A DNA stretch of 63,269 bases, filler included, from Candidatus Sysuiplasma jiujiangense (GTDB lineage Archaea; Thermoplasmatota; Thermoplasmata; Sysuiplasmatales; Sysuiplasmataceae): NCBI GenBank assembly GCA_019721075.1. It is 3 parts of 3 records of this genome, joined end to end, with 100 filler letters (N's around TTAATTAATTAA, not from the genome) between each part and the next. Parts side by side here need not be neighbours in the genome. Positions count along the whole stretch, not along the records: positions 1 to 23,145 come from JAHEAD010000021.1; 2 more parts are not named here. One strand, 5' to 3'. Shown one piece after another: positions 1 to 63,269 of the stretch (position 1 is the stretch's first letter; each line of letters starts with the position of its first letter). A program made the translations under genes and the position numbers. The notes beneath the pieces were generated by a model, which saw only the letters and a list, made by a program, of their open reading frames with translations, did not search any database and was not told the origin of the DNA.

Positions 1-99
1 TGGTCATAGGGTTCCCACCGGTCCGTCTTCAGCGCCGTCAATTCTTCCTTCGTCTCTTCTTTCACTACTATGGTCTTGTCCATCTAAAGCCACCTACAG
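1..99 (+). repeat. Terminal direct repeat, copy 1 (assembly overlap of a circular contig)
   Basis: TGGTCATAGG...CCACCTACAG matches 23047-23145 exactly; 99 bp is a common assembler k-mer. Confidence 0.97.
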
Positions 100-115
100 A
101 GAGATACAGCAAGAC

Positions 116-130
116 TATACTTAAAGTTTT
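116..130. promoter_or_regulatory. Bidirectional TATA region between divergent RHH genes
   Basis: TATACTTAAAGTTTT lies ~25 bp upstream of ATG 149 (+) and reads TTTAAGTA on the minus strand upstream of the AGGTGG RBS and ATG at 83. Confidence 0.5.
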
Positions 131-148
131 GTGTGCGCCTACAGATGG

Positions 149-319
149 ATGATGACTGTAAGAGGCGAAAAGATAAATGTCCTCGTCCCCGAGGGGATGC
201 TGGCCAAAATAAACGACATCCTGAAAAGGGACCAGTCATGGATCTCAATTCAGGAATTTATAAGACAGGCGGTCGCAGAGAAGATCGAGAGAATTGAAAA
301 GGAGCACGCGATAGGATGA
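149..319 (+). CDS. Ribbon-helix-helix (CopG-like) transcriptional regulator
   Basis: KINVLVPEGMLAKINDIL...SIQEFIRQAVAEKI is a typical RHH pattern; the only clear + strand gene in the element. Confidence 0.8.
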   Translation: MMTVRGEKINVLVPEGMLAKINDILKRDQSWISIQEFIRQAVAEKIERIEKEHAIG

Positions 320-322
320 TGC

Positions 323-487
323 CTAAAGACCCTTCATGGATTCGTCGAGTTTCTGGAGAGCCCTTTCTTCCATTGTCCGCGCTATCCGCTTCGCCTCTCG
401 CAGCGTTTCCGCGGCAAGAATCATCCGTGCCATTCTCAGTGTCGACTTTATGTATCCATTCAGGAACTCAATATCCAGTCTATCCAT
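323..487 (-). CDS. Small hypothetical helical protein (54 aa)
   Basis: ORF MDRLDIEFLNGYIKSTLRMAR..., converging on the RHH gene. Confidence 0.5.
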   Translation of the reverse strand: MDRLDIEFLNGYIKSTLRMARMILAAETLREAKRIARTMEERALQKLDESMKGL

Positions 488-597
488 GGCTATTAGAAAA
501 ATCACGATTTCGATATTCTTTTCGCTTCAGATGAAAAATGAGCAAATGGATTAGAGTCCAATATCGCCGAAAGATGGGTATAAAAGGGCCAGCAGCC

Positions 598-906
598 TCA
601 TTTGCCCTGGTGTTCTTCGTTCGCCTTCCGGAGGGTTATTGCCATGTTCACTGCGTCCTCGAGGCTCCGGTTTCCATGTTCCCTGGCAAGGTCTCTTGCC
701 TTGATGAGGTATTCCATCTTGATTTTCTCCCGCCCATTCGCGCCCTTCTCGAATGCCCTGTCTCCGTATTCCCGGCGGACGTACTCAGTAACCCGGCCTG
801 GATGCCTGATGGATCCCTGGATCCAGTACGGGTCATGACGGATTGAATTCTTCCTCGGTGTTACCGGGTAGTGTTCTCCTCCCTTTCTGGACCTGAAATC
901 TGCCAT
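598..906 (-). CDS. Fusellovirus VP2-like DNA-binding virion protein
   Basis: WIQGSIRHPGRVTEYVRREYGDRAF...IKMEYLIKA...RSLEDAVNMAITLRK mirrors SSV1 VP2 as recalled (WVQKAIKRPGRVHRYLMRLYGKRAF...IKASYLDKA...RSLLSALLLAKRLKR). TTTATGTA box ~25 bp upstream. Confidence 0.8.
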   Translation of the reverse strand: MADFRSRKGGEHYPVTPRKNSIRHDPYWIQGSIRHPGRVTEYVRREYGDRAFEKGANGREKIKMEYLIKARDLAREHGNRSLEDAVNMAITLRKANEEHQGK

Positions 907-1328
907 GGACAGATATTATGCACCCAATACATAAACATTCACCGGAATCGATGGTATTTTTATTCACGACCAATTTAGAAATCGATGGTTGAATTTTTCA
1001 TCTTCGACAGGTAAATAATCACGGACAATCATTCTGGGGGTGCCGCGGCGGACTGGGGCTGCGCAGGGGGTAAAACATCGACTCCATGGATCAATTAAGC
1101 CACCCCCCTCCCCGTCCCCGTTCTGTTTGAGGACAAATAAAAGCAGCTGCTTCGCCCTTTGCTTACGGTCCGGGATCTCCGCCCCGTGTCAATCAGATAT
1201 TTGTTTTAGTATATAAGGTAGGATGGAAAAAAGTTCCACATGTATGTACAAATGTTCCACTACTTTCTACCCTTCAGGTGAGGATCATACCTGTCTTCCT
1301 TAGGAGGTCCAGTAGACTTCATTCTTCC

Positions 1329-1497
1329 GATTAACTCGTTTAACTGATTAACTCCCCTTATCAGGGAATCAGTATTTTCCTTGGTTAGCAGAGAGTTAAT
1401 CGAATTTTTTGAATCTGGATTTCGATTAACTTCGTTTAACTCATAGTTAAACGAGTTAATTGAGTTAATCAAGTTAATGAAGTTAAACGAGTTAAAC
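1329..1497. repeat. AT-rich 9-bp repeat array (RAGTTAAWN-like) with inverted copies; origin/operator-like
   Basis: Six tandem 9-mers at 1444-1497 (TAGTTAAAC GAGTTAATT GAGTTAATC AAGTTAATG AAGTTAAAC GAGTTAAAC), plus inverted copies at 1329-1354 and 1421-1443. Confidence 0.85.
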
Positions 1498-1539
1498 GCT
1501 AACTGTTTTTCCTCAACGGGGATCTTTATACCACACTGT

Positions 1540-2520
1540 TCAGGAGCTCCCGGGGATGCACATGATGCCCTCGTACTTGTGGCACCTGGGACACCGCGGA
1601 GGGTTGTTCGTCTTTGAGGTCCATACGTAACCACAGCTCGGGCACTGCGCGATCCATTTTGGCTGGATGTCCAGTATGGACCAGTACGCCTCGCGGGAGA
1701 ACATGTCGAACGTCGAAACACCATGGACCTTGTCGATGTACTGAGGGAGGTAATCCCTGCTGGTTATCGGCGTGTCCAGGATGTTGAAAAGACCGCCGTT
1801 CGTGAGCAGCGGGTAGCCGCGTTCCAGGTTGTTCAGGAGTCCCTGGCTCACAGGGGTCCTCCCGGGGATCTTCCTGCCTCCCCTCACATAGCCGAAGTAG
1901 ACAATCATGTTGATTATCTTGTAATAGAGGCTGGTATACTGGTGGACGCTGAATCTTGTGCTCACGTTGTTCTTCCGCAGAGTCCCGAAGATTTTCGCGA
2001 ACTGGTTCGTGATATGATACCATTCATCCTCCGGGCTCCCGGGAAAAAGCTCGTCGGCCTCATCTATGAACACAGTCACCCATTCGGAGGTCTTCCGGGC
2101 TTCGAGCGCATGGAAGAAAAGCGTCCACCATGCGGCCTGCTGGACAGGGGAAAGGCCGCATGTAATGATGACGTTCATGAACCTGGTATCGCACAGGCCG
2201 AGCGCATCCTCCGGGGATTCGCAGTTGCTCACGAGAATGTTCTGCAATGGTTTTGCTTCCTTATCTATCTGGACATGGTCGATGGTGACCTTCGCCCCCT
2301 GGACGATAAGGTTCACGGGCATGAACTTCTGGAACACAGACCAGGTATCGGAGGACTTTCCTTTCCATACCGTCAGGTCTCCTCTCCGGAAGGCATCCCT
2401 CGCCATCTTCTGGAGCAGCAGTGTCTTTCCCTGCCCCTTTGGACCTATCACCAGGAAGTCGGTGCCCCCATCGGGCGTATGCTCCATCATGGTCTCGTAG
2501 ATCATCTTCTCTCTTTTCAT
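1540..2520 (-). CDS. FtsK/HerA-superfamily P-loop ATPase (putative packaging/extrusion) with C-terminal Zn ribbon
   Basis: Walker A GPKGQGKT, Walker B VFIDEAD, LRK, SVHQ motif; CPSC...CPRC at the C-terminus. Confidence 0.8.
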   Translation of the reverse strand: MKREKMIYETMMEHTPDGGTDFLVIGPKGQGKTLLLQKMARDAFRRGDLTVWKGKSSDTWSVFQKFMPVNLIVQGAKVTIDHVQIDKEAKPLQNILVSNCESPEDALGLCDTRFMNVIITCGLSPVQQAAWWTLFFHALEARKTSEWVTVFIDEADELFPGSPEDEWYHITNQFAKIFGTLRKNNVSTRFSVHQYTSLYYKIINMIVYFGYVRGGRKIPGRTPVSQGLLNNLERGYPLLTNGGLFNILDTPITSRDYLPQYIDKVHGVSTFDMFSREAYWSILDIQPKWIAQCPSCGYVWTSKTNNPPRCPRCHKYEGIMCIPGSS

Positions 2521-2876
2521 TCTGGCTCCGGCTCCTCATGCCTGAGGCCCTTCTTTGCCTCAGTCCTGAATTTCAAGCCAAGGTCGCCGTAGAGCATCGA
2601 GCACTGGACGGCCCAGCGGTTCATTATCTCGAACATCTGCATGTCGAACTCATTCGGGTCCGTACGGAGCAGAGGCAGGATCTCGCTGATCGCTTTCCGT
2701 ATTTTCATGAACTCCCTGCGGTAGCCCTCCGTCGCCGACTGGTAGAAATGTATGTGGAAGCGGTTCAACGCTGCGTACCATTTCTTCCGGCTTTCCGGCG
2801 TGATTTCCGGAGGCACTTCTATCGCCTCCTGGTACACCTGCTGGTCAAAGGTCACCGGCACCGGTTCTTCGTTCAT
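2517..2876 (-). CDS. Hypothetical protein, morphogenesis operon
   Basis: 119-aa ORF with ATGA overlaps to both neighbours. Confidence 0.7.
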   Translation of the reverse strand: MNEEPVPVTFDQQVYQEAIEVPPEITPESRKKWYAALNRFHIHFYQSATEGYRREFMKIRKAISEILPLLRTDPNEFDMQMFEIMNRWAVQCSMLYGDLGLKFRTEAKKGLRHEEPEPE

Positions 2877-3421
2877 TCAGATTCCTCCATTGTGTATTGA
2901 CGGGGGATGATGATGCGTTCGGTTGTCCTGTTGGCGCTTATCATTCTTATGTATTCGATATCATCCGGGAATGAAATCGGGAGTGGGATCTGCTCGTGCT
3001 GTATCGGTGTCGAGAATTCAGCCCTGTCCTGCGCAGACACAAAGACATTGTTCTTGAAGTTCGCCATGACGTCAAACAGGACCTGGCGAAGGTCGTGGCG
3101 CATTGCCTGGACGCGCGCCTTGTCAAACCTCTCGTATGCCTTGATTATTTCCTCGTCCGAAGGCTCCTGCTTCCTTGTGGCTATGTACTCCCGGATCCAG
3201 TGCGACACTGTCACATCAAGGGCGAGGTCCGCGTCTTCCTCCATCTCGATCCACCGGTGCCCGATCTCCGGTATGTCCTCAGTGGGCGCGAGGAAAAGCA
3301 TCGATACCTGATCCTCGGAGAGTCCGGCGAGTCTCCCTGTCCTTTCGATGAATTCCCTTATCCTCCGGATGTTGGCATTCGGTGCCTTCTCCTTCTTATT
3401 CTCCTGTTTCGTCTGTGTCAC
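2873..3421 (-). CDS. Hypothetical protein, morphogenesis operon
   Basis: 182-aa ORF, GTG start, overlapping its neighbours. Confidence 0.7.
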   Translation of the reverse strand: MTQTKQENKKEKAPNANIRRIREFIERTGRLAGLSEDQVSMLFLAPTEDIPEIGHRWIEMEEDADLALDVTVSHWIREYIATRKQEPSDEEIIKAYERFDKARVQAMRHDLRQVLFDVMANFKNNVFVSAQDRAEFSTPIQHEQIPLPISFPDDIEYIRMISANRTTERIIIPRQYTMEESE

Positions 3422-4568
3422 CTCCGGCTGCCTTGCTCACCAGGTCGAGATCGTAGATCGTCCTGGTGGTTTTGTAGAGGCGTTTCTTATCGAGGAGACG
3501 CGCAGCGATATCCGGCTGCCCGTTCATCCTGAAGTCTTGCTCAAGTATGTGCTGCTCCAGGCGGATCTTGCTGTCGTGCTGGTCCTGATAGGCCTGGTAG
3601 TGCTCAAGCCTGGCGAGCAGGAGCACCTCATTATCGAGTACACGCTGCAACCTGAGGAGGCGGAGGCTTCCAGGCTGGCTCTCCCATTCATCCAGTTCCT
3701 TGAGGGCCCTTTCGTTCGCCGTCCTGACGCCAAGGACATACTGTTTTTCCTTCTTCGTGAGGCTGCTGAGAGGCGTCAGCGACGGTGCGGCTTTCGCGAG
3801 TATGCTGTCCCTCTCCTGGATATCCCGGAGGATAAATTTCTCCATGACCTTTATCTTCGAATAGTCCGCCTCGCTGATCGATCCCTTTTTCGCGAGGCTC
3901 CTTATCTTCTTCTGCTGCTTCGTGAGTGCATTCACGCGCTGGAAGTAATCCATTGCGGTGGTGATGTTCTCCCGGTAGTTGGCCTGTCCGATGGCGGTGA
4001 AGCCGTCGGGGGAGCTTGATGCGCCCAGCGTGATGTCGCCGTAATCCCCGTGCAATCCGGTCACATTCTCGAAGTTGATCGTTTTGCCCACCTGCCAGTC
4101 GTAATAATGGTAGAGGGCTATTCCTGTCACGTCCTCGCTGATGAAATCTGCCACAATCTCGCCGTTCTCGTCCTTCGTGTTCCTCAGGCGGATAGGCCTG
4201 TCCTTCATCCTGACCTCTATGTGCGTCCTGACGTGATCCTTCGAGATCTTCGCGACCGTCCACGCAGAGGCGGCGTATGATATGAACGTTGAAAGGATAA
4301 CAATCCCGAAGAACTCCGGGAAATAGAGGTAGACAGCAGCGAGTATGCCGGTGACAATGCCGATGAACAGCAGGATGTAGATAACGCCGTCCTCGAACAG
4401 TATCTCCGCCCAGTACTGCTTGAGGTTCTGCCCAGGCTTTCTCGATATCCTGGGGATGCGCCTCCTTGGCCTAACCCTCCTCCCGAATGGAAAGAGGAAG
4501 TTTCGCTTGACCACTTCGTACTGTGAATCGTCCGGGAGCGGTTCATTGGGAGTAAGCGGTTCCGTCAT
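3396..4568 (-). CDS. Membrane protein with two N-proximal TM helices and a cytoplasmic helical domain
   Basis: VIYILLFIGIVTGILAAVYLYF and FFGIVILSTFISYAASAW, followed by a long charged region. Confidence 0.75.
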   Translation of the reverse strand: MTEPLTPNEPLPDDSQYEVVKRNFLFPFGRRVRPRRRIPRISRKPGQNLKQYWAEILFEDGVIYILLFIGIVTGILAAVYLYFPEFFGIVILSTFISYAASAWTVAKISKDHVRTHIEVRMKDRPIRLRNTKDENGEIVADFISEDVTGIALYHYYDWQVGKTINFENVTGLHGDYGDITLGASSSPDGFTAIGQANYRENITTAMDYFQRVNALTKQQKKIRSLAKKGSISEADYSKIKVMEKFILRDIQERDSILAKAAPSLTPLSSLTKKEKQYVLGVRTANERALKELDEWESQPGSLRLLRLQRVLDNEVLLLARLEHYQAYQDQHDSKIRLEQHILEQDFRMNGQPDIAARLLDKKRLYKTTRTIYDLDLVSKAAGGDTDETGE

Positions 4569-5188
4569 TTCTTATCATCTCCGTACATTTCGCGGTGCCT
4601 GAAATCATCGCCCGCATAGAGCTGAAGGGGAGAGCGCTTGCTTTTCTTGTACCTGTAGAGAAGGACAGTGAAGGAGGGGATCATGATGCCCATCAGAAGC
4701 GCTATGGCGAAACCAAATGACTCTAGGTCACCTGTCGTGAATTCCAGCACGATGATGTGAAGCTGCTGGCTGACATAATGGATGTAGTTCGTGACCGTGA
4801 TGAAGTCCAGGGAATAGTTGAACGACACGGAAATGCCCAGAGCGGATGAGAATATATTGAACGAAAGAACATAGAGGCCTATCAACGTGCTGTTCAGATC
4901 CACTATCGTTTTTATGTACGAGAAATAACCGGAATAGATCTGGGAGCCGTCAGCTGATATGGTATAGGTCGAATTTCCCGGAGACCGCATTATTATCTCG
5001 AACTGCGGCGACATATATGATGTCTGGTTTGGGAGCGCCGTGAGCGGGATGTTGTTGATACTCGAGAGGCCTATTATCTGGGCATTTATCTCGGTTGCAG
5101 GTCCAGCCTGCGGAGGGCCCTGTGCGTTCGCCACGGAAGGCACAAGGAGCCCCGTGAGAACCAGAAGCATCGCCGTCATTACCATCAT
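4565..5188 (-). CDS. Signal-peptide protein with C-terminal TM anchor (virion/envelope); start may be ACG at 5224
   Basis: Hydrophobic N-terminus ending ANA; C-terminal FGFAIALLMGIMIPSFTVLLY followed by KKSKR. Confidence 0.75.
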   Translation of the reverse strand: MMVMTAMLLVLTGLLVPSVANAQGPPQAGPATEINAQIIGLSSINNIPLTALPNQTSYMSPQFEIIMRSPGNSTYTISADGSQIYSGYFSYIKTIVDLNSTLIGLYVLSFNIFSSALGISVSFNYSLDFITVTNYIHYVSQQLHIIVLEFTTGDLESFGFAIALLMGIMIPSFTVLLYRYKKSKRSPLQLYAGDDFRHREMYGDDKK

Positions 5189-5213
5189 CGTCTTCTTTTT
5201 TCCAATCTTACTT

Positions 5214-8200
5214 TTAGATTCCGTCTTTCTTCACCTTCTTTGCTCTCTGCCTTATTGATCTTATCTTTCCTGATGTTGCAAGGTTGACTATCCTGTTCAG
5301 CCTGTCCTTCGGGATCTTCTCGTATATGGCCTGCTCCGGAGGCGTAAGCGGGATGCCTGCCAGAACTTTCTCTATCACGCTGCTCTCGATGTTAAGCCCC
5401 ACGGTGTTTTCTTCGTTTTTCAGGGTGATGCTGCGCCTGCGCAGGTACCGGTAGGCATAGTACGCCACACCAAGGACAGTCACAACTGATGCCAGGAGAT
5501 CTATGTTATTGGAAAGATACGCACTGAGCTCACCCAGGCTGTTGGGAGGGCCTGACGCAGGATTGTAGGCGACCACGATGAATCCAGAATGCGAGGATGC
5601 ATACGCATAGCTCCCTGCCACCATTGTCCTCGACACGTTGCTGTAGATCGTATAGGAGCTGCCGGTCCTTGATATATTCAGGCTGAAGCCTATTATTCCA
5701 GGCGCTACGTAGTACGGATGCGAGACAGCGATGAGATTTCCATTTGAATAGATGAGAACCGTGAGATTCCCGAGAACGGAATGCGTGTAACGCGCGTCCA
5801 TTGGCGTTCCGTTGCCATAATCCACGCTTATGCTTCCATTCGTCGGCGTCCTGGCCTCTATCTCTGCCGGCACCGATAGAGTGAGCTGCATTCCGACCTG
5901 GACGGAGGCCTGGAACGTGAGGGGAAGCGAATATTGCGCGGATATCGTCGAGCCTCCTGATGAAAGATAGCCCTCGATGAAAAGCACATAGGATCCCGGC
6001 GACACCGGGGCGGTGAAGTTGACGACAAGATAGTCTGTCTCCGTAACCGAGAGAGGAACGCTCGTCTGCCCGCTCTCGAGGGTCACCGTCGAATTTGACA
6101 CAAATTCCCGGAGCTGCTGGATCGTCAGGGCGGTTCCATTTGAGCAGTACATGCCGAAGTCAAGGCTCACAGGGGAGCCGGTCTGTATCAGCGAGGGGGC
6201 ATCCTTCGGGACTATGGAGAAATGGTCGGTGGAATTGTAGATCTGGTTTATCCTGTTGTTGAACTGCTGGCTCGTAAGGAGCTGCTGCCCGAAGATGACG
6301 TAGTTCTGGTTCTGTGCCAGTGAGATATTTGTACTGAAGGTTGCGTTGTCATGCAGGTAGAGATGATAGGACCCCGCGGCAAGATAAAGCGATGCCGTAT
6401 CCCCGACCATGTCAGTGAAGGTGTATGACCGGGATCCCCTGGAGATGTTCACGTATTCGGTGGCCTGCTGCGAGCCTGGAGCAGCCTGCTCATCATTCCT
6501 GAACGAGAGCTCATAGCTGGGAGTGCCGATCTGAATCGTGAAGGACTGTATCGTTCCCCCCACGGTAAGATTCTCCTGCGCCAGGACATCACCCAGTGGA
6601 TCCAGTACGTGCACGTTTAGGGATTCGCCGACCTGGAACGTGAGAGGGATGTCGGCCTGGTAGTCAGCCCCGTTTATCTCGAGAGTTATGTTGTCGGGAG
6701 GATATGTATCCAGGGGACCTGCGCCAGAGGCAGTGTATGCCTGGACGGTGAATGTGACCTGAGCAAGCGGAGCTGTAACGTTCACGTAAAGGGTCTGCGC
6801 AGGTGCATCAGCCCGGAACGTTCCTGAGTATATGACGTTCCTGCCAAGAGAAGAATCGAATATATCGGCATACCATTGGTATGATGAATCGTTCCCGACG
6901 TAGAATGCCAGGTATGAATTGAATGCCACGGCTATGCCGTTCTGCGAGAGCTGGATGGTTGTGGCTGATGTGTTCACGAACTGGACTGTGACAAGAGACA
7001 GGGACAGCGGGATGTCAAAGGCAAACTGCGAGCCGTCCATGAGCAATGAGGATGAAACGCCAACAATACCATCCCATGGATCAAGTATGTAGAATTGATC
7101 CGTCGAGCCAAACGGCACCATGAAGTATTCTGATGACTCGTTCACATAGTGAATGGTGCTCGAACCGAACAGCGTGTATCGGTCCTGGATGATGAACTCG
7201 GAGAGGTCGGCGGCGCTGATTGTCTGGTTGCCCGATTGCAGCTGTACCGAGACCTCCATCGGGGAACCCAAAAGGGAGGAGGGCTGCACGAAGCTCAGGG
7301 TGAATTCTGATACCAATGAGACGTTCGTGAACAGGACCTCGGAGTCATAGGCGAAGTCCTGGGCGACATAAGAGGGTGACCCGTACTGGAAAAGCCAGGA
7401 GGCATTGTAGTTTATCTGTACAAACCTGAAATCGAAATAATTCGGTATGAAGTACGTGAATGACTGATTCATGTTGCTTGGCGGATATATGGATACCGCT
7501 GAGTAGTGCACAAACGAGAGGTTGGACGAATTGACGAGCGTGGAATTCTCATGCGGATAGATATATTGCGTTATGCCGGAATAGCTGCTTTCCGTCAGTG
7601 ACTGGTTCGCGAAGACAGACTCTGCCGTCGGATAGAATATCTCCAGAATGGTTGCAGATCCAGAAGCCGGTATTGAATCCAGGCTAAGGAGCCAGGTGGC
7701 CGATGACGAGCTGTGAGCCTGCAATTCCGATTTTATCAGGGAGCCATTCGCATACCGGAACAGGACGTTCCTCATGACTGGATTCAGGTAAGGGGACCAA
7801 TAGGAGCTGCTCTCTGTCAATTCGTACGTAAAATCACCTGTGGGCGTTGTCCCTGTATTGTTGATGGCGATTGGGTACTGCTGTGTGAATGAATTGGCTC
7901 CAATCTCAACGGCAAACGTGGCATTGAGCGACGGGTAGAGGGGCGCGCTGTACTGGTACGACACAGAATAGAATGCGCCATCGAAATTGAGCGTCAGGGT
8001 GAACCCTGTCAGGCCTGCGCTTGGAGGATGCATCGTCATAGTTCCGGAGGCCGCATTGAAGGATGAATCCTGAAACTCTGCTCCTGCATCATAGGCGGTA
8101 ACCGATCCGACGATGTCGTTCACCGCAGTGAAATGCATGGTCACTACCTCGTTTGAAGTCAACGCGGTTCCGTATGGTGGAGATATTCCGACGGAGATAG

Positions 8201-10001
8201 CGACAGTCCACGAGAAAGTCTGGGTCGGTCCATCCATGCTCGATAGGATGCCTTCCGAGACTGAAGGATTGTTATTGAAGGACGCAGTTATCGTGTAAGT
8301 CCCCGTATGAGAGTATGAATGAGTGAATATCTGTGAATACGTAGTCCCGACTGAATTTGAGACAGTGCCATCACCCCACGCAATAGTCACGGATTCGCCT
8401 TCTCCAGCAAAGACTGGCTGTGAGATGTTGAAATACAGCCGCATCTCAGATCCAGTTCCCATGAACTGGAGATATGAACTCACATAGGTTGGTGGTATGT
8501 TTGCAACACTTATTGTCTGGATGTAATTGTCTATTGTTTGTGCAGATGAATAGGCTGATGAATAGGTATACGTATGGTATTCTTGAGTTGACTGCTGGGT
8601 ATACGAGCCATTATTGAGAGATACCAGGAAGCCTGCCTGCGGGCATGAATAATCGACCTGCTCCAGGCTGCTCACAGTGACTGTCGGGTTAAAGGTTGCA
8701 GAATCGGTTGAGAGGGAATTGATGGCGGACTCGTATTTGCCATAATACGCACCTGACGGCGTCGAAAATGAAAAGGGCACGGCGTAAGTAAATTCATTTG
8801 GAGATGGATTGGAAGGCGAATACGCAATTGAGTCTGTAAAGTAGCTGCTGAGACTGTTGTAAGTAGCCTGCTCCTGGTTTTCGAGCGTTATGACATAGGT
8901 CACGTCCGATGCCGATGATGTAACAGAACCGGACCCTCCGGGATTCGGGTCTCCTGTTACGGCACCTGTAACGAATCTTATTGCATCCGTACCAGAGAGA
9001 AGCCCTGGCGTGCTTGGCGATGATGTCGTCAGCATCGTTGATGATCCACAGTATGTTGCATATATCCCAGATATGCTTGGGTTGCTGAAGACAACATCAT
9101 ATGATGCCTCCTGGCTTGGTATATTGAAGGTGCAGGTGTCTGCTGAATAATGGAAGCCTATTACGCCATTTATTGCGGTGTTTGAACCGGTTCCAGAAGT
9201 TGAAACTGAATTTGTCTGCGAACCCGTATCCGACGTCATTCCTGATGGCATCGTATACCATGAATATCCGGAAGGTAGAACGTCACTGAACAGGACTGAC
9301 CAGCCGCCCACCTGTTCGTTCAAGCCTCCTCCGTAAACCGTCCACTGCGGGTCTATATAGGCATACGCCTTAACATCGGTAGTTGACACGCAGTCATTAA
9401 ATGTATGCGACCAGGAATACACCGAGCCATCTGGAGACGTTAAATTCGCATACACCGTCCCAATGTATGTAACTATAGAGCTGGATATGACGGCATTCCC
9501 GATGACAAACGCTGCCTGGTCCAGCTCAACATCTGCCTGATCCTTGAACATTCCGAAATAGTAAGGCGCAATTGATGGCGACGCGAAATCCTGTGTCCAT
9601 ACCGCGACCGTCGATGATTGTTTTGTCCATGCCAGCGACGATGAGAAGGCAGCTATGGATGAGAACGTTGAGTTATCGCAGATTGGCACATCGAACGTAT
9701 AGGGTGTATTGGATTCAGCAGTCAGGGTGTAATAGGATGCACTCACAGACACAGAGGCTGACGGGTCCGAGGACGGTGAAAGCGCATGAGAGGCGATGGT
9801 TGAATCGGGAATGCCGGGTTGCATGTCTCCGGCATGCCCTAGTGCTATGGCAGGAATCGCAGAGAGGATCATCACAGAAACCAGCAGGAAGACTGTAACT
9901 ACATGAGACCTGGCCATGACATGCTTTTCCAGGACTGAAAGGTCACGGAGCCATGCACGGCGCCTTCTGTCCTCCATCTGCTTGACCTTCTTCTTTTTCA
10001 A
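5214..10001 (-). CDS. Large type I membrane glycoprotein / spike (1595 aa) with PKD and DUF2341-like domains
   Basis: Signal peptide, Ser/Thr/Tyr-rich beta sequence, PKD motif (TIAWGDGT...THSYSHTGTYTIT), DUF2341-like stretch (VLFRYANGSLI...WLLSLDSIPASGSATI), many NxS/T sites, C-terminal TM then RRR. Confidence 0.85.
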   Translation of the reverse strand: MKKKKVKQMEDRRRRAWLRDLSVLEKHVMARSHVVTVFLLVSVMILSAIPAIALGHAGDMQPGIPDSTIASHALSPSSDPSASVSVSASYYTLTAESNTPYTFDVPICDNSTFSSIAAFSSSLAWTKQSSTVAVWTQDFASPSIAPYYFGMFKDQADVELDQAAFVIGNAVISSSIVTYIGTVYANLTSPDGSVYSWSHTFNDCVSTTDVKAYAYIDPQWTVYGGGLNEQVGGWSVLFSDVLPSGYSWYTMPSGMTSDTGSQTNSVSTSGTGSNTAINGVIGFHYSADTCTFNIPSQEASYDVVFSNPSISGIYATYCGSSTMLTTSSPSTPGLLSGTDAIRFVTGAVTGDPNPGGSGSVTSSASDVTYVITLENQEQATYNSLSSYFTDSIAYSPSNPSPNEFTYAVPFSFSTPSGAYYGKYESAINSLSTDSATFNPTVTVSSLEQVDYSCPQAGFLVSLNNGSYTQQSTQEYHTYTYSSAYSSAQTIDNYIQTISVANIPPTYVSSYLQFMGTGSEMRLYFNISQPVFAGEGESVTIAWGDGTVSNSVGTTYSQIFTHSYSHTGTYTITASFNNNPSVSEGILSSMDGPTQTFSWTVAISVGISPPYGTALTSNEVVTMHFTAVNDIVGSVTAYDAGAEFQDSSFNAASGTMTMHPPSAGLTGFTLTLNFDGAFYSVSYQYSAPLYPSLNATFAVEIGANSFTQQYPIAINNTGTTPTGDFTYELTESSSYWSPYLNPVMRNVLFRYANGSLIKSELQAHSSSSATWLLSLDSIPASGSATILEIFYPTAESVFANQSLTESSYSGITQYIYPHENSTLVNSSNLSFVHYSAVSIYPPSNMNQSFTYFIPNYFDFRFVQINYNASWLFQYGSPSYVAQDFAYDSEVLFTNVSLVSEFTLSFVQPSSLLGSPMEVSVQLQSGNQTISAADLSEFIIQDRYTLFGSSTIHYVNESSEYFMVPFGSTDQFYILDPWDGIVGVSSSLLMDGSQFAFDIPLSLSLVTVQFVNTSATTIQLSQNGIAVAFNSYLAFYVGNDSSYQWYADIFDSSLGRNVIYSGTFRADAPAQTLYVNVTAPLAQVTFTVQAYTASGAGPLDTYPPDNITLEINGADYQADIPLTFQVGESLNVHVLDPLGDVLAQENLTVGGTIQSFTIQIGTPSYELSFRNDEQAAPGSQQATEYVNISRGSRSYTFTDMVGDTASLYLAAGSYHLYLHDNATFSTNISLAQNQNYVIFGQQLLTSQQFNNRINQIYNSTDHFSIVPKDAPSLIQTGSPVSLDFGMYCSNGTALTIQQLREFVSNSTVTLESGQTSVPLSVTETDYLVVNFTAPVSPGSYVLFIEGYLSSGGSTISAQYSLPLTFQASVQVGMQLTLSVPAEIEARTPTNGSISVDYGNGTPMDARYTHSVLGNLTVLIYSNGNLIAVSHPYYVAPGIIGFSLNISRTGSSYTIYSNVSRTMVAGSYAYASSHSGFIVVAYNPASGPPNSLGELSAYLSNNIDLLASVVTVLGVAYYAYRYLRRRSITLKNEENTVGLNIESSVIEKVLAGIPLTPPEQAIYEKIPKDRLNRIVNLATSGKIRSIRQRAKKVKKDGI

Positions 10002-10225
10002 TCTGCACCACTTGACCCAAGGCCGTAAAGGAAAGAGGCTATAGCGAAGAGCGTGAGAAATACGAAAAGGATAGTATATGTCGTGCTTACGTGCAGATAG
10101 CCGCCAGAAACATAGCTGCCCGCAGCCGACAGGAAGTCCAGTTCCTGGATAGTGTGTCCGCTGAATACCTCGTACCCAATGAACAGGAGAAGAAACAGGC
10201 CAATAAGGAAAGAGAGCGGACGCAT
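9998..10225 (-). CDS. 75-aa two-helix hydrophobic hairpin protein; candidate spindle-type capsid/envelope protein
   Basis: LIGLFLLLFIG...VSGG...TILFVFLTLFAIASFLY; size and topology resemble mature fusellovirus VP1/VP3. Confidence 0.6.
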   Translation of the reverse strand: MRPLSFLIGLFLLLFIGYEVFSGHTIQELDFLSAAGSYVSGGYLHVSTTYTILFVFLTLFAIASFLYGLGSSGAD

Positions 10226-10512
10226 TACAACTTACCTATCGTGTTATTGTACAGGTAGGAGCCTGCGGAGGAAAGGGCGCCGGATACGGCACTGACAACG
10301 GCATGGAAGAAAGAATCTATGAGATTGGCAATGCCAGATGTCACGGACGAGAAAATTGATGTGAAGGAACCGATGATACCATCGCCTGCGGGAGCAAGCG
10401 CGGATCTATCAAAGACAACGGCATAAATGATGGCAGTTATGACCACTGCGGCAATGAGATAAAGTATGAGCTCACCTGCCAGCGATGAGCCCTTTGGCTT
10501 GGGTGCTAATAT
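10225..10512 (-). CDS. Small membrane protein (TM plus amphipathic helix); probable non-canonical start
   Basis: The ORF-track frame (10225-10446) stays open to ATA at 10512, which sits 5 nt after a GAGGTG RBS; the extension completes the TM helix. Confidence 0.6.
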   Translation of the reverse strand: MLAPKPKGSSLAGELILYLIAAVVITAIIYAVVFDRSALAPAGDGIIGSFTSIFSSVTSGIANLIDSFFHAVVSAVSGALSSAGSYLYNNTIGKL

Positions 10513-10807
10513 ATTTCCACCTCATTAAGAAAAAATAAAATTTTACGGCCGGAAGCATGAAAAGGTTTGAGAGAGCGTGGCTGAGCCAGTTGAAGAAACC
10601 GGAGATAGCCTGCGCAATCCCGTTGAATGCAGCGGTTATCGGTGCGGCAAAGCTTGAGACTATGCCAACGCCAATACCTGCAACGGCCTGCTGGTCCAGG
10701 TAAAGAGCAAGGAAGACAGCGAAACCGATGGCTGCGACGATGAGAATGAATATCTCATCCGTTGTCAGCCCGATTCCGGTGGAGACTTCCTCCTCCTCAT
10801 CTGCCAA
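10472..10807 (-). CDS. Small membrane protein (TM plus amphipathic helix)
   Basis: Acidic N-terminus, IFILIVAAIGFAVFLALYL, then amphipathic AFNGIAQAISGFFNWLSHALSNLF. Confidence 0.7.
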   Translation of the reverse strand: MADEEEEVSTGIGLTTDEIFILIVAAIGFAVFLALYLDQQAVAGIGVGIVSSFAAPITAAFNGIAQAISGFFNWLSHALSNLFMLPAVKFYFFLMRWKYISTQAKGLIAGR

Positions 10808-10812
10808 TCACA

Positions 10813-11976
10813 TCACTCCTTGCGCTGCCTTGGGCGGAGCTTGTACCTCTTGGTGTTGATGACACCTACGATGGTCAGGAACAGACCGAACAGGACCACA
10901 TACCAGCCCAGGAGCGACCCAAGGACATTCGTGGATGCCGCATAGTTCGCGTATATTGAGCCATCCGGGACCACAATGTTCAGGAATATTCCTGCAACCT
11001 CGCCTATAACGAAGACGAAGCCCGTGTAGTGGTACTTTTGCCTGGTTGGGACCGCGGTGTACCCGAAGGCAAAGAGACCGCCAACCAGCAGGCCCATTGT
11101 GGCTCCTCCATATCCGAACAGTGGTGAGACATTTCCCATCTCACCGACCACAGCGTATATAAAGAGCCCAATGGCGCCCAGAATGATCGCGATCGGAAGC
11201 TCGTGCCTTGCCTGCTCTCGGGCAGCCCTGTCCTCCTCATCGCCGTAGTGCTCAGGTGTTGAGTACCACAGGAACACCGTTGCGAGAAGCAGGAACGCGA
11301 GCATGAAATAACTGACAAGATCCACCAGGTTGAATGACACCGATGCCTCGAAGTATTGCGTGAAGGTGAAGCTGAACTCTGTTGTCTTGTTGACTGTGGA
11401 ATTCACATTCATCTGGTACTGTGCAGTTCCAGACCACGGGGACGCGAACAGCTGGAGAAGGTTCACTGCCGGGTTATGCCCGAAAAGGTCGGTGCTCGGA
11501 CCGTAAAGCGTGAAGTTGAGAGCGTATCCGGTTACACCCTTGTCGCTCACAGATGTCGTACCGGAATCGTTGACATATTCACCGAAATACTGATAGAGGT
11601 TCGTTATCTTGCCGTCAACGCTTGTGAGGTCTGTGTACTCGTAATAGGCTGACTTTGTAAGCAGGTTGTATACTGACTGCGATGAGTTGTCGGTCATTAT
11701 GACAATGCGATTCACCGTAAAGTTAACGGGAAATGTCGCCGTTATTGAATCTGTGCCTGCGCCAGTGATGGTTGCCATCTTCCAGGTGTGCGACTGCGTG
11801 TTCAGGCCCCATACCTCCGAGACCTCGTTGCCGACGTTGAAGTTCTTGACCACATTCAAACCGCCATTGCTCTTTGCCTGCGCGGCTTCCCCGCCAATGA
11901 CGAGGATACCAAATGCAGCCGTGAAGACCACTATAAGAGCAATCAAAACCGTCCATATTCTTGTGTTCGTTTTCAT
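10813..11976 (-). CDS. Polytopic envelope protein (signal peptide, ~185-aa ectodomain, ~5 C-terminal TM helices); first gene of the structural operon
   Basis: Hydropathy pattern, NxT/S sites, basic C-terminal tail. Confidence 0.8.
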   Translation of the reverse strand: MKTNTRIWTVLIALIVVFTAAFGILVIGGEAAQAKSNGGLNVVKNFNVGNEVSEVWGLNTQSHTWKMATITGAGTDSITATFPVNFTVNRIVIMTDNSSQSVYNLLTKSAYYEYTDLTSVDGKITNLYQYFGEYVNDSGTTSVSDKGVTGYALNFTLYGPSTDLFGHNPAVNLLQLFASPWSGTAQYQMNVNSTVNKTTEFSFTFTQYFEASVSFNLVDLVSYFMLAFLLLATVFLWYSTPEHYGDEEDRAAREQARHELPIAIILGAIGLFIYAVVGEMGNVSPLFGYGGATMGLLVGGLFAFGYTAVPTRQKYHYTGFVFVIGEVAGIFLNIVVPDGSIYANYAASTNVLGSLLGWYVVLFGLFLTIVGVINTKRYKLRPRQRKE

Positions 11977-12139
11977 TTTCTCTCAGGAATCCAACAGGGA
12001 GATCGCCTGTCCGAGCCACTGGAATGCAACATCAGAGAGCCGATGCCTGAAGAGATTATCCCTCCTTTTTGCTAATTCCTGGGAAAAGAAGCCGTCCAAG
12101 TTTCTGGGGCTCGACAGCACTCATTTCCCCAGAAACTGT
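11977..12139 (-). ncRNA. Candidate structured 5' leader RNA of the structural operon
   Basis: Perfect 11-bp stem 12137-12127/12109-12099, several G-U-containing hairpins, and a long-range stem closing next to the ATG at 11976; TATA box at ~12168-12159. Confidence 0.55.
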
Positions 12140-12171
12140 GAATGGATATATTCAGAGGGTTATATATACAT

Positions 12172-15144
12172 TCATCTTGGCCTTCTGATCATGAGGTATA
12201 TACCGGCGGAAACACCGGCGGCCGAGGTAGCTATCAGGATCCAGAAGACATAGACCGGGAAAAAGTTCATCGGCGGCGCAGGCTGCACGGGGTTATACGG
12301 TGGCGGAGGCGACACATAAGGCGTTGCTGAGAATACTGGATCAAGAGGCATAGTTGCAGGGTTGTACGTTGCGTTCAACACGCCAGTGGAACTTGCGTCC
12401 TCAATGAATGATCCGAACAGTGAGCCGTTGTCTATTATCTGGATTCTGTACTGCTCGCCGGCATTCCCGGTGAATTGCAGGTCGACCGGAGGTGCCTTGG
12501 AGCTATTCACGCCAACCTGTATGTATGATGGCTCAACTGATTCCGAGTAATCGTAGCCTTTCCAGATGAAGTTGGGCTGTGGGCCGCCTGCAAGTCCATT
12601 TGAGTAGGAGATTGTGGGAACATTGTTAAGGATCTCGACGTCAGGAGTGATATTATATGTCCATGTCTTGAGATTCCAGATTGGAGCTGTCACCATTTTA
12701 CTCGTGTTGAATATATACTGCGGATTACTCAGGGAAACAGTATCATTGTAGAATGTTGGCATCTGGTAAGCAATCTGTCCTATGTAATTGCTTGCCTCTG
12801 CTGTCATGTTTCCAAGCGGTACATATGTCTCTATCGGTGAAGGCGCATAATAAAACAGGTTTCCTCCGATATGGTTGATGGAATGCCCTCCTGTGATGCT
12901 GCCGTATCCCTGATCACCACTTTCGTTATTGTTTGAGCCAATCGGGATTATTTGATTGTTCAGGTTCTCGAACACGTTGTCATATATGTAGTTGCACCCT
13001 GCCCAGTCCACAATATCCCATGTGTATGGCACTATAAGCGTTGAGTTCGGCCCCTGATCGTAGGAATAATCATTCATGAAAAGATTATGTGAAACATTCG
13101 ACTGTATATTCCCTTCGCCGAGGAGGACTGCGACTGGATCTGTCTCTGGCGCGAACGGACTGCTTCCGATAGGGACGGCCTGGAATGTGTTATACATAAC
13201 ATACAGATATGAAAGTGCAAATTTCGGATAAGGGACGTTCATGTCTTCGATGTCCTCCCCGATACCGACGTAGTAATGCGGCGATATGTAATCCATTGCG
13301 CTTTGGTTATAATATGTGTACGAAAATGTATCGTTGGTGTAATAAACGTAACTTGGATAAACTCCATTAAACATCTGGGCTGTGGTAGAACCGACTGCAT
13401 TCACCAAGACGAAATTGGAGAATATATCATGAGAAAACGTTGCCGTGATAGAAGATGCCGTACCGAAATGCAACATGCCACCCATATCTATCTCTGAGTA
13501 ACTTATATTAAACCAATTACCATCAGGATCAATGCAAACTGAATCTACGTTCAGCGTCATCAACTGAGGTATAGTATAGTTGAAATCTATCCAATCTTGG
13601 TACATCTGACCTATGCCCCATGATCGAGAGCTTTCTGTTGTGATAGGGTAATCAGGTATAACTGAGTAACTCATATTCGATATTGTTTCTGTTGAGTTGT
13701 AAAATGTGTCATGAAGCGCGTAGGTTGCGGCAAGCATCGATGACGAAACGTATGAATACTGCAAATATCTATATACGGAACTACTATCAACATCTTCTAA
13801 GTATGAACCGCTCACAGTGATATTTTTATTTGACGATGATGCACCGAGATTTATCTCATACATTCTGGTGCATTGGACGTTTACTATTCCGTTTGTGGAG
13901 TATTTCTCACCGACGATAGTATCGTTTACCAGAGTGATACTGCTGACTTGCGAAGAACTCCCTTTCGAAAAGATGTTTAGTACGAGGCCACACCTATCTG
14001 AAAAACCCATCACATTGGAATTTTGAATTGTTACATTTCCATTGTAGCCCTGGTAACCGCCCCCAAATTTTATCGTTATATTGACATGATTGAAAACAAG
14101 CGAAAGGTTGGGTGCTCCAAAAAAGACCTTGCTGCCAATCACGATGGTACCACCTGTAACCGTTGTATTTTGCGTTATCGCCCAGTTATTACTTCCAAAT
14201 GAAGTTGGGTTTGTAACTGGAATCTGAGTTCCTGACACATCCGCGGTCGATGTCGTATAATATCTTATAGGATTATACTCTTGGTAGGAGTACGTATTGG
14301 ATGAAGGAGTAAACCCTCCTCCTGATGAATTCACCATCCCATAGAGAACACCGGATATAGGATTTCCATATCCTTCCAGCCTAATGTTATAAGATAACGC
14401 AGTGTCGATCCCTTCGAATTCCACACTTCCATTTGATAGTGTGCTCCCCCAGCCAAGGAGTTTTCCGTTATTGGGACTTGTGGTGTTGTACAGTGAAATG
14501 TTCATCTGTGGGTAAGATTTCGGCGGTTGTGAGAGATCATTCAGAGAAGAGTATGCTGCCCAGATGGTTCCGGTGCCTCCATTATTAATCGTTACTGTAG
14601 CATAAGATGATGGAATCATGTAGATCGTTTTACTCCCGCCTGTTATGTAGATCATCTGCACAAAATTTTCATAGGAAGAAGAACTCGTTGTTGCCGATAC
14701 TGCATACCATCCAGGAGGGACAGAGAATGAAGCAATACCGGTTGCATTTGTTTTAGATGAATATGTAGCTCCGGTCGTTGTATTGTAGAGAGCAACTAAA
14801 ATCCCAACGCCTGCCGAATGAGATGAAAGGGTGCCGTTGTAAACAGTTACTGTGAATGATATATTCGAGGGGGGAGAATTCCACCATGAAGGTGCAGTAT
14901 TCATAAGAGCCGTAACATTCGATGGTGCGCCGAGTGAACTCAAAGGTACAGTAGGTCCTTGTGTTCCCTGCGCCCCGACATTCGATGGCACTGTCGGGGT
15001 TCCATACTGGTATGGGAAGGTAAAGGATGTCGAGGCGGATGGAATAGATGAAGCGTACGTGCCACCTGAATGTATAACCCCAAATGCCATAACTACGAAT
15101 AGGCCCACAATCAATAACGAAAGAATTTTACTCCATAATTTCAG
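12172..15144 (-). CDS. Large surface protein / putative receptor-binding adhesin (beta-helix-like repeats) with C-terminal TM; probable CTG start
   Basis: Signal peptide, Asn/Tyr/Ser-rich beta repeats (SHNLF, YDNVF, GGNLF), Pro-rich linker, TM then RRPR; visibly lower GC than its neighbours. Confidence 0.8.
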   Translation of the reverse strand: MKLWSKILSLLIVGLFVVMAFGVIHSGGTYASSIPSASTSFTFPYQYGTPTVPSNVGAQGTQGPTVPLSSLGAPSNVTALMNTAPSWWNSPPSNISFTVTVYNGTLSSHSAGVGILVALYNTTTGATYSSKTNATGIASFSVPPGWYAVSATTSSSSYENFVQMIYITGGSKTIYMIPSSYATVTINNGGTGTIWAAYSSLNDLSQPPKSYPQMNISLYNTTSPNNGKLLGWGSTLSNGSVEFEGIDTALSYNIRLEGYGNPISGVLYGMVNSSGGGFTPSSNTYSYQEYNPIRYYTTSTADVSGTQIPVTNPTSFGSNNWAITQNTTVTGGTIVIGSKVFFGAPNLSLVFNHVNITIKFGGGYQGYNGNVTIQNSNVMGFSDRCGLVLNIFSKGSSSQVSSITLVNDTIVGEKYSTNGIVNVQCTRMYEINLGASSSNKNITVSGSYLEDVDSSSVYRYLQYSYVSSSMLAATYALHDTFYNSTETISNMSYSVIPDYPITTESSRSWGIGQMYQDWIDFNYTIPQLMTLNVDSVCIDPDGNWFNISYSEIDMGGMLHFGTASSITATFSHDIFSNFVLVNAVGSTTAQMFNGVYPSYVYYTNDTFSYTYYNQSAMDYISPHYYVGIGEDIEDMNVPYPKFALSYLYVMYNTFQAVPIGSSPFAPETDPVAVLLGEGNIQSNVSHNLFMNDYSYDQGPNSTLIVPYTWDIVDWAGCNYIYDNVFENLNNQIIPIGSNNNESGDQGYGSITGGHSINHIGGNLFYYAPSPIETYVPLGNMTAEASNYIGQIAYQMPTFYNDTVSLSNPQYIFNTSKMVTAPIWNLKTWTYNITPDVEILNNVPTISYSNGLAGGPQPNFIWKGYDYSESVEPSYIQVGVNSSKAPPVDLQFTGNAGEQYRIQIIDNGSLFGSFIEDASSTGVLNATYNPATMPLDPVFSATPYVSPPPPYNPVQPAPPMNFFPVYVFWILIATSAAGVSAGIYLMIRRPR

Positions 15145-15208
15145 ATTTCATCACCTTCATGGTATGTTTTAATCAGGTTTAGTTATAGTCAGTGGCTTAT
15201 AAATACAT

Positions 15209-15412
15209 TCATCTTTTAAGCAATATTATGTTTCTGGGGAGATTCTTTATCTCCACCTGCATTGTGAGGCATTCCCGCACATGGTACCGTAGTGCCTTGT
15301 AGGGGATGCCAATCTGGAATGCGATTGCCCTTCCCCACGTCTGCCTTTTTTTCATGACGGCTGCGAGAATGATCCGGTCTACGGGGTGGGGCAGGTTGAC
15401 CTCCATGACCAC
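15209..15412 (-). CDS. Small HTH-like protein
   Basis: DRIILAAV...RAIAFQIGIPYKALRYHV resembles an HTH. Confidence 0.5.
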   Translation of the reverse strand: MVMEVNLPHPVDRIILAAVMKKRQTWGRAIAFQIGIPYKALRYHVRECLTMQVEIKNLPRNIILLKR

Positions 15413-15433
15413 CTCGGCCAGGTGTGTGCTCAG

Positions 15434-16051
15434 TCATCTCACCTCGTAGATTTTCTTCCCGTTCACAGTGTTCCTGATGAATTCTGGGCTCGGCTTGCTG
15501 TAGTACCGGAGAATCGTGGATGCGCTATCACCCGTGTTCTGGATCACTATCTCCATCGGGATTCCAAGTTCTCTGGAGAGCGATATGTATGTATGCCGGA
15601 TTGCATGCCAGCTCTTCTTCTTCCCTAATACCCGTGCAGTCCATGTCTGGATCTTCCGTTCTATCGTCTTGTGTGAGAATGGGAACAGCTTTGGATCCTT
15701 TCTCTTTTCGAGTGAGTTTATGTATCTTTTCAGGGACGCGAGTACCTCGTCTGGGACATAGATGTCCCGATACCTGTCCTTCTTCTCGTCCCAGACATGG
15801 ATCCGTCCCTCCGGCCCGTTTATGGATATTTCCTCCATGGATGCAATCTCCGAGATCCGCATCCCGGTGTAGAGTCCTGTCAGGATGAGAGTGTAATCGG
15901 AGATGTTGTCGGTTGTCCTCAGGATTGAATTTGCTTCCTCTATTGTCAGAGGGTCGTTCGAAGTCCTGTTTCTTGTTGTCTTATTTGCTGGCATTTTAGG
16001 ACTTTCTTTCTTTCTGACTGTCCTCTTTTTCTGAGTGGTATATATTCTCAT
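15434..16051 (-). CDS. Tyrosine recombinase 2 (catalytic domain only); start uncertain
   Basis: TGMRISE, DEKK, HAIRH, LRYY motifs; the usual LGH position reads TGD. Confidence 0.85.
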   Translation of the reverse strand: MRIYTTQKKRTVRKKESPKMPANKTTRNRTSNDPLTIEEANSILRTTDNISDYTLILTGLYTGMRISEIASMEEISINGPEGRIHVWDEKKDRYRDIYVPDEVLASLKRYINSLEKRKDPKLFPFSHKTIERKIQTWTARVLGKKKSWHAIRHTYISLSRELGIPMEIVIQNTGDSASTILRYYSKPSPEFIRNTVNGKKIYEVR

Positions 16052-16053
16052 TG

Positions 16054-16815
16054 TTACCTGCCCCCTCCTTTTTGTCCTAAACGTGAAGGAATAGGACAAT
16101 TATCCTGTGCCGTTTGCCTCACGTCACTAACTCCCCCAAACAAGGGCTTCCCTATCGGTTTATGGACTTCGAAATCCCAACTATATTTTTTACCTATTTC
16201 CTTAATCTGTTCTATAGTCGGAGTCTGATTATTCCTGATCCTCTTTTTAATTTCATCCCTCGATATGCCAAATTCCCATGAAAATACCTGGAATATACCG
16301 TAAAGGTCATCCTCATCGAATCCTTCATCGCATAGGGCATCAACCTCATAAAGCCTGCTTATGAATTTCTGGCATGAGGAATGGTAACAGAATGATTCGT
16401 ATGGATAATCGTCGAACCATTCATCGTACTCAGGAAGCCTCACATATCTTTCGTATTCCTCTCCTTTTGTTATTATTAGACCACAGATAGAACACGTGTG
16501 TTCCTTCTTTGCGATTGGATGGGTCCATGGCTCCCTCTCTTTCTTCGGGTGTTCTATCTCATGCTGTGACTGCAGGTTGTTCCTGAACTGCTTTAGAATA
16601 TCCGAATTCTGGCTATAGTCATATTTGATTGCAAACTCCCTTGAACATTTATCTGAACAATACACCTTTCTACCTGGTGCAAGGGGTTGGTCACAGTTGG
16701 CACATATGTGTTTCTCTTTTGAATCCCTGCGAATCCTCTCTGATTCCATTCTGATGGCTGTTCTTTTTTCCTCAACTTTCCTTCTTATTTCAATGGATAC
16801 TTTCATTTTCATCAA
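16054..16815 (-). CDS. Double zinc-finger protein
   Basis: CANC...YCSDKC and CSIC...HSSC motifs. Confidence 0.75.
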   Translation of the reverse strand: MMKMKVSIEIRRKVEEKRTAIRMESERIRRDSKEKHICANCDQPLAPGRKVYCSDKCSREFAIKYDYSQNSDILKQFRNNLQSQHEIEHPKKEREPWTHPIAKKEHTCSICGLIITKGEEYERYVRLPEYDEWFDDYPYESFCYHSSCQKFISRLYEVDALCDEGFDEDDLYGIFQVFSWEFGISRDEIKKRIRNNQTPTIEQIKEIGKKYSWDFEVHKPIGKPLFGGVSDVRQTAQDNCPIPSRLGQKGGGR

Positions 16816-17047
16816 CCTCCTCCTTATTTTTATTTGGCTTCAATTTAGAAATCTTTGGAACGCTGGAAGGGGGAGGCGTGGTATTTTGATATGCCTTTGT
16901 CTGTTGATTTTTGACTGATTGGGCGATGGCTGCCATTCTCAACGCTGAACGAAGGTCCTGGAGGATGATGTCCCTGATGGTTGGATCCGTTATCGTTCTG
17001 GAGATCTTTCGAGCTTCTACTAGAAGATCCTGGAGGTCGTCGGTCAT
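16790..17047 (-). CDS. Hypothetical protein (85 aa)
   Basis: ORF overlapping both neighbours within the operon. Confidence 0.6.
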   Translation of the reverse strand: MTDDLQDLLVEARKISRTITDPTIRDIILQDLRSALRMAAIAQSVKNQQTKAYQNTTPPPSSVPKISKLKPNKNKEEVDENESIH

Positions 17048-17940
17048 TTCATCCCTCCGGACGGCCCAAGGATTGATGTAATTGTGCCGAGCGCGCTTAT
17101 AACCTGGCTCATCTGGTCCTGAGTGATTGAGGCCTGTTTTGCCAGCTCGGTCGTTATTGAGATCTGCGTTGTCAGCGCTCCCAGGGCTTCCTTGAGATCC
17201 GTGGTCGCGAGCGCGAACACATTCTTCCGGTATTGCTCTGCATCCTGCGGTGAGGTCTTCCTAGCAACGAACTCAAGCTCAGGATCTCCCATGCTCGAAT
17301 CTGCAACTATCCGGGGTTTTCCTTCCTCGTTGTCTATCCTCATTTTTTTAACTATCTTTGCTATTGCATCATGCTCGAAAGCGAACTCCCTGGCCAGGAT
17401 GGCACCTGAGAGAACACCTCGGTCCAAACGCTTCAGCCGGAAGGTTGGGTATAATCTCCTGATCCTTTCCTCTACCTGTTCGGCAAATGGAATAATCTCT
17501 GACATTACGTCTGCCTCCTGTGATTTGATGATTGCCTTGCGGCTCCTGTATCTTATCATAAGATCGATTCCGATCACAAATGCCATTGTGGCCGCTATCT
17601 TTCCATAAACGATGAATGCAGACTGGTTCGTCCATATCATGTACTGCACTGGGGATTGCCCGAGCAGGATGTAGTACATCAGGTCTCCAGCGCCATTGAA
17701 TATCAGCGTATATGAATAGAGAGGTATCACATAGGATCTTGCGGCTATGCCCATCAGGATGACAACTGATGGCACCAGAAATCCGAACGTGAATATGTGA
17801 TAATTATTCCACTGGAGCGAGATGTCGTAAGGGAAAATTGTGTACTGCCACATGATGACATCGTAGTAGGAGAACATTAAGAAGACCGCAAGTGCTATAG
17901 GATAGTCGAGCTTATTCATCTGGGTGCCCGTGTCCTTCAC
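17044..17940 (-). CDS. 4-TM membrane protein fused to a C-terminal domain paralogous to ORF 18878-19861
   Basis: Four hydrophobic segments in the N-terminal ~130 aa; the last 159 aa align without gaps to the wHTH protein. Confidence 0.85.
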   Translation of the reverse strand: MKDTGTQMNKLDYPIALAVFLMFSYYDVIMWQYTIFPYDISLQWNNYHIFTFGFLVPSVVILMGIAARSYVIPLYSYTLIFNGAGDLMYYILLGQSPVQYMIWTNQSAFIVYGKIAATMAFVIGIDLMIRYRSRKAIIKSQEADVMSEIIPFAEQVEERIRRLYPTFRLKRLDRGVLSGAILAREFAFEHDAIAKIVKKMRIDNEEGKPRIVADSSMGDPELEFVARKTSPQDAEQYRKNVFALATTDLKEALGALTTQISITTELAKQASITQDQMSQVISALGTITSILGPSGGMK

Positions 17941-18332
17941 GATTTCACCTTTCCTTTTTTATTCATCGCATTTTTATAATTGATTTCAGACGTGGTTTTG
18001 GGTGGGGGGTTAATAGTTGTTCCTTCTGGCTGCTTAAGTTTAGTCAGTTCGATGAAATCCGAGAGCCTGAGTGTGATCCTGGCATCCATCAATTTTTCCC
18101 TTTTGCCATGTTGGATTAACATCGGAATCTTTCCTTCCTCCTTTGCCTTCTCCAATATGCTTACCCAGAGTTTGGTTGGAAGTGACTGTTTTCCGTCTTT
18201 CATCTCTATGTAGAAATCTTCGTGAAGGGTGTCGCTTTTTGTCTGATGTGACATGGATCCTGAGAATGGGTTTCGTTTTGTTCCGAAGATCTTGGAGAAC
18301 TTGAGTTCGTTATCTTTCCAGGTTTTTACCAT
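17937..18332 (-). CDS. Holliday junction resolvase-like PD-(D/E)xK nuclease
   Basis: WKDNE...RNPFSG...SD...FYIEMK...GKIPML pattern typical of viral Hjc-like resolvases. Confidence 0.75.
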   Translation of the reverse strand: MVKTWKDNELKFSKIFGTKRNPFSGSMSHQTKSDTLHEDFYIEMKDGKQSLPTKLWVSILEKAKEEGKIPMLIQHGKREKLMDARITLRLSDFIELTKLKQPEGTTINPPPKTTSEINYKNAMNKKGKVKS

Positions 18333-18391
18333 TTATCTCACCGTCTCCTCTTTTGGAAATTCCCTTATCCTCAAATCATGGGCATAGGACA

Positions 18392-18850
18392 TCAACATTC
18401 CACGCTTCCGTTCGTGTTTGGATTGCGCACCGGCTCTGGGACCTGACATCTGCATTTGCCGTTCTTCCCCCAGCATCTCAGTGTGAACATCCTCGAGTCT
18501 CTCTCAGGACCCATTATTCTTTCGGACATTAACCTGGACTCCCGTTCCAGAAGTTCCAGCCGCCTTCCCAGCCCGCTGATTTCCTCTCCTTGCGCTGATG
18601 ATTTTTTCATGAGATCATCAAGGTCTTCCCTTATCTTCCCTACCTCTTCCAGGAATTCTTCTACCTGTATTGTCCCAATGTCCTTCCTGTCGTCCTCGTA
18701 TGTCACGAGGTGTAACCATTGGCGCCCGCCCGAATATATCCGGATGTTTGAGGTCGCATCATCCCTCAGCACGTATAATCCACGGGGAACCCTTCCCACT
18801 GGATCCCCACAATTCTTACAAGTTGATATGCCATTACGGTTGTTATTCAT
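18392..18850 (-). CDS. Zn-binding/coiled-coil protein
   Basis: CKNC at the N-terminus, central heptads, Cys-rich C-terminus. Confidence 0.65.
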   Translation of the reverse strand: MNNNRNGISTCKNCGDPVGRVPRGLYVLRDDATSNIRIYSGGRQWLHLVTYEDDRKDIGTIQVEEFLEEVGKIREDLDDLMKKSSAQGEEISGLGRRLELLERESRLMSERIMGPERDSRMFTLRCWGKNGKCRCQVPEPVRNPNTNGSVEC

Positions 18851-18877
18851 TGTGACGCACCACCAATGGAGAAGAAT

Positions 18878-19861
18878 TCATTTCATCCCTCCGGATGGCC
18901 CGAGGATTGATGTAATCGTGCCGAGCGCGCTTATGACCTGGCTCATCTGGTCCTGGGTGATGGAGGCCTGTTTTGCCAGCTCAGTTGTTATTGAGATCTG
19001 CGTTGTCAGTGCTCCCAGGGCTTCCTTGAGATCCGTGGTCGCAAGCGTTAGAGTGTTGGACCTGATATGCTCCATGTCCTCGCTCGAGGTTTCCCTGTCC
19101 ACTGTCTCGAGCTCCGGGAACCCTTTGCTCTGGTCCACGATTATCCTGGGCTTTCCCTTCTCGTTATCGATCCTCATGTGCTTCACCTTTTCGGCTATCG
19201 GGTGGTGCTCATAGGCGTATTCCCTGGAAATGATTCTGCCGGAAAGTATCCCCCGATCCAGACGTTTTAATCTGAAGTCACTGTGGATCCTTCGGATTTT
19301 TGATTCCACCTGTTCAGCGAATGGCATGATTTCCGACATTATGTCCGCTTCCTGGGATTCGACATCGCCGGAGGCCTTGAGGTATCTCTGAACGCCTGTT
19401 ATTATGAGTGACTTTGTGGAGAGGATTGCGGTGAAATCCTCAAACTGGATGATGTTCTTCGACCAGTGCTCGAGTGGGACTATCTTCGAAGGATGGTCCT
19501 TGAATGATATGATAGCTGGATCTCTGACCGGGTTCACCAGGTCGAACTTGATCTGGAGGCGGTGAAGGCGAATCTTCATGTCCGACATTTTCTCACGGGG
19601 TGTTGCATTAATAGACCCCCCCGTGAGAGGATTCCTCACGGGGTGTTGCATTAATTCCTGGCCTGATGGAAGAACTGTATAGAGAACCTGATTAGAACGG
19701 ACCAGGCGAGCAACGAAGCCTCTTTTCTCCATCTGCCTGATATCCCTCAGCACTGACGACGGATTGATGCCGAGAGAAGCCGCTATTTTCCTGATTGGAA
19801 GACCTCTCGACAGGCCCTCGAGGATCACCATGTGGGTGTTCCCTACCCGGAAGGCCCTCAT
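18878..19861 (-). CDS. Winged-HTH DNA-binding protein (candidate replication initiator)
   Basis: IRKIAASLGINPSSVLRDIRQMEKRGFV wHTH; overlaps the iteron-like repeats. Confidence 0.75.
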   Translation of the reverse strand: MRAFRVGNTHMVILEGLSRGLPIRKIAASLGINPSSVLRDIRQMEKRGFVARLVRSNQVLYTVLPSGQELMQHPVRNPLTGGSINATPREKMSDMKIRLHRLQIKFDLVNPVRDPAIISFKDHPSKIVPLEHWSKNIIQFEDFTAILSTKSLIITGVQRYLKASGDVESQEADIMSEIMPFAEQVESKIRRIHSDFRLKRLDRGILSGRIISREYAYEHHPIAEKVKHMRIDNEKGKPRIIVDQSKGFPELETVDRETSSEDMEHIRSNTLTLATTDLKEALGALTTQISITTELAKQASITQDQMSQVISALGTITSILGPSGGMK

Positions 19862-20025
19862 GGTGGTTTCCTCACAGGTGTTGCATTAATGGTGTTGCAT
19901 TTATCCTCACGGGGTGTTGCATTAATAGGCGATAAAAAAAGGTGGTCGGGGCCGTGATTTGCTGGCTCCGGCGTGGGTGTTGCATTAATGCCTACCCGTG
20001 AGCTCACGGGGTGTTGCATTAATTC
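19592..20025. repeat. Seven copies of GGTGTTGCATT(A/T)AT, four within the exact longer CTCACGGGGTGTTGCATTAAT, plus palindromes
   Basis: Copies near 19592, 19635, 19871, 19891, 19906, 19975 and 20003; perfect palindrome CCCGTGAGCTCACGGG at 19995-20010. Confidence 0.9.
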
Positions 20026-20976
20026 ACTGAACAAGACCAGAAGGGCTTTCTCTTTCAATTCACCGGGCGGATCTTCATCCTCATCCTCCCGACTGGTTCC
20101 ATCGGCATTTGAGTGGTCCGTTCCCCGTCGGTCCATACCGTTCAATCCCGGAGCTTTCTGGGAGTCCAGGGCAATACGCGCAGCCTCGATGGCATCTCCC
20201 TGGGACGGATGCAGGTAGATTGACGTGGAATCAAGGTCCTCATGGCCAAGGAGCCTTGAGACATACAGGATTGATACGCCTCTTTTCAGCAGGTCGGTTG
20301 CGTAAGTATGACGTGCCATGTGAGGGTGGAATTTCACGCCTGCGGCAAAGGCGACATCCTGGCATATCTTTCGGAAATAATCGTATGACATCCTCCTGTC
20401 TGCCTTGGTCGTGAACAGATAGCCCAGGTCTTCCCTTCCCGATGGTGCCACCCTGTGCGGGATGTATTCCTGGATTGCCGTCCTTGCCTGGATCGGAAGG
20501 TAGATCTCCCTGACCTTCTGGCCTTTTCCCTTTACCGTTATGGTATTGGGACCGATGTCTGATATTTTCAGATCCACCGCTTCGCCCAGCCGGATGCCAG
20601 TGCCAAACAGGAGGGAGAACATGCAGTATTCGCGTGGGCCCTTCCTCTTCGCCGTTGCCATCAGGCGACGGACCTCCTCGGGACCGCAATACTGGATCGT
20701 GAACTCGGATCCGTATTCCTTGAAATACTTCATCTCCTCGATTCCCTTCCATCGGAGCCACCGGTTCAGGATCTTGATGTAGCCGTTGGCGGTCTTGTTT
20801 CCCTTGCTCTGCCATATCGCTCGAATGAACATCTGTGCCGCTTCGAGGCTCATCGACCCGTCTGAGTGGACCGAGAAATACTCTATCTTCCTCAGAGTCT
20901 GGCTCACCGTGTGGGGGCTGAATCTCTGCTTATCGATCATCCATTTCTGAAATTCTTCCATTTCATTCATTATCAT
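19858..20976 (-). CDS. Tyrosine integrase (Xer-like, SAM-like N-domain plus catalytic domain) with a repeat-derived C-terminal tail
   Basis: GTGIRLGE, KGKGQK, HPHMARHTYAT, LLGH, TSIY; GGGAGG RBS before ATG 20976. Confidence 0.92.
   Translation of the reverse strand: MIMNEMEEFQKWMIDKQRFSPHTVSQTLRKIEYFSVHSDGSMSLEAAQMFIRAIWQSKGNKTANGYIKILNRWLRWKGIEEMKYFKEYGSEFTIQYCGPEEVRRLMATAKRKGPREYCMFSLLFGTGIRLGEAVDLKISDIGPNTITVKGKGQKVREIYLPIQARTAIQEYIPHRVAPSGREDLGYLFTTKADRRMSYDYFRKICQDVAFAAGVKFHPHMARHTYATDLLKRGVSILYVSRLLGHEDLDSTSIYLHPSQGDAIEAARIALDSQKAPGLNGMDRRGTDHSNADGTSREDEDEDPPGELKEKALLVLFSELMQHPVSSRVGINATPTPEPANHGPDHLFLSPINATPREDKCNTINATPVRKPP
20111..20138 (+). other. Candidate attP core resembling the 3' end of an archaeal tRNA-Ala
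   Basis: TT-CCCCG-TCGGTCC-A (20121-20135) fits T-loop end, T-stem, acceptor strand with U70 and discriminator A; framed as an 11-6-11 imperfect inverted repeat. Confidence 0.55.
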
Positions 20977-21241
20977 ATTCCTCCCATTCTTCGCCGTCCG
21001 GAGAGGCGATCTCGTCCTCCATTGCTTCAAAACAACTGCTGCACACCCCATATTTTGGGATATATGTGAAATCCTCAATTTCTATCCCAGCGACGAAACT
21101 GCCACAACTTGGACAGAAGCCCGCTTCCCTTGCATGCTTTTCACAGAAGGCATTCCCGCGTGGTTCCTCAGGATAAAAAAAATAATTGCCCTCCTCTCCG
21201 CATGTCACACACTTGATAACTTCACCATTTCGGCGCGTCAT
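20963..21241 (-). CDS. Zn-finger protein (92 aa)
   Basis: CVTC, CEKH, CPSC and CSSC motifs; acidic tail. Confidence 0.75.
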   Translation of the reverse strand: MTRRNGEVIKCVTCGEEGNYFFYPEEPRGNAFCEKHAREAGFCPSCGSFVAGIEIEDFTYIPKYGVCSSCFEAMEDEIASPDGEEWEEYDNE

Positions 21242-21588
21242 TTCGCTATTGCCTCCAAAATCCTGGAAGCCTCGTCCTTCGTGAGGTCGTCGAGGCCTTT
21301 TCCCGTGAGATTGATTGCTCTCGCAATCTCTTTCGATTCGCTGTCCTTCCTTGATAGGATCCTCTCAATGAACGCCCTCTGGTTCGGCGTTATCTTCTGC
21401 GGATCCTTCTTTGGATCTTTTATACCTTTTTCCTCGAGCCAGAAATGATACGGCTTGAGGGCCTTCTCAATTATGACGGATTGAACCGCAGACATCTCCT
21501 TCGGGAACTTGAGCTTGATGGAAAGAACCGTCTGGAGGGCGTAGTCCAGCCATTCGTCGAAGGGATCCTTTTTTTTCTGTTCTTCCAT
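21238..21588 (-). CDS. Hypothetical protein with T-x-x-Q...LTK-x-EAS motif (as in tails of viral recombination proteins)
   Basis: ITPNQRAFIERIL...LTKDEASRIL. Confidence 0.65.
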   Translation of the reverse strand: MEEQKKKDPFDEWLDYALQTVLSIKLKFPKEMSAVQSVIIEKALKPYHFWLEEKGIKDPKKDPQKITPNQRAFIERILSRKDSESKEIARAINLTGKGLDDLTKDEASRILEAIAK

Positions 21589-21589
21589 T

Positions 21590-21766
21590 TCAGCGGACCT
21601 CCCTGCATGCCTGGATCATGTTTGGCGGGACGTCGAACTGGCTCGTTCGGGTCTTTACACAGACATGGCCGTTGTCCAGGACTTCGCCCGGATACGTGAA
21701 CTGGCCTCCGAAAATGACTATCCGGACCTTCTTTCCGATGTAATCCTTCATTTCTTCCGGGTTCAT
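21590..21766 (-). CDS. 58-aa protein, possibly Sm/LSm-like fold
   Basis: MKDYIGKKVRIVIFGGQFTYPGEVL resembles the Sm1 motif; ATGA coupling and GGAGG RBS. Confidence 0.55.
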   Translation of the reverse strand: MNPEEMKDYIGKKVRIVIFGGQFTYPGEVLDNGHVCVKTRTSQFDVPPNMIQACREVR

Positions 21767-21924
21767 TTCGGGATGCCTCCTGTCAGGATTGTCTTCGACC
21801 CATTGGGCCAGGTTTCGCCGCACAGGCACTCGTGGTCTCCGAGGTGATTCGCGGGACGCTTACAGAAGTGTTTATCGCCGGGAACTCCGAAAGCAGACCA
21901 GCATCGAGACTGGAAGTGCCTCAT
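21763..21924 (-). CDS. 53-aa Cys/His microprotein (not in ORF track)
   Basis: MRHFQSRCWSAFGVPGDKHFCKRPANHLGDHECLCGETW...; ATGA overlaps on both sides. Confidence 0.6.
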   Translation of the reverse strand: MRHFQSRCWSAFGVPGDKHFCKRPANHLGDHECLCGETWPNGSKTILTGGIPK

Positions 21925-22100
21925 TGCAGCTGCCCCCATCTTTCCAGGTTCTTGTTCTCCCTAGACCAGGATTCCAGAATCATGTTCCTGTAGCAGATCG
22001 TATGGTAGCTGTGCATTTCAAATGCGACCGTATAGACGTTGACATATCCTCCCTGGTGGACGTCTATTGGCGACTTGCAGACCTCGCATTTCTTTGTCAT
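21921..22100 (-). CDS. 59-aa Zn-finger microprotein (CxxC...HxxC)
   Basis: MTKKCEVCKSPI...YHTICY; ATGA overlap. Confidence 0.7.
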   Translation of the reverse strand: MTKKCEVCKSPIDVHQGGYVNVYTVAFEMHSYHTICYRNMILESWSRENKNLERWGQLQ

Positions 22101-22261
22101 GGTCCTGCCCCCTCCCAGTCGTCTTCGTCGTCCTCGCCTGGCCAAATGCCGTCCTTTGTAGAGATATGGCAACAGGATGGGCATACTCTCTGGCCACACG
22201 TGTCGCAGTCCGGGCACCTGCATGTTCGGAACTCTCCATCAGTATCACAGGTATCGCACAT
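22097..22261 (-). CDS. 54-aa Cys-rich microprotein with acidic tail (not in ORF track)
   Basis: MCDTCDTDGEFRTCRCPDCDTCGQRVCPSCCH...EDDEDDW; TGATG overlap. Confidence 0.65.
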   Translation of the reverse strand: MCDTCDTDGEFRTCRCPDCDTCGQRVCPSCCHISTKDGIWPGEDDEDDWEGAGP

Positions 22262-22431
22262 CAGAACCTCACCTGCCTTACCATTCCCCGAGAACTGTCG
22301 GGCGTCCTGGGGAAGGTATATCTATCTATCTCATGGTGTGTTGGATTATTTCGTCTATGTTCCTTATAGCCATGACGGGTATATTCGCGTCCACAGGAAC
22401 AAACAAAGCGAGCCATCGAGTGTTGGGGCAT
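22261..22431 (-). CDS. 56-aa C2H2-like microprotein (not in ORF track)
   Basis: FVCSCGREYTRHGYKEHRRNNPTHH; TGATG overlap. Confidence 0.6.
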   Translation of the reverse strand: MPQHSMARFVCSCGREYTRHGYKEHRRNNPTHHEIDRYTFPRTPDSSRGMVRQVRF

Positions 22432-22688
22432 CAGAATCCCAGCTCCTTTAGTATCTTACCGCATTGCTTGCACCTTACCACTGGAGGCGTATTGCCGTCT
22501 TCCACTAAATTGATTTCCTCCCTGTCATAATGCTTGCATTCCTCCTTGGTCTGTGCACGGACATAATTCAAGAGTCTTTCAAGGTCATAGTCGAAGCTAT
22601 TCCCGGGCCCGCCGATCTCCAATTTCTCACAGATTTGGTGTAGATCATACACCAGGATGGATCTCACCCGCTGATGCTCCATTGGCAT
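22431..22688 (-). CDS. 85-aa Zn-ribbon protein
   Basis: CKH...CKQCG motif; TGATG overlap. Confidence 0.7.
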   Translation of the reverse strand: MPMEHQRVRSILVYDLHQICEKLEIGGPGNSFDYDLERLLNYVRAQTKEECKHYDREEINLVEDGNTPPVVRCKQCGKILKELGF

Positions 22689-22819
22689 CAGAATCCAGCC
22701 TCCTTGAACTGCTTCCCAAGGGATCTCATGTCATCGTCGTCAAGGACACAGAGGAGCTTGAATTCATTCGAGATTGTCCAGAGCCCTATATCCAGTTGCT
22801 TCTCCAGCTTTATCGGCAT
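22688..22819 (-). CDS. 43-aa microprotein (not in ORF track)
   Basis: MPIKLEKQLDIGLWTISNEFKLLCVLDDDDMRSLGKQFKEAGF; TGATG overlaps and GGAGG RBS. Confidence 0.55.
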   Translation of the reverse strand: MPIKLEKQLDIGLWTISNEFKLLCVLDDDDMRSLGKQFKEAGF

Positions 22820-22971
22820 CAGAGGTCACCCTCCAGGCAGGATCCACATACTAAAAATCCGCAGATTGACCGCAGATCATCGATGGATCCACACCTTTCA
22901 CAGACCATCGGTCTCGGAAGGTCCTGGGATATTGATTCTACCTCAATGTCTATATCCTTCCGTGGGATCAT
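22819..22971 (-). CDS. 50-aa Zn-finger microprotein (not in ORF track)
   Basis: VCERCGS...LVCGSCL; GGAGGT RBS. Confidence 0.65.
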   Translation of the reverse strand: MIPRKDIDIEVESISQDLPRPMVCERCGSIDDLRSICGFLVCGSCLEGDL

Positions 22972-23129
22972 GCTGTCGAACCTCCGAGCTTCGCGGTTTG
23001 GGGTTCATTTTTTTCTTTCCCGGCTTCGATGAGTCTCCGTATTACGTGGTCATAGGGTTCCCACCGGTCCGTCTTCAGCGCCGTCAATTCTTCCTTCGTC
23101 TCTTCTTTCACTACTATGGTCTTGTCCAT
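22968..23129 (-). CDS. RHH/antitoxin-like DNA-binding protein (53 aa; its start is also at base 83, across the circular junction)
   Basis: MDKTIVVKEETKEELTALKTDRWEPYDHVIRRLI matches the archaeal T-I-x-V-x-x-ET...ESYDDVIRRLL regulator pattern. Confidence 0.75.
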   Translation of the reverse strand: MDKTIVVKEETKEELTALKTDRWEPYDHVIRRLIEAGKEKNEPQTAKLGGSTA

Positions 23130-23145
23130 CTAAAGCCACCTACAG
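23047..23145 (+). repeat. Terminal direct repeat, copy 2
   Basis: Identical to 1-99. Confidence 0.97.
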
Positions 23146-23245
23146 NNNNNNNNNNNNNNNNNNNNNNNNNNNNNNNNNNNNNNNNNNNNTTAATTAATTA
23201 ANNNNNNNNNNNNNNNNNNNNNNNNNNNNNNNNNNNNNNNNNNNN
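23146..23245. other. Artificial contig linker
   Basis: N-run with central TTAATTAATTAA (stops in all frames). Confidence 0.98.
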
Positions 23246-23957
23246 GAGGGATGCGATAGACACTGTCTGGAACGAAACACGGCTGGGCGCACGCCTCCTG
23301 TTCAGGGAGCTGAGGAGGCGCGGATACCGCATACAGCACCACAAGCTCAACAGGTACCTGCTCGAAACGGGCAGGACGGTGCCCAATCCAAGGAAACAGA
23401 GGAAGCGCTCACGCTGCCGTTACGAACGTGAGCACTCGCTCTCCCTTGTTCATGGCGACTGGCACAGGACAGGCGAAAACCATCCATACGCAATAGTATG
23501 GATGGACGATGCATCCGGGATGATCCTTTCAGCAGGTGAATTCACGGAGGCTACAACCGAACATTCGATAGAGACGCTCCGTGAGGCGATGCTCGCTGCT
23601 TCCTGCTACAACTCGGCGATAAAGGAAGTGAACACAGACAGGGGTTCGCAGTTCTACAGCAACCATCCAGACAGTGCGTCAGTGTTCCAGCAGTTCCTGC
23701 TGGACAGCGGCATAAGGCACATACCGTCAAGACGGAACAATCCTCAGACAAACGGAAAGGTAGAACGATTCTGGCATGAGTACGACAGGCACAGATGGCG
23801 CTTCCTGTCAATGCATGAATTCATTGTGTGGTATAACAACAGGATGCACGGCGCACTGTGGACGGCCATCGCCGAGAGGCCGTCGGAGGCAATCGTCAGG
23901 AAGCTGCAGCCGGAGTCAATCCTGGGCATGTTCATGGAAGAGGTTGAATGCCGATGA
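23246..23957 (+). CDS. IS481-like DDE (rve) transposase, 5'-truncated by the contig edge; element probably ends at ACA 24012
   Basis: LVHGDW, MDDAS, TDRGSQF, PQTNGKVERF. Confidence 0.85.
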
Positions 23958-24131
23958 GGGCTGAACAGAGAAATGGAAAGGCTTATAGCGGAAATGATTG
24001 CCGTACTCTACACTGAGTCCAGTATGCCCGAAGGTTTTTGATACAACTGCAATGTCGTCTATTCCAGCACACCGTGCCCTCTGGAGAGTGCCTTGCGAAC
24101 AGGAGCTGTTGCTGCAGTGATGCCATATGTG

Positions 24132-25109
24132 TCACTGCGGCTGCTGGGCGTCGGATTCCTTCTGTTCCGCGGCCTCCCTGTTCGCTGCCCTCTCCTCGGC
24201 ACGTCTGAGTCTCCCCGTGCATGTCTCGCTGAGCTGGAGGAGGAACTGTTTGAACGGTACATCCTCCCTGTAGAACACAGACCATATGAGCTGGAGTTCC
24301 TGCTCATATGCGAAGAGGAAGAAACGTATCTTCACATCCTTTGACTTCGACCTGATGGTTGCCTCGTCCTGGACTCTGAAGCCTCTTTCCATATTCCATC
24401 TTCCGCGGTATGCCTGAACTATGCTGTCCAGGTCTATTTCCTGCCGGTTTGTTGCAAAACACCAGTCCATGCGCTTTCCCAGTATCTTCTCGAATATCTT
24501 CCTGAGAAAGGGGACAGTTGTTTCGCCCTTCAGCACTGTCTTGTTCACGTTCACACTGAAACTGCAATCCACTGTCTTTCTCTCATCCTGAAGCATGCCG
24601 GCGAGTTCTCTCTTCACCACTGCTGTCTTCCTCAGGAAGAGCAGATAGGGGATGCTCATGTGCGAGAGCATGAGCATCAGTTCATTGTTGTGGAAACCCC
24701 TGTCGAACAGCACGAGCCTGACAGAGCGGAGGAGCGGCCTCACAAGCGACAGGCAGTAACACACGTCGACGGCCATGTTGTTCCCTGCATGCACCGGTAT
24801 TGAGAGCAGCGGCACCTTCTCCGGCACATCGTGGCTGACGAGTGAACAGGTGAGGAAACGGAACTTGCCCATGACGGCATGCTCACCCGTCCAGGCATGC
24901 ATCCATATGCCGTTCAGTCTGCCGTAGAAGTCCTCATCCGTGCAGTCGAATGCAAGAACAGCATCATGCGCACTGAAATTCGACCTTCTGTCCATGATCT
25001 GCAGCGTCTTCAGATATTCGTAGTAGACGGCAGACATGGGAACCCTCCTTATCGCGAGATGTATGCTGTCCGCCCTGTCGCCCACTGTTTCCAGATACGT
25101 GTTAGCCAT
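24132..25109 (-). mobile_element. ISH3/IS4-like DDE transposase, probably degraded at the N-terminus
   Basis: AFDCTDEDFYG, LFDRGF, YRGRWNMERGFR. Confidence 0.75.
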
Positions 25110-25719
25110 GGCTGCCCTGAGCAGTTCACGGTTGTAGTGGAAACCCGAGAGTTCAGGACTCTTCGGCCTGAGCGACAGCGCCCTGTCTACGAATATGTCG
25201 AGCGTTGTGAGCGTCCAGCAGAGCTTCTCCCTGTTAAGCTGTGCTGCGGCTATCTGACCTCTGTTTCATGTGTGCAGCTCATAACCGGAATATAATCGGA
25301 TCGACGGGCAGGCTGAGAAACAGTGGCAATGCGGTTTTCAGGGCTTATTCCATACGGTCGTCGTACGAACGTTACGATCCTGCTCGGACATACTGATAGC
25401 GGGCGGGCACTTTTTTCCTCAAGGAACTGCTGATGCTGTCAAGTCTATTCTTGGACTCGCGCTCATCAAGCCTGTGAACTTCCGCTCTTATTTCGCTGTG
25501 AACCAGTCCTGACATGTTAATGCCATGCCTGCGGGCGCCTTCTTTCAGTTCCCCCGGTATTTTGCAGTGACCACTTCTTGCGTACGGATGCGGTCATACC
25601 AAATTGCCATTTGGGCAACACCTCAACCGTCCAGACTCACAACAGTGAGCTGGAAGGCACCTCAGCTTACCTGGGAGTGATGAAGGAGGGCAAATCCTTC
25701 AAGATTGCTGGTTCCAGCA

Positions 25720-28133
<2,414 letters not shown>

Positions 28134-28277
28134 CTAAGGAAAGTCGTACAAATTTGCCCTTCTGTTATTCTCAATCAACGCATCCTCTTTATCCTTTTCC
28201 ATATTTTCGATGTACTGGCAGAGGGTAAAAAATTATATCTTGCGTGTATTTAAACGCCCTGCAGACATAAACTTGCC

Positions 28278-28460
28278 AAAGGTCCTTGACATAATAACTT
28301 GAAATAATTTCTTACACTTTCCTTTCACGATTCCTGCAAGACAGGAAGACCAGATCGTGAAATGATTCTCAGAATGCTACATCCACACCGTAAACATCCT
28401 GACTGGAATTATACAATCATTCATTAGAAAAAAATCCAGGTTATTATGTCAAAGACCCTT
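28278..28460. mobile_element. MITE (~180 bp) with ~35-bp imperfect terminal inverted repeats
   Basis: AAAGGTCCTTGACATAATAACTTG... versus the reverse complement of the right end AAGGGTCTTTGACATAATAACCTG... Confidence 0.75.
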
Positions 28461-28636
28461 AGCACAACTCTTCGCATCCGTCCCTGCAGCGGCTGCCGTC
28501 GGAGTATTCTTCGGCTACGGGACGGCCAGTCTGACGCATTTCGGCGCGACCGTTCCGGGATCCATGGGCCCTTACGTTGCTCTTCTGGCTGAATTCATAA
28601 TGACATTCTTCTTCCTTTGGGCAATAGTTACAAATT

Positions 28637-29713
28637 TCATAGTAAGATATTTCCTATGAATTTGTCTGGCAGCGAACGGAGACTATAGACTCCCGCCAGC
28701 CCCAGCAGCCTGATGTTCTGCACACCATTCATGTCGGCGTCATCTCTGTGTCCACAATGGACGCACCTGAACACCTTGCCGCTGCGGCTTCGCCTGTCCC
28801 ACTTGCCGCAGAACCGGCAGAACTGCGATGTCTTCCAGGGGGACACACATCTCGGCTCAATCCCCTGTTCCTCACATCTCTGCTCAAGCCATTCTGCTTC
28901 CCTGGCATAAAGCCGGTGGGACAGCCGTCTGTTATGTGCACGCGGAAACATTCAGCGCGTCCGTGATTTAACGGAGTGTAAATCCTCGATGGCCGGTGTC
29001 CTGACACCTGACAGATCGAGCCTCTTCAGCTCGCTGAATGCCTTCTGCCTGACCTGTTCATGCGTGTGCTCCTCCCTCACATCGAAGGAGCGTATGAAAT
29101 CATTCATCCCCTTCCCCGCAACCTCCCCGTCGGAGCATGTGACCGCATCGACATAACCGAGGTCGATGCCCTCTATGCTGCCGTCGGTCTTCCGCACCGG
29201 CTTCTCCTTCTCGAATAGGAAGTCTATGAAGAGTGTGCCGTTGTGCAGCAGCAGCCTCATCGACTTCGACAGTGTGAAGCCGCTGCCTGCCCACCTGTTC
29301 CACATTTCCGTCTTTTTGAAAGGAAGCATGAATGTGAAGCCCGACTGCACTTTGACCCATTCAAACGAATTGCGCTCGTCTGCGATGCTCCAGAAGCGGC
29401 CGTCGAGTTCTGCCGCCATCGCAGTGAAGCGCGGCATTGTTCTCTGCCGCTTTGGTTTCATGCGCTGGCTCTTCACAATCTGCAGCGCCTGTCTGCCAGC
29501 ACACTGTATGAGCCTTGCCGTCAGTGCGAAGCGCCTCTCTGCAGGCATGTGCGCACTGTCTACATAGACGTCGTCAAAATTCCGTTCAGACCAGTACATT
29601 TCGATGAAATGGTTCACACAGCGGCCGTATTCTGTCAGGAAGGCTGTGACTGGTTCAAGCTTGACACTGTTGAGCGGACTCGCAATCCTGACCGTCCTAC
29701 GCATCATTGCCAT
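28637..29713 (-). pseudogene. tnpB: TnpB-like RNA-guided nuclease with an in-frame TGA at 28952-28954
   Basis: GIDLG, AIEDL, TSQFCRFCG...FRCVHCG...DAD; the two ORF-track pieces abut in the same frame. Confidence 0.85.
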
Positions 29714-30275
29714 TATGCTTCAACTCCGCTATGATTTTCTCAGTCTTCCGTCTGCTCGGCCGCAGCCCGTACAGCCTTGCGCAGAATGACGTTATGATTG
29801 AAACGAAGTCCTGCATCAGGTCGTCCCTGTCATTCGATGCCTCGTTGACCACTTCTATACACTTGCCGTGCTGCCTGAGCAGCGTGTCGATGTAGTTGAA
29901 ACCGAAGCGCGTGAGCCTGTCCCTGTGATCCACTACTATCTTCGAGTAGCCGTCGTCTGTGAGCAGTTTGAGCAGCTGCTTCCTGCTGTCATTCACGCCG
30001 CTGCCCACCTCCTTCACTACTCTGTATATCCTGTACCCGCGTGCGATGGCATACTGTGTGAGACGCTCTGCCTGGCTGTCAAGATTGCCCCTCTTTTCCG
30101 AACTGGAGACACGGGCGTATATGGCAACACTGTCCGGCAGTATGGAGGGTCTCTCCTCTTCAACTATGATTGTGCCGGTAGGCAGCTGATGCGCTTTCAG
30201 CTGACCCGCTTTCCACATGCGCCATGCGGCACGATAACCAATGCCCTCTTTCCGTGCCCATACAGATAACTTCAT
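29697..30275 (-). CDS. tnpA: IS607 serine recombinase (transposase)
   Basis: MKLSVWA HTH, YARVSS, DRLTRFG, SFCARLYG. Confidence 0.95.
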   Translation of the reverse strand: MKLSVWARKEGIGYRAAWRMWKAGQLKAHQLPTGTIIVEEERPSILPDSVAIYARVSSSEKRGNLDSQAERLTQYAIARGYRIYRVVKEVGSGVNDSRKQLLKLLTDDGYSKIVVDHRDRLTRFGFNYIDTLLRQHGKCIEVVNEASNDRDDLMQDFVSIITSFCARLYGLRPSRRKTEKIIAELKHNGNDA

Positions 30276-30914
30276 ACGACCATTAATGACTGTATAACAA
30301 TTAAAGTTTAATGATACTCACAGTAGCAACCAGAACCACGGAGGTACCCGTGATATCGGCAGTCCTTGGCTTATACCTCACAGCGATGCTGCTGCTGATT
30401 GGCTCGATAAGCAGTGGCTCTGTGGACCCCGCGAGATCCTTCGGACCGGCAGTAGTCTCAGGCAATCTCCTTCAGGGAAAGTTCTATCAGTGGATTTACC
30501 GGGTTGGCCCCGTACTTGGCGGTATACTGCGTTCATTCGCCTTTAAATTCATGAATGGGTACGGTGCCAAAATACACTGCTAGATCCTTGTTTTCTTTAT
30601 GGAAAAGAGACGAGTTCTGCCCCTCGACCGCTTTTCTACTGTTTTACCGTGAAGTACTTTCGGTAATGCATTGACGGCAAAGCACCGGATAGTTTAGCGC
30701 GCAGGCCGCCATCCTTCCGGAAGCTGATACAGACAGCCTCTGACATGGACGTTGTGTCGCTGACTGTACTGCGGCATAAGCGGCATTGTATGAAAACTGA
30801 CTCGCCAACGCACTGGAATTACATTTTTCGGGTAATGCCGGAATTGCATCCGGGGGTCATCCGTACTGAAAAGAGTTATAATCAGCTGCACAGTTGCTCA
30901 ACCGGTAGATTGCC

Positions 30915-32114
30915 ATGGATTTCTCATTATCAGAGGAAGAGACGCTCTTTCAGAAGAACGTACACGACTTCCTGCGATCCAAACTGACGCCGATCGCCAG
31001 GGAGATTGACAGCAAACACAGCATTCCTGAAGAACTGCTGCACGGGATGGGCGAGATTGGCCTGCTCGGAGCGACAATTCCGGAGAAGTACGGCGGCCCG
31101 GGCGGGAGCATGACCATGGCAACGATAGGTGCGATGGAAGTCGGTGCGGCGGACCCGAGCATGGCCATGGCCGTATACTACCTCCTCGTTACCGGATGGA
31201 GCCATCTCGTGTCGAAGCTTGGAACAGAGGAACTCAGGCAATCCCTTTTGCCGAAGGTGGCCGCCGGAAGAGAATTTCTCGGCATCGCGACGACTGAGCC
31301 CGGAGGAGGCTCGGACCTCGTCGGAATGAAGACCAGTGCCCGCCGGGAGAAGGGAAAACTGGTGATAAACGGGGAAAAGATCTACATAAGCGGGGTGTCT
31401 GAGGCAAAGAGGACGGGAGGCGGGCATCTGACGCTCATGAAGACAGATCCGAAGCTCAAGCATCACGGGCTGACATTCGCATACGTGCCGATCAATTCCA
31501 GCGGGATAGAAACCACTGTCCTCGACAACATGGGAAGGATGGGGATCTCCACCGGAATAATTTCCTACAGGGACGTCGAAATACCGGAAATGAACATAAT
31601 AGGCGAATACAACAGGGGCTTCTTCCATGCAATGATGGGCTTCAATTATGCCAGGACGCTTGTTTCTGCAGCATGCGTGGGTGCCGCGGAATGGGCACTG
31701 GAGACTGGTGCGGAATACATCAAAAAGAGGACAGCATTCGGTTCCCCCCTTGCGAAATACGAGGGAATCTCTTTCGAGTATGCGGATCTCGCCGTGCAGA
31801 AGGAGATGGTGAGAAACCAAGTGCTCAAGGCGGCAACACTACTTGACGGCTACGACAGGGGGAAGGATGTTTCGATGAGGGACATAAACATTGCCGTGTC
31901 CTCGTGCAAACTGACGGCACCGCCGCTTGCGCTTGAGACGGTAAAGAAGGTCATGATGTGGCACGGTGCGCTGAGTTACACGAAAGACACGTACCTGGAA
32001 ATGGCGATGAGGGGCATACTGTCATATGTCGTCGGTGCCGAGGGAGCGCTCAACATAATGAAACTCGTGATAGTCAGGGAACTGCTCGGTCCGGACTACC
32101 TTCCGTACAGGTAA
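30915..32114 (+). CDS. Acyl-CoA dehydrogenase
   Basis: IPEKYGG, TEPGGGSD, INGEKIYIS, RTAFG. Confidence 0.93.
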   Translation: MDFSLSEEETLFQKNVHDFLRSKLTPIAREIDSKHSIPEELLHGMGEIGLLGATIPEKYGGPGGSMTMATIGAMEVGAADPSMAMAVYYLLVTGWSHLVSKLGTEELRQSLLPKVAAGREFLGIATTEPGGGSDLVGMKTSARREKGKLVINGEKIYISGVSEAKRTGGGHLTLMKTDPKLKHHGLTFAYVPINSSGIETTVLDNMGRMGISTGIISYRDVEIPEMNIIGEYNRGFFHAMMGFNYARTLVSAACVGAAEWALETGAEYIKKRTAFGSPLAKYEGISFEYADLAVQKEMVRNQVLKAATLLDGYDRGKDVSMRDINIAVSSCKLTAPPLALETVKKVMMWHGALSYTKDTYLEMAMRGILSYVVGAEGALNIMKLVIVRELLGPDYLPYR

Positions 32115-32116
32115 AG

Positions 32117-33340
32117 ATGACACGAGAGGAGAGGCAACCGGAACATAGTGCCCGGGATTCGGGCCGGATGAGGCCGGTGTATGACAGTCTGTGCATATCC
32201 CGCATGCTGCAGAACCTCGGCAGCATACTGGAGGGAAAGACATCGGCGGTCCCCGACATATTCGGGAACTGTGCCGGAAACAGCCATGTGGTACTGCTGA
32301 TTGCGGACGGAATGGGACTGCTCAATATAAAGGAGAATATCGGAAGGCTTCCCTTTCTCGATCGTCTCAACACTGAAGGGTCTCTGGGGGCAGGCACATC
32401 TGTGTTCCCGTCCACGACCGCAGCATCCATGACAAGCCTGTACACTGCCTCTGATCCCTTTTCCCACGGGCTGCTTGAATGGTACCTGTATCTTGACGAG
32501 GCGGAAATGGTGATCGAAACACTGCCGTTTTCCGCGCACAATCCGGCTGAATACGATAAATTCAGATCGCTCCATCTGGACATCAGGCTGCTTTTCGAAG
32601 GGACACCCTACACGACCAGGCTGACAGCGGAAGGCATAGAATGCACGGCGATAATGCCCCGCTCCATCAAAGACAGCGCCTACTCTTCCGCCGTTTTTCC
32701 CTCTGCAGATACCATCGGATACGATGCACTTGAGGATGTACTGCCGTTGATGAATAAGGGCGTAACAGGGAAGCATCTCACTGTAATCTACTACCCGGGA
32801 GCTGATACCGAAGGCCATGTCCACGGCCCTCTGTCTGAAAACTACCTGAAGGAGATGAGACGCGTGGACAGCTTCCTGCGTGCCTTCCGGGAAAGCGATA
32901 TCCGTGGAACTTCCCTCGTGATGACAGCCGATCACGGGCAGATTGAGATGGACCCGCGTTCGATAGTCTACCTGAATGAATTCGACTGGTTCGACGATAT
33001 GCTCCCGGCTGCTGCGTCGGGAAAGACGATTCCGCCTTACGGCTCGCCTAGGGATGTAATAATAAGAAGCAGGGACGCAGTGAAAATGAAGAGCATGCTT
33101 GAAAAGGAGCTAGGCGATACTGCAACCGCAGCCGAGTCGTTCCGCCTGGCCGGGGAAGGTTACTTCGGAAGAGGTAAGAGGGCCAAAGCGCTTTCGTCAA
33201 GGATGGGCGATCTGTGGCTCCTGCCCAATCCCGGCACCGGCGTATGGTACAGGCATTTCGACGATGAGGAAGTGAAGCTGAAGGGCATGCATGGCGGCCT
33301 TACGGCGGAGGAGATGCTGATTCCTGTTGCGGTGTTATAG
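32117..33340 (+). CDS. Alkaline-phosphatase superfamily nucleotide pyrophosphatase
   Basis: ADGMG, FPSTT, DTEGHVHGP, TADHG, GMHGG. Confidence 0.9.
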   Translation: MTREERQPEHSARDSGRMRPVYDSLCISRMLQNLGSILEGKTSAVPDIFGNCAGNSHVVLLIADGMGLLNIKENIGRLPFLDRLNTEGSLGAGTSVFPSTTAASMTSLYTASDPFSHGLLEWYLYLDEAEMVIETLPFSAHNPAEYDKFRSLHLDIRLLFEGTPYTTRLTAEGIECTAIMPRSIKDSAYSSAVFPSADTIGYDALEDVLPLMNKGVTGKHLTVIYYPGADTEGHVHGPLSENYLKEMRRVDSFLRAFRESDIRGTSLVMTADHGQIEMDPRSIVYLNEFDWFDDMLPAAASGKTIPPYGSPRDVIIRSRDAVKMKSMLEKELGDTATAAESFRLAGEGYFGRGKRAKALSSRMGDLWLLPNPGTGVWYRHFDDEEVKLKGMHGGLTAEEMLIPVAVL

Positions 33341-33439
33341 CGCGCATGGGAGTTTTCCATTTTCACGGATGTCCCGGCACACCGTTTCAGGCTGTAAACG
33401 GCTAATTAAATAACGGTTGTGACATGATGCAACCTCACC

Positions 33440-34798
33440 ATGACCGGCGCAAAGAAGCTTTTCGGCACAAACGGCGTGAGGGGCGTAGTCAATGATTTCC
33501 TGACACCCGGATTTGTTATGGAGATGGGCATGGCGATCGGCACCCACATGCCGGGACGCATCGCTGTTGCAACCGATACGAGAACATCGAACATAATGCT
33601 GAAAGACGCGCTGATTGCGGGCATACTTTCGACGGGCTCTCCGGTTACAGATGCCGGCATCACTCCCACTCCGGCACTCCAGTATTTTGTGAAGTCGGGC
33701 GGTTTTTCCGGAGGCGTGATCATAACGGCGTCCCACAATCCTCCACAGTTCAACGGCGTGAAGGCTGTCGCCTCCGACGGCACAGAGGCGAGCAGGGAGA
33801 CTGAAAACGAGATCGAAAAGGTGTTTTACGGCCGGAACTTCAGAAAGGCCGCCTGGAATGGCGTCGGCCAATACGCCGAATACAGCTCCTGCGGCGCAGA
33901 CTACATAAGCGCAATAGCCTCAAAGGTGGATTCGGGCGCCATAAGGAAGCGGAAATTCAGGGTGGTCCTCGACTGTTCAAACGGCGCGTCGTGCTACACG
34001 GCACCATATCTCATGGACATGCTCGGCGTGGAGGCAGTGACACTCAACGCCTCGCCGCTTGGAACATTTCCCGGCCATGAAAGCGAGCCGACACCGGAGA
34101 ACCTGAAGGATCTTGTCAATGCGGTCAGAATCACCGGTGCGGATCTGGGCATCGCACACGACGGGGATGCCGACAGGGCGGTCTTTGTCGATGAGAAGGG
34201 TAACTACATACCGGGGGAGCTGAGCCTGGCACTGACAGCCAGGGAAATAATCAGGGAGAAGGGAGGAGGAATTGCCGTAGTGCCCGTGAGCACGCCAAGC
34301 GTCGTAGAGGAGGCCATCCGTCCGCTGAACGGCCGGACCATATACACAAAGGTTGGTTCGCCCGTCGTTGCAAGGAAAATGATGGAGACAAACGCCCTCA
34401 TCGGAGGCGAGGAAAACGGCGGCATCATAAACCCCGCAATGCAGTATTGCAGAGACGGCGGCATGACTGCCGCAAAGATCCTCGAGATCGTGGCCAAATC
34501 AGGGAGCCTTTCTGAACTTACAGCCTCGCTGCCGAAGTTCCACACTGTAAAGATGAAGGTCGAAATCAGCGGAAAACAGGTGCCGGATGTCATGGCTGAT
34601 GTGGAGAAGAAATCTTCTGCCAGGCGCATTGACAGAACGGACGGCATCAAACTCTTCCTGGATGACGGATGGGTGCTGGTAAGGCCGTCGGGAACGGAGC
34701 CGCTGATAAGAATATTTTCGGAAGCACGCAGTGAAAAAGCGGCAAGGGAAAACGCCGAACATTACAGGAAGCTCGTGGAAGAGATATCATCCGCATGA
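33440..34798 (+). CDS. glmM: Phosphoglucosamine mutase / phosphomannomutase
   Basis: FGTNGVRG, TASHNP, DGDADR, RPSGTEP. Confidence 0.9.
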   Translation: MTGAKKLFGTNGVRGVVNDFLTPGFVMEMGMAIGTHMPGRIAVATDTRTSNIMLKDALIAGILSTGSPVTDAGITPTPALQYFVKSGGFSGGVIITASHNPPQFNGVKAVASDGTEASRETENEIEKVFYGRNFRKAAWNGVGQYAEYSSCGADYISAIASKVDSGAIRKRKFRVVLDCSNGASCYTAPYLMDMLGVEAVTLNASPLGTFPGHESEPTPENLKDLVNAVRITGADLGIAHDGDADRAVFVDEKGNYIPGELSLALTAREIIREKGGGIAVVPVSTPSVVEEAIRPLNGRTIYTKVGSPVVARKMMETNALIGGEENGGIINPAMQYCRDGGMTAAKILEIVAKSGSLSELTASLPKFHTVKMKVEISGKQVPDVMADVEKKSSARRIDRTDGIKLFLDDGWVLVRPSGTEPLIRIFSEARSEKAARENAEHYRKLVEEISSA

Positions 34799-34839
34799 AT
34801 GCACAACGCGACAGCCGTGCCTGTCGCAGCTGCACTGAT

Positions 34840-35826
34840 TCAGAGGATTGTCAACAGGGTGAAAACGAAGAATGCAAAGAACGGCAATCCAGCCAGCAGC
34901 GCATACGGACTCATCCTGCCTTTCCTTATGAATGCAAACATGGCGAGGGAAACGGCTGTCGTTGCAAACACACTGACATACACCTGAATATCCAGATTCC
35001 ACGGGACGAGGAACATTGCCACGCCGGGGTAGAAGGTCGCATACAGCACCTTTTCACCCACGACCGAGCCTATTGCGAGGCTGTTCTTGCCGCGGAAGGC
35101 CCACACCATGGCTGAAAGCGTTTCGGGTATTGCTGTCGCAAGCGGTATGATCAGTATTGAGACGGCAAGGGCGGAAATGCCGCTTGCTGCCGAAATAGCT
35201 GAAATTGCAGAAACCATCAGTTCGGCGCCGAAGTAGAGCAGAACAGCCGAAAGGGCAAGCTGCAGCAGAACCAGGCCGTCGCTTTTGCCGAACATTTTGA
35301 AATAGGGACGGTCCGGCTCTCCTGACGGCTCAAAGGAGACCTGTTTTCTGACGGAGTTGACATAGACAACGTACAGAACAAGGAAAAATGCACCCGTTGC
35401 ATATCTGAGGAGCACTGAGTGGAAAATACCCGGCAGGAGCGTCAGGGGGAAGAGAAGAAGGACGAACAAAAACGGTATCCTCAGTGCCCGTTCAACCGGC
35501 ATGCCAGTCAACCTTCTTCCTGCCGCGAAGGCGGAGATGAGTATGGAGACGAATATCAGAAAATATGCGATCGACGATATCATGAACGGCTCACCGAAGA
35601 TGAGGCCGAGGCCGATCTCCGAACCGGAGACGCCGCGTCTGATGAAGACGGCGACAATGAATATGATGGACTCCGGAATGGATGTGAACAGAGGCGCGAC
35701 AATGGCTCCCGTGAAGCTGTGCGACCACTTCATTACATGACTCGCATACTCGATGGCATTGACAAACAGGAGGGAAGACAGGAAAACTGCAGCGACGGAC
35801 GCAACCAGAAGCAATAATGTCTCCAT
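34840..35826 (-). CDS. Sodium:calcium antiporter (CaCA family)
   Basis: Two alpha repeats (TSIPE, TAIPE) and multiple TM segments. Confidence 0.85.
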   Translation of the reverse strand: METLLLLVASVAAVFLSSLLFVNAIEYASHVMKWSHSFTGAIVAPLFTSIPESIIFIVAVFIRRGVSGSEIGLGLIFGEPFMISSIAYFLIFVSILISAFAAGRRLTGMPVERALRIPFLFVLLLFPLTLLPGIFHSVLLRYATGAFFLVLYVVYVNSVRKQVSFEPSGEPDRPYFKMFGKSDGLVLLQLALSAVLLYFGAELMVSAISAISAASGISALAVSILIIPLATAIPETLSAMVWAFRGKNSLAIGSVVGEKVLYATFYPGVAMFLVPWNLDIQVYVSVFATTAVSLAMFAFIRKGRMSPYALLAGLPFFAFFVFTLLTIL

Positions 35827-35905
35827 TCGGGCACTTGAGCGGGAAGGGGGTAATTAACAATTTAGCGCCGCGGCTCAAGGCTTACGGCTGCGGCTGAAAG
35901 GCTGT

Positions 35906-36292
35906 TCATAGTTCGAATATCTTCCGCATCCCCATGGAAGAAACATAGAATGTTTCTGAACCGATTACGAGTTTCGCTTTCTGCTCTTCATCAATCTTCA
36001 GATGGAATGTTTCGAATGTCTCCAGGTCCATGAGCTGAACCTCATTTCCGGAAATTGAAAGAACCTGCGCCTTCCTCTTGTCCATCTGCGGCACCTGTAT
36101 CTTGTGCTTGACGGGATGCACCATGCTCCTCCTCTGGCCGTCGAAAACACCAACCGCCTCTATCCTTGCCTTCGCCTCACCATGCTTCCCGGGTTTGGAG
36201 GTTGTTATGCTGAGTATCTTGCACGGTTGATCATCAATGAGAACGTATCTTCCCTCTTTGAGTTCTCTGACTTCGGCCTGCTGCCACGACAT
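35906..36292 (-). CDS. eif5a: Translation factor aIF5A
   Basis: [10 protein letters not shown] hypusine motif. Confidence 0.97.
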
Positions 36293-36442
36293 ATTAATCC
36301 CTTCTTCCCATAAGGGGGATGGTTAAATAGATTACGAATAAGGCAGCAGGCACCGGCTGCCGCAAAATGCCCGCAATGCCTGCGGAACAGTACACCTAAG
36401 AGGGGAGGCAGTGGTGCAGGCACTACTCCCGCATATCACACT

Positions 36443-37450
36443 TCAGTTTTTGGATCCTTTGAGGAGATCCGATACTTTCCGCTCGAACTCGGTTCTCATT
36501 TCACCGCCCCTGAAGGAGCCTCCGAAGTGATCAAGCCTGGCCGCGATGGCAATGCTTCCGGAAAGTCTTCTCGCTATCCTGCCCCTGAACTGCTTCGGCG
36601 ATGAATGTATGAGAGGTTCCTGGAATATTATTCCGTGCTTGGGCGGCTTCCTCCCCCTGTTGAGATGCCTGAACAGCGCCTTTTCCGCACCTATGAGCTG
36701 TATCGTCCCCGAAGGCATGGAGCTGAGGCGCTCAAGCCCGCCGGCGCCCCTCACCAGCTTGCATGCGAGCTTTGGTCCCAGAAGCGCGGTCAGGTTCGGA
36801 AATTCCTCCGCTGCTCTGACGTCGATGAAGTTTCCGAGCTCCTCCGCCGCCCCGTCTATCCGGAGTGCGAGGGAAGCGGCCTGCATGAGCATTTCCTTTT
36901 CTCCCTCCATCAGCTCTATTCCTATCGAGTTGTCCCTGAGCGAAAGGGCCTTCTGAATTGCCTGCCTGTCCCCGTACAGGCTTATTGTCTGCAGATAATC
37001 CTTTCCCTTCAGTATGTCATACAGCTCCGGATAGTGCAGCCCGAACCAGGAATACAGCCTGACCTCGGCCGAATTTACCATTTCCTTCATTTCCTCATAT
37101 GCCGTTATCGCCTCCGAAAGGTGCCTGTCGGAGCCGACCTCCTCCTTCGCCGTTTCCCTGGCGAGAATGGAAAGCGCCGAAAGGAGGAGACTGTGCTCGT
37201 ATCCGTATTTTGCAGGCACGACAAATGATGTGTCGGAGACAGTCAGCCTGCCAAGCGGCGTCAGCCTGGTCTCAAGCACCTGAACCTTCCTCTTTTCCGC
37301 CAGCCTGCGCTCCTCTGGCAGGATTCTGCCCTTCTGTATGCTGACAAGGCGTTCGGCTATTTCGGCGTCCGTCCTGGGGAAGAGTATCTGAGTTACCACC
37401 CTTTTTTCATCCACAAGAAAGGTGCCAAACCACTTTGTAACGAGTATCAC
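36443..37450 (-). CDS. nop5: Nop5/Nop56 box C/D RNP protein
   Basis: IQLIGAEKALF, PPKHGIIF, RGRIAR. Confidence 0.93.
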   Translation of the reverse strand: MILVTKWFGTFLVDEKRVVTQILFPRTDAEIAERLVSIQKGRILPEERRLAEKRKVQVLETRLTPLGRLTVSDTSFVVPAKYGYEHSLLLSALSILARETAKEEVGSDRHLSEAITAYEEMKEMVNSAEVRLYSWFGLHYPELYDILKGKDYLQTISLYGDRQAIQKALSLRDNSIGIELMEGEKEMLMQAASLALRIDGAAEELGNFIDVRAAEEFPNLTALLGPKLACKLVRGAGGLERLSSMPSGTIQLIGAEKALFRHLNRGRKPPKHGIIFQEPLIHSSPKQFRGRIARRLSGSIAIAARLDHFGGSFRGGEMRTEFERKVSDLLKGSKN

Positions 37451-37491
37451 GGTGCATGTAAACTACTGCTGGAATAAACTTCTATCCACAT

Positions 37492-38208
37492 TCATGCATC
37501 CGGGCGCTGCCCCTTTGCGTTCGAAATGCTGCTGTCCCCTGCCACCGGAACAACATCGTATATGTTGAATCTGGAGCAGAAACCGATGTCCTTCTCCTGG
37601 CCGACCTCGATTATCTTTGCACCCGACCTAGTGTTGCGCAGCAGCCGTTCCAGGTTCTCCCCCCTTGCACCTTTGAATGCGAGATACGCGGCCGATGCAA
37701 TCTCGCTGATCCGCGCCGTGCTGTCCTTCTCCAGCAGGGAGGAGATCAGCGCACCGGCGGCTATTTCATCCTCCAGGGCGTAAAGCCTGTCTATGTACCC
37801 GGAGCATATCACCGTAAGGCGCTCATCCCTACCTGCATTCCTGGCATGAATGAATGCACCGACTGAGGAGGCATCGAGCATCGATGAGGTCAGTATACTG
37901 TATTTTGCTCCCTCCCTCTTTGCCCTGAGCGCTGCCGATATCGACTGCGTGCCGGCGGAGCTTCTGTGAACCACTGTCGCCCCCCTGAGCACCGAGCCGT
38001 CCGCACTTTCGGAAATCTGCGTGGGAGAATTGCCGAACGAGAAACCGGGGGGCATGACGCCCCTGTCCTCCCCGACAAGCACATAATCGGGATTCTCCTC
38101 TTTGAGATGTAACGCCTCGTCGACGCCCGCGACAGGTATTATTCTCTCAGCGCCGAGATGTAGCATGACGGAAATCATGCTCGTTGCACGGAATGCGTCC
38201 ACAATCAC
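37492..38208 (-). CDS. comB: 2-phosphosulfolactate phosphatase family protein
   Basis: VDAFRATS, GE..G...F.FGNSP, ALEDEIAAG. Confidence 0.8.
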   Translation of the reverse strand: MIVDAFRATSMISVMLHLGAERIIPVAGVDEALHLKEENPDYVLVGEDRGVMPPGFSFGNSPTQISESADGSVLRGATVVHRSSAGTQSISAALRAKREGAKYSILTSSMLDASSVGAFIHARNAGRDERLTVICSGYIDRLYALEDEIAAGALISSLLEKDSTARISEIASAAYLAFKGARGENLERLLRNTRSGAKIIEVGQEKDIGFCSRFNIYDVVPVAGDSSISNAKGQRPDA

Positions 38209-38273
38209 AAGATAATCGCTTGCCCTCGATGTGAGTGCGCTTCCCGAGTACCATTTGAGTTCGATCGACAGTG

Positions 38274-39296
38274 TCAGAACGCCTCCCCCCTCTTATCCGC
38301 TTCATCCCTGAGCTTACCGAGTTCAGCCGGCCTGAATATACCATATTCAGTAATGAAACCGGTCACAAATTCCGCGGGCGTTACATCAAAAACGGGATTC
38401 CTCGCGCTTTCGCCCGGGCCTGCAATGCTCCTGCCGTCAATCGCCGTGACCTCCTCGGGCGCTCTCTCCTCGATCCTGATGTCGTCGCCCGAAGATATGC
38501 CGAAATCGAATGTCGAAAGAGGCGCCGCGACGTAGAAGGGGACGCTGTTCGCGGCTGCGACCACAGCCTTCTCATACGTTCCTATCTTGTTTGCGAAATC
38601 GCCGTTCGAGGCTATTCTGTCAGCGCCGACGATTACGGCATCTACCTCTTTCCTCAGAAAATGACCTGCCGCATTGTCTGCAATTATTGCATGCGGTATG
38701 GACTCGTTTGTCAGTTCCCATGCCGTCAGCCTGCTTCCCTGGAGCCATGGCCTCGTTTCATCAACGTAGACAAAAATCCTCTTTCCCCCGTTGTGGGCGA
38801 AGCGCATCGGCGCAAGCGCAGTTCCGTAGTCGACCGTAGCGAGGGCGCCGGCATTGCAGTGCGTCAGGAGGACATCACCGTCGCTTATGACGCTGTTGCC
38901 GTTTACGCCGATACGCCTGCACCTGTCCACTATGCCGGACACGTACCTGTCTGCTGCTTCTGCCGGCCCGAGCTGAGGTCCCATTTCGAGCATCCACTGT
39001 ATCGCATAGAAGAGATCGTTTGCCGTCGGCCTTGTCGCCCTGAGTTTTCCCGCAGCTTCCTCCGGGTCCTCTTTCCTGAGCATTGCGGCTGCGAGTCCAT
39101 AGGCTGCCGCACACCCTATGGCCGGCGCCCCCCTGACAACCATATGCTTTATGGCAAACTCCACATCGGCCGTTTCCCTTGCCTCAAACAGTTCAAATTT
39201 TGACGGAAGCATTCTCTGGTCGATAAAAAATATTCTGCCGTCCCTGAACCAGAGTGCGGGCAAATTTCTTTCACTGCCCTCTGTTATGACCTTCAT
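38274..39296 (-). CDS. mtnA: Methylthioribose-1-phosphate isomerase
   Basis: VRGAPAIG, THCNAGALAT, ETRPWLQG, NKIGT. Confidence 0.93.
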   Translation of the reverse strand: MKVITEGSERNLPALWFRDGRIFFIDQRMLPSKFELFEARETADVEFAIKHMVVRGAPAIGCAAAYGLAAAMLRKEDPEEAAGKLRATRPTANDLFYAIQWMLEMGPQLGPAEAADRYVSGIVDRCRRIGVNGNSVISDGDVLLTHCNAGALATVDYGTALAPMRFAHNGGKRIFVYVDETRPWLQGSRLTAWELTNESIPHAIIADNAAGHFLRKEVDAVIVGADRIASNGDFANKIGTYEKAVVAAANSVPFYVAAPLSTFDFGISSGDDIRIEERAPEEVTAIDGRSIAGPGESARNPVFDVTPAEFVTGFITEYGIFRPAELGKLRDEADKRGEAF

Positions 39297-39323
39297 CCGT
39301 TCCGACCGCCCTGGATTTCAAAA

Positions 39324-39536
39324 TCAGAGCGACCTTAATATCTTTTTCAGGCCCGACGGAGCAATGGACCTCTTCATCGAGGATATGAGTGCCCTGTAGT
39401 GGCTCAGCTGCCTCCTGGCCTCCACGAGCGACATCTTCAGCTCCTGCTCTGTTTCCTCGAGGCGCAGCAGCTCCCTCCTCAGCTCGGCAATCTCGGCGAC
39501 AATGTGCGAGCCTGCCGAGGAATTTTCGGAATCCAT
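39324..39536 (-). CDS. Small coiled-coil protein
   Basis: 70 aa with heptad pattern; TAATG coupling. Confidence 0.7.
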   Translation of the reverse strand: MDSENSSAGSHIVAEIAELRRELLRLEETEQELKMSLVEARRQLSHYRALISSMKRSIAPSGLKKILRSL

Positions 39537-39760
39537 TATCTGACGCCTCCGAACCGCTGCAGATGCTTAATATCCTCCTGCTCGGGAACGGAATGTATCG
39601 AACTCAGCGTGAGTTCGAGCGATTTCAGCCTTCCCTTGAGAAGAGCCTTTTCCGAACGGAGTTCACGGAGCTGCGACTCGATGTCTGCCGCTGTCGCCTC
39701 CCACCTCTTCAGCTCCCTGAGCGCTCCAATAACGCTGTCCGAATTCAATTTCTGCCCCAA
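39536..39760 (-). CDS. Small coiled-coil protein
   Basis: 74 aa with heptad pattern; TTTTTATA box upstream. Confidence 0.7.
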   Translation of the reverse strand: MGQKLNSDSVIGALRELKRWEATAADIESQLRELRSEKALLKGRLKSLELTLSSIHSVPEQEDIKHLQRFGGVR

Positions 39761-39883
39761 CCCTGTTGCATATTACGGATATAAAAATTTAATGAACGAT
39801 TCATTCACCTTCGCAAATCAGCTCAGCCTTCCATCCGGGAGGCTTGCGAACTGCCCGGTGCTAGCTTTAAGAATGCGCTGAAT

Positions 39884-41005
39884 GTGGCCGAATACATGGC
39901 TTCGCTGGCAGGCATAGCGGATCTGCCGCTTCATTCCGGTAAGGCACCCGGCTGGCTGTTCCCCAGGATGAAGAGGCTCGGCGGCTCTCTGGCAGGCCTC
40001 CTGATAAGCGAGTTCGGACAGAAGGAGGCGCTCATGAGACTTTCCGATCCTTTCTGGTTTCAGGCACTTGCCTGCCTGCTCGGCTTTGACTGGCATTCAA
40101 GCGGGACAACAACAGTCACTCTCGCCGCACTGAAGGAAGGGATGGCAGAGAGCCATCTGCCCGTTCATATTTTCGGCGGAAAGGGGAAGGCGGCCACGGG
40201 CATACAGGAAGAGCTGACGGGACATGCGGACCCGTACGTCAGGGACAATTCTGAGTGGCTGGCCAGGATAAGCAGGACGGCCGCAAGGGTGGACACGCTT
40301 GCCCTGCAGGACGGTTTTGATCTCTATCACCATTCCCTGCTGTTTGATGAGAGGGGAAACTGGGCAGTGATTCAGCAGGGGCTGAATGGCGTTACGCGAT
40401 ACGCCAGGCGGTATCACTGGAATTCGGCTACAGCAGCTGACATGCTGCAGGAGCCTCATGATGCCATACTGGGAAGAGAGGCAGGGCCCACACTGGATCT
40501 GACTTCGGGCGTTTCCGCAGAGACCAGAAAGTCGATGATCGAAATGCTCAATTCCAGGAAGGCGGAATGGATTGAAAGGGTTATTCTGTCGAAAGGCAGG
40601 TCGCAGGCTGTGATTGACGATTTCACCGCATCCGGAGTGAAAATGATAAGGCTGGAATGGGGCAGCGACTGGAACCGGCTCAGAAAAAATTTCAACATGC
40701 TCCTGTCTGAATGCCCGCAGTCTTTCGGTGAGCTGGTTATGATGCCAGGCATTGGCAGAAAGACTGTAATGGCGATAGCGATGGCTGCGGCGCTTGTTTA
40801 CGGAACCGAGCCGTCATGGAAGGATCCTGTGAAGTATTCGTTTGCCGTCGGCGGAAAGGACGGCATACCGTATCCCGTCGATACGGGCAGGATGGAGGTT
40901 ATGTCGGAAATCATCGAAACGGCAGTCAGGGAATCGGAGGCGGGAAATGATTTCAGAAGGAATGCGTTAAGACGGCTTTCCGATTTCCTCTCCCCGCTGA
41001 TATGA
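39884..41005 (+). CDS. DUF763 family protein
   Basis: LPLHSGKAP, GFDWHSSG, GGKDGIPYPV. Confidence 0.9.
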   Translation: MAEYMASLAGIADLPLHSGKAPGWLFPRMKRLGGSLAGLLISEFGQKEALMRLSDPFWFQALACLLGFDWHSSGTTTVTLAALKEGMAESHLPVHIFGGKGKAATGIQEELTGHADPYVRDNSEWLARISRTAARVDTLALQDGFDLYHHSLLFDERGNWAVIQQGLNGVTRYARRYHWNSATAADMLQEPHDAILGREAGPTLDLTSGVSAETRKSMIEMLNSRKAEWIERVILSKGRSQAVIDDFTASGVKMIRLEWGSDWNRLRKNFNMLLSECPQSFGELVMMPGIGRKTVMAIAMAAALVYGTEPSWKDPVKYSFAVGGKDGIPYPVDTGRMEVMSEIIETAVRESEAGNDFRRNALRRLSDFLSPLI

Positions 41006-41184
41006 CCGGCGGCCCGAACAGCATGTCCTGAAATTCCACCGGGATGCCGGAGGCGGATCGTGCGGCACCCGGGTCTTCAGGACAGTGAAGCGCTCGCTTC
41101 CGGCCGGCTGCACCTCTCCGTGACAGGAGACAGGCGAGGAAAAGTTATTATGTGGAATGCGGGCAATCAACCCGCAGGGCGAAC

Positions 41185-43857
41185 ATGGACAGGAAGCAGT
41201 ACGATCTGGAATATTTCAGGGAAAACGGTTTCGCCAGAAGAAAGTGCCTGAACTGCGGCAGACATTTCTGGACTGCCGGTGATTCAAAATTCTGCGGAGA
41301 ACCTCCATGCGTTGAATACACATTCCTGGGCAATTCGCCGATGAAGAAAAACCTCGGCGTCAGGGAGATGAGGGAAGAATTTCTTTCATTCATGGAAAGG
41401 AACGGACATACCAGGATCAGGAGGTACCCGATAGTCGCAAGGTGGAGAAACGATGTTTTCTTTGTCCAGGCATCCATTTACAACTTCCAGCCATGGGTCA
41501 CAGGCGGCACTGTCAAACCTCCCGCAAACCCTCTCACGATGTCACAGCCGTGTGCAAGGTTTGTGGACATCGACAACGTGGGGAGGACCGGAAGGCATTT
41601 CACGCTGTTCGAGATGATGACGCACACATGCTTCAACACACCGGACAATTTTGTCTACTTCAAGGACAGGACGGTGGAACTCTGCAACGACTTTCTGGCA
41701 AAGGATCTCGGCGTGAGCAGGGATTTGATTATATTCAAGGAGGACGACTGGGAGGGCGGCGGCAATTCGGGCCCCTGCTTCGAGGTTCTCGTCGAAGGGA
41801 GCGAGGTTGCGACGCTCGTCTTCATGATGTACAGCGATTCGGGCGGAAAGAAGACGCCCATGGACATGACCGTTGTTGACACGGGCTACGGTCTGGAAAG
41901 GCTTGCATGGGTTTCCAGGGGGTCGCCGTCCGCCTACGAAGCGGTGTTCGGCACCATCCTGGAAGAGCTGAAGGAGGAACTGGGCATTGAAAGCGATGAC
42001 AGGCTGCTCTCCGAATACAGCAGGGTCGCGGGCCTGATGGACGCAAAGACGCCCGGTGCGATCAGGGAGACGAGGGAGAAGGTCGCAAGGAACATCGGCA
42101 TTTCAACGGAAGAGCTGCTCAGAAAAATAATCCCGCTTGAAAACCTGTATACTCTGCTCGACCACACACGGTCTCTCTGCCTGATGCTCAACGACGGCGT
42201 GATGCCGTCGAACGCCAAGGAAGGTTATTTCGCGAGGCTGCTGATGAGAAGAGGGATAAGGGCGCTTGCAAACCTGAACTCGGGGATGAAACTTGCTGAA
42301 ATTGTCGGCAGGCAGCTTGACTACTGGGGCGTGGACTTTCCGGAACTGAAGGAGGACGCCGGCGACATAATGAAGCTCGTCGAGGTTGAGGAACGGAAAT
42401 ATCAGGATACGCTGAAGAGGGGAAAGTCCGTTGTATCGCGGCTGGAAGAGTCGAACGGCGGAAAGGGCATAAGCCTGGAAAATCTCATTGAGCTCTACGA
42501 GTCGCACGGACTGAGCCCCGAACAGGTCGCCGAATTCGCCTCTTCGAAGGTGGAGATACCGGACGATTTCTATGCGCGCATGGCTTCCAGGCGCATTACC
42601 GTAGCCGAAGAGAAGAAGACGGATGACGGTGTGAAACTCCCCCCGCTGCCGCCGACAGTCAAGGCCTACTACGAGTCGCAGTACGTGACGGAGTTCGAAG
42701 CAACTGTCCTCTACTGCGACGACAGCTTCATCGTGCTGGACAGGACATACTTCTATCCCGAGGGAGGCGGCCAGGATCCGGACACAGGTTACATAGAGAA
42801 GAGAAGGATAACAGACGTCCAGCTGACGGGCAGCCTCATCGTGCACCGTTACGAGGGACGCAGACTTGAGGCTGGATCGAAGGCAAGGTGCAGTGTCGAC
42901 AGGGAGAGAAGAATGAATCTTATGCGGCACCACACTGCGACGCATGTCCTGATAGCTGGCGCGAGAAAGGTCCTGGGTAACCACGTCTGGCAGGCAGGTG
43001 CGCACAAACAGAGCGATTTGTCCAGGCTCGACATAACACACTACGAACAGCTGACGCCCGCGGAGATTTCAGCTCTCGAGGAAACTGTCAACAGCGTGAT
43101 CTTTGAAAACAGGAATATCACCGTGGAGGTCATGGACAGGATTGAGGCGGAGAGCCGCTACGGCTTCCGCCTGTACCAGGGAGGAGTGGTGCCCGGAAAG
43201 GACATAAGGGTCGTGACAATCGAAGGATGGGATGTCGAAGCCTGCGCCGGCACACACTGCGAGAGGACCGGCGAAATCGGCACCTTCAAGATACTGCAGA
43301 CCGCGAGAATACAGGACGGCGTCGTCAGAATAGAGTTCGTGGCAGGCATGCCCGCGCTGCATGTAATGCAGCAGCGATCCAGGCAGATAGAGCTGCTCAG
43401 GGAGGAGCTGAATGCGGACGAAGATCACCTTGTTGACGCCACAAGGCGGCTCTCTTCCAAGCTCAGGGAGATTGAAAGGAAGATGGAGAAGACGGAGGGC
43501 ACCGCTCTTGCTGAACTCCGCGACAGGCTGAGGGAAAACAGCATCACGGTCGGCGAAACCAGGTTAATCCTCCACCTCACTGACGCCGGGATGGAGCAGA
43601 TGCAGCCGCTCATGAGGCTGCTGTCGGAGGAGGAAAAGACGCTTGCGCTGATTGTTGTGAAGGGCAAACCTGACAGGCTGCTGATAGGCAGGGGACCCGG
43701 CTGTTCCGTCGACTGCTCAGTCCTTATGGCTGAAATAGGAAGGGAGTTCGGCGGAAAGGGCGGAGGGAAGGCCGATTTTGCACAGGGCACGGCGGGCACG
43801 ATAAACAGTGCCGGAGAGAAGGCGTTTCTCGACTTCCTGAAAAGGAAACTGAAATGA
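41185..43857 (+). CDS. alaS: Alanine--tRNA ligase (archaeal type)
   Basis: N-terminal Zn motif, GRTGRHFTLFEM, DTGYGLER, HTATH, CAGTH, GGGK. Confidence 0.97.
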   Translation: MDRKQYDLEYFRENGFARRKCLNCGRHFWTAGDSKFCGEPPCVEYTFLGNSPMKKNLGVREMREEFLSFMERNGHTRIRRYPIVARWRNDVFFVQASIYNFQPWVTGGTVKPPANPLTMSQPCARFVDIDNVGRTGRHFTLFEMMTHTCFNTPDNFVYFKDRTVELCNDFLAKDLGVSRDLIIFKEDDWEGGGNSGPCFEVLVEGSEVATLVFMMYSDSGGKKTPMDMTVVDTGYGLERLAWVSRGSPSAYEAVFGTILEELKEELGIESDDRLLSEYSRVAGLMDAKTPGAIRETREKVARNIGISTEELLRKIIPLENLYTLLDHTRSLCLMLNDGVMPSNAKEGYFARLLMRRGIRALANLNSGMKLAEIVGRQLDYWGVDFPELKEDAGDIMKLVEVEERKYQDTLKRGKSVVSRLEESNGGKGISLENLIELYESHGLSPEQVAEFASSKVEIPDDFYARMASRRITVAEEKKTDDGVKLPPLPPTVKAYYESQYVTEFEATVLYCDDSFIVLDRTYFYPEGGGQDPDTGYIEKRRITDVQLTGSLIVHRYEGRRLEAGSKARCSVDRERRMNLMRHHTATHVLIAGARKVLGNHVWQAGAHKQSDLSRLDITHYEQLTPAEISALEETVNSVIFENRNITVEVMDRIEAESRYGFRLYQGGVVPGKDIRVVTIEGWDVEACAGTHCERTGEIGTFKILQTARIQDGVVRIEFVAGMPALHVMQQRSRQIELLREELNADEDHLVDATRRLSSKLREIERKMEKTEGTALAELRDRLRENSITVGETRLILHLTDAGMEQMQPLMRLLSEEEKTLALIVVKGKPDRLLIGRGPGCSVDCSVLMAEIGREFGGKGGGKADFAQGTAGTINSAGEKAFLDFLKRKLK

Positions 43858-43870
43858 CATCCCGGCGCAG

Positions 43871-44209
43871 TCAGCCTTCCAGCAACCAGTACTCGTTGCC
43901 GTAGGGATCGCTGAACATCGCAAATGTACCGAAACCCTGATCCGAAGGCTCCTTTGTGAATCTGACGCCCCTGGACTTGAGCTCCCGGTATGTGCTCTCG
44001 ACATTGTCCGCCACAAGACCTATGCCCGTATTGCCGGGTTCGGCCGCTCCCTCGCACAGATGGATTGTCGTTTCGGATCCATGCGGCCCGGCGGTTATCC
44101 AGTGTTCTTCCTCGTCATGCACTTCGAATCCCAGCTTCTCGCTGTACCATTTTGCCGCGGCCTTTCCGTCGGGAACCATCACGGCAACATCGAGTATTTT
44201 CTTTATCAT
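43871..44209 (-). CDS. VOC/glyoxalase family protein
   Basis: WYSEKLGF, FSDPYGN. Confidence 0.85.
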   Translation of the reverse strand: MIKKILDVAVMVPDGKAAAKWYSEKLGFEVHDEEEHWITAGPHGSETTIHLCEGAAEPGNTGIGLVADNVESTYRELKSRGVRFTKEPSDQGFGTFAMFSDPYGNEYWLLEG

Positions 44210-44303
44210 TCGGGTACTCCCGTTCCACGAAACTTACCCATTTATCCCGTGGGATATGGCGTTCATTTCCTGAATCACAGGCGGGCACTGAGCACACGGC
44301 TCT

Positions 44304-44359
44304 GTAACCTCCCGCCTCAAACAGGCGTTTAAACTCTCCGCCGAACTGGCGGCGAGCCC
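44304..44359 (-). mobile_element. Possible IS200/IS605 right end at the contig edge
   Basis: Minus strand CGCCTGTTTGAGGCG hairpin then GGAGGTTAC, preceded by a UUCG-loop hairpin; abuts the gap. Confidence 0.35.
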
Positions 44360-44459
44360 NNNNNNNNNNNNNNNNNNNNNNNNNNNNNNNNNNNNNNNNN
44401 NNNTTAATTAATTAANNNNNNNNNNNNNNNNNNNNNNNNNNNNNNNNNNNNNNNNNNNN
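44360..44459. other. Artificial contig linker
   Basis: N-run with central TTAATTAATTAA. Confidence 0.98.
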
Positions 44460-44810
44460 GTAGCTCTGGAGCATCAGCGCCTTCGCAAGGTCGCATGCAG
44501 GCACCTGCGGCCTTCCCGGACCCGTCTTCACTTCCGGCGGGCGTTCAGCAATTCTCGCGCATGCCTCATCCACGATATCCCTGATGGAATTGAGCATGTC
44601 CGCGAGTTCGTTGATCTGTGCCTCGTCATATGTGGCCCAGTCCACAGACTTCTTCGGCCTCGCTCCATACGCGAATGTGCCGTTCCTGACCGAGGATGCC
44701 ACCTCCCTCAGTTCCTTCGACCGGAGGTGTCTCCCTTTCCTGATGCTGCTGTCTTCACTCAATGAACGGGTAATGTACAAAGGCCTTTTTCTGCTTTGCG
44801 AACGATTCAT
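44460..44810 (-). mobile_element. Transposase N-terminal fragment truncated by the contig edge
   Basis: DWATYDEAQINE...GPGRP...DLAKALMLQSY resembles archaeal DDE transposase N-termini. Confidence 0.6.
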
Positions 44811-44962
44811 TCACAAACGTTAAATTTTTCGAGTGCATACGTGTGCCCATAGACGCCTGTGCGGCCGGCCTGTTTCCGGGCTTCGGAGGATTTTTGTCCC
44901 AAAGCCAGCCCTGTCATAAAATCTAAATAACCACTGCCGATATCATACGCGAAGGGATTGGA

Positions 44963-45337
44963 GTGGCCATTCTGAAAAAGAAGGAATATGGCAAGGGTGA
45001 CGGTTCACCCGTGGAAACTGCTGAATTCATTGATCTTACCCAGATGGGTTTCGAGGGAGAAGGGCAGGTCGGCGCAAAGACGCTAATCAAGGTTGCAGAG
45101 ATCTACAGATATGAGGATCTGGGCAAACTGACGGCAAATGTCTTCAACGGCCACATACTCATACTGGATTACACCGCACTGTCAGGCGATCAGCTCGCCA
45201 TGAAACGGATTACGAATGATCTGAAGCTTGTGGCCAGGGATGTGGGCGGGGATGTCGCGGGACTGGGAAAAAGCTACTTCATAGTAACACCGTCTGGAAT
45301 CAAGGTTGACAGGAACAAGATAAAGGGCGGATTCTGA
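44963..45337 (+). CDS. sepF: Cell division protein SepF
   Basis: FIDL, IKVAEI, GHILILD, GGDVAG, IVTPSGIKV. Confidence 0.88.
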   Translation: MAILKKKEYGKGDGSPVETAEFIDLTQMGFEGEGQVGAKTLIKVAEIYRYEDLGKLTANVFNGHILILDYTALSGDQLAMKRITNDLKLVARDVGGDVAGLGKSYFIVTPSGIKVDRNKIKGGF

Positions 45338-45339
45338 CA

Positions 45340-46119
45340 TCATTCCGAAATGGGCGGGGTGGCCGAAAACACGCCGTCCTTGAATATGAGTGTCAGATAG
45401 CCGTGTTCAACCTTTGAATGCCTCAGTTTGAGGCACCTGATTCTGAGCTGATAGTCTGCCTCCCCCACCTGGTGGAATCTCAGCGTGATTGTTCCGTCCG
45501 CCAGGAAATCTTCGCCGTAGGCCGATATCTCCTCGCTTCCCGGCTTGAGCTCCGAAATGACAAACGAGGTTATTCCCATTTTCCTCAGGAAACCGAAAAA
45601 ATGAAATAACTCCTGCCTCGGGTTCTGAACGCTCTTCAGTGAGAAGACGGCATTGAGCGAATCAATGACAAGTATGTCCACACCGGAGGTCTCAATCCTC
45701 TTTTCTATGTATTCCTCGAGTATCTTGAACCAGTCACGCCCGCTGTCCGCATCGGCATGCTCGAGCCTCAGTGTTGCGATATCCGAAATTAGCAGCTTCG
45801 AGTCGTCCACGGGCCAGAAACCCAGCGACTGCATGGTCTCCATGAGACTCTGTTTCGTCTCCTCGAGCGATATGTAAAGGCACTTCAGCCCCAGCCTTCT
45901 GGAATTGTTCCAGAGCATATTCATGGAAATGGACGATTTCATCGTACCGGGCGCGCCGAAAAGAAGGACTATCTGCCCTTTCCTGATGCCTCCGTCTATC
46001 CTGTCGTCAAATCCCTCGATAAATGTCCTGACCCTCTGAACCTGCAAAGTTCTCGATTCCACTTTTACCCTGCCGATCTCTCCGTATGCCGATTTAAAGC
46101 TGATGGCATGAATATCCAT
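45340..46119 (-). CDS. KaiC/RAD55-family ATPase
   Basis: GAPGTMKS, YISLEE, VIDSL, KLR. Confidence 0.9.
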   Translation of the reverse strand: MDIHAISFKSAYGEIGRVKVESRTLQVQRVRTFIEGFDDRIDGGIRKGQIVLLFGAPGTMKSSISMNMLWNNSRRLGLKCLYISLEETKQSLMETMQSLGFWPVDDSKLLISDIATLRLEHADADSGRDWFKILEEYIEKRIETSGVDILVIDSLNAVFSLKSVQNPRQELFHFFGFLRKMGITSFVISELKPGSEEISAYGEDFLADGTITLRFHQVGEADYQLRIRCLKLRHSKVEHGYLTLIFKDGVFSATPPISE

Positions 46120-46331
46120 GCCTTCAACTCACTCAACTCACGATAGAGGTATGGCATCTGTATTCATTCCGCTCACTTCCGCATTCAGGTCCGCATCCAG
46201 GTCACCGCTGAAGGGATACATGCTGCCAGGCGCCTTATTCGCATCATTATTCGCATCACTGTCTTCCGGTTACGGGAATGTCTGAAGGATTTTGTCGCTT
46301 TTCATATACCTCCAGTTGCATTGTGCAAAAT

Positions 46332-47606
46332 ATGGCCCGAAGAAGCTACACAGTGGTTCACGACGGTGTCCATGGCAGCGTAAGGCTTGACGGCAATTTT
46401 TCAAGCATACTCGATTCGCCCGAAATGCAGAGGATGGCCCAGATACACCAGCTCGGCCTGGCCAACCTTGTTTTTCCCGGGGCAAACCATACGAGGCTTG
46501 AGCACATGATAGGGACGTACCACCTTGCCTCGAGGTTCGCCGGTGCACTTGAAATAAGGGGCCGGGAGAGGGATCTCCTGCTCACATCCGCCCTCGTCCA
46601 CGATGTAGGCCATCCGCCATTTTCTCACACATTCGAATACATACTGCAGCAGAGACTAGGCATAAACCACATGGAGCAGACTGCCAGAATAATAAGGGGT
46701 GAAACAAGCACTGTGCCCGCCACGGACATGCATATTCTGGCCAAGGGCGATCTCCTGCCACGCATTATCGAGAGCATCGGTCTCGATACGCGGGAGGTCG
46801 CGGAACTCGTCATGAATGAGGAGGGGGTAACCGGTCTGCCGCATTATCTCACATCCCTGATTCACGGTCCCGTCGACGTTGACCAGCTGGATTACCTGAT
46901 GCGCGACTCACATTATACCGGTGTAGGGCAGGGGAGGGTGGACGCGGACCGCATTGTCGAGACTTCGGAAATCGTCGGAAACAGCATGGCCGTCGAGAGG
47001 AGAGGGGTTTCCGCAGTCGAAGGGCTCATTGTTTCGCGCATACTGATGAACAGCGCAGTTTATTTCCACAAGACAGTCCGCATCGCCGAGATGATGCTTA
47101 CAAAGGCCGTATCAATGCTCGACAGGGATGTATTTCCGGAAGTGTTCATGGATACGGATGCGTCGCTCTCGGGCAGACTCAGCGAACATGGCGGATATCA
47201 GCAGGAGATAGCGCTGAGACTCAAATACAGGAAGCTCTTCAAGACGGCGCTTCTCATAAGCCTGGACAGAATGGGAGATGAGGAGAGGAGGAAGCTCGCC
47301 TCTCTGTCGCGGAAGGGGAAGCTGTTCAAACTCGAGGATGAAATATCCGCCGGGGCCGGAGGGGAGCAGGGGAGCGTCATACTGGATGCCGCCCCCGTCG
47401 AATTCCTTACCGGAAGGGGGAGGAAGGGAAAGACGGAGGTGCCGATACTCGACGATGACGGAAAGGTCAGGAAACTGACCTCGCTCAGCACAATTGCGAG
47501 GGCCGTCCAGAAGCATCCGCAGCAGGACTGGGGCCTGCTGGTTGCATGCGATCCGTCCATCAGGACAAAAGCTTCAAGGATTTCGAGGGAAATAATATTC
47601 GGCTGA
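46332..47606 (+). CDS. HD-domain phosphohydrolase (dNTPase-like)
   Basis: HTRLEH, HDVGHPPFSH, DVDQLDYLMRD, VYFHK. Confidence 0.92.
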   Translation: MARRSYTVVHDGVHGSVRLDGNFSSILDSPEMQRMAQIHQLGLANLVFPGANHTRLEHMIGTYHLASRFAGALEIRGRERDLLLTSALVHDVGHPPFSHTFEYILQQRLGINHMEQTARIIRGETSTVPATDMHILAKGDLLPRIIESIGLDTREVAELVMNEEGVTGLPHYLTSLIHGPVDVDQLDYLMRDSHYTGVGQGRVDADRIVETSEIVGNSMAVERRGVSAVEGLIVSRILMNSAVYFHKTVRIAEMMLTKAVSMLDRDVFPEVFMDTDASLSGRLSEHGGYQQEIALRLKYRKLFKTALLISLDRMGDEERRKLASLSRKGKLFKLEDEISAGAGGEQGSVILDAAPVEFLTGRGRKGKTEVPILDDDGKVRKLTSLSTIARAVQKHPQQDWGLLVACDPSIRTKASRISREIIFG

Positions 47607-47635
47607 GGAAGACTGTCCTGCTGCGCTCTATCTGC

Positions 47636-49090
47636 TCATCCCTTCATCACGCCGACGGGGACGACCCTTGCTACAATCCTGGAGAGGCCTGCCGCCTGCG
47701 TAATCCTCACGACGTCATCAATATTCTTGTAAACGCCCGGCGCCTCCTCGAGTATACCTTCCACAGTTGCGGATTTGAGGTAGATGCCGCTGTCGCTCAT
47801 TTTCTTCCGCACGTCCCTTTCGCTGTACATTCTGGTAGCAGCCTTTCTGGACAGAACACGTCCGGCGCCATGACATGTGGAACCGAAGCTCTCCCTCACG
47901 GAGCCTTCTGCGCCGACGAGAAGATAACTTGCGGTGCCCATATCCCCCGGAATAATCACCGGTTGCCCGACACTGGAATACCGGGACGGAACGAGAGGAT
48001 GGCCGGCCGGAAGCGCCCGGGTAGCACCCTTCCTGTGAATGTATGCCCTGACCCTCTTTCCTTCCACTTCGTACTCTTCTATCTTGGCTATGTTGTGGGC
48101 AACATCATATATGAGATGCATCCCGAGATTCTCGGGCGTCGAAGAAAGCACTTTCGAGAATGCCTCCCGGATCCTGTGGAGTATGAGCTGCCTGTTGGCC
48201 CAGCCGAAATTGGCTGCCGCTGCCATTGCGGCAAAATAATCGCCTCCCTCCCTGGATTTGATGGGGGCGCATGAGAGCTGCCTGTCGGGAAGCGTGAAGC
48301 CGTAACCGGCGGAGTTTTCCTCCATGATTTTGAGGTAGTCCGTCGCTACCTGATGCCCGAGGCCCCTTGAACCCGAATGGACGGTGACCACCACCTGCCC
48401 GGGCCCCGTGATTCCGAAACTCCTGGCAGCACTGTCGTCAAATATCTTTTCAACCCTGTCAATCTCAAGAAAATGGTTTCCCGAACCCAGCGTTCCGATC
48501 TGTGTCCTGCCCCTCTGTTTGGCCTTTGTGCTGACTTTGGATGAGTCGGCTGCAGCATAAAGGCCGTTTTCCTCCGTAACATCCAGATCCTCCTTCCATC
48601 CGTATCCGTTCTCGACAGCCCAGTGCGCCCCTCCCTCAAGTACGCGGTCGATCTCGCTGCCCTTCGCGTTCACCTTCCCCTCGGATCCGACGCCGCAGGG
48701 AACGAGCCTGAACAGCAGGTCCACGATCTCCCTGACCCTGTCCTTTATGTCGCTGTACTGAAGATCCGTTCTGACCATCCGGACACCGCAGTTTATATCG
48801 AAACCCAGACCGCCGGGCGATATCACTCCCTCGTCGGCATCTTCTGCTATTATCCCACCTATGGGAAAACCGTAGCCCCAATGTATGTCTGGCATAGCCA
48901 GCGCTTTGCCGACAATGCCAGGCATCATGGCGATGTTGGCCGCCTGCTCGAGCGCGTTGTCCTGCTTTATCGACTCGATCATCCTGTCATCAGAGTAGAC
49001 GACGGTGGATGTCCTCATCCCCTGCTTGTAGTTCCTGGGTATTTCGAACCTGTAGTCATCAATTCTGTTAAGTACGCCGCTCCATGCCAA
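47636..49090 (-). CDS. rtcB: tRNA-splicing ligase RtcB
   Basis: MPDIHWGYG, DINCG, GSGNHF, HNIAK, HGAGR. Confidence 0.97.
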   Translation of the reverse strand: MAWSGVLNRIDDYRFEIPRNYKQGMRTSTVVYSDDRMIESIKQDNALEQAANIAMMPGIVGKALAMPDIHWGYGFPIGGIIAEDADEGVISPGGLGFDINCGVRMVRTDLQYSDIKDRVREIVDLLFRLVPCGVGSEGKVNAKGSEIDRVLEGGAHWAVENGYGWKEDLDVTEENGLYAAADSSKVSTKAKQRGRTQIGTLGSGNHFLEIDRVEKIFDDSAARSFGITGPGQVVVTVHSGSRGLGHQVATDYLKIMEENSAGYGFTLPDRQLSCAPIKSREGGDYFAAMAAAANFGWANRQLILHRIREAFSKVLSSTPENLGMHLIYDVAHNIAKIEEYEVEGKRVRAYIHRKGATRALPAGHPLVPSRYSSVGQPVIIPGDMGTASYLLVGAEGSVRESFGSTCHGAGRVLSRKAATRMYSERDVRKKMSDSGIYLKSATVEGILEEAPGVYKNIDDVVRITQAAGLSRIVARVVPVGVMKG

Positions 49091-49158
49091 TTCGGAAACA
49101 CCCGTCTGTTTCCATTTTGAAGGTGCTTATTAAATCTTCTGTGCCGCCGGCGCCTGTT

Positions 49159-49800
49159 TCAGATTTTCTTTCTGATTGCGCAGAAACCGCCGGCCTCATC
49201 GCTGAGATTGAGGACCTGCGCACCGGCTCTGCGCGCAAAATCGGAGGGCGCTCCGGTCCAGGTGCAGTTGTCAACGAAAATTATTCCCCTGCGCATGTGC
49301 TTCCACACCTCCGACAGTTCAAGCATGACATGCCTGTAAGTGTGCCTGCTGTCGTGCAGGAAAAATTGTATGTCCCCGAGTTCCTCGAGCAGCGGCCTGA
49401 TCAGTTTTCCGGCGTCACCCGTATGGAGTGTCCATCTTTTCCTCAGCAGCGGAGGAACAAGAAAACCCACTTCATGCACCTCCTCCTCGTCACCGTATTT
49501 CACGCCGAGATCAATGGAGTGCAGCATCCCCTTCCCCGTTCTTTCCAGTGCAGACAGCGTGAAGGTCGTGGATACGCCGGGTCCTACACCCGTTTCCACG
49601 CAGAGATCCGGTTCCGTATACCTGGCGGCGGCGTACAGTGCGATGCCTTTCTCCGGTTTAAGTGACCACAGGTTTTTTCCCGATATGCTGTCCGCGACAG
49701 AATCGGCTTCCCTCCCTTCGCGAATAAGCGTGTCCGCCGTCTCCCTGCCGGCTCCGAGTGATTCCAGCAGCTTCCGTGCGGCCTTTTCCTGCTGTTTCAT
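49159..49800 (-). CDS. Class I SAM-dependent methyltransferase
   Basis: VETGVGPGVST, FLHDSRH. Confidence 0.85.
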   Translation of the reverse strand: MKQQEKAARKLLESLGAGRETADTLIREGREADSVADSISGKNLWSLKPEKGIALYAAARYTEPDLCVETGVGPGVSTTFTLSALERTGKGMLHSIDLGVKYGDEEEVHEVGFLVPPLLRKRWTLHTGDAGKLIRPLLEELGDIQFFLHDSRHTYRHVMLELSEVWKHMRRGIIFVDNCTWTGAPSDFARRAGAQVLNLSDEAGGFCAIRKKI

Positions 49801-49989
49801 GGTGTTCGCGCAGCAGGTCAATTGCATGCATTGTTGATAAACCATTGCGGACAGCCTCTCGGAAGAACTGTCTTTTTAACCTCCCTGCTTATGAGCATTC
49901 CGTACGGCGGGTGAATCATTCTGGCTGCAGCCCTTGAAGAGAAACTGAACGGCATCGTCGAAAAGTTCGGCCGGGACACTTCCATATAC

Positions 49990-50694
49990 ATGGAGAGCGC
50001 TGACGGCAGTTTCGTCTTCGAACACAATACGTCGTCCGAATTTCCCGCAGCAAGCATAATCAAGCTTTTCATTCTCGATTATGCGCTGGAGAAGGACGGC
50101 AGGCTCGACGACACTGCGGCCGTGGATGACATCAGGCCCGGCGACGACAGCATGCTGAAATTCTTTGCCGGGTCGGAGCTCACAATCCGTTCACTGCTGT
50201 CCATGATGATAGATGTCAGCGACAACACGGCAACAAACTTCCTGATAGACAGGTACGGTATGCCCTCCATAAACGCACACATATCGGCCCGCGGCATGCC
50301 GCATACGCATCTGCGGCGCCGGATGCTCGACTTTGAATCGAGGAAGAGGGGCATGGACAATGTGACATCGCTTCAGGATGTTTTCAGGCTGATAAAATTG
50401 CATACCCGCCGTGAGTCGGGAGGCGCAGCAGGCAGCCAGGGCACGGTGTTTGAGGAATTAATGCGGTCCCAGCATGACAGGAGCAGGCTGTCACTCCTCC
50501 TCCCCGAGGGCATTACGGGAACGAAGAGCGGCAGCCTGGACGATGTTTACAGCGATGTCGGTTTCTATGCAGTCGGCGGCAGATACTCCTACGCCGGTTT
50601 TCTGACCAGGGGAAGGGCGGTTGAAGACGCAAGGCTCTTCATACCCGAGCTGTCGCTCCTTTTCTTCAACAGGCTTGCCGTTCTTCCGGGATGA
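49990..50694 (+). CDS. Class A beta-lactamase-like serine hydrolase (start may be CTG at 49921)
   Basis: SIIK, SDN and KSG motifs. Confidence 0.85.
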   Translation: MESADGSFVFEHNTSSEFPAASIIKLFILDYALEKDGRLDDTAAVDDIRPGDDSMLKFFAGSELTIRSLLSMMIDVSDNTATNFLIDRYGMPSINAHISARGMPHTHLRRRMLDFESRKRGMDNVTSLQDVFRLIKLHTRRESGGAAGSQGTVFEELMRSQHDRSRLSLLLPEGITGTKSGSLDDVYSDVGFYAVGGRYSYAGFLTRGRAVEDARLFIPELSLLFFNRLAVLPG

Positions 50695-50731
50695 GACCGA
50701 TGCGCCCCTTCCTGCCATGTCCGGCGGCGCA

Positions 50732-52552
50732 TCAGATGATGTCGTACCTCTTCCTGTACGACTGCGGATCCTTCACATTCTCGTAGCTTATGCCGTCCTT
50801 CCATTTTGCGTATGCCCATTTCTCGAAGTTATTTTTCTGTTTCATGCCTGCATTTTTCGACTGAACGAATCTCAGCGTTCCCGGCCTCTCTCCCAGTTTC
50901 ACGCGTATCTCCTTCAGCACGCCGAATCTTGAGACTGTCACGGCGACAGTCTCGCCGGGCTGATGCTCCCTGATCCTGCCCGCTATGTCGGCAGGTTTCA
51001 CCCTCATTCCGTCGACAGCAATCAGCTCGTCTCCGGGAAGTAAGGCAGCGCCGGCTGCGCCGGTCCCCTCAAGGACGTTCGCCACTGTTTCCGGTGCGCT
51101 CTCCGACATCCTGATGCCCAGGTATCCCTCCTTCCTTTCCTTCTCCCACTTCATTTCGATGCCTGCCAGCGAAAGATATCTGCCGAAGGGCAGATCTCCC
51201 CTGGAGGAGATCATTTCTCTGTAGATGGTTTCGCATTCTTTCCCTGAGACCGACTGAAGAGCGTCGATGAAGTCATCCTCCGTGAAGCCCCTCCCTTTTT
51301 TGTATGTTCGCTGGTAGAGCAGACGCATCACATCGTCAAGCCTCTTGCTGCCGCCTGTGGCATCTATTATGAAAATATCCAGGAGCATGCCTATCAGCTG
51401 GCCCTTTGTATAGTAGGATATCACGCTGTTTACCGTGTTTTCTTCCGGTTTGTAGAACTTGATCCATGTGTCGAAACTCGACTCCTCTGCGCTCTGGTAG
51501 TATCTCCCGGGCGTGCCGAGAAACGTTTCGGCCGCCCTCGCATGACCCCTCATCAGCTCGCCTGTCGAAACTATGCGTGCCTTTCTCAGTGCGGCATGGG
51601 TGTAGTAGGAAGTGAACCCCTCGGAGAACCAGAGCAGTTTCGTGTACACCTCCTTCGAATAATCAAATGGACCAAGCGGCATGGGGCGGAGCCTCTTCAC
51701 GTTCCAGAGATGGAAGAATTCGTGCGATATGGTGCTGAGTTTGCCCAGATACTCTTCTCTCAGCCCGAAGTGGAACGGATCTGCAAGACAGTGGGTGGAA
51801 TTAAGATGTTCCAGCCCGCCTCCGGCTCCCGGTACCAGGTCGTATATGAAGACGTACCTGTCGTATGGAACGTCCTTCATTATGGCTATTTCCGCGCGCA
51901 CTATTTTCTCCACATCGGCGGCAAATACCGGCCTGTCTATCGTGCTTGAGCCGTAGATGGCAATCTCATGATCCCTGCCCATGTACGTGAAATGCACCGA
52001 TTCATGATTTCCCGCCTCTATGGGCGAATCGAGCAGTATGTCGTAGTTGTCCGCCCTGAACTTCCACTTTTCGTCCGTCAGCCTAAGACCGGTGGATACG
52101 CTGTTCCAGCCCTCATGCGGAATTATTTCCACCTCGGCCGGCAGCTTCTCAAACCCCGCTGCAGAAAGAAAGACGCTGGGGCCGTTAATTGTCAGGTGCG
52201 AATCGTCAAAGAAACTGTGGTGGACGGATACAGTGTGCGCATGCACCCTGTACCTGACGGTAACCATGCCTCCGTCTGCCCTGAATTTCCAGTTCCTCTT
52301 GTCTGTTTTCTCCAGCCGCAGTTTCCTTCCCGAAGCACTGAATGCCTCTATCTCGACTATGTGTTTTGCATAGTCTTCGACGTGATAGGCGCCGGGGCTC
52401 CACACGGGCATGCTCAATTCCACTTCACCTTTTCCAGGTGTCAGCAGCATCTCGACCTTCAGGCAGTTCAGCCTGTGGTCACGCGCATCAACCTTGTAAT
52501 GTATTTCTGCTGTCATATTTCCGGCGTGGAGATACTTTTCATGCATATACAC
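50732..52552 (-). CDS. M61 family metallopeptidase with PDZ domain
   Basis: WSPGAY, GGLEH, HEFFH, WFSEG, C-terminal PDZ. Confidence 0.92.
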   Translation of the reverse strand: MYMHEKYLHAGNMTAEIHYKVDARDHRLNCLKVEMLLTPGKGEVELSMPVWSPGAYHVEDYAKHIVEIEAFSASGRKLRLEKTDKRNWKFRADGGMVTVRYRVHAHTVSVHHSFFDDSHLTINGPSVFLSAAGFEKLPAEVEIIPHEGWNSVSTGLRLTDEKWKFRADNYDILLDSPIEAGNHESVHFTYMGRDHEIAIYGSSTIDRPVFAADVEKIVRAEIAIMKDVPYDRYVFIYDLVPGAGGGLEHLNSTHCLADPFHFGLREEYLGKLSTISHEFFHLWNVKRLRPMPLGPFDYSKEVYTKLLWFSEGFTSYYTHAALRKARIVSTGELMRGHARAAETFLGTPGRYYQSAEESSFDTWIKFYKPEENTVNSVISYYTKGQLIGMLLDIFIIDATGGSKRLDDVMRLLYQRTYKKGRGFTEDDFIDALQSVSGKECETIYREMISSRGDLPFGRYLSLAGIEMKWEKERKEGYLGIRMSESAPETVANVLEGTGAAGAALLPGDELIAVDGMRVKPADIAGRIREHQPGETVAVTVSRFGVLKEIRVKLGERPGTLRFVQSKNAGMKQKNNFEKWAYAKWKDGISYENVKDPQSYRKRYDII

Positions 52553-52657
52553 CTATTGAGCAGCGCTGAAAGACAGAGCGCTGCCGCTGCAGTGTTGGCA
52601 CGGGAAGTGCCTCCGGCACAGGCATGCGTCCTGAAATGCTGCGGCCCGCGAATGCCG

Positions 52658-53317
52658 TCAATCGCCCGATGTTCGCTGTTTCCCGCGCACGGCTCTGCCT
52701 CTGCCGGCAGCCGCCTTCTTCATTGTGCGCGAAGCTATTGCGGTGCTCAGCTCGCCTAGCGTCCTGTCCAGCATGGCCCTCGCCGTGTCCTGCTTCTTCC
52801 TTATCTGTGTCAGCCTGGAGGGATAGTGCAGCCTGGATATTGCCAGATACAGTATTTCCATGTCGCCCACGAGTTTTTCCGCCATGTCTATCCTTCCGTC
52901 AATCATACTGTTCAGCGCAGCACGTCTCAGTTCTCCTATGAGGTCGGAGAGGCCGAGGATGTAGACGGAAGCGTCCACTTTCATCTGCAAATGCGTCGGT
53001 ATCTCCCTTCCGGTCATAACGCATCTGAAGAGAGACGCCTCGACGTATTCCTGCAGTGCCTCCTCAACAAATCCGCTGTAATAGATCTCCCAGTTGTCGG
53101 CAAGAAGCGTTTCGAGCTCCATGACGCTTGATTTCAGTTGCCTGAAGCCTTCAACAACATCCCTGCCTTGCCGGTCTGTGTGCAGTTTGAATATCAGTTC
53201 AGAGGATGTCCTCACTATTTCCCTTGATTTTCTGATTGCAATCTCCCTCAGTTCGTCCCTCTCGTCAAGCTCCCTCTCAACTTCCGCCATCACCGCTTCA
53301 AAATTCACAAGCGCCAT
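52658..53317 (-). CDS. Translin/Trax-like protein
   Basis: SREIVR, QEYVEA, GLSDLIGELRR, RKKQD. Confidence 0.85.
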   Translation of the reverse strand: MALVNFEAVMAEVERELDERDELREIAIRKSREIVRTSSELIFKLHTDRQGRDVVEGFRQLKSSVMELETLLADNWEIYYSGFVEEALQEYVEASLFRCVMTGREIPTHLQMKVDASVYILGLSDLIGELRRAALNSMIDGRIDMAEKLVGDMEILYLAISRLHYPSRLTQIRKKQDTARAMLDRTLGELSTAIASRTMKKAAAGRGRAVRGKQRTSGD

Positions 53318-53332
53318 GCGAGCAGCCTCTCA

Positions 53333-54649
53333 TCAGATTCTTCCATGCAGTTTCTCTCCGATCATTCTCTTCCTTTCCATTTCCTCTTTCGTTCCTATAT
53401 CCCTTCTGCTGTAAACCGGCCCGGATACAAACCTGGATGCGTTTTCAATCTTGCCTGCCGCCTCCCAGGGTTCGTCCCCTTTTGCAAGCAGGGCGAAGGA
53501 GCGGGAAGCGGTTGTGAGCAGTCTCCCGCCTTCCGCATTTACAGATCCGAAATACAGCATGACGCCGCTACTGCGAACGCCTTCCTCTTCTATCCTTATC
53601 TCTGAACCGGAAACGGGCTTTTCCCCGTAACCGCTGGGAACGAAATACCTGCACACTGTGCTGACATTCTCAAAATTGAGCATGTTCTTCACGCTGCCTT
53701 CCGCCGCGGAGGCCAGCGTCTCCGTCAGGTTTCCTTCTGTCACGGAGAGGACATTCATCGCCTCGGGATCAGCAAATCTTGCATTGAACTCCAGCAGTCT
53801 GACACCTTCCGCAGTTACCATGAAGTTGCCGTAAATCAGTCCCCTGAACATCCTGTCCTCGGATGACAGCGCTGAAAGAACGCGCTGTGTTATGTACATT
53901 GCATTCTCCCTGTCGGCTTCGCTCACGAACGGCAGTAGCATGTTCCCTGCCGTATAGGATCCCATGCCGCCTGTGTTCGGTCCTCTGTCCCCCTCGAAAG
54001 CCCTCTTGTGATCCTGGGCAAGCGGGAATGCAACCATTTTCCTGCCGTCCGTTACCGCCTGCAGGCTGAACTCCTCCCCGATGAGTCTTTCTTCGATGAC
54101 AACCGACGCGCCCTTCCCGCCGAGCAGCTCCTTCACGTATATCTTTGCATCAGCGTTGTCGCCGAGCTGTTCACCGACTATCCTGACGCCCTTTCCGCCT
54201 GTCAGACCGCTTGGTTTTACCACGACATCATAGGAGCAGTTGTCGATAAATCCGGCTGCGTCCGTGTAGTTTTCGAATACGGCATATCCCGGATTTCCGG
54301 GTATGCCGTACTTTTCCATCAGCCTTCTTGCAAATGCCTTTGAGGTCTCTATCTCCGCGGCGCCAAGCGTGGGACCGAAACATTTTATACCGCGCTTCTG
54401 CAGTGCATCCGGGAGTCCTGCGGCCAGAGGCCCCTCTGGTCCGATTACTGCAAAATCGGCACCATTCTCCACAGCAAAATCGACCGTTCCCGCAACTTCG
54501 TTCTCCTCCCTGAGGGCCAGTGCGGATGAGATGCGTGCTATGCCGGGATTTTTGTTCCTCATTACGGAAACAATGCTGTTTCCCTCAGACCGCAATCTTT
54601 CGGAAATGATGTGCTCCCTGCATCCTCCGCCGACTACCAGTATCCGCAT
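53333..54649 (-). CDS. purD: Phosphoribosylamine--glycine ligase
   Basis: GGGCREH, IGPEGPL, GGKGV, QDHKR, NTGGMG. Confidence 0.97.
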   Translation of the reverse strand: MRILVVGGGCREHIISERLRSEGNSIVSVMRNKNPGIARISSALALREENEVAGTVDFAVENGADFAVIGPEGPLAAGLPDALQKRGIKCFGPTLGAAEIETSKAFARRLMEKYGIPGNPGYAVFENYTDAAGFIDNCSYDVVVKPSGLTGGKGVRIVGEQLGDNADAKIYVKELLGGKGASVVIEERLIGEEFSLQAVTDGRKMVAFPLAQDHKRAFEGDRGPNTGGMGSYTAGNMLLPFVSEADRENAMYITQRVLSALSSEDRMFRGLIYGNFMVTAEGVRLLEFNARFADPEAMNVLSVTEGNLTETLASAAEGSVKNMLNFENVSTVCRYFVPSGYGEKPVSGSEIRIEEEGVRSSGVMLYFGSVNAEGGRLLTTASRSFALLAKGDEPWEAAGKIENASRFVSGPVYSRRDIGTKEEMERKRMIGEKLHGRI

Positions 54650-54791
54650 ATCGTTTACACCAAACAGCGGATCAATAATAATACTTTACAGATCGCGCAT
54701 TTCAGGCATTTTGCGCCGGCATACCTGGATACCCGCTGCATGCTGCGTAACAGCGCAAGGTTTATCAACCGCCTCCGCAACCGTGAAAACG

Positions 54792-55655
54792 ATGGACAGG
54801 AAGAGACTTGCAGCAGTGGCAGCCACTCTTTCTGCCGCAGCCTTATGGGGCACATCCTTCCCGGTCATCAAGGTAGGTCTCGAAACTGTCAACCCCTACA
54901 GCTTCCTTGCATGGCGTTTCATTGTTGCCGCACTGCTCATGATGCTCATCCACTATCTCAGGAAAGGAAAATTCGGCCGTCTTGTAACAAGGCGGACGCT
55001 TCTCGTCGGCTTCATACTGTCCCTCTCCTTCCTTTTCCAGTATGTCGGCCAGGTGACAACCACGGCCGCAGAAGCTGCAGTACTTCTGAACACCGGACCG
55101 ATCATCGTTCCGGTGCTTGCCTATTTTCTCATCAGCGAGAAACTCAGCTCCAGGCGCTGGCCGGCGGTCGGCATCGGCGTATTCGGCATAGTGTTCACCT
55201 CCGGCGTCATTGGGAGCGGCGGCGTCTCATCCTCACTCTACGGTGCGCTCGCACTGCTTCTCGGGGCGCTGTTCACATCGGTCTATATCGTCGTCACTAA
55301 AAGCCAGTCGGGCGAAGCCGAGCCTGTTGAACTGTTCACCGGTTCATTCATATGCGCCGCGATCTTTGTATCCGTCTATTCGGCGGTGACCGGGAATCTC
55401 TCCGCATCGCTCTGGTATAATGCCGGCCCGGCCTCTTCCGTCCTGTATCTTTCCGTTATGTGCACGATTGTTCCCTTCCTGCTCTGGTTCCGCGGCCTCA
55501 GGGGGCTGACAGCCACAGCATCGACAGTCATAACGCTTTTCGAGCCGGTGGTCAGCATACTGATATCTGTATTCATTCTGGACGAGCAGTTCACCCTTTT
55601 CGAATTCGGAGGCACCGTCCTGATATTTGCCGCAATACTGTGGATGAGCATCTGA
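54792..55655 (+). CDS. EamA/DMT transporter
   Basis: LWGTSF; two EamA repeats, about 10 TM segments. Confidence 0.9.
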   Translation: MDRKRLAAVAATLSAAALWGTSFPVIKVGLETVNPYSFLAWRFIVAALLMMLIHYLRKGKFGRLVTRRTLLVGFILSLSFLFQYVGQVTTTAAEAAVLLNTGPIIVPVLAYFLISEKLSSRRWPAVGIGVFGIVFTSGVIGSGGVSSSLYGALALLLGALFTSVYIVVTKSQSGEAEPVELFTGSFICAAIFVSVYSAVTGNLSASLWYNAGPASSVLYLSVMCTIVPFLLWFRGLRGLTATASTVITLFEPVVSILISVFILDEQFTLFEFGGTVLIFAAILWMSI

Positions 55656-55659
55656 CGGC

Positions 55660-56394
55660 CTACCAGGCAAACCGCGTTTTGAGTGCCCACTTCCTCAATG
55701 CCCTTCTTCTGTCCATGAAATCGGGTATGTGGTTTGCCACCGAATGCCAGAATTTTTCATCATGCCTCCTGTGCCTCAGGTGGCACAGTTCATGCACGAC
55801 AACATACTCCATTACCTCCTCCGGGAACAGGGACAGCCTTGAATTGAATCTTATTGTCCCGCCGGGAGAACAGCTCCCCCATTTGCTCCTGAAGTTTTTA
55901 ATCTCGTATTTTGCCGCACGCAGTCCCGTCGCTATCTCCCATTCCGGTATTTTGCGCTTCAGGAAATCTAGCGTCCTTTCGGCGTAGAACATGCTGATGA
56001 TGCGGACTCTTTCCTGCTCCCCATCCCCGCAGAAGAGTTTCAGTTTTCCTGAGTTCTCCAGCAGTGTGTAGTATCCTCCCCCCGGCTGTTCGCAAACCTC
56101 GACATCCAGCACCCTTCCGCCGTAAACCGCCTTCGAGCCGCTGCTTCCGTCGATTGTAATCCTCTCCATTGCCGCCATTTCCGCCACGCTGTCGTCAATC
56201 CATTTCCTGTTCTGGAGAATGAAATTGTGTATTTCCTTCCTTGAGGCGCCCTCGGGGACACGGACAATGATGTTGCATGATGCGTCCACAGAAATGCTCA
56301 GCCTTCTGATCCTCCTGCTCCTGCGTTCTGTGTAATGCAGACCGCCGGATCCGTATTCCTTCTCTTCCACCTGTTCTCTACCGCGCCCTTCCAT
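55660..56394 (-). CDS. YgjP/DUF45 metalloprotease-like hydrolase
   Basis: KWGSCS, YVVVHELCH. Confidence 0.88.
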   Translation of the reverse strand: MEGRGREQVEEKEYGSGGLHYTERRSRRIRRLSISVDASCNIIVRVPEGASRKEIHNFILQNRKWIDDSVAEMAAMERITIDGSSGSKAVYGGRVLDVEVCEQPGGGYYTLLENSGKLKLFCGDGEQERVRIISMFYAERTLDFLKRKIPEWEIATGLRAAKYEIKNFRSKWGSCSPGGTIRFNSRLSLFPEEVMEYVVVHELCHLRHRRHDEKFWHSVANHIPDFMDRRRALRKWALKTRFAW

Positions 56395-56480
56395 GCTATT
56401 CGTTTCTAAATCAATTTCGATTCTGCGGCTCCGTGTGCCTTCGGATATGGGTAAATGTTTTAAGACTGCAGGCATTGAAT

Positions 56481-57809
56481 ATGGTGATGAAAAAGGCTGC
56501 CGATGGGGACGCGGTCGCGGAAAAACTCAGTGCCGCAGGCATAGAATCGGGCGACCTGATAAGGGTAAGAGACAGAGAGAAGGTTTTTGCCGGCATACTC
56601 ATGCCCCGTGACGAATTCAGCTCCGGCGATGTACTCGTTCTCAAGCTCAGGTCCGGATACAATATCGGTGTGAAATACGGCAGGCACACCGAAGTGGAAC
56701 TCGTCGAAAAGCAGCCGAAACCGGCGCACCGCCGCTCGGGCGCGGCCAGACACGCCGGTGACGGGAAGAGCGACAGGAGGGTGGCTTTTGTGGGAACCGG
56801 CGGCACGATAGCAAGTTTCGTCGATTACAGGACGGGTGGCGTGTTTCCGGCATATGACGCCGAAGGAATCGTTTCACTTGTACCGGAGATTTCGTCTGTC
56901 TGCAGACTCGAGGGCGAAACGCTTTTCTCGGAAATGAGCGAGAATTTCGGTTACAGCGAATGGAAAGCGCTTGCAGAGGAAGCTGCATCCAGGCTGAACG
57001 CGGGCTACAGGGGTGTGCTGATTGCACATGGCACAGACACGATGTCCTATACAGCTGCGGCGCTTTCATTCATGCTGAAGAACATGACGGGTCCGGTCGT
57101 TCTTGTCGGCGCGCAGAGATCCCCGGACAGACCGTCTTTTGACGGCTATCTGAATCTCCTCTGTTCCGCAAGAGTCGCGGCAGAAAGCGACGTGGGCGAG
57201 GTGGTCGTCGTAATGCATTCCTCATCGTCGGATACGGAATGCGCTGTTCACCGCGGAACAAAGGTCAGGAAAATGCATTCAAGCAGGAGAGATGCGTTCA
57301 GGAGCATCAACTGCGAGCCGATAGCACTCGTGGACGGAGGCATAAGGTATCTGTCCGAATACAGGCATGCATCCGGTGGAAAGGTGGAGGCGGACACGAA
57401 GATGTCTGACGGCGTATCGCTGGTGCAGTTTTATCCGGACCTTGACGGCGACGAATTCATGCGCATTACAGAAGGAAAGAAGGGAGTGGTTATTGCAGGA
57501 ACAGGCCTTGGCCATGTTAGCTCTGAGCTCGTCGGCTGCATCAGGAAGAGGGTTTCAGAGGGAATGCCTGTTGTCGCGACCACCCAGTGCCTGTACGGAA
57601 CAGTGGATCTGAAGGTGTATTCGACGGGAAGGGACATGCTGAAGGCAGGCGTGATAAACGGCTCAGACATGCTTCCGGAGGTTGCCTATGTGAAGCTGAG
57701 GTGGGTGCTTGGACATCACAGCAGGCTGGAGGATGTCAGGAAACTGATGGAGAGCAGCATTTCGGGGGAGATAACCTGCAGGCGGGAAGGTGCTGAGAAA
57801 CTTGTCTGA
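56481..57809 (+). CDS. gatD: Glu-tRNA(Gln) amidotransferase subunit D
   Basis: KLRSGYNIG, TGGTIAS, HGTDT, KMHSSRRDAF. Confidence 0.96.
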   Translation: MVMKKAADGDAVAEKLSAAGIESGDLIRVRDREKVFAGILMPRDEFSSGDVLVLKLRSGYNIGVKYGRHTEVELVEKQPKPAHRRSGAARHAGDGKSDRRVAFVGTGGTIASFVDYRTGGVFPAYDAEGIVSLVPEISSVCRLEGETLFSEMSENFGYSEWKALAEEAASRLNAGYRGVLIAHGTDTMSYTAAALSFMLKNMTGPVVLVGAQRSPDRPSFDGYLNLLCSARVAAESDVGEVVVVMHSSSSDTECAVHRGTKVRKMHSSRRDAFRSINCEPIALVDGGIRYLSEYRHASGGKVEADTKMSDGVSLVQFYPDLDGDEFMRITEGKKGVVIAGTGLGHVSSELVGCIRKRVSEGMPVVATTQCLYGTVDLKVYSTGRDMLKAGVINGSDMLPEVAYVKLRWVLGHHSRLEDVRKLMESSISGEITCRREGAEKLV

Positions 57810-59652
57810 AACTGTCAGGATAAAGGCCGGTCTCGAGATACACCAGCAGCTCGATACAAAGAAACTGTTCTGCAGCTGCGGTTCAGCGCTGAACGATGCC
57901 GTAAAGGGGAAGGTCGTACGGAAGCTGCGCGCATCAAGGTCGGAAATGGGTGAAACAGATGCTGCCGCACTGTGGCAGTCCTCGCTGGACCTTCTCTACG
58001 AATATGAGATAAGCGAAAACAGCTGCCTCGTGGAGCTTGACGAGGAGCCGCCGCATGAGGCCAACATGGATGCCCTGTCCATCGGTCTGAAGGTTGCACT
58101 GCTTCTGCACTCTGAACCGGTTGATGAAATACATTTCATGAGGAAGATCGTTGTGGACGGTTCAAACACTTCCGGATTCCAGCGTACCGCGCTGATCTCC
58201 ACCGGCGGCTACGTCGAAGTCGGCGGCAGGCGGATAGGCATTCAGTCTGTCTGCTGCGAAGAGGATGCCTGCAGGAAGATTGAGCGGAAGGACAGAAGCG
58301 TGGTCTACAGGCTTGACAGGCTCGGTGTTCCGCTGCTGGAGATCGCAACCGAACCGGACATAGATTCGCCTGAACTGCTGAAGGAGACTGCAAGAAAGAT
58401 CGGAATGCTGCTGAGGGCCGCAGGCAACGTAAGGAGAGGCATAGGCACCATCAGGGAGGACATCAACATATCGGTGGAGGGAGGCTCAAGGGTCGAGATA
58501 AAAGGTGTCCAGGAGCTGGAAATGCTTCCCAGGATAGCGGCCGGTGAGGCTCTCAGGCAGAGGCGCCTTATCGATGCGCGTGCCCTCCTCAGGGAAAGGA
58601 AGGCGCGTGCGGGCGGGCGCTGGACAGACGTGACACCGCTTCTGTCCGGATCGGAATCCGCCCTGATTGCCTCGGCACTGAAGAAGGCGGAGCGGATAGG
58701 GGCGATGGCGCTGATTGGCTTCCGCGGAACGCTCCAGAAGGACGGAAACAGTGTAATCGGAAGGGAAATAGCCCAGTACCTGAGGCCGCTTGGTGTGAAG
58801 GGAATACTGCACTCGGACGAGCTTCCTGCCTACGGCATAAGCGAAGAGGAGAAGGAGCGTGTATCGCGTCATCTCAAACTGGGCGAAAATGACGCCTTCG
58901 TGCTTTGTGCGGCGGAGGCCGGGATGATGGACACCATTTTCAGGACCGTTGCCTCCAGGGCAGCAATGTCGCTGTCCGGCGTTCCGGAGGAAACACGCGA
59001 CGCGAAGGAGGACGGGACAACAGCATACAGCAGGCCTCTGCCCGGCAGCGCGAGGATGTACCCCGAAACGGACGTCCTTCCGGTTTCAGTCGGGCATGAA
59101 TGGACGGAGAGACTGAAAGCCGACCTCCCCGAGCCATTCGATGTTCAGGCACGGAAACTGTCGGATGATTTCGGTATACACATCCAGCAGGCAACACAGC
59201 TTGCCGAGGAGGGCTGGACAGCACTGTTCACGGGTATGTGCTCAAACTACGGGAATGCCTCCGTCCTCGCCAGGATACTTCTCAACTATCTTCCGGAGGC
59301 GGAGAAACTGTACGGCCGGAGCGCGGACAGTCCCGTCTTTCTGGAAACAGTGATGAAGGCACTGGCCGAAGGCAGATTTGCGAAGGAGGCGGTAGAGCAG
59401 ATAATAAAGTGCGTCGTGTCCGGAAAGGACATACAGGAATGCCTGGAGGCGGCGGCGTCCGCTGTGAGCCGTTCGGACGCCGAACGCATAATCAGGAGGA
59501 TCGTTGCGGAGCACCATGAGCTAATCAGCGAACGCGGGGAAGCTGCGCTGAGCCCGCTGATGGGTCTCGCAATGAAGGAGCTTCGCGGCAAACTGGACGG
59601 AAAGGAGATAAGTTCCCTGCTCTCAAGCATCATCAGGGAGAGCGCCCGGTAG
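57790..59652 (+). CDS. gatE: Glu-tRNA(Gln) amidotransferase subunit E
   Basis: GLEIHQQL, DGSNTSGFQRT, RMYPETD. Confidence 0.96.
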   Translation: MLRNLSETVRIKAGLEIHQQLDTKKLFCSCGSALNDAVKGKVVRKLRASRSEMGETDAAALWQSSLDLLYEYEISENSCLVELDEEPPHEANMDALSIGLKVALLLHSEPVDEIHFMRKIVVDGSNTSGFQRTALISTGGYVEVGGRRIGIQSVCCEEDACRKIERKDRSVVYRLDRLGVPLLEIATEPDIDSPELLKETARKIGMLLRAAGNVRRGIGTIREDINISVEGGSRVEIKGVQELEMLPRIAAGEALRQRRLIDARALLRERKARAGGRWTDVTPLLSGSESALIASALKKAERIGAMALIGFRGTLQKDGNSVIGREIAQYLRPLGVKGILHSDELPAYGISEEEKERVSRHLKLGENDAFVLCAAEAGMMDTIFRTVASRAAMSLSGVPEETRDAKEDGTTAYSRPLPGSARMYPETDVLPVSVGHEWTERLKADLPEPFDVQARKLSDDFGIHIQQATQLAEEGWTALFTGMCSNYGNASVLARILLNYLPEAEKLYGRSADSPVFLETVMKALAEGRFAKEAVEQIIKCVVSGKDIQECLEAAASAVSRSDAERIIRRIVAEHHELISERGEAALSPLMGLAMKELRGKLDGKEISSLLSSIIRESAR

Positions 59653-60270
59653 CAGTTTTTCCCGGCCGCGCCTCAGCCTCGCTTCTACAAGATGGAGCGT
59701 TTCGAAATTGAGCTTCACCGAATCGGCCGTCGCTATTTTCCAGTCTCTTCCTGCAAGGCGGGCAAATTCCCCGATACTGCTCATGGAACTGAGAACAATC
59801 AGCACCCTGCCTTTCTCTGAAAGCAGATCACGCGCCTGGTAAAGGAGTCTCAGCGCCAGCTCGAATCCCCTTTCTCCTCCCGTGAGCTGCCTGTCCGGCA
59901 GTCCTTCCTCCGGAAGATAGGGCGGGTTGAACGCGATTATATCAAACGGTCCCCTGAGCGCTCCCGCAAGGTCGCATCTCACAAAGCCTACGGCTGCGCC
60001 GTTGGCTTCCGCATTTTCGGCCGCAGCCCGCAGACAGTCCATATCGATATCGGTGGAAACGACTGCATAGCCCTTCAGTGCGGCGCCGATTCCAACTATG
60101 CCTGTCCCTGTCCCGACATCCAGGAAATTTCCGTTGCCGTCTCCTATCGATTTGAGGATCAGGACAGTGTCCTCCGCAGGAAAATAGGCCCCCTCCCAGC
60201 GGACTATCCGGATGCCTTCAATTACTGCCGGCACCTGTCTTCCCTTTCGATCTGTCGGACAGGAAATCAT
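59623..60270 (-). CDS. HemK/PrmC-like methyltransferase
   Basis: YFPAEDT, DVGTGTG, NPPY. Confidence 0.88.
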   Translation of the reverse strand: MISCPTDRKGRQVPAVIEGIRIVRWEGAYFPAEDTVLILKSIGDGNGNFLDVGTGTGIVGIGAALKGYAVVSTDIDMDCLRAAAENAEANGAAVGFVRCDLAGALRGPFDIIAFNPPYLPEEGLPDRQLTGGERGFELALRLLYQARDLLSEKGRVLIVLSSMSSIGEFARLAGRDWKIATADSVKLNFETLHLVEARLRRGREKLLPGALPDDA

Positions 60271-60703
60271 TCATGTGTTCCCTGGTGTCAAGCATGATGC
60301 CCTTCCTTATCCAGTATCTTGCGGGAGGGAGATTGAGTATGATCCTCCAGGCGCCCTTCGGTCTCAGGTTTATCATGCCCTCCAGGACACAGCTGTTCCC
60401 CTCGCCGCGCATTCTATAGTGTCCGCTGATATTCCAGAGCCTGCTTTCTGACTCAAACTCCACATCTCCCGGCGGCTTAAGCACGGCAACAGTCCTGTCC
60501 GTGAAGTGCAGCGGTCTCGTGAATGTGTCCGCCATTCTGACGATATTCCCCTCCCTTGAGATTACCTTCCTGCTGACCTTCATGTACCTGTTGTCCGCGG
60601 AGTCCTGGTCAGTGTAATCAGTCCACCAGGCGAAGAGTTCCCTGCAATGCGCCTCCACCGTTTCCCTGATGTGTAAAATCATACTGCCGTCCCGGAGGCG
60701 CAT
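60218..60703 (-). CDS. SRPBCC-like hypothetical protein
   Basis: ELFAWWTDY and beta-rich START-like pattern. Confidence 0.55.
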   Translation of the reverse strand: MRLRDGSMILHIRETVEAHCRELFAWWTDYTDQDSADNRYMKVSRKVISREGNIVRMADTFTRPLHFTDRTVAVLKPPGDVEFESESRLWNISGHYRMRGEGNSCVLEGMINLRPKGAWRIILNLPPARYWIRKGIMLDTREHMNDFLSDRSKGKTGAGSN

Positions 60704-60704
60704 G

Positions 60705-61343
60705 TCAGTCGGCAGTCCTGCCGCCTGCGACAGGTCGCGGATGGTGTCCCCGCGCCTCCCTTATCATCCTGGCGTAAACCCTGACAATTCCGCTCGCCTC
60801 CACGGCCCCCCTCTTCACGGAGCTGTTCTCTGTCTTTATGCTTGTGATCACTGCCTTTCCCCTGCCCGTCTCGATGATGTCGCCTATTGTGAACTCCTCC
60901 TCCGGCTGCGCCTCAATCCTGAGCGATATCGTTCTGGATCCCTGGTTCACGGAAACCCTGACAAACCTGACGGCTGAAGTCCTGGCCCATATCGACACTA
61001 TGTCAGTGCACTTTGCCTGTGCCGCCCTTCCGTTCCTGGTGTCTATCGCAGTGACGACGCATCTGCTGTTGCCGAGGTACATCTCCTCCCCGACCACGAC
61101 GCTCTCGTCGCTGAACAGCTTTGTCATCCCCCTTGCCGAGGTTCCCTCGCTGCTGAGCACGTACGGTATGTCGACGAGCTTCTCCTCGGAGAAGACTCTC
61201 TTCTGTATGCTGAGGCATTCGGAACACCTCAGCGTGAATTCCATTCCCTCCCTCTTCACGCCTCTCTTGGCATGCACCAGCGAGTGGGCCGTCACCCTGC
61301 CGCATGCGGGGCACTCTACATCGAAATCCTCTCCGCCGGTCAT
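60705..61343 (-). CDS. HVO_0476-family zinc-finger protein
   Basis: CPAC...CSEC followed by duplicated beta repeats ending WAR and YAR. Confidence 0.8.
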   Translation of the reverse strand: MTGGEDFDVECPACGRVTAHSLVHAKRGVKREGMEFTLRCSECLSIQKRVFSEEKLVDIPYVLSSEGTSARGMTKLFSDESVVVGEEMYLGNSRCVVTAIDTRNGRAAQAKCTDIVSIWARTSAVRFVRVSVNQGSRTISLRIEAQPEEEFTIGDIIETGRGKAVITSIKTENSSVKRGAVEASGIVRVYARMIREARGHHPRPVAGGRTAD

Positions 61344-61993
61344 CGCCTTCCGCCCTTCACGAATGAAAGTATTGCGCTCAGATCCTTTTCACGGATGACA
61401 TAGTCAGCCGCCTCCTCTATGCTCCTGTTCCAGGGATTGAATGCAATGCACTTCCCGGCCATCCTGAACATGGAAATGTCAGTCGGCCCGTCACCCACGG
61501 CGAGGCACTCCTCCCTGGCGACGCCTTCGCTCTTCATGATCTCCGCTGCACATTTCGATTTGTCCCTTATGTCAACTCTCAGTATACCCTCCCCCGTCAG
61601 TCTGCCCGTTCCGTCCGCCTCGAGGCCGTTTGCAACCTGGTAATCTATTCCCGTCATTTCAGCCACCTGCTGCGCAAGCAGATCAATTCCGCCGCTCACG
61701 ATCGCCGTCCTTACTCCCTGCCTTTTGAGTTCGGCAACAGTCCTTGAGGCTCCCTTCATCAGTCCCACCCCGCCCAGTATCGCCTTTATGTCGCCAAGGC
61801 AGAGATCCGGTTTCTTTTCCATCCACAGCCGGATATCGGAGCGCATGAATTCCATCTGGTCTATCCTGCCTTCAAAAAAAAGCTTTGCGTTCTCACCGTT
61901 GTCCACGCCAAAGTGCCTGTGGACCGTCACCCATGAACTCGGTGTATCCACCAGCACGCCGTCCATGTCGAAAAGAACAAGCCGGGCATTCAT
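61340..61993 (-). CDS. HAD-IB phosphoserine phosphatase-like hydrolase
   Basis: FDMDGVL, VSGG, GDGPTD. Confidence 0.88.
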   Translation of the reverse strand: MNARLVLFDMDGVLVDTPSSWVTVHRHFGVDNGENAKLFFEGRIDQMEFMRSDIRLWMEKKPDLCLGDIKAILGGVGLMKGASRTVAELKRQGVRTAIVSGGIDLLAQQVAEMTGIDYQVANGLEADGTGRLTGEGILRVDIRDKSKCAAEIMKSEGVAREECLAVGDGPTDISMFRMAGKCIAFNPWNRSIEEAADYVIREKDLSAILSFVKGGRR

Positions 61994-62004
61994 CCGACCA
62001 CCTG

Positions 62005-63075
62005 TCAGCTTTCTTTCCTGCCTGTATCGGTGTCTTCATTCTTTCCCTTTTTGCTTTCCGGCGACTCCTTCCAGTTGTAGCTCTTGTTCAGTAGTGTGAC
62101 GCTGCCCGCCACAATTATGATGGAAAGCGCGAGCGCGATAAACATGAGCGAATGGTTGAGATCCAGCTTGCCGATAAAGCCGGACACCGGGAAGATGTAT
62201 GAGTGGGACAGCGCCACGAGCGTGAAGTTCAGGGATACAATCCTGGACAGCTGTATTGTCACCGAGCTTTCCCCCGGGGAGAATCCCCCCTTCTCCACTC
62301 TCACTATGTAGTTTCCCTGCGATACATTGACAAACTCGTACAGGCCGCTGCTGTCAGTAACCGTGCGGCGGAACGATCCGTTTGAGCTGATCAGCGTCAC
62401 GTTCGCACCGCCCAGCGGTATAATGCGGCCCAGGCTGTTGGTCGCGTTCACAACGCCGATCAGTTCGCCGAGAAGCGGCCTGAGCGTGAAATTCAGCCAG
62501 GAGTGGACGCCCTGAACGATCCTGATGGTCGTGCTGTTGGTGAAGTAGCCTGCCTTGCTGACGGTGACGTTGAACTTCCCCCCGGGTATATTGCTGAATG
62601 AATATTCTCCAAGGGGCTCGCTCGTATGGGTGGTGAAGGCAACGGTTGAGTTGTTCAGTACCACCGTCGCCATAGGCAGCGAGACGAAACCGTTGTTCAC
62701 GTAACCTGTAAGATTTCCCTGAAGCTCGTACATGGTGAAGTTGGCATAGAAATCAGCTGTCTGAATGCTTTCGTTGATATACGTCCTGTTCGCGCTGTAT
62801 CCGGAGAGAAGAGCCGTTATGTCGTACTTACCGGGGCTGACAGACTGCGTCACTGTCCCGTTTGAACCTGTTTTGTATGAGCCGGAATTCCCGCTGGAGA
62901 CATTCTTGATAATGACTGTCGCGTTTGCAACGGGCTGTCCGCTGATGTTCACGACCTTCGCGATAATCTCCGGATCTGAAGCTGCAGCGGCTGCCGAAGG
63001 CAGGGCAGGCATCAATGCGACGCCTGCCAGAACGGCCGCAACGACAAATACAAATGCTTTTACAGCCATATGCAC
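62005..63075 (-). CDS. Surface protein with three carboxypeptidase-regulatory-like repeats and a C-terminal TM
   Basis: Repeated G.V.N..G.P...ATV...G.Y pattern; signal peptide and TM. Confidence 0.8.
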   Translation of the reverse strand: MHMAVKAFVFVVAAVLAGVALMPALPSAAAAASDPEIIAKVVNISGQPVANATVIIKNVSSGNSGSYKTGSNGTVTQSVSPGKYDITALLSGYSANRTYINESIQTADFYANFTMYELQGNLTGYVNNGFVSLPMATVVLNNSTVAFTTHTSEPLGEYSFSNIPGGKFNVTVSKAGYFTNSTTIRIVQGVHSWLNFTLRPLLGELIGVVNATNSLGRIIPLGGANVTLISSNGSFRRTVTDSSGLYEFVNVSQGNYIVRVEKGGFSPGESSVTIQLSRIVSLNFTLVALSHSYIFPVSGFIGKLDLNHSLMFIALALSIIIVAGSVTLLNKSYNWKESPESKKGKNEDTDTGRKES

Positions 63076-63225
63076 AGCAGTCTCACATAGATGAGAAATG
63101 CTATATTAATGATGGACCCTGCCTGCAGCTGCGCGCGCAGCTGCTGTCGCTCCTCCGTCGTTATGTGGTAAAAGGGTAATTAGCAGCAGGAAACTTCAAT
63201 ACCATATGTGCTTATGTAGGGTCAA

Positions 63226-63269
63226 ATGAAGTTGGCGGATTGGGCGCGGGAACAAGGCATAGATTACAA
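63226..63269 (+). mobile_element. tnpA: Start of a second IS607 tnpA (truncated by the window end)
   Basis: MKLADWAREQGIDY parallels MKLSVWARKEGIGY of the first IS607. Confidence 0.75.

Follow-up and report, generated by a model that had tools for sequence, protein, structure and literature searches.

The DNA window analysed here is a stretch of 63,269 nucleotides, filler included, binned as Candidatus Sysuiplasma jiujiangense (bin G000); positions 1-23145 are contig C14 of this bin, and the rest consists of other contigs. We identified on C14 a circle-closing terminal repeat together with genes for a fusellovirus VP2-like protein, a P-loop ATPase, large membrane-anchored proteins and two tyrosine recombinases, and on these grounds the contig most likely represents an archaeal virus in its free form. 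Its principal features are:

1..99 (= 23047-23145), plus strand: terminal repeat of 99 nt, which closes C14 as a 23,046-bp circle
84..319, no strand assigned: divergent control region, made up of intergenic 84-151 and a small plus-strand ORF at 152-319
598..906, minus strand: fusellovirus VP2-like nucleocapsid protein, a viral marker (PF25632, 3.7e-17)
15434..16099, minus strand: second tyrosine recombinase, shorter at 221 aa and located where the displaced chain nears its end (PF00589, 6.3e-11)
17937..18332, minus strand: Holliday junction resolvase-like gene, displaced together with the wHTH gene (phrog_2002, 3.2e-6)
18878..19861, minus strand: 327-aa protein with a MarR-like wHTH, a TBP-like domain and C-terminal helices (structure model, pLDDT 79.6)
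19589..19659, no strand assigned: two more copies of the repeat, within the wHTH gene where it encodes the low-confidence linker
19858..20970, minus strand: tyrosine integrase of 370 aa, XerA-like (SAM-like N-terminal part plus PF00589), catalytic Tyr252
19858..20121, minus strand: swappable integrase tail, residues 284-370, with an acidic stretch, a hydrophobic motif (EKALLVLFSE) and then repeat-encoded residues
19867..20027, no strand assigned: five copies of a GTGTTGCAT-containing repeat in the integrase tail, with a T7 run at 19934-19940 on the coding strand
20121..20135, plus strand: very probable attP core, equal to tRNA-Ala(GGC) positions 59-73 and exact in L028 and L114-L116
20136..20150, plus strand: flank of the core on the virus side, with TACCGT as its first bases; many relatives have a similar one (junction table)
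20963..23046, minus strand: chain of short, mostly overlapping ORFs upstream of the integrase gene, crossing the circle junction to position 83

The ORF chain upstream of the integrase gene is a putative early operon. On the minus strand, successive gaps from position 83 through the integrase to the wHTH gene measure 1 to -67 nt, and beyond the wHTH gene the chain continues with gaps of at most 59 nt, via the resolvase-like gene and the second recombinase, to position 15216. By eye, a TATA-like stretch lies at 116-126 within intergenic 84-151, and the small plus-strand ORF next to it is RHH-like, with PHROG matches of unknown function only. A search of 1-23145 against Rfam returned no matches, and a sigma-70 scan, with a model unsuited to archaea, gave results at chance level only.

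Several other features of the contig were recorded. The ORF at 17044-17940 (minus strand) joins a membrane-like N-terminal part to a second version, 65% identical, of the wHTH-TBP protein's residues 129-327; the final 170 nt are 94% identical, as in a recent duplication or module swap. A 32-nt repeat with a TATA-like core stands at 12147-12178 and 15184-15215, upstream of both structural gene blocks, and recurs in related contigs of bin G000; these two copies are likely late promoters. AT-rich repeats with a 9-nt period and an inverted partner, at 1316-1345 and 1445-1495 between the ATPase and VP2 genes, form a candidate rival origin or packaging signal.

The integrase matches PF00589 (6.9e-33, 114 bits), with support from its invariant residues, and falls below the cut-offs of PF16795 (14.4 bits, cut-off 27) and of the XerA equivalog NF040815 (143 bits, cut-off 220). 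The initial annotation had placed a candidate attP in the 3' region of this gene, and the sequence at 20111-20138 is as it described. The 15-mer at 20121-20135 on the plus strand spans codons 279-284 of the 370-aa integrase and lies 82 nt past the Tyr252 codon, downstream of the catalytic tyrosine as proposed, and its assignment to tRNA-Ala positions 59-73 is borne out by identity to real tRNA-Ala(GGC) genes at the loci named above. We consider the 15-mer to be very probably attP, with strand exchange probably taking place inside tRNA positions 61-73.

Relatives conserve the core and, to a looser degree, its 3'-side flank, which is possibly an integrase-binding arm. The inverted frame that had been described around the core (7/11) is present in the window, where 194 of 23,018 virus positions (0.84%) score as well, but it is not conserved: five related attP-type sites score 4, 4, 5, 4 and 2 of 11, and three attB sites score 2/11. 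With 2-5/11 in relatives the dyad is not a family trait, and we rejected it as a recognition feature.

We compared 104 integrase homologues (E <= 1e-20), which part ways directly after the residues encoded by the 15-mer. Antisense-tRNA tails are found in 37, the T-arm text continuing 30 of the proteins and 7 ending on its stop in another frame; 43 carry a long free-form tail like that of the window, 21 match neither tail class, and three lack the Tyr motif. The patterns that define these classes (regular expressions) were composed after the sequences had been inspected. Homologues of the integrated type are 280-334 aa long and retain the tyrosine, with all catalytic residues before the core. 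The closest of them, P0011, is 79% identical to the window integrase over 294 columns and continues with antisense tRNA-Ala exactly from the core. Joining the window integrase in silico to the tRNA locus of G457 yields a 313-aa protein with a 30-residue tail, the same length as the tails of P0011 and P0014 and, by eye, identical to them at 26 and 27 of 30 positions respectively; within the 11 residues encoded outside the tRNA, 7 (P0011) and 8 (P0014) are identical, again by eye.

Alignment scans retrieved 42 loci from metagenomes and 26 from genomes, of which the 21 with the family C-terminal motif were examined and the remaining 47 are distant. An antisense tRNA gene lies at the 3' end of the integrase gene in 12 of the 21 (11 distinct). 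The target is tRNA-Ala(GGC) at five distinct loci, among them Thermogymnomonas acidicola and UBA447; further targets are Ala(TGC) at two loci, Glu at two, Asp at one, and Cys in Acidiplasma aeolicum. The integrase frame enters the tRNA in 10 of these 12 loci and stops just short of it in L071 and L091. The other nine loci have no tRNA; at a distance of 82-152 nt past their Tyr codon stands a sequence resembling the core, in flipped orientation in three. The tRNA core is flipped relative to the integrase gene in L025 (5124-5136), L030 and L069; L025 has the window's 15-mer inverted, and in L030 a CRISPR-like array follows directly after the flipped core.

Two comparisons bear directly on the crossover point. 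At L028 the exact 15-mer ends the tRNA-Ala(GGC) gene (attL) and is followed by the same six viral bases as in the window, and L031 and L033 are integrated and free forms of one element that share only tRNA positions 61-73. A new integrase C terminus past a 3'-located att site was seen in P0011, P0014, L028, L066, L088 and G133. We dropped L072, L090/L058 and L110 as attP sites, since each has the look of an attR end joined, in a tandem array, to what is left of an older integrase; at G051:C1:620000-626500, L072 and L110, an older integrase has left its 3' part in front of the tail and wHTH gene of a newer element, an arrangement that mimics attP. In viral contigs, a single-protein scan found no relative, an alignment scan found four distant loci, and the 20-nt tRNA pattern gave no matches. 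A class-wide pattern search returned 3 of 401 genomes, each with 14/15 core bases at tRNA-Ala(GGC).

Six elements were recovered with both ends, sharing cores of 13-16 bp that extend from tRNA position 58-61 to 73-74: G335 (25.3 kb, tRNA-Asp), G430 (14.6 kb, tRNA-Asp), G296 (13.4 kb, tRNA-Ala), G051 (6.3 kb, tRNA-Ala), G436 (7.3 kb, tRNA-Glu) and G133 (two tandem copies, tRNA-Cys). G266 was left out because no integrase frame crosses its junction. In the rebuilt circles the integrase frame crosses the core by 15-50 residues in all six, and the tandem copies of G133 display attL, attR and, at the junction between copies, a natural attP. A wHTH homologue starts 370-960 nt behind attR, on the integrase strand and at the opposite end from the integrase, in five of the six. 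In G335 the wHTH gene (70%) and a block that corresponds to tail residues 303-370 (66%) are found 25 kb from the integrase. It is a reservation about these five that their integrases are distant (28-35%); G133 has the only close integrase of the set (50-53%), and another downstream module. Between attR and the repeats of the other five we noted a small ORF, roughly 50 aa long, that has a Trp and a DP/PP motif and the position of which recalls orf26 of SNJ2; in distant elements its resemblance to the tail motif was not significant, 4 of 40 shuffles scoring equally. Searches with the window's query did not find a wHTH homologue in five genomes with attL-type loci, and an attR for the Thermogymnomonas element was not found.

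In these relatives, the crossover at the tRNA 3' end, the restored tRNA, the intact catalytic core, the exchanged tail and the displaced repeat/wHTH block are all observed. Three claims made from the window sequence were thus seen directly in integrated relatives: that the catalytic domain is kept intact upon integration, that the tail beyond the retained part (87 aa, residues 284-370) is swapped, and that the repeat/wHTH/resolvase block is physically moved to the far end of the provirus.

The 327-aa product of the displaced wHTH gene has a TBP-like fold, with Foldseek matches to TBP at E ~1e-4 and VIA Z 10.8 (rmsd 4.4, 156 aligned); its single-sequence fold was poor. The Atlas held no match above 0.9 for this protein, and a PDB sequence search gave wHTH matches only. 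None of its 74 homologues is named beyond HTH, and for 61 members the 25 of 45 matching families listed were HTH families only, with neither DUF7845 nor Rep_trans among those listed. Invariant residues are R98, H100, E218, D243, S245, G247, E250 and E252, and across 61 sequences the TBP-like domain has no tyrosine in any column that is invariant or reaches 90%. The protein thus resembles the Rep_trans/Rep-Arvir initiators in its TBP-like fold but differs from them in having no invariant catalytic tyrosine. We regard it as a candidate replication initiator or activator, its role in replication being putative because of this missing tyrosine, and the family is possibly a new one of initiators or viral transcription factors.

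The repeat occurs in seven copies, five in the integrase tail and two in the wHTH linker. Relatives have their own element-specific repeat word at the same place, as would be expected of cognate binding sites.

We propose that C14 is a temperate virus with an integrase-spanned attP, a tRNA-Ala(GGC) target, a tail swap and operon cut upon integration, and a host in family f18, which belongs to the same class as G000 (Thermoplasmata) and is another family; we give this reading a probability of roughly 0.8. C14 would be the free circle of a temperate virus of Thermoplasmatales-type archaea, whose XerA-like integrase would recombine a core of 13-15 bp, placed within its own codons 279-284, with the host's tRNA-Ala(GGC) 3' end. 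Integration would restore the tRNA and leave the integrase gene pointing into it, with residues 1-283 and all catalytic residues kept, and the integrated enzyme probably stays excision-competent. Reading through the antisense tRNA, as seen in relatives, is predicted to exchange the 87 residues for about 30 in C14. The old tail, the repeats, the wHTH-TBP gene, the resolvase and the second recombinase would end up behind attR, about 23 kb away, an arrangement likewise seen in relatives. There the displaced genes would lose the early promoter and their translational coupling, and replication would stay off until excision rebuilt the operon. We propose this severing because the displaced genes and the integrase gene form one unbroken same-strand chain in the circle; that integration cuts the block off from promoter and coupling, and so holds replication off, is probable, though taken on its own it has only a little better than an even chance.

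The strongest competing account accepts the attP and holds that the overlap is genome compaction only: the tail would be read-through of origin or operator DNA, both enzyme forms would act alike, and the wHTH gene would be driven by its own promoter, with no switch. We take this to be a serious contender, if the less probable one. Its case draws on G335, in which the repeat block that corresponds to tail residues 303-370 is a separate frame behind a different integrase. Six homologues (P0022-25, P0027 and P0028) end at 280-283 aa with no tail at all, so that the tail is dispensable in part of the family. A T-rich, TATA-like match at 19938 lies between the core and the wHTH start, and four of five relatives have a T6-8 run in that interval; the wHTH gene could therefore have its own promoter, or terminator insulation. 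Compaction accounts less well for the acidic-hydrophobic-acidic motif, which recurs in the 43 free-form tails, distant ones included. Nor does it sit easily with the five wHTH-bearing elements, in which the order of integrase, core and wHTH gene is kept with distant integrases (28-35%) and four tRNA targets, or with the overlap between the integrase stop and the wHTH start in the window, L024 and L025.

A doubtful alternative, drawn by analogy, makes the tail itself the switch: as in the Myxococcus phage Mx8, the hydrophobic tail helix of the free form would tune oligomerisation, stability or directionality, and its loss would lower excision. In Mx8 the attP lies in the integrase gene, and integration gives the integrase (IntP/IntX) a new 3' end, with its activity changed and not abolished, according to the available portions of PMC6070905 and PMC4383910; PMC6070905 serves as the precedent. 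The tail motif is conserved in free forms only, as such a switch would have it, and the tail may affect the enzyme. Tail-less homologues nevertheless exist, and replacement tails vary from 1-2 to more than 50 residues.

That G000 is the true host, with attP a relic or acting on a mismatched tRNA-Ala, is improbable. The bin does hold C14 and ten short contigs with virus-related genes (C25, C29, C31, C33, C39, C43, C44, C49, C50 and C51), several of which may be misbinned virus pieces. All three of its tRNA-Ala genes are present (two with introns), however, and each matches the 15-mer at 11/15 only, tRNA positions 64-66, which belong to the minimal core, being mismatched at all three. Exact matches between tRNAs of the bin and the virus reach 12 nt at most, no other copy of the 15-mer exists in the bin, and the bin tRNAs were discarded as an integration target, none of them fitting. 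None of the 15 spacers of its CRISPR-like array matches C14 either (best 22/40), a weak argument.

The proposal that a host tRNA-Ala would carry the 15-mer therefore failed for bin G000 and held for other Thermoplasmata. Among 103 genomes of family f18, the 15-mer gave four matches, three at unoccupied tRNA-Ala(GGC) genes (L114-L116) and one outside tRNAs, against none for the reversed pattern used as a control; the three tRNA matches all fall in genus g100 (3/9). Related proviruses are present in f18 genomes, and a 37-nt spacer-like segment at the edge of a CRISPR array in one of them (G188:C37:7695-7731) matches the repeat region at 19870-19906 at 36/37. Because the tRNAs of the bin do not match, the host can only be inferred: judged from these sequences, it is probably a G457-like member of f18 and not G000, C14 probably being misbinned. 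No attL was seen in the contigs of four runs. One X3 contig (depth 3.4) is identical over 19901-20138 and continues with 13 unaligned letters past the core, which is a hint only, and no provirus of exactly this virus was found among the loci and genomes examined.

The weakest alternative, now largely refuted and given a very slim chance, is that the 15-mer resembles a tRNA by chance, or serves as a dif-like site of the XerA type (11-6-11), with no tRNA-Ala integration, for which the unmatched bin tRNAs, the one chance non-tRNA match in 103 genomes and the XerA-like integrase might speak, and against which stand the unconserved dyad and the agreement in position, orientation and sequence with the attL, attP and attR sites of relatives.

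The initial annotation had compared this arrangement with SSV, and we found Mx8 and SNJ2 to be closer. The suicidal integrases of SSV, pTN3 and pT26-2 share a recombination site within the gene, a tRNA target and an archaeal setting; as described in the available text of the review PMC8371274, they are split into int(N) and int(C), carry PF16795 and use att sites of 40-50 bp, whereas here the cut falls past the catalytic Tyr, in an enzyme with a PF00589 domain, and the core measures 13-16 bp. The window integrase is not a suicidal SSV-type enzyme. The pNOB8-type, XerA-related (type II) integrases have the same SAM-like plus PF00589 architecture and an enzyme core that remains intact after integration, but are defined in that text by an intact gene, whereas here the last 87 codons are exchanged. 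XerA/dif systems differ in their 11-6-11 dyad, which is not conserved here (2-5/11 in relatives), and in the NF040815 score (143 bits against a cut-off of 220).

Mx8 is alike in having attP in the 3' part of the integrase coding sequence and a new C terminus after integration. It differs in being a bacterial tailed phage with a demonstrated activity change, whereas any such change in C14 would be putative, and in that the tail lost here also carries the repeats that precede the next gene.

The haloarchaeal pleolipovirus SNJ2 uses a 14-bp core at a tRNA 3' end, with att downstream of int in its subgroups (PMC5861418, available text), and the accessible part of PMC13107129 describes a replication operon that excision alone restores and that has a start site within int, and experiments showing that such an operon break controls replication. 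Shared with SNJ2 are a short (~14-bp) core at the tRNA 3' end beside the integrase 3' end and an excision that joins int to the genes of the other provirus end; its key protein also combines TBP-like and MarR-like wHTH domains, and the gene order in the window would fit an operon broken by integration. In SNJ2-type elements, by contrast, the int stop precedes att (by 48 bp in subgroup I), which is spanned by a gene of its own, orf26, whereas here int itself spans the core. RepSNJ2 has an essential Tyr and a wHTH after the catalytic domain, whereas the window protein has its wHTH first and no invariant Tyr. SNJ2-type integration needs the accessory proteins Orf2 and Orf3; in C14, small ORFs lie upstream of int.

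In the open-licence literature, supplements aside (members may be listed in PMC8371274, Table S1, and PMC13107129, Table S4), we found no description of this integrase family or of an archaeal Mx8-like tail swap. As far as its available text goes, PMC8371274 treats split (suicidal) and intact types and leaves Mx8 unmentioned, and that of PMC12302457 covers islands at tRNAs of acidophilic archaea without attP detail. We describe the system as an Mx8-like tail swap in an archaeal XerA-like family together with an SNJ2-like operon break, the regulatory effect being predicted. Two switch designs known separately from other viruses would appear to be combined here, and the surprise is limited because each half of the mechanism has a precedent.

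A bolder extension, which we regard as unlikely in full, is that the 260 bp between attP and the wHTH start specify a regulatory integrase tail whose hydrophobic helix is conserved, contain element-specific iterons and couple the translation of int to a new class of initiator, such that one recombination changes the recombinase and silences origin and initiator, in a widespread and undescribed third class of archaeal integrases. Were it true, this class would stand between suicidal and intact integrases, and the initiator would consist of a wHTH and a tyrosine-less Rep_trans/TBP-like domain.

The family, with more than 100 homologues in Thermoplasmatales-type archaea, falls between the split and intact types set out in the available text of PMC8371274. 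Its protein tail is a simple marker of state, which tells free from integrated elements and names the tRNA target, and a probable host is assigned to a probably misbinned virus. The findings further point to an uncharacterised family of wHTH-TBP proteins with element-specific repeats, and to a 13-15-bp integration system for an archaeal group with few genetic tools.
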